A stretch of DNA of 20,000 nucleotides from an uncultured virus (IMG/VR IMGVR_UViG_3300027917_000001) (taxonomy: Duplodnaviria; Heunggongvirae; Uroviricota; Caudoviricetes). The position numbers and the translations under genes are program-made. The DNA lies in IMG/VR virus record IMGVR_UViG_3300027917_000001; one strand, given 5' to 3'. Below, in pieces: positions 1 to 20,000 of this stretch. Positions within the stretch are counted from its first letter, which is position 1, and every line of letters starts with the position of its first letter. The notes beneath the pieces are model-generated. The model saw only the letters and a list, made by a program, of their open reading frames with translations, made no database searches and was not told the DNA's origin.

Positions 1-23
1 CAAGTCATGTTTCGCAGCACGAC

Positions 24-2258
24 ATGGCCCGTGCAGATCGTACATTGCATGGTCATGTCCCGTACCCTACCGCAGACGCATCAGACGAAGACAAGGCGAG
101 ATGGACCCAGCACCGCTGGCATAGTCAGGACCCGCTCTATGAGCCGTTCTACCGCAAGTGGTCTGAGATCATAGCTTTCATACGTGGTCGTCACTGGGAC
201 ATATGGAGCCAACACTCCATGCGCATGGTACCCGAGACCGACGTGCCACCTTGGCGCGAACGCATGACAGTGAACTATACGTTCGCTATCTGGAAGACGT
301 TCATCGCCAAGCTGACGAAGAACCGTCCAGCGTGGGACGTACGACCGGCATCCGGTGACGCCGAGGACATCAATGCCGCTCTCCTTGGTCGCTCGATCCT
401 CGAATGGCTGTGGACAGCGGAGATGAACCTGTCCGAGATGTGGCGTCGTGTGGTCGCATGGGTCGTCACGACAGGCAACTGCTGGGTCGAAACCTTCTGG
501 GACGAGAACACTGGCGAAGTGGTCGAACTGACAACCTCGACCATGATAGCTGAGATCGACCCCAACGGGAACCCGACCGGCAACTTCCTTGAGGCGCCAG
601 CCGCCATGAACCCTGAGACCGGGGAGCCGGTTGTTGATCCAGAGACTGGATTACCACTGGATGTAGAGCCGGTAACGGAAGACATGGGTCAGGTTGGTAT
701 CGCCGTGCACACGCCATTCAGCGTCAGGACAAACCCCGAAGCATTCTCCGACCCTGAGGCTGTGACGGACGTTATGATTGGCGTCCCTGTCACACGTGAA
801 TGGGTGGAGCGCACATACAACGCAGATATGGCGGCGAGTCTGAACTACGATTCAGGTGACGCTACGTCAATCGCTATCGAGCAGCTTGAGACGATAGCGA
901 CTGGCGGTCACGAGCGCAACGCTTTGTTCGAGACATCGACGCCAACAACTAGAGAATCCAAGGGCGAGACAACCCTGATTATCCGGCACTACCACAAACC
1001 GGATAGAGAATACCCCAACGGACGATTCTGGGTAGCAGCAGGCAACGGGCAGATGATAGAGCCCGAGACCTCCCTCCCTCTCGGTATATGGCCCCTAGTC
1101 CATGCTCAAGCCTATCCGAACCCGGGCCTGTTGCTATCCATGTCTCCTATCGAGCCGATCATCCCGCTCAACCGGCGCCTGAACGAACAGAACAGCAGGA
1201 TCGCTGAGTACGAGAAGCTGATGATGAACGGTAAGTGGCTCGTGCCGAAGACCGCGAACATCCGCAAGGGCGCGATCACGACCGAGCCCGGAGAGGTAAT
1301 CACGTACACGCCTCCATTCGAGCCGAAGCTGGCGACCATCAAGGCATTGCCCGCTGCGGTCTATAGCGAGCGAGAAGGTACGAAACAGGACATACAGTTC
1401 GTCTCAGGTATACACAAGATCAGCCTTGGTCAGCCACCTCCGGGCGTCACGGCCGGTCGTGCGTTCCTCGTCCTGCAAGAGGCAGACGACACGGACCTTG
1501 GGCCGATCCTGACTGCACTGTCGGAGTCTCTGAGCAAGCTTGGACATCTAGTGTTGTGGACAATCCGACAGAACTATACTGAGCCACGCACCGTTGCGAT
1601 CGTAGGAAAGAATACCGGAGAGTTCCTCTACCGCGATTTTGTTGGCGAGGACTTGGACCCGGGTCGAAGTGGTTCACTCTCGATTCAGGTCAAGGTACAG
1701 GAAGGCTCCATGTTCCCGTGGCTCAAGGCTGCGGCACAGGAGATGGCTCTCCAGTTGCTCCAGACGCCAGTAGGTCAGATGTTACTACAGAGCCCGGACG
1801 GGCAACTCGACAGGAACAGACTTTCGGACATCCTTCAGGTTGGCGGTCTGGAGAGTCTGGTCGATACCACGGATCTCGATACGGCAGAGGCCGAACGTAC
1901 GTACGACGATCTAGCTCAGCATGACGGCAGGTCTCCACTGCCATCTCCGCACGAATGGCAGAACCTCGCCGTACATGTCTCTACATTCGAGCGACACCTG
2001 AAGAGCAAGGCTTTCACCTCGCTGCCACCGCCTAACCAGCGATTGGTTCTGGCGTACTACAAACAGTTGACTATGGTACTGAGCCAACAGCAGCAGATGG
2101 CGATCCAATCACAACTCGACCAGTTGACGCGATCGACTGAGGCGGAGGAGTTCGGTCGCAAGATGGGTGAGATCCGTGCCATGGCGATCGCTGAGAGAGA
2201 GGACATCGACATGCCCGGGACCGAAGGTAGCTCGAAAGATCCGAAAGGTAGCAAGTAA
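24..2258 (+). CDS. Portal protein (head-tail connector), podovirus/P22-like
   Basis: 744 aa. Portal-like segments 'RMTVNYTFAIWKTFIAKLTKNRPAWDVRPASGDAEDINAA', 'SPIEPIIPLNRRLNEQNSRIAEYEKLMMNGKWLVPK', 'DIQFVSGIHKISLGQPPPGVTAGRAFLVLQEADDT'; Q-rich helical C-terminus. The frame is open to the window edge and no SD is visible, so the true start may lie upstream. Confidence 0.88.
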   Translation: MARADRTLHGHVPYPTADASDEDKARWTQHRWHSQDPLYEPFYRKWSEIIAFIRGRHWDIWSQHSMRMVPETDVPPWRERMTVNYTFAIWKTFIAKLTKNRPAWDVRPASGDAEDINAALLGRSILEWLWTAEMNLSEMWRRVVAWVVTTGNCWVETFWDENTGEVVELTTSTMIAEIDPNGNPTGNFLEAPAAMNPETGEPVVDPETGLPLDVEPVTEDMGQVGIAVHTPFSVRTNPEAFSDPEAVTDVMIGVPVTREWVERTYNADMAASLNYDSGDATSIAIEQLETIATGGHERNALFETSTPTTRESKGETTLIIRHYHKPDREYPNGRFWVAAGNGQMIEPETSLPLGIWPLVHAQAYPNPGLLLSMSPIEPIIPLNRRLNEQNSRIAEYEKLMMNGKWLVPKTANIRKGAITTEPGEVITYTPPFEPKLATIKALPAAVYSEREGTKQDIQFVSGIHKISLGQPPPGVTAGRAFLVLQEADDTDLGPILTALSESLSKLGHLVLWTIRQNYTEPRTVAIVGKNTGEFLYRDFVGEDLDPGRSGSLSIQVKVQEGSMFPWLKAAAQEMALQLLQTPVGQMLLQSPDGQLDRNRLSDILQVGGLESLVDTTDLDTAEAERTYDDLAQHDGRSPLPSPHEWQNLAVHVSTFERHLKSKAFTSLPPPNQRLVLAYYKQLTMVLSQQQQMAIQSQLDQLTRSTEAEEFGRKMGEIRAMAIAEREDIDMPGTEGSSKDPKGSK

Positions 2259-3325
2259 TGGTACAGTTCCGTAACGACGAGACCAAACTGGAACTCGATC
2301 GCAATATGGCTGGCGTCTTCGAGTTGGCGCAAGGCGAAGTGACTTGCACGACACTGAACACAGACTATACGTATCGGATACAGGACTACCGAACAGGATT
2401 TCTGGTCCTCATAGCTCAGGGCGCTGACGCGCGATACGACTTACTTGGTACGACAGGCTCCGATTCCAACTGGCTACCAGCCGACGTACCGACCAAAGTA
2501 CGCGCGCCTATGCGACGGTACGGAGTCGAGGGACCGAAGACTGCGGGCCGTGACATGTGGAGCCCGGCTGGCTTGGAGGTCCACTTTCAGGCGCCGGATA
2601 ACGGGACGAAGATCACAGTGATCGAAACACTGGGAGCACAGCCCGGTACGTTCTTGCCAACGGCAATCAACGGTCTCGTACTATGGTTAAGATCAAGTTC
2701 GATCGCACTTGCTGCAAACTCAAGTGTGAGTTCATGGGAGGACGAAAGCGGTGCCAATAACCATGCTATACAGGCTACGCCAGCAAATCAACCTACGCTA
2801 GTCTACGACTCGCAAGGTAGAAAGGCTGTACGCTTTGGTGCATCTAGCCATAAACTGGTCATCGATCCACTGGCATCAAGTATACTACCAATCTCTGTGT
2901 TTACCGTTGTGACGCCACGTAGTGAAGACGAACAACGAATGATTTTGGATAAAGGGCCAACAGGGGATGCGACAACAAGGTTCATAATGTATCGTGAAAC
3001 CACAGATACATGGAACCTTGGACCCGGTTCTGCACCACCAACTGGTGGAACGGTTGTTAGCGGACAAACTGACATAGTATCAGGACTACATAAAATAGGA
3101 GCCGATGAGTGTATTCTCCGTGAAAATGGAACACAAATTGATACTGGCACAACAAACATCACAGCCGCGCTAGAGTCGTTACACATTGGTTGTGATCAAA
3201 CATCAGCTAGGCAATTTAACGGGGACTTGCTTGAGATAGCTATGTACGATCACGAACTTACGGCTGCACAATTCGACCTTGTTGACGGATATTTGTCTAG
3301 GGTAAACAAAGTAGCCCTAGCGTAA
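2258..3325 (+). CDS. Virion protein: 125-aa N-terminal domain paralogous to the next gene plus C-terminal LamG/concanavalin A-like jelly-roll domain
   Basis: TAATG overlap with portal. 'LVLWLRSSSIALAANSSVSSWEDESGANNHAIQATPANQPTL' and 'LHIGCDQTSARQFNGDLLEIAMYDHELTAAQFDLVDGYL' follow the typical phage LamG-like pattern. Confidence 0.75.
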   Translation: MVQFRNDETKLELDRNMAGVFELAQGEVTCTTLNTDYTYRIQDYRTGFLVLIAQGADARYDLLGTTGSDSNWLPADVPTKVRAPMRRYGVEGPKTAGRDMWSPAGLEVHFQAPDNGTKITVIETLGAQPGTFLPTAINGLVLWLRSSSIALAANSSVSSWEDESGANNHAIQATPANQPTLVYDSQGRKAVRFGASSHKLVIDPLASSILPISVFTVVTPRSEDEQRMILDKGPTGDATTRFIMYRETTDTWNLGPGSAPPTGGTVVSGQTDIVSGLHKIGADECILRENGTQIDTGTTNITAALESLHIGCDQTSARQFNGDLLEIAMYDHELTAAQFDLVDGYLSRVNKVALA

Positions 3326-3337
3326 AGAGGAGAGAGA

Positions 3338-3715
3338 ATGGCTAAGTTTCGGAACGACCTGACCGCCGACGAGCTGGCACGCTCGATGGCCGGTGTGTTC
3401 GAGCTGGCACAGGGCGAGGTGACGTGTAGTTCGGCCGACACAAACTACACGTACACGATTCAGGACGCAAGGACACGATTCCTGATTCTGATCGCGCAGA
3501 CCAACTCGGCACGGTACAATTTACTGGCGGCAACGTCGGCAACCTCGAACTACCTGCCGGCAGATACACCATGGAAAGTCTACGCGCCTATGGAGATCAA
3601 CGATCCCGAAGGACCGGAAGGGCTGGGGCGCGAGATGTGGGACCCGGCTGGGCTCAACATCAATCTGCGATCCGAGACGGCTGGGACTAAGGTCACGGTT
3701 ATCGAGGTCTTGTAA
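3338..3715 (+). CDS. Small virion beta-protein, stand-alone paralog of the N-terminal domain of 2258-3325
   Basis: SD GAGGAG upstream. 75/125 residues identical (hand count, ungapped) to aa 1-125 of the preceding ORF. Confidence 0.8.
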   Translation: MAKFRNDLTADELARSMAGVFELAQGEVTCSSADTNYTYTIQDARTRFLILIAQTNSARYNLLAATSATSNYLPADTPWKVYAPMEINDPEGPEGLGREMWDPAGLNINLRSETAGTKVTVIEVL

Positions 3716-4257
3716 TGCCGATTCTTGAGAGCGACCTGCGGTTTCTCTATACCGGGGCCGTGTCTCATGATGCGGCCCAAACCGATCCAGACGCATCTCT
3801 GGGTGGGTACAGGTCCAGCTCTGTCATAACATCTGCGGCCGATAACAACGTCTTCGATGACGTAAGCGGCGGCGAAGCGAGTGCTGGCGATACCGAATAC
3901 AGGGCGATCGCTTTTCACAACAACCATGGCACGCTGGCGCTATCGTCAGGGAAAGTGTGGATCAGTGCCGACACCGGTAATGCGGAGGACGACGTTTCGT
4001 TCGGAGTCGAGACACCATCACCCAACGAGACCAGTGGCAGCATCCAGACGATCGCGGACGAGAGCACTGCACCCAGTGGAATCTCATGGAGTGACGCCAC
4101 GTCAAAGGCGACCGGGCTGTCCTTCCCCGGGTCTGGAAGCGATGTTGCGGCAGGGGATTGGTTCGGTATTTGGCTGCGACGTATTATCTCTGCCGGGGCT
4201 GCGGCGTCGGCTGGAGAGTCGTGCACGCTTAGAATTGAAGGGGATTCGGAACCGTAA
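3715..4257 (+). CDS. Putative virion structural protein (beta-sandwich)
   Basis: TAATG overlap. Ser/Gly/Ala/Asp-rich; motifs 'NNVFDDVSGGEASAGDTEYRAIAFHNNH' and 'GIWLRRIISAGA' resemble a recurrent phage structural family (from recall). Confidence 0.7.
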   Translation: MPILESDLRFLYTGAVSHDAAQTDPDASLGGYRSSSVITSAADNNVFDDVSGGEASAGDTEYRAIAFHNNHGTLALSSGKVWISADTGNAEDDVSFGVETPSPNETSGSIQTIADESTAPSGISWSDATSKATGLSFPGSGSDVAAGDWFGIWLRRIISAGAAASAGESCTLRIEGDSEP

Positions 4258-4847
4258 TGTCAATCGTTGAGAATGACATCAGGCTCATGCGGCGCATGCT
4301 GGTCTTGCGTCAAGTGAACGACGACTTCGGTTTACAGAAGATCGAAAAGCACTTGCGTAATGTACGCAAACTGTCGTTCAACTTGCGATCGCCGGAATCT
4401 CAGAGCACATTCCTGAACCGCCTGCAACCAAACGAACGATGGCTGGCACAGCAGTTCGGCTTTGTTGAGCTGCCAGACTACCACGACACCGTGTTCCTCA
4501 ACTCGCGCTGGGCAAACCCGGCCACGCTCTACGTCAGGCTCGTGGAGCCTGTCTCCGGGTTGCAGGAATACGGAGAGATCATGTACATGCCGCCCGAGAT
4601 CGAACGTGTCTGGCATGAGATCGAACGAGCGACACACACGCTGTACTCGCAACTCTTCGCACCTAGGGTGCATTCTGCGATAGAAGGTGGACGCATGGAA
4701 GTAGAGCTGCCGAAGCAAGTGACTGGCAAGGTGCTGCGAGTAGCGATCAAACGCTACTTCAAATACCTGTGGCACAGGGTACGGAAGTTCTTTGCACGCA
4801 CCATGAGAAGAATGGCGATATGGCGCCGGGATAGGAAAAGAACCTAA
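4257..4847 (+). CDS. Hypothetical protein with highly basic C-terminus
   Basis: 196 aa, TAATG overlaps at both ends; fills the gap between neighbours exactly. Confidence 0.75.
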   Translation: MSIVENDIRLMRRMLVLRQVNDDFGLQKIEKHLRNVRKLSFNLRSPESQSTFLNRLQPNERWLAQQFGFVELPDYHDTVFLNSRWANPATLYVRLVEPVSGLQEYGEIMYMPPEIERVWHEIERATHTLYSQLFAPRVHSAIEGGRMEVELPKQVTGKVLRVAIKRYFKYLWHRVRKFFARTMRRMAIWRRDRKRT

Positions 4848-7684
4848 TGACGGCAGTATCAGTTTCGTTTGACGGTACACGGCTCTCTGACGCTGAGACT
4901 GAATCCTCTGGCGGTGTGTGGGACGACTGGAGCGCGGCAACGTCACCAACCCAAGAAACTGACGTTGTTATCCAGAATACGTACTGCATGTCGAACAAGG
5001 TTAGCTCAACACAGGGTGGCGTAGAGTTCGAGGACGATGCTGGTGTAGACTACTCCACAACACCACGTGTGGTCATTGCCAAGATCAATGTGACCACATA
5101 CGGCATCATGGGTGGTCAGCACGATTCACCTGCCGGGCTCAAGTACCAGATCGGTTCTGGTACACACGCGACCAACGTCATTGACTATCACGTTGCCGGT
5201 AATGACTACTATCCAGTGACTGGTGGCTGGTTGATTTTGTGCATCGACCCCAACGTACTGGCATGGCGTGATGTCGTGACAGGTACGCCGTCCCTGACTG
5301 GTATCGATTACTACGGACTTGCCGCAGACATGACGGCGAGTGCTAAGACCGATAACGTCATGCACGACGCACTCGATTGGATACCATCTGGTGGCGGCTT
5401 GACGCTCTCTGGTGGCAGCGACACTGACCCGGACGGGACCTTTCAGGACTTCATCGACTACGACGAAGGGAACTACCTCAACCGGTATGGCATTGTCTTC
5501 ACGGCGGCTCAGGCTTTGCTTGTCAGGGGTACGCTGACGATTGGAGACGCCAGCGAAACTGACTTCACTGACGAGAACAGGGTGCTGTTCTTCCCGAAGG
5601 ACTACATGCTCGTAGACGAGGGTTTCTTCGGTCTGAAGTGTGACCTTCAGGCCAGTGGTACAGCCATCACCATCAATTCAACCGTGATGCAGGGGAACCA
5701 TCAGGACGACTTCGTTGCCTTCTTCGATACCGAGTACGAAGTGGACGGCACCAACGAAGAACTGGATCTGACGGCCCATGATTTCGTGACCGGTGACTAC
5801 GTACAGTACAGGAAGCAAGGTGGCTCCGAGGCGATTGGACTCACCGACAACAGTTACTATTGGGTGGAGGTCATTACAGCCAACTCGATCTGTCTGCACA
5901 CGTCGCGGGCGAACGCCTTTGCCGCAGCGACACCTGTTGGCCTGACGGCATCGACTACTGGCAACGGCGAGGAGCATCTGATCCAGCGTTACCCGGACCT
6001 GAGGCCGGATCTCACAATCTCGGGTGCGACTGGATATGCAGTATTCGACGGGTGCACGTTCATCAGGTTCAGGAATATCAAGACCACTAGCACCTGCACG
6101 ATCAAGGACTCCAAGATGGTCTATCCAGACTACTTGGACCTGACGACCAGTGGTGGATTCTTACTGCGCAATTTATTCCAATTCCCAGCGACCGTGCGCG
6201 GAGAGTCGTTCATCGTATGCGATGATCTCGGAGATATTGATTCGTGTGCGTTTGTCTCCGGTGGAGAAGGACATGCCATTGAGATAGACACGGCTACGGC
6301 CGGCGTGGCATTTTACGCCACCACGTTCGACTTGTACTTTGATGGTGACGAGGACAACACGGGCGGTATTTCGTTCAATCCGTCCACTGACATAGACGAT
6401 ACAAACGATGAGATCGACTACACGTCGCATCCACTTAATACTGGTGATCCCATCTACTACAGTGACGAAGGCGGAACACCAGTTAGCGGGTTGACGGATG
6501 GCAGTCTATACTACGCACGATACGTAACTGCCAGCTCATTCAGCTTGCATCCGACGCTATATGCCGCCACTAATGGTGTCAACAAAATTGCGATCAGTAC
6601 CGGATCGAACGAGACGCACAAGTTCTACAGTGCGAACGCCGCGATTCACAACAGCTCTGGTGGGCACGTGACAATCAACGTGCAGGACGCTGGTGACTCG
6701 CCATCGGTTCGCAACAGCAACGGGTCAACGACGACTGTCAACAACACGGTGACACTCTCGGTAACCAACGTGCGCGGCGGTAGTCAGGTCTCGATCCGCA
6801 AGGCATCGGATAACAGCGAGATCATGAACAAGGAGGCCGTCCCGACGAGCCGGTTCTGGAGTGAGAAATTTGAGGACACAGGATACGACGAAACGTGGAG
6901 CGGGTCCGAAGTTGTCGGTGGCAGTTCGACGTTTGATGAGGACTACGCTGTCTCCAGCGTGACCGGTGCACCGAGCGACTGGGAAGACGAATGTCTACAA
7001 GTCGTGACCGCATCGACTGAGAACGCCTACATCGAAAACACGTTCGGTTCCGACAAGGGTGGACCGAACTACTTCAGATGTGAGGTAATCGTGGATTCGG
7101 AATCGTTGGGTACGAGCACCGGAGTAACGTTTGCTCGCGGCGCTACCAGCACACCGAACACGATGTGGGAGTTGTCGATCTACCAGAATGCCAGCGACGA
7201 TCTCGTGATCCGTGCCAACATCCGGCATGACGGTAGCGATAACTTCTATGAGTCCGATCCGATCAGTCTTGATACACGATACATCGTTGAAGTGTACTGG
7301 GACGAGATAGCGGACGAATGGGCATGGCGCATTGGAGACGAAGACTGGACGATCACAACGCTGTACAGCGGATCGCTGACTAGCACGGCGGCGACATGGG
7401 TACTTCGCACGGTCAGGATGGGAACGACGGCAGCGGGTGGCGTAGTGACCTACTACCTCGACTGCTTCGAGATAGACGACACAGATTGGGTGAAGTCCTC
7501 TGACGGGCTCACCAGCGTGTCGAAGACAGACTACAACTATACAGGCGAAACGGCAGTATACGTCTACGTAAGACGTTCAAGCCGTACTCCGAAATACAAG
7601 ACGTGGACAGGCGGCGGTAACATCGTCAGTACCGGCCTGAGCGTGCAAGCGGCCCAAGTCCGGGACGACGTTGCAGCACCGTAA
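4847..7684 (+). CDS. Large multidomain virion/appendage protein (two ~85-aa repeats, lectin-like beta domains)
   Basis: 945 aa, acidic, T/S/G/D-rich. Internal duplication 'HDFVTGDYVQY..GLTDNSYYWV' / 'HPLNTGDPIYY..GLTDGSLYYA'; ConA-like segment near the C-terminus. Confidence 0.75.
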   Translation: MTAVSVSFDGTRLSDAETESSGGVWDDWSAATSPTQETDVVIQNTYCMSNKVSSTQGGVEFEDDAGVDYSTTPRVVIAKINVTTYGIMGGQHDSPAGLKYQIGSGTHATNVIDYHVAGNDYYPVTGGWLILCIDPNVLAWRDVVTGTPSLTGIDYYGLAADMTASAKTDNVMHDALDWIPSGGGLTLSGGSDTDPDGTFQDFIDYDEGNYLNRYGIVFTAAQALLVRGTLTIGDASETDFTDENRVLFFPKDYMLVDEGFFGLKCDLQASGTAITINSTVMQGNHQDDFVAFFDTEYEVDGTNEELDLTAHDFVTGDYVQYRKQGGSEAIGLTDNSYYWVEVITANSICLHTSRANAFAAATPVGLTASTTGNGEEHLIQRYPDLRPDLTISGATGYAVFDGCTFIRFRNIKTTSTCTIKDSKMVYPDYLDLTTSGGFLLRNLFQFPATVRGESFIVCDDLGDIDSCAFVSGGEGHAIEIDTATAGVAFYATTFDLYFDGDEDNTGGISFNPSTDIDDTNDEIDYTSHPLNTGDPIYYSDEGGTPVSGLTDGSLYYARYVTASSFSLHPTLYAATNGVNKIAISTGSNETHKFYSANAAIHNSSGGHVTINVQDAGDSPSVRNSNGSTTTVNNTVTLSVTNVRGGSQVSIRKASDNSEIMNKEAVPTSRFWSEKFEDTGYDETWSGSEVVGGSSTFDEDYAVSSVTGAPSDWEDECLQVVTASTENAYIENTFGSDKGGPNYFRCEVIVDSESLGTSTGVTFARGATSTPNTMWELSIYQNASDDLVIRANIRHDGSDNFYESDPISLDTRYIVEVYWDEIADEWAWRIGDEDWTITTLYSGSLTSTAATWVLRTVRMGTTAAGGVVTYYLDCFEIDDTDWVKSSDGLTSVSKTDYNYTGETAVYVYVRRSSRTPKYKTWTGGGNIVSTGLSVQAAQVRDDVAAP
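5720..6625 (+). repeat. Two diverged copies of an ~85-aa domain (about 5720-5983 and 6371-6625)
   Basis: F-x5-D-x-TN(E/D)E(L/I)D-x-T-x-H-x3-TGD-x3-Y-x3-GG-x4-GLTD-x-S-x-Y ... LH shared between the two copies. Confidence 0.8.
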
Positions 7685-7704
7685 CCTAACAGGAGATACT
7701 TACT

Positions 7705-10098
7705 ATGGCGATCCAAGATGATTTTGTAATCAACTACCCCAACAAGGTGTTCTACTACAACGGTGGGTTCACCAATGGAATCCCGGATTCCACATACACC
7801 GCGAACCAGTTGTACTCGTGGCTCATGAACGTGTACGACGAACCCGTTCAGATGGACAACCTTGAGCCAATGGAGGGGAAGACGGACGTGAACTACGAGA
7901 TCATCAATCGCTGGTTCACCGATCCGACTAGCATGAAGTCACTCACAGGCGGCGCCATGAAGACCAACGGCTGGACGTTCAATGCGACGGCTGACCGCGA
8001 TGGTCACTATGGAATCACCGAACTGGACTACAGCGACGACGGTTCACCAACAGAAGGGAACGACGGCTATACTGATCTTGGTACAGTACTGACCGGTGGT
8101 GGGTCCGGTGCGACTGGTATTCTCCTGTGGGCCGACACGACGAACAGCAAACTGTACGTCCGTAACACCAATGGCACTCAGTTCCAAAACGCGGAGGCTG
8201 TGACCGGCACCGGCTGGAACATCGACACGAATGCGACAAGCGGCTTCGAGTCCGGTGAGCACCTGTGGGCGAACGTATACACGATCGGCTCGATCGAGCC
8301 CGATACGGACATCTACATCTATCAGGGCAAGCCCGGCGACACATACGATCCGACACCGAACAAGCTGACGAGTTGGTGGGCTGACGGCCATATCGACGTG
8401 CTCGTGAAGGTCATGGAGCATAACAACTACTTCGACAGTGGTTATGCTACAGTCTATGCTCGACAGTTCAGCGCGACATATAGCCATTTCGAGGCCAACC
8501 TATCTGGTGGTGGTCGTAACCCTGCACCACTTTCGGCTGGCGAGGACCTCAACTCGCAGACCGGTTACCGCACGATCAGTACCGGTGCATGGAGTGGCCC
8601 ATTCACGGACGGTGAGATCATCACTGGCGGAACGTCCGGTGCCAAGGGTATCTACATGGGTGGAACTGTCGATACATCCATCCAGTACGGTCTCGTCGGC
8701 AAAGACCTGACAGACTTCCAGAGCGGCGAAGTGATCACGGGAGAAGACTCGACAGAGACCGCAACGTCTTCGAGTGGTCCATCCAACTATGGACCAGCTC
8801 TCCTGTCCGACGTGACGATCTCATTCGGGGCCACGACCGAAGACATCAACAACGGTAATGGTTCACGGAAATATTCCGTCCGCATCGATCCGTCCGACAA
8901 CCCAATCGAAGAAGTCTATGAGCGCTTGCAATATGTGACCCGGCGCGGTTCGACCGACCAGTTTGGTACCGGCGCGTCGTACGACGAGAACGGTGAAGCG
9001 TACTACGGCAATCAGGTTCGACTCTATGTCACCGAGACCGTCGCGTGGACAGAGGGTGACTTGTTGACCGGTGGTTCGTCCGGTGCGACTGGCGTGATCG
9101 TGGCCTACCACGACGACGGTGGCACGGGCCAGCTGATCCTCTGTCAGGTACGCGGGACGTTCTCGACCGAGACTGTGACCGACGAAGGCTCTGGTACCGG
9201 TACTGTCACTACGGTGGAAAGTATCGCACCGGTACCTGCTGCTCCATTCGGTACATTCGCTGGCGGTAAGTTCTTCGGAGCCCCCGGCGTTTGCCTAACC
9301 ACGGCGAACCTAGCAGCTGGTGACGAACAGGCTTACCAGCTCGTTGACGACCTTGGCGTGACACAACAGCCGCCTAACACCGTGTCCGTGTCCGTCACGG
9401 GTACGAAGACTGGCGATCGTGTTGCCGTGTTCCGTCTACAAGGTGATGGCCTGCCGATCGACAAGGCTGAGTACGGCGCTACCGTGCAATCGCCCGGAGC
9501 AACAACTATTGTGGCCGATTCTTCGATCACTGGCGATACACCGACCGCTGGTTATGTGCGTGTCATCGATGACGACAACTCAAACAAGCGCGAGGCGCGA
9601 CTCCGCTACACGAGCTATACGAGCGCGACGTTTACACTGGCTACCTCGGTGACTGGATCGGCAACTTCTGGATCTTCAGGTGATACTCTGATAGATACCG
9701 GTGCGGACTTTGGTGGTGCGGATGACGTGCGTGTGGGCGATGTGATCCGCGACACGACTGGTGGCGGCTGGGGGTACGTTGTATCAATCGACTCCACGCA
9801 GCAACTTACGACTCAGGCTGCTGATGGCGAGACGCTTTCTTGGGCGCCCAGTGATGGCTATGACACCAACGTTCTGCCATTCACTACTACGACTTCGGAC
9901 GACATCTATGTGCCGTTCATTGATGCTGTACGTATCGCTGACGGAGACGAGACGAACCAGCTGGTGTGGAGTGCGACGATCTACATCTCGGTGCGCTTGA
10001 GACAGAAGGGTATCAAACCGTTCATTCAGGACACGACCATACCGAGTGGCGGGCGAAGCGTAGCCGCCATTCGTACAACCGACGAGGTGGTTACCTAA
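7705..10098 (+). CDS. Large multidomain virion/appendage protein with three 'TGGxSGAxG' repeats
   Basis: 797 aa; SD AGGAG upstream. Repeats 'LGTVLTGGGSGATGIL', 'DGEIITGGTSGAKGIY', 'EGDLLTGGSSGATGVI' resemble the GETITGxTSGATG repeats of phage baseplate/structural proteins. Confidence 0.75.
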   Translation: MAIQDDFVINYPNKVFYYNGGFTNGIPDSTYTANQLYSWLMNVYDEPVQMDNLEPMEGKTDVNYEIINRWFTDPTSMKSLTGGAMKTNGWTFNATADRDGHYGITELDYSDDGSPTEGNDGYTDLGTVLTGGGSGATGILLWADTTNSKLYVRNTNGTQFQNAEAVTGTGWNIDTNATSGFESGEHLWANVYTIGSIEPDTDIYIYQGKPGDTYDPTPNKLTSWWADGHIDVLVKVMEHNNYFDSGYATVYARQFSATYSHFEANLSGGGRNPAPLSAGEDLNSQTGYRTISTGAWSGPFTDGEIITGGTSGAKGIYMGGTVDTSIQYGLVGKDLTDFQSGEVITGEDSTETATSSSGPSNYGPALLSDVTISFGATTEDINNGNGSRKYSVRIDPSDNPIEEVYERLQYVTRRGSTDQFGTGASYDENGEAYYGNQVRLYVTETVAWTEGDLLTGGSSGATGVIVAYHDDGGTGQLILCQVRGTFSTETVTDEGSGTGTVTTVESIAPVPAAPFGTFAGGKFFGAPGVCLTTANLAAGDEQAYQLVDDLGVTQQPPNTVSVSVTGTKTGDRVAVFRLQGDGLPIDKAEYGATVQSPGATTIVADSSITGDTPTAGYVRVIDDDNSNKREARLRYTSYTSATFTLATSVTGSATSGSSGDTLIDTGADFGGADDVRVGDVIRDTTGGGWGYVVSIDSTQQLTTQAADGETLSWAPSDGYDTNVLPFTTTTSDDIYVPFIDAVRIADGDETNQLVWSATIYISVRLRQKGIKPFIQDTTIPSGGRSVAAIRTTDEVVT
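8090..9092 (+). repeat. 28-nt near-identical direct repeat (8090-8117 and 9065-9092)
   Basis: tgaccggtggt-GG-gtccggtgcgactgg versus tgaccggtggt-TC-gtccggtgcgactgg, 26/28 identical; encodes the cores of protein repeats 1 and 3. Confidence 0.85.
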
Positions 10099-10472
10099 TG
10101 GCCAACTCTTGGCGCGATGGGGGCATCCATATCGTGGTGCTCCCCATCCATCCAAACGACAGCAAGGAGTTCCACCTGTATGACAAGGCCGCACTCCTCG
10201 AACAGATCACGCAGACCCAGATTAATATCGAGATCTTTGAAGGGGAGATCGGTAAGCTACGGGATCGTATTGTGATGCTGCAAGGTCAGGTAGAGGAGTG
10301 TGACGAACGTGATCGTGCGATTGCTGCCTACGAGAAGGAGGTCAAGCAGGCAAGGAAGAAACACGGTGACGCTGTGGTGGACGAGGCTTTGAAGCAGCAG
10401 AAAGAGGCGCTGAGGAATGGCAACGCTAGAGTTTCATCCGGGCGATCTATCGGCTCCGTTCGTACTGGTTAA
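10098..10472 (+). CDS. Coiled-coil hypothetical protein (124 aa, possible assembly chaperone)
   Basis: Start reassigned from 9966 to the ATG in the TAATG overlap at 10098. Heptad-like 'LLEQITQTQINIEIFEGEIGKLRDRIVMLQGQVEEC'. Confidence 0.7.
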   Translation: MANSWRDGGIHIVVLPIHPNDSKEFHLYDKAALLEQITQTQINIEIFEGEIGKLRDRIVMLQGQVEECDERDRAIAAYEKEVKQARKKHGDAVVDEALKQQKEALRNGNARVSSGRSIGSVRTG

Positions 10473-11055
10473 GTCGCCCGCCACGGAGGTCACGATACAG
10501 GAGATCTATGACGGTGCACAGGACTGGCTTGACGAACCCGTGAACATGTCCATAGATCACTTCGTGGAAGCTGCCGGTAAGGATCTTTTGGACGCCGGTC
10601 CACCGGAGAAGCGAGTGGGTGTTACGTTGCGTCTCCTGCACGATTGGCGAATCAAGTTCGAGGACCGAGCCGGCCCGACAGTGGAGATATGCAGGATCTC
10701 TGGTGGCAACCTCGTGACGACCAACAGTTTCGGGAACAACCCGATCTATGCGTCCGACTATGTGTTCGCAACCTATGAAGCGGCCACGTCTCCAACGATC
10801 GTCGGGGTGGGAACACCGACCGAGATCGCGGACGCAGTATTGGGTGAGACAATGACAGAGCTGACTGGTGACCCGGGAGCCACGCCTACGTTCAGGCAGA
10901 TCTTCACTTTGATCTTCATGACGCTGCGGAACAAGAGTACGCAGGATGGTAGTTGGCTCAAGATCTTCAACAATGCCGGGACGGCGATTATCAAGTCTGC
11001 TGTCAGTGACATTGCCGGCGTCTTCACAAGGGACAAGATGCAGGATGGTCCATAA
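10417..11055 (+). CDS. Putative virion structural protein, N-terminus related to that of 7705-10098
   Basis: 212 aa; AGAGG about 9 nt upstream. 'VTIQEIYDGAQDWLDEPVNMSID' resembles 'YTANQLYSWLMNVYDEPVQMDN'. Confidence 0.7.
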   Translation: MATLEFHPGDLSAPFVLVKSPATEVTIQEIYDGAQDWLDEPVNMSIDHFVEAAGKDLLDAGPPEKRVGVTLRLLHDWRIKFEDRAGPTVEICRISGGNLVTTNSFGNNPIYASDYVFATYEAATSPTIVGVGTPTEIADAVLGETMTELTGDPGATPTFRQIFTLIFMTLRNKSTQDGSWLKIFNNAGTAIIKSAVSDIAGVFTRDKMQDGP

Positions 11056-11424
11056 GTGGCGATCGACACCGCAAACAAACGTGCTTCGACGTACCAGCAC
11101 ATACTGGTGCAGCCGTTACCGTTTCCAGATGGTTCGGTCGATACAGGGGACAAGCAACATGTCATGGGTCTGTATCGCACGACCCTGACAGTACTGGTTG
11201 GAAAGTCACTCCAAATGTTGTGGGACCTTGGTGGTCTTGCCAACAGAAGCTTGAACATGCTTTGGGACATGGGTGGTGTTACCGGCCGCAGTCTGACGGT
11301 CGTTTATGATATGGGTGGCGTTGCGGGCAGAAGTCTGCAAATGGTATGGGACATTGGGGTTGGGGCAGCTAAGAAGTTCAAGAGGTTGTACTTCTGGTGG
11401 CTGGGGCCTCATCAGGGTACCTAA
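11056..11424 (+). CDS. Small protein with four tandem 14-aa repeats (putative fibre-like structural protein)
   Basis: GTG start abutting the previous TAA; repeats G(K/R)SLxMxWDxGGxx. Confidence 0.75.
   Translation: MAIDTANKRASTYQHILVQPLPFPDGSVDTGDKQHVMGLYRTTLTVLVGKSLQMLWDLGGLANRSLNMLWDMGGVTGRSLTVVYDMGGVAGRSLQMVWDIGVGAAKKFKRLYFWWLGPHQGT
11200..11367 (+). repeat. Diverged 42-bp tandem repeat x4
   Basis: GKSLQMLWDLGGLA / NRSLNMLWDMGGVT / GRSLTVVYDMGGVA / GRSLQMVWDIGVGA. Confidence 0.9.
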
Positions 11425-11425
11425 T

Positions 11426-11743
11426 ATGATAACATTTCCTGATCACGTCGCAATGCTTGTCGGGGTGCTGGCGATCGTCGCGTTCCTGTTCAAGGGCATA
11501 GCTGTGATTATCCAAATTGGTCGCTCGTGGGAAGCGATCCAGCAACAGGTAAGCAACCACATACCGACAGCATTAAACGACATCAAGCTGCGTCTCGATT
11601 CTCTCGACTGCAAGTTGAGAAAGCACGAACGACGCGAAGAGAGATACCTGAAGATCATAGCGCACTACATGCGCGATGACGATTCGCTCATTAACGAGTT
11701 GATCGAGGACGACAATGGCCGAGGGTCCAACAAGAGTTCCTAG
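11426..11743 (+). CDS. Single-pass membrane protein with coiled coil (holin-like)
   Basis: Start reassigned to ATG 11426 (TAATATG). Hydrophobic helix 'VAMLVGVLAIVAFLFKGIAVIIQIG' followed by a charged coiled coil; 105 aa. Confidence 0.6.
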   Translation: MITFPDHVAMLVGVLAIVAFLFKGIAVIIQIGRSWEAIQQQVSNHIPTALNDIKLRLDSLDCKLRKHERREERYLKIIAHYMRDDDSLINELIEDDNGRGSNKSS

Positions 11744-13757
11744 TGTACCGGCAGTTGTAGGTGTACCCAACGAGTTGCTCGACTGGCTGCATCTATTACG
11801 CGTACGCATGGACGAGACCGTTGGCGCTGGTGGAGAACCCGGAGAGGGACTCGATACCGAGTTCACCGACCTGACGGATCTCGATTACTTGCGGTACAGC
11901 GAGAGCGCCCTTGCGTGGGTGAACGTCACGATTGATGATATTGCCACGCATCACGGTGTCGCCAACAATACGATCCCGAAATTTAGCACAGGCAACGGGT
12001 TCGTTGATTCTCTGATAACTGATAACGGTGTAACGGTCAGTGTGAACGCTGGGCTGTATGTCGAAGGCACGCTCAATCTGAATACCGCTGATATGTACAT
12101 TGACACAGGCTACTCTATTCGTGATGAGAGCAACCTGTACCATGCGTTCATGCCTAGGGCAGCAGCAGACCAACTCCTCGTTCGTAGTCCCGGGAATGTC
12201 GTGATCCAGATCGACGCCGACAATAACGCGACAACCAACTTCTTCGAGATTCGCCACGACGCCAGTACATACAGTGGCGGGACGTCACTCTTCAAGATCT
12301 CTGAAGATGAAACTGTGGTTATAGGTACCCTGCACATTAATCCAGCGGACACACCAGCACTAGCAGATGGTGGTGTCAAAGAATCACTGCTCAGGTGGCG
12401 TGGTTACTACGACTCAGATCCCACTGGTAGTATCATTACCAGCACGAGGGATATCACGGCTAGAATTGAGATGGACTATGCCGCTGCCGCTGGCGAGTAC
12501 AGGCTTGCGTTCATCAACGATTCAAGTGAGGAGTTCTTCACCCTTGAGGGTGACACGAAGCGTGTAGGTATTAACACGTCAACGCCAGATGTCGAACTGG
12601 ACATCCTTGGAGACATGCAACTGGTTGATACCGGAGCCAGTAGCTCAACCTCAGGTCCAATTATATCACTATACGAAGACGATGGTGCCGCCATCGGTAT
12701 CGACCACAGGATGGGTGCACTATGTTTCGGTGCAGCGTACGATGCCAGTGGCAACCGCTCATGTGGTGCTATGGTAGCTGCTGCCGCCGATGAGGCTTGG
12801 AGCAGCACAGTTAGAGCAACAAGACTTGAGTTCTGGGTTACAGAAGAGGAACCGACGTACACAACCCCATATCTTGCGTGGTATATTGACGAAAGCGGTA
12901 ATTTGCTCTCCGCTACAGACGAGACTCCCGCTGGTTGGACTTCTGGCAGGATCACCATGAAAAACAATCGTGCTATATTCGCACGTAATTTTAATGACAC
13001 TGGCAGTTACCCGTTGATTTACTTGTCATCTAGTAATCATATAATATTAGGTGCACCACCAACTAGCTGTGACATTCAGTTGATACTCAATAACACAACG
13101 CCCGGGAAAGTATATATACCATATGGCAACTTTCAGGTACTTGCTAGTGGAACATACTCACTAACCGGACCATATACCGTTCGTATCGCTGACAAGTCAA
13201 CCAACAATGGTCTGGTCGTTGAGAAAGACACTGGGTACATAGAGATTGTCGCCGCCATCAACGCTGATACAACTGGCGAATGGTGCGGGATTGGTGGTAT
13301 GGTACACAGCACGGGTGCTGGCATGCCATACTTCTACCTATGGGCTCCCGGTGGCAACTATGGTACGCCAGCGGCCACGCAGGCAAGCAAAGTACTTGGT
13401 GAGATTCAGGCTGGTGGATGGGCTGCGACTGTCGGATATGCTGCGATCGGTGCAAAGATTCAGTTCATTAATCCCATAGCCAGTGTCTGGGCAAACGGAG
13501 ACACTCCGGGTGCCATCGTATTCTATGCCACAGAAGATGGCAGCGGTACTCCTACTGAAGTACTGCGGTTGGGTGACGGTGCTAAGATTGGCATGTATGG
13601 AGTCACACCAGTCTCCCGCGCCTCTGCATTAACATCAGCCGACGCTAGTACAGTAGACACGACCTATGGCAGTGAAGAGGCTGCTGTCATAGCTAACAAC
13701 CGTACCCGTATTGGCGAGATCGAGACAGCACTCCAAAACATCGGAATCATCAACTAG
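11715..13757 (+). CDS. Tail fibre / receptor-binding protein
   Basis: 680 aa; SD GAGGA. Fibre motifs 'KRVGINTSTPDVELDILG', 'TRLEFWVT', 'PGAIVFYATEDGSGTPTEVLRL'; C-terminal 'KIGMYGVTPV...RIGEIETALQNIGII'; low-GC distal half. Confidence 0.78.
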   Translation: MAEGPTRVPSVPAVVGVPNELLDWLHLLRVRMDETVGAGGEPGEGLDTEFTDLTDLDYLRYSESALAWVNVTIDDIATHHGVANNTIPKFSTGNGFVDSLITDNGVTVSVNAGLYVEGTLNLNTADMYIDTGYSIRDESNLYHAFMPRAAADQLLVRSPGNVVIQIDADNNATTNFFEIRHDASTYSGGTSLFKISEDETVVIGTLHINPADTPALADGGVKESLLRWRGYYDSDPTGSIITSTRDITARIEMDYAAAAGEYRLAFINDSSEEFFTLEGDTKRVGINTSTPDVELDILGDMQLVDTGASSSTSGPIISLYEDDGAAIGIDHRMGALCFGAAYDASGNRSCGAMVAAAADEAWSSTVRATRLEFWVTEEEPTYTTPYLAWYIDESGNLLSATDETPAGWTSGRITMKNNRAIFARNFNDTGSYPLIYLSSSNHIILGAPPTSCDIQLILNNTTPGKVYIPYGNFQVLASGTYSLTGPYTVRIADKSTNNGLVVEKDTGYIEIVAAINADTTGEWCGIGGMVHSTGAGMPYFYLWAPGGNYGTPAATQASKVLGEIQAGGWAATVGYAAIGAKIQFINPIASVWANGDTPGAIVFYATEDGSGTPTEVLRLGDGAKIGMYGVTPVSRASALTSADASTVDTTYGSEEAAVIANNRTRIGEIETALQNIGIIN

Positions 13758-13760
13758 GGC

Positions 13761-13789
13761 TTGACAAAGCATACAACCTTTGCTATATT
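13761..13789 (+). promoter_or_regulatory. sigma70-type promoter P1 with extended -10
   Basis: TTGACA (13761-13766), 17-nt spacer ending TGC, TATATT (13784-13789); fills the intergenic gap. Confidence 0.85.
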
Positions 13790-13800
13790 AGGGACCAGAC

Positions 13801-14019
13801 ATGGCTACGAGAAGAATTGCACGGTTCATGACGCACTACGACGAGAACGACGAGCTAGCGTCGATCGAACCTGTCGGCCTGATTACGACTACTGAAGGAT
13901 ACATAGTCAGGGAGACATACTTCCAGATGAAGGATGATCTGCCCCCGGGCCTGATTGTAGCGCTCGATCAGATCCTTCAGCAAATCGAGAGCCACATTGA
14001 CGACGAGTTCCCACTGTAG
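13801..14019 (+). CDS. Small acidic hypothetical protein (72 aa)
   Basis: ATG 11 nt after the -10 box; fits between the fibre gene and the next gene, whose SD overlaps its stop. Confidence 0.7.
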   Translation: MATRRIARFMTHYDENDELASIEPVGLITTTEGYIVRETYFQMKDDLPPGLIVALDQILQQIESHIDDEFPL

Positions 14020-14027
14020 GAGGATTT

Positions 14028-14441
14028 GTGAAGAAGCTTACGATTGACGGCAATGACCTGTGGCGTCTGAATACGGCGCACAACATCTTGACCGGACAGT
14101 TGCAGGGCATAGAGCCGATCAGGCTTGGCGGGAAGGTTGCATTGTGGGCCGTCCGTAACAAGAGTATCGTCAAGCTGTACTTCAGTGACCTCGAAGCGGC
14201 ACGGAACGCGTTGATCGAGCAGCACTTCCTACCTGACGAGAACGGAAAAAAGCAGTACGACGACGACGGTCGCTTGATCGTTAGGGATCAGGAAGTGTTC
14301 GACCGTGAGATCGAGGAGATGTTTGCACAGACCTATACATTTGAGCTGCATCCTGCGACCGAGGAAATGATCGACTCGATAGAGCCACACGCACTGCTGG
14401 CCATAGCACTGGACATACTGATCGACATTGGTACCCTATAG
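14028..14441 (+). CDS. DUF1617-like phage protein (commonly follows tail fibre genes)
   Basis: GTG start with AGGAGG SD. 'RNKSIVKLYFSDLEAARNALIEQHFLPDENGKKQY...EVFDREIEEMF' matches the recalled DUF1617 pattern (R-x-x-L-I-E-x-Y/H...D-E-N-G...F-x-x-E-x-x-E-L). Confidence 0.62.
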   Translation: MKKLTIDGNDLWRLNTAHNILTGQLQGIEPIRLGGKVALWAVRNKSIVKLYFSDLEAARNALIEQHFLPDENGKKQYDDDGRLIVRDQEVFDREIEEMFAQTYTFELHPATEEMIDSIEPHALLAIALDILIDIGTL

Positions 14442-14444
14442 CCC

Positions 14445-14473
14445 TTGACAAATTGCTCAAGTTGTGTTATATT
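14445..14473 (+). promoter_or_regulatory. sigma70-type promoter P2 with extended -10, upstream of scaffold-capsid genes
   Basis: TTGACA (14445-14450), 17-nt spacer ending TGT, TATATT (14468-14473). Confidence 0.88.
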
Positions 14474-14476
14474 GTA

Positions 14477-14615
14477 GGCTAGTCTGTAAGATGGCTTGCT
14501 GCCAGTCTGGCAGACCACACAACTAGAGCCCGTCCGAAGAGGACCATCAGAGGCGCTCCGCACGAAGCGGGGCGCCTTGCTTTGTTTCAGGCAACCACAG
14601 GAAAGGACCTGCAAA
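14477..14615 (+). promoter_or_regulatory. Structured 5' leader of the scaffold gene (five successive hairpins)
   Basis: Inverted repeats at 14477-14530, 14532-14544, 14551-14577 (11-bp stem followed by TGCTTTGTTT), 14577-14594 and 14598-14611 (SD AAAGGA in the loop). Confidence 0.6.
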
Positions 14616-15668
14616 ATGTCTGGTGAAGGGCAAGTGGCTAGTGGCCGAGTCACAGAAGACGAGCTGTTGGGCGCAGCCGTCGCAGCGGCCACCGACCAAC
14701 ACTTCGACAAACTGTCGGAGGCAGACGCTGAGACTGACGAGACCCCGGAGGTAACCGACACGGACCCCGAGGGCAACGAGGAGGTCGAAGGCGAAGGGGA
14801 GGTCGAGGGCGATGAGGCCGAGGGGACCAAGGACCTTGACGAAGACGACGAGGCAACCGAGGACTCCGATGAGGAAGAGGAAGAGGAAGACGAAGACCTC
14901 ACGCCAAGGCAAGGAGATGGACGCTTTGAGAAGCGATTCTCGAAAGTAGACCCCAACTCACTGCCCGAAGAGCTGAAGCCCATATACCGATCCATGCAGT
15001 CTGACTACACCCAGAAGACGATGGAAGCGGCGAAGTTGAGGGCAGAGGCTCAGGAAGTCCTGAACGCCGTGAAGGAGTTCGAGGATACGCTGAACACGCC
15101 TCAGGGACTAACGGACCTGATCATTCAAGCGTGGCAGTCGGACCCGGATACTTTCACGAAGGCGATCGAGCGGATCGACCAGCTATCGACAGAGCCACGC
15201 GAACGCGAGATTTGGGAGCGCGAGCAACAGCTCAGACAGCAGGAGATCAGACTCAAGCAGCAACAGCGTCAGATCGTCGCCGGTAGCGAGCAGGAAGTCC
15301 TCATGCAAACCATCTCGAAGATCCGACAGATGGAGGAGGACACAGGGCTTCCGTATGACATGATCGAGGAGTATGTGACAGCCAAGCTAGTCACTCTGCG
15401 CGGTGCGAAGGGTGGACTACCTGCAACCTCTGCTGACATCGACCGTGTTCTCGATGAGTTTCGCACGTCGCTAGGGCCTCGTGTCGTGAGACAGAAGCCC
15501 AAGGCGAAAGCGAAAAAGAAAGCAAAGGCCCCAACGGTGTCAGGGCAGAAGAAGACGCCCAGTACACCACCGGCAGGAAAGAAGCCGGAAGAGCTGCCCA
15601 CCAATGCAGACGACATGTTCGAGCATGTGTTCGAGAAAGCAGTCACTGAGGCGGGTATGTTCAAGTAG
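14616..15668 (+). CDS. Capsid scaffolding protein
   Basis: Start reassigned to ATG 14616 (SD AAAGGA 8 nt upstream). Very acidic N-terminus, 'YRSMQSDYTQKTMEAAKLR' scaffold-type motif, coiled coil, K-rich linker and terminal helix; directly upstream of the capsid gene. Confidence 0.82.
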   Translation: MSGEGQVASGRVTEDELLGAAVAAATDQHFDKLSEADAETDETPEVTDTDPEGNEEVEGEGEVEGDEAEGTKDLDEDDEATEDSDEEEEEEDEDLTPRQGDGRFEKRFSKVDPNSLPEELKPIYRSMQSDYTQKTMEAAKLRAEAQEVLNAVKEFEDTLNTPQGLTDLIIQAWQSDPDTFTKAIERIDQLSTEPREREIWEREQQLRQQEIRLKQQQRQIVAGSEQEVLMQTISKIRQMEEDTGLPYDMIEEYVTAKLVTLRGAKGGLPATSADIDRVLDEFRTSLGPRVVRQKPKAKAKKKAKAPTVSGQKKTPSTPPAGKKPEELPTNADDMFEHVFEKAVTEAGMFK

Positions 15669-15687
15669 GGGTCAGAGCTAACCCCTA
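15666..15687 (+). other. Intergenic hairpin between scaffold and capsid genes
   Basis: TAGGGGT-cagagcta-ACCCCTA, perfect 7-bp stem, no U tract, just 5' of the capsid SD AGGAG (15696-15700). Confidence 0.6.
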
Positions 15688-15708
15688 TCGCCATCAGGAG
15701 ACACAACA

Positions 15709-16956
15709 ATGGCAACATCACGTGATGCAACCCTGACGGTCATCGACGGGATCTTGAAGGATACACATCTCCTTCAGCAGATCCAGAATGCCGTCAACAA
15801 GAGCACCGTGTTGCTGAGCCGTCTTGGTGTTTCCCGAAGCATGAGCGGTCGTAAGGGTCTCTTCTCGGTGCAGGTTGGTACCCATCAGGGTGTCGGCGCC
15901 CGAGCTGAGAACGCAACCCTGCCCGTCTCCGGTTTCGGTGAGTACATCCAGCCGGAAGTCACGGTGAAATACCTCTACGGTGTGTTCAACATCACCGGTC
16001 CTACTATCGCCGCAACGCGAGATAACAAAGGCGCCTTCGCGGATGCTCTCAAGCGTGCGATCATGGATACCCGCGAGGGCTTGAAGCTGGACGTTCAGCG
16101 ACAGGTCTGGGGCGACGGTTCCGCGATCATCGGGTTGACGAATGGTACGGGTGCCGGTGGCGCCACTATCCAGATCGACAGCCCGTACGGTTTGGCGCGT
16201 TATGATAACGGGCATCCCGTCAAGTTCATCAAACGGAATGCGATCGTTGACACGCTCGATACCACGAACAGTGATGCCGTGCTGGACGACGACATTACGG
16301 TCACGGCTGTCGCACACGCCGCAACCTATACCTCGATCACACAGGCTGGCACTTGGAGTGGCACGATCGCTGACGGCGACAAGGTTGTCCGTTACGACGT
16401 GACCCCGGGGCTGGAGATCGAGCTGCGCGGATTGTCCGCGATCGTTGATACGACTGGTCACGAGAGTGGTGGTAAGTACCTTGGCATCGTCCGGGCATCC
16501 TACCCAGAGTGGCAGGGCAACGTCGTGGATAACTCTACTGCCGACATCACCGAGGCACGGCTTCGCGCCATGCTCGACTTGGTGGAGACAGAGGGTGACT
16601 CGCGTCCTGACCTGATCATCACCAACTACAACCAGCGTGCCAAGTACGAGGCGCTGTTGACTCCATCGAAGCGGTTTGTCAGCCCGATGCAGCTTGAGGG
16701 TGGCTTCACAGCCCTTGAGTTCGATGGTCTGCCAATCGTTGTCGATAAGGACGCGCCGCCCGAGCACTGGTGGTTCGTTGACACGTCTACAATCCAGTGG
16801 TTCCAGATGTCCGACTTCATGTGGATGGACAAGGATGGTAGTGTGCTCGACCGCGTGCAGGGCAAGGACGCGTATCAGGCCGTCCTGTTCAAGTACGCCG
16901 ATCTCGGTTGTACCGATCCGGCGAACAACGCTGTCCTCTACGGCTGCGGTATCTAA
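15709..16956 (+). CDS. Major capsid protein (HK97 fold) with a central insertion domain
   Basis: 415 aa. 'GVGARAENATLP', 'KYLYGVFNITGPTIAAT', 'LKLDVQRQVWGDGS', 'ELRGLSAIVD', 'PDLIITNYNQRAKY', 'GGFTALEFDGLPIVVDKDAP' are typical of this capsid family; follows the scaffold. Confidence 0.92.
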   Translation: MATSRDATLTVIDGILKDTHLLQQIQNAVNKSTVLLSRLGVSRSMSGRKGLFSVQVGTHQGVGARAENATLPVSGFGEYIQPEVTVKYLYGVFNITGPTIAATRDNKGAFADALKRAIMDTREGLKLDVQRQVWGDGSAIIGLTNGTGAGGATIQIDSPYGLARYDNGHPVKFIKRNAIVDTLDTTNSDAVLDDDITVTAVAHAATYTSITQAGTWSGTIADGDKVVRYDVTPGLEIELRGLSAIVDTTGHESGGKYLGIVRASYPEWQGNVVDNSTADITEARLRAMLDLVETEGDSRPDLIITNYNQRAKYEALLTPSKRFVSPMQLEGGFTALEFDGLPIVVDKDAPPEHWWFVDTSTIQWFQMSDFMWMDKDGSVLDRVQGKDAYQAVLFKYADLGCTDPANNAVLYGCGI

Positions 16957-16967
16957 TCGCGGCTTAG

Positions 16968-17050
16968 GCCCCAACGGAGCGGGGTGACATACTCTGAGAG
17001 TTCGAGCCGGGAGATCGTTAGGCTCCGCTAGAGATTTCCCGGCCAACTCT
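16968..17050 (+). ncRNA. Candidate structured RNA element with loop-loop (kissing) complementarity
   Basis: Hairpin A GCCCC-aaCGGAGC-GGGGT. Hairpin B AGAGTT/AACTCT + GCCGGGAGATC/GATTTCCCGGC + TAG/CTA with loop GCTCCG. The loops are exact reverse complements over 6 nt. Confidence 0.55.
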
Positions 17051-17069
17051 ATAACTCAAGGAGCACATC

Positions 17070-17636
17070 ATGGCTGGAACAGCCCGCACAGGCCGGAAAG
17101 AACACAGAACCGGCTCAGAAGTAGCTGCATTACGCGAAGAGTTCAACAAGGTGATTGCCGATCTGGAATCCATTCGCGTCGGCGCCATTGGCGGCGACGG
17201 TGGCCTACTCTCCGCACCCGGTCTTACGATCGGAACCTCATCGAAGGCAGAAGTCAAGAACGTGGCTGCGGCGATGCAGCTCCGTGGTTCAGGTTCGATT
17301 GCCATTGGAGCGGCAGAGACCGCTTTCACGGCCACGACACATGACATCGCTGACCCAGACACCGATCCTCGTGAAGCCTACTACGTCCTGAGCGTACAAG
17401 CTGACGGATCAACTATCACCATCACCAAGGGTGCGGATGCAGTGGAGGACGCTGCGGTCAAACCAGCGGCACCGGCCGGCGAGGTGATTTTGGGTTGGGT
17501 GAAGATCCAACACGACGGTTCTGCGATCTTTGACGCGACCACCGACGACTTGGACTCAGCGCACCTGACCGTCACATACGAAGATGCGCCGCTGATGGCG
17601 GCTTCTGCACTACTTGCTGGAACGGTCAACGCATAA
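17070..17636 (+). CDS. Putative capsid decoration/cement protein
   Basis: 188 aa, Ala/Thr/Gly-rich; SD AAGGAG; directly after the capsid gene and before a terminator; short N-terminal helix 'EVAALREEFNKVIADLESIR'. Confidence 0.62.
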   Translation: MAGTARTGRKEHRTGSEVAALREEFNKVIADLESIRVGAIGGDGGLLSAPGLTIGTSSKAEVKNVAAAMQLRGSGSIAIGAAETAFTATTHDIADPDTDPREAYYVLSVQADGSTITITKGADAVEDAAVKPAAPAGEVILGWVKIQHDGSAIFDATTDDLDSAHLTVTYEDAPLMAASALLAGTVNA

Positions 17637-17637
17637 C

Positions 17638-17680
17638 GTTGCTTGGGGGCGCGTGTGTTGCGTGCCCCCGCAACAGTTTT
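17638..17680 (+). terminator. Intrinsic terminator closing the scaffold-capsid-decoration unit
   Basis: GTTGC-tt-GGGGGCGCG-tgtgttg-CGTGCCCCC-GCAAC followed by AGTTTT; the U tract is short, so termination is probably leaky. Confidence 0.68.
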
Positions 17681-17691
17681 AGGAGGCGAAG

Positions 17692-17874
17692 ATGCCTCTG
17701 AAAAAGGGCAGTTCTCAAAAGACAATATCCAGCAACATCTCCGAACTGCGCCACGCCGGATATCCACAAGATCAGGCCGTGGCTATTGCTATGGATAAGG
17801 CTGGCAAGTCTCGCAAGAAGAAGAAACGCAAGAAGCGCAGTACACACAAACTGCGGAAGGCGATCTACGGGTGA
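17692..17874 (+). CDS. Small basic protein, MPLKKG...QAVAIA family (DUF6496-like)
   Basis: Perfect AGGAGG SD. '[38 protein letters not shown]' plus a K/R tail; a recurrent small phage protein (from recall). Confidence 0.78.
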
Positions 17875-18593
17875 AACGATTCAGCGCGAACGACCTAAAG
17901 GAGATACGCGAGGAGGCATACGAGCGTCAGCGAGAGCGGGCACCAGCGTCCAAGCGTACCGCGCCCAAGATCGGAGTGCCTACACTTCCAGAGAGTAACA
18001 AGATGCCACCGCCTGAGTTTCAGGCAAAACTGGACGAGTTCAACCGTTCCACTGGAGAGCGGCTGTTCTTGTACTACAATCGCAGGGCCATCCCACAGGT
18101 CTCCAATCTGGTCAATATCGAAGGCGTGCGAACCGTCAGGGAATGGGAACCACGCTGGGAGATCTGGCGACCACTCAATGAGCGCATGCCACGTAGTGTG
18201 TTCGATCGCGTCCATCCCGTTATCATAGCGGGGCATGGTCCAGCGGTCAAGATCTGGACATGCCTTGGGGAACCTATCAGTCATATACGACTAGTCATGA
18301 ATAACAGGGAGAGAGTCTTTGCGATTGGCAAATTCAGGGAGCCAGACGACCGTGACATACGCATGTTGCGACTTGGTGACCTGTATCGAGCAGATCCAGA
18401 ACGGGTCATCAAAGAACTGGTCGATGATCCGAACGAAAAACTGACAGCGGATGCTGAGCGGGAACTGGACGACCTGATTCGCGGGATCACTGATTACATG
18501 TACAGCCTGCCGAATCCGATCGTATCCATGAATCCCGAGACCAACGTTGGCGGCAAGGCCGACTGGCGCTCCGCAAAAGGCATGAGGAGGTAG
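17871..18593 (+). CDS. Hypothetical protein (240 aa)
   Basis: GTGA start/stop overlap with the previous gene; long ORF filling the gap. Confidence 0.75.
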
Positions 18594-18594
18594 T

Positions 18595-18924
18595 GTGGGT
18601 TTCTATCGAATGGGTGAGGATCAACGTCCGACGCCCGCAGACGTCAAAACGTACGAGGGATACAAAGAGGACACTCCACCCAAGAGTAACGTGAAGTCGA
18701 TGAGCGATCTACTTGTTCAGCGAGGCGAAGAGGAGACGACATACCCTTGCGGGTTCTGTCAACGTCGATTCTCTGGTGAACATGCATTGAAGATCCATAT
18801 CGGCAAGCAGCATCCAAGCGAGAAGGCGCGACAGGAGTATATGCGATCAGCTCGCGCAAAGGCAGAGGCCAACGAAGAGAGGGCTGCTGCGACAGCAGGA
18901 CGCCAAGCTACCCAAGAGGAGTAA
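18595..18924 (+). CDS. C2H2 zinc-finger protein
   Basis: GTG start after GAGGAGG (alternative ATG at 18610). YPCGFCQRRFSGEHALKIHIGKQH = Y-x-C-x2-C-x3-F-x5-L-x2-H-x4-H. Confidence 0.8.
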   Translation: MGFYRMGEDQRPTPADVKTYEGYKEDTPPKSNVKSMSDLLVQRGEEETTYPCGFCQRRFSGEHALKIHIGKQHPSEKARQEYMRSARAKAEANEERAAATAGRQATQEE

Positions 18925-18927
18925 ACG

Positions 18928-19641
18928 ATGGCAACAGCGGGCGATGTTATAGCGTCTGCACGAGACAGCAATCCCGAGTTCCATGAGAGGGCAATCCCTG
19001 ATAAGGTTGCCCTCCGGGCACTACACCGGCTTGAGCGCAATCTTGTCAAGGCCGGTATGGAAGCCAACGCAGACATCTTCATGGTCAACAACATTGGGTC
19101 TGAGATCAGTGTTGGTAACAACGCTGCGAAGAAAGCTGGCTTCTCTCTACCTAATGCACTGAAGTATGGCGACATGTACATCAATTACACTGGAAGCGAT
19201 CCCGTACGGAGAGAGCTGACTGTACTCGATGATGCCAATCGCCAGTTTGGTTTCTCTCATCCTGCCGCCGTGATCGAAGGTAAGGTCATTACCGGTACGT
19301 ATACACCAACACTGTTCCCAATCGACCCACAGGGCGACGGCTGGGACGACGAAGACACGCGACTGTTCTGGGACGGTGCCAGCTCGATTGAGGTCCACTA
19401 CATCGCTGACGTCACAGAGTACACGGCCTTGACGGATGATATACAAAGTCATCCCGGGATCTTTGATGCGCTGGTTGAGGCAGTCACGGCATGGATGGGT
19501 AAGCGATTGCTTGGCAAGGCGATTGATCCGATGACATACTCGACGCTCAAGCAAGATGCCGCAGACGCACGCAACGCATGGGTCGAGGAGGTCACTAACA
19601 CGGCAGAATACGGTGCCAGTTACGTTAGGATGGTCTACTAA
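18928..19641 (+). CDS. Putative head-tail adaptor / ring protein
   Basis: 237 aa; SD GAGGAG. Helical N-terminus 'TAGDVIASARD', beta middle, 'IEVHYIADVTEYTALTDDIQSHPGIFDALVEAVTAW' and a C-terminal helix: the architecture of podovirus adaptor proteins. Confidence 0.62.
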   Translation: MATAGDVIASARDSNPEFHERAIPDKVALRALHRLERNLVKAGMEANADIFMVNNIGSEISVGNNAAKKAGFSLPNALKYGDMYINYTGSDPVRRELTVLDDANRQFGFSHPAAVIEGKVITGTYTPTLFPIDPQGDGWDDEDTRLFWDGASSIEVHYIADVTEYTALTDDIQSHPGIFDALVEAVTAWMGKRLLGKAIDPMTYSTLKQDAADARNAWVEEVTNTAEYGASYVRMVY

Positions 19642-20000
19642 TGCCGACAACCAAGACGGTAGAAGACGTATACGATGCGGCTGTCGCACGGAACAAATTG
19701 AACGACGGCCTACAACTCGTTGGTACCGCTGAAGTTATAGCGCTTGTTAGTCGCGTGCAACAGGAGAAGTTCCTCAAGGCATCGCAGATCAATCCAGAGT
19801 TTTTTGGTACCAACATCGAAGTGACGCTTGACGGGTCGAAGAAAGCTGACCTGAGTACACTGAGTCCTGCGATCGCTTATCTTGACTTGGTGGTCATTGC
19901 GAATAAGGGAACGTCTGGGTATACAAACGGTGACGAGGTGAACGTTGTTGCGGTGCGAGACTTCGATGCAGAACTTGCGCCACGTATGTTCAAGCAGCGA
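19641..20000 (+). CDS. Second adaptor/ring-like protein, truncated by window end
   Basis: Not in the ORF track (no stop in window). TAATG overlap; own translation MPTTKTVEDVYDAAVARNKLNDGLQLVGTAEVIALVSRVQQEKFLKASQINPEFFGTNIEVTLDG... is open to 20000. Confidence 0.65.
   Translation, partial: MPTTKTVEDVYDAAVARNKLNDGLQLVGTAEVIALVSRVQQEKFLKASQINPEFFGTNIEVTLDGSKKADLSTLSPAIAYLDLVVIANKGTSGYTNGDEVNVVAVRDFDAELAPRMFKQR

Follow-up and report, generated by a model that had tools for sequence, protein, structure and literature searches.

The 113-nt gap downstream of the major capsid gene of this uncultured phage contains a long, interrupted stem-loop (hairpin B), which is probably a post-capsid intercistronic element acting as a leaky terminator or as a protector of the 3' end of the message, and thereby raising expression of the capsid over that of the downstream genes. 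Within the gap, hairpin B is the only feature that stands above chance. Judging from predicted folds, a strong hairpin in this place appears to be a positional constant of the capsid family and of its distant relatives among cultured phages. The loop-loop (kissing) contact between two hairpins, for which the gap was originally singled out, looks like a product of chance.

The window (the whole 20,000-nt stretch of DNA analysed here) carries a phage structural module encoded on the + strand, with a P22-type portal gene (24-2258), several large ORFs without a family, the capsid gene, the gap and the 188-aa ORF (Table 1). The capsid ORF is assigned to phrog_14242 (major head protein, E 8.6e-59) and also gives a weak match, under the family cut-off, to SU10_MCP (PF17236). 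It has 277 homologues at E<=0.001, the nearest of which (P0002-P0007) share 61-73% identity with it; in the closest cultured phages the identity of the capsid is just 26-28%, a nucleotide search of GenBank phages with the stretch from the capsid gene to the next gene gave no match, and an exact-stem pattern scan of viral contigs gave 0 matches. The length of 113 nt given in the original prediction is correct, as the gap extends from 16957, the base after the capsid stop codon, to 17069, the base before the next ATG.

Table 1. Features of the post-capsid region and of related gaps (positions in the window unless a locus is named)
Feature	Position	Strand	Remarks
Major capsid gene (415 aa)	15709..16956	+	Stop codon TAA at 16954-16956
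Hairpin A	16968..16985	+	5 pairs (one G-U), loop AACGGAGC; weak, context-dependent
CGGAGC in loop A	16975..16980	+	Complements 17022-17027; duplex energy -9.5 kcal/mol
Hairpin B	16997..17050	+	22 pairs (6+1+11+4, two G-U), apical loop GCUCCG, no U tract
GCUCCG, apical loop of hairpin B	17022..17027	+	Unpaired probability 0.95-1.0
Shine-Dalgarno sequence and ATG of the next gene	17058..17072	+	AAGGAG at 17058-17063, 7 nt after stem B
Capsid-adjacent 188-aa gene	17070..17636	+	131 homologues; must be transcribed through hairpin B
Second intercistronic hairpin	17638..17680	+	Stem 17638-17674, then AGTTTT; between the 188-aa gene and a 60-aa ORF
Gaps in low-GC loci	L118:2338-2470, L121:2337-2470, L124:2362-2464, L126:2334-2443, L137:2204-2336, L142:2294-2416, L143:2353-2476		Flanked by a phrog_1357 capsid gene and a 188-aa gene homologue

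The nearest virus record (G001, 61 kb) has 100% identity to the window in a comparison of 401 bases (16800-17200) and has 88% of the window's sampled words in common with it; being near-identical, it is unusable as a comparison. This record, rated 89% complete, is permuted with respect to the window (window position 1 corresponds to its base 57619 and window position 10859 to its base 1) and lacks the segment 3519-10858 of the window. In a part of it that lies outside the window (L110:6573-6780), a long ORF contains GC-rich, GT/CA-rich short repeats, which give very stable folds on both strands.

Hairpin B starts 41 nt past the capsid stop codon and has the GC-rich stem-loop of an intrinsic terminator. 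Its coordinates and its apical loop are those originally described, while the pairing is more extensive: the fold replaces the count of 6+11+3 pairs with one G-U by that given in Table 1, with two 1-nt bulges and one 1x1 internal loop interrupting the helix. The distance of 7 nt between the end of the stem and the AAGGAG sequence was also given correctly. Folded alone, hairpin B has an energy of -31.5 kcal/mol, and the probabilities of its pairs are 0.79-1.0 across three sequence contexts. The fold of the gap (119 nt) reaches -44.1 kcal/mol (z = -2.65), and 1 of 200 shuffled sequences was equally stable. The 70-nt window that includes hairpin B is the second most stable (-35.1 kcal/mol) of 3987 overlapping windows of the + strand. 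Moreover, the inner stem is the strongest 44-nt hairpin of its own locus in comparison with 31 control segments (rank 0), and ranks seventh on the + strand of the 61-kb record.

Since no U tract follows the stem, as had been noticed from the outset (there are 2 T in the 8 nt after it), hairpin B is not a standard intrinsic terminator, although the same genome has a canonical one elsewhere, i.e. a hairpin followed by TTTTTCTGCTTT. A scan of the window yielded 22 terminator-like sites, hairpin B not being among them, and its termination efficiency may be nil. A search of Rfam gave no match at E<=10 in the region 16700-17300 nor at E<=1 across the whole window. When the gap was compared with the 61-kb record using blastn-short, it matched only itself, other matches being of 14 nt at most. 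Therefore the gap is not a repeated (REP-like) element.

To place hairpin B among its relatives, we collected 106 loci with a capsid hit on the + strand, of which 66 extend from the C-terminus through the stop codon to 100 nt or more beyond it; 55 of these 66 are non-redundant (the own record of the window phage included), and the relatives among them have 24-46% capsid identity. In each locus, 44-nt folds were compared, the best one of the 95 nt that follow the capsid stop being set against the best one of every other 95-nt segment (12-62 controls). The post-capsid segment contains the strongest hairpin of the locus in 26/55 cases and lies in the top tenth in 44/55, the 55 loci amounting to fewer independent lineages because several are near-duplicates. 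No outstanding hairpin follows the capsid gene in the other 11. Among relatives with 40-46% capsid identity, the post-capsid position ranks first in 7 of 7. Strong hairpins are also found after the head genes of Arthrobacter phage Jasmine (15 pairs followed by a U run, z -4.08) and Microbacterium phage Shocker (a GC hairpin, z -3.11).

These post-capsid hairpins have no common sequence across lineages. Many relatives of lower GC content have canonical intrinsic terminators (a GC stem and a T run), while in relatives of high GC content, as in the case of hairpin B, the T run after the GC hairpin is short or missing; in none of the 7 closest relatives compared (40-46%) is the hairpin followed by a run of more than 3 T. 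Most of the relatives have short hairpins of terminator type (8-17 pairs), and one (L008) has, at the same position, an interrupted hairpin even longer than hairpin B. In most of these loci, an outstanding hairpin is thus found within about 100 nt past the capsid stop, in a place that is kept while the sequence turns over. Because the position is kept and the sequence is not, we regard hairpin B as a local member of a positional class rather than as a new motif. On its own it matters little. It adds an uncultured lineage of sediment and soil phages to the many with a stem-loop after the major capsid gene. Within a single capsid family the element holds its position and shifts from a canonical terminator in genomes of low GC content to a U-less GC hairpin in those of high GC content, which raises the question of whether the U-less forms are still terminators or only shield the capsid message at its 3' end.

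A near-identical variant of the locus was detected in public sequencing runs. Run X5 contributes a DNA contig of 17.9 kb and run X9, an RNA library, one of 297 nt; the identity of the variant to the window is approximately 97% over 16400-17076. There are 15 listed substitutions in 16432-16791 and none in 16792-16956, while the gap has just two differences, G>A at 16961 and a one-base deletion at 17050, in the terminal pair of stem B. The variant leaves the two hairpins and their loops intact and so offers no covariation, and it reveals no special constraint on the hairpins, because the adjacent 165 coding nucleotides are equally unchanged. The RNA-library contig covers 16787-17076, i.e. from the 3' end of the capsid gene through hairpin B to the next start codon; this is a weak hint of read-through, if the template was RNA at all, since such a library may also contain DNA. 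Of two further runs, one (X3) contains sequence identical to the window and the other (X4) only an unlike piece of 38 nt.

The variant also has a mosaic junction at 17076/17077, with an identity of about 97% up to 17076 and below 80% from 17077 onwards, although the first codons past this point still look homologous by eye. From this comparison, the capsid gene, the gap and the start codon appear to travel as one block, the next gene being apparently either exchanged or fast-diverging.

The original prediction saw in the gap an undescribed kissing-loop RNA motif, formed by hairpin B and by a smaller hairpin (A) located between it and the capsid gene. Hairpin A was recovered by folding with the loop originally given, and the two 6-nt loop sequences are, on direct reading, exact complements. 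The hairpin itself is marginal. Its energy alone is -7.9 kcal/mol, and its pairs have probabilities of 0.36-0.40, 0.03-0.05 or 0.69-0.83 according to how much flanking sequence is folded with it; it is present in the minimum free energy (MFE) structure and absent from the centroid. The CGGAGC of loop A includes GGAGC, the same letters as in the downstream Shine-Dalgarno region, so that loop B is complementary to loop A and, over 5 nt, also to that region. How readily such complements arise was estimated by folding all 119-nt windows of the 20 kb on both strands with a step of 20 (1990 overlapping windows) and recording Watson-Crick complements of at least 6 nt between two hairpin loops of the MFE structure. 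They occurred in 3 of the 1990 windows, the finding included; the remaining ones, with complements of 8 nt (near 13882) and 6 nt (near 4762), both belong to the - strand and face + strand ORFs. Therefore one such complement is expected by chance per 20 kb of strand, and chance suffices to explain a 6-nt complement noticed by eye in 20 kb of sequence. The sequence TTAGGCYCC does occur twice, as had been pointed out, with 0.14 copies expected and two reached in 5 of 200 shuffles. One copy spans a stem arm of hairpin A and the other a stem arm and the loop of hairpin B, so they are not parallel parts of the two structures, and we treat the repeat as weak evidence. We regard hairpin A, the repeated TTAGGCYCC and the 6-nt complement as incidental products of a G/C-rich sequence containing GGAG.

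Nor is the kissing design shared by the related phages compared. In the post-capsid regions of 54 relatives (24-46% capsid identity) the 6-nt loop-loop complement is absent from all, one having a complement of 5 nt and the others of 4 nt at most. A covariance model of hairpins A and B (built from a single sequence; 83 positions, 27 pairs) had no match at E<=0.01 in 153 related loci (81 + 72; approximately 0.8 Mb), the best one scoring 14.7 bits (E 1.1, no better than chance). Otherwise the model matched itself and, at a chance level (E 0.3), the reverse strand of its own sequence. Well-known kissing-loop RNAs are phi29 pRNA, the HIV-1 DIS and ColE1 RNA I/II, which the gap resembles in having two loops with a 6-nt Watson-Crick complement. 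It differs from them in that the complement is not conserved, hairpin A is unstable and no Rfam family is matched in the gap region or in the window at the thresholds given above, although Rfam includes a pRNA model. With no second copy in the 61-kb record either, the suggestion of a multimerising head RNA resembling phi29 pRNA is not borne out.

Given these results, it is very unlikely that the two loops form a lineage-specific switch, whether by kissing or by mimicry of the Shine-Dalgarno sequence. In the latter version, loop A, a look-alike of that sequence 11 nt past the capsid stop, and the genuine Shine-Dalgarno sequence would compete for the anti-Shine-Dalgarno-like GCUCC of loop B, so that translation of the 188-aa gene would be tuned by ribosomes finishing the capsid gene; in another form of the proposal, the loops of different molecules would pair. 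Features that speak for such a switch are the exact, GC-rich complement between two predicted loops (seen in only 3 of the 1990 windows), the GGAGC letters shared with the Shine-Dalgarno region and the hairpins left intact in the 97% variant. However, it would require a hairpin A whose pairs have probabilities of only 0.03-0.05 in one of the three contexts folded and a complement which no relative shares, in a window where two equal or longer complements lie opposite + strand ORFs and with a covariance model unmatched in the related loci. The geometry is also unfavourable: with an A-form rise of about 2.8 A per pair, hairpin B would be approximately 60 A long, and by this rough estimate linkers of only 11 nt (to hairpin A) and 9 nt (to the Shine-Dalgarno sequence) would hardly reach its apical loop, so an intramolecular contact would be strained. 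Reaching the loop would need the outer 6-pair stem to be opened, at a cost of about 7 kcal/mol. It is extremely unlikely that the gap is a riboregulator in which this competition for loop B lets capsid translation set the output of the 188-aa protein, the loop-loop contact being real but too young to show in distant relatives.

Two other explanations concern hairpin B alone. It could be a relic, i.e. a former terminator that has lost its U tract, or a stable fold kept because it is harmless. This is unlikely, although it would agree with the missing U tract, with the RNA-library contig running straight through the hairpin and with a constraint on the gap of the variant no greater than that on the adjacent 165 coding nucleotides. 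The first rank of the post-capsid hairpin in all 7 of the closest relatives compared, none of them with a run of more than 3 T, argues that the U-less form is maintained, and the same hairpin layout is repeated after the next gene. Processing by a putative RNase III-type enzyme is quite unlikely. In this case the double-strand-specific nuclease of the host would cut the interrupted helix, uncoupling the capsid mRNA from the downstream genes and leaving a protective 3' stem, as processing does at the intergenic RNase III sites of T7. The 22 pairs, broken by only small bulges, amount to about two helical turns and to the near-continuous duplex of about 20 or more pairs expected of an RNase III site; the helix lies between cistrons and has no U tract, and L008 has a longer interrupted hairpin in the same place. 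On the other hand, the hairpins of most relatives (8-17 pairs) are too short for this class of enzymes.

According to the reading that we prefer, an intercistronic stem-loop that terminates leakily or protects the 3' end, hairpin B would form shortly behind the capsid stop codon of a late polycistronic mRNA, and most polymerases would pass it into the downstream genes. Much of the transcription most likely does so, because a U tract is missing and the next gene lacks its own promoter (no promoter-like site was found in a scan of the 113-nt gap). The hairpin would halt a fraction of the polymerases and/or bar 3' exonucleases on transcripts ending or cut there, and the capsid message would outlast or outnumber the downstream message; a second hairpin, after the 188-aa gene, would repeat this step. 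These effects on RNA ends and gene dosage are what we infer from the structure, rank and conserved position of the hairpin. The original proposals of an exonuclease block, a processing site or a dosage device fit with that conserved position.

Comparable elements are known from other systems. The intercistronic hairpins of E. coli malE-malF (REP) and of the Rhodobacter puf operon stabilise mRNA. With these and with the T7 RNase III sites, hairpin B shares the intercistronic position and a stable, U-less stem by which the upstream message could be protected, and by analogy it would most likely work as an mRNA-stabilising hairpin of this kind, resulting in unequal gene dosage. In contrast to REP sequences, it is present in a single copy in the 61-kb record. 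Post-capsid stem-loops are also found in lambda-, N15- and HK97-type phages, where some are annotated as putative rho-independent terminators. Their position is the same, and structure rather than sequence is conserved among them; they are short (7-10 pairs) and often have a UUCG loop, whereas hairpin B has 22 pairs and is interrupted. More closely comparable are the members of the capsid family with lower GC content and phage Jasmine, in which a homologous capsid gene is followed, in the same place, by the strongest hairpin of the locus. They differ in the T/U run after their stems, which hairpin B lacks.

The post-capsid terminator of T7 also carries a U run, unlike hairpin B, and the capsid of the window phage is unrelated to that of T7, with no sequence similarity. 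The form 10B of the T7 capsid protein arises by extension through frameshift or read-through. In T7 and LUZ100, a strong terminator lies immediately downstream of the major capsid gene (PMC10134795); as here, a structural operon read in one direction has a stem-loop right behind its capsid gene, which is considered to set high capsid expression (PMC10134795). These terminators act on a phage RNA polymerase, whereas the promoter-like sites near hairpin B are of the sigma-70 type only. For SU10, its description mentions possible terminators in the spacer after the head gene unit and provides a precedent for capsid extension by frameshift or read-through (PMC4281155). Such an extension was considered for the capsid gene of the window and rejected, as reading on in frame meets TAG after 24 codons and neither of the other frames stays open beyond 10 codons.

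The 188-aa gene had originally been called a decoration gene. Homologues were found in 47 IMG/VR loci, in 30 of which a crude rule identified an upstream ORF of at least 150 aa; of the 29 scanned (one identical sequence was omitted), 20 have a major head protein upstream (18 of phrog_1357 and 2 of phrog_14242), the remaining ORFs being 2 terminases, 1 late activator and 6 without a match. The gene is therefore capsid-adjacent in two capsid families. The protein has no Pfam or PHROG family and no clear counterpart among solved folds. Its model (pLDDT 83) comprises an N-terminal helix and a beta-sandwich and has no match in the PDB at E<=0.001 (Foldseek). The best VIA-align scores (Z 5.7-6.7, against a bar of 8) were obtained with N-terminal "shoulder" parts of phage receptor-binding proteins and tail fibres, and a search of the Atlas gave unnamed viral clusters only. 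A decoration protein is a plausible but putative assignment.

The hairpin located after the 188-aa gene is the most stable 70-nt fold of the + strand of the window (-37.8 kcal/mol) and ranks third on the + strand of the 61-kb record. Its layout is the same as that of hairpin B, i.e. the end of a gene, the hairpin, and the Shine-Dalgarno sequence and ATG of the next ORF. This ORF (60 aa, ATG 17692), whose product is very rich in lysine and arginine, fills an apparent gap of 234 nt (17638-17874).

Two promoter-like sites were noted upstream of the capsid gene. Just before the gene that precedes it, the region 14445-14618 contains a near-consensus sigma-70-type promoter (TTGACA, 17 nt, TATATT, with a TG; 11/12) and a highly structured leader of about 135 nt (z -3.62, 0/200 shuffles). 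The leader includes a canonical terminator (a 12-pair stem at 14550-14578 and a T-rich tail) without a match in Rfam, and the gene probably starts at ATG 14616 rather than at the listed TTG 14496. The arrangement recalls the late antitermination region pR'-tR' of lambda; in a relative (L011), no sigma-70-like promoter or leader terminator like those at 14445-14578 was found. The second site (13761-13801), with the same hexamers and TG (11/12), ends 11 nt before ATG 13801 and would give a 72-aa ORF a nearly leaderless message.

A different arrangement was observed in 7 low-GC IMG/VR loci, in the gap between a phrog_1357 capsid gene and the homologue of the 188-aa gene. In each of them a variable hairpin, which in L118 shows a compensatory G/C swap, is followed by an invariant block (TAGGGTTATAGG, ACCAATGG, AAAAACTAAAT). 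An Rfam search of these 7 loci gave no match, and the invariant block may represent a promoter or a protein site rather than an RNA.
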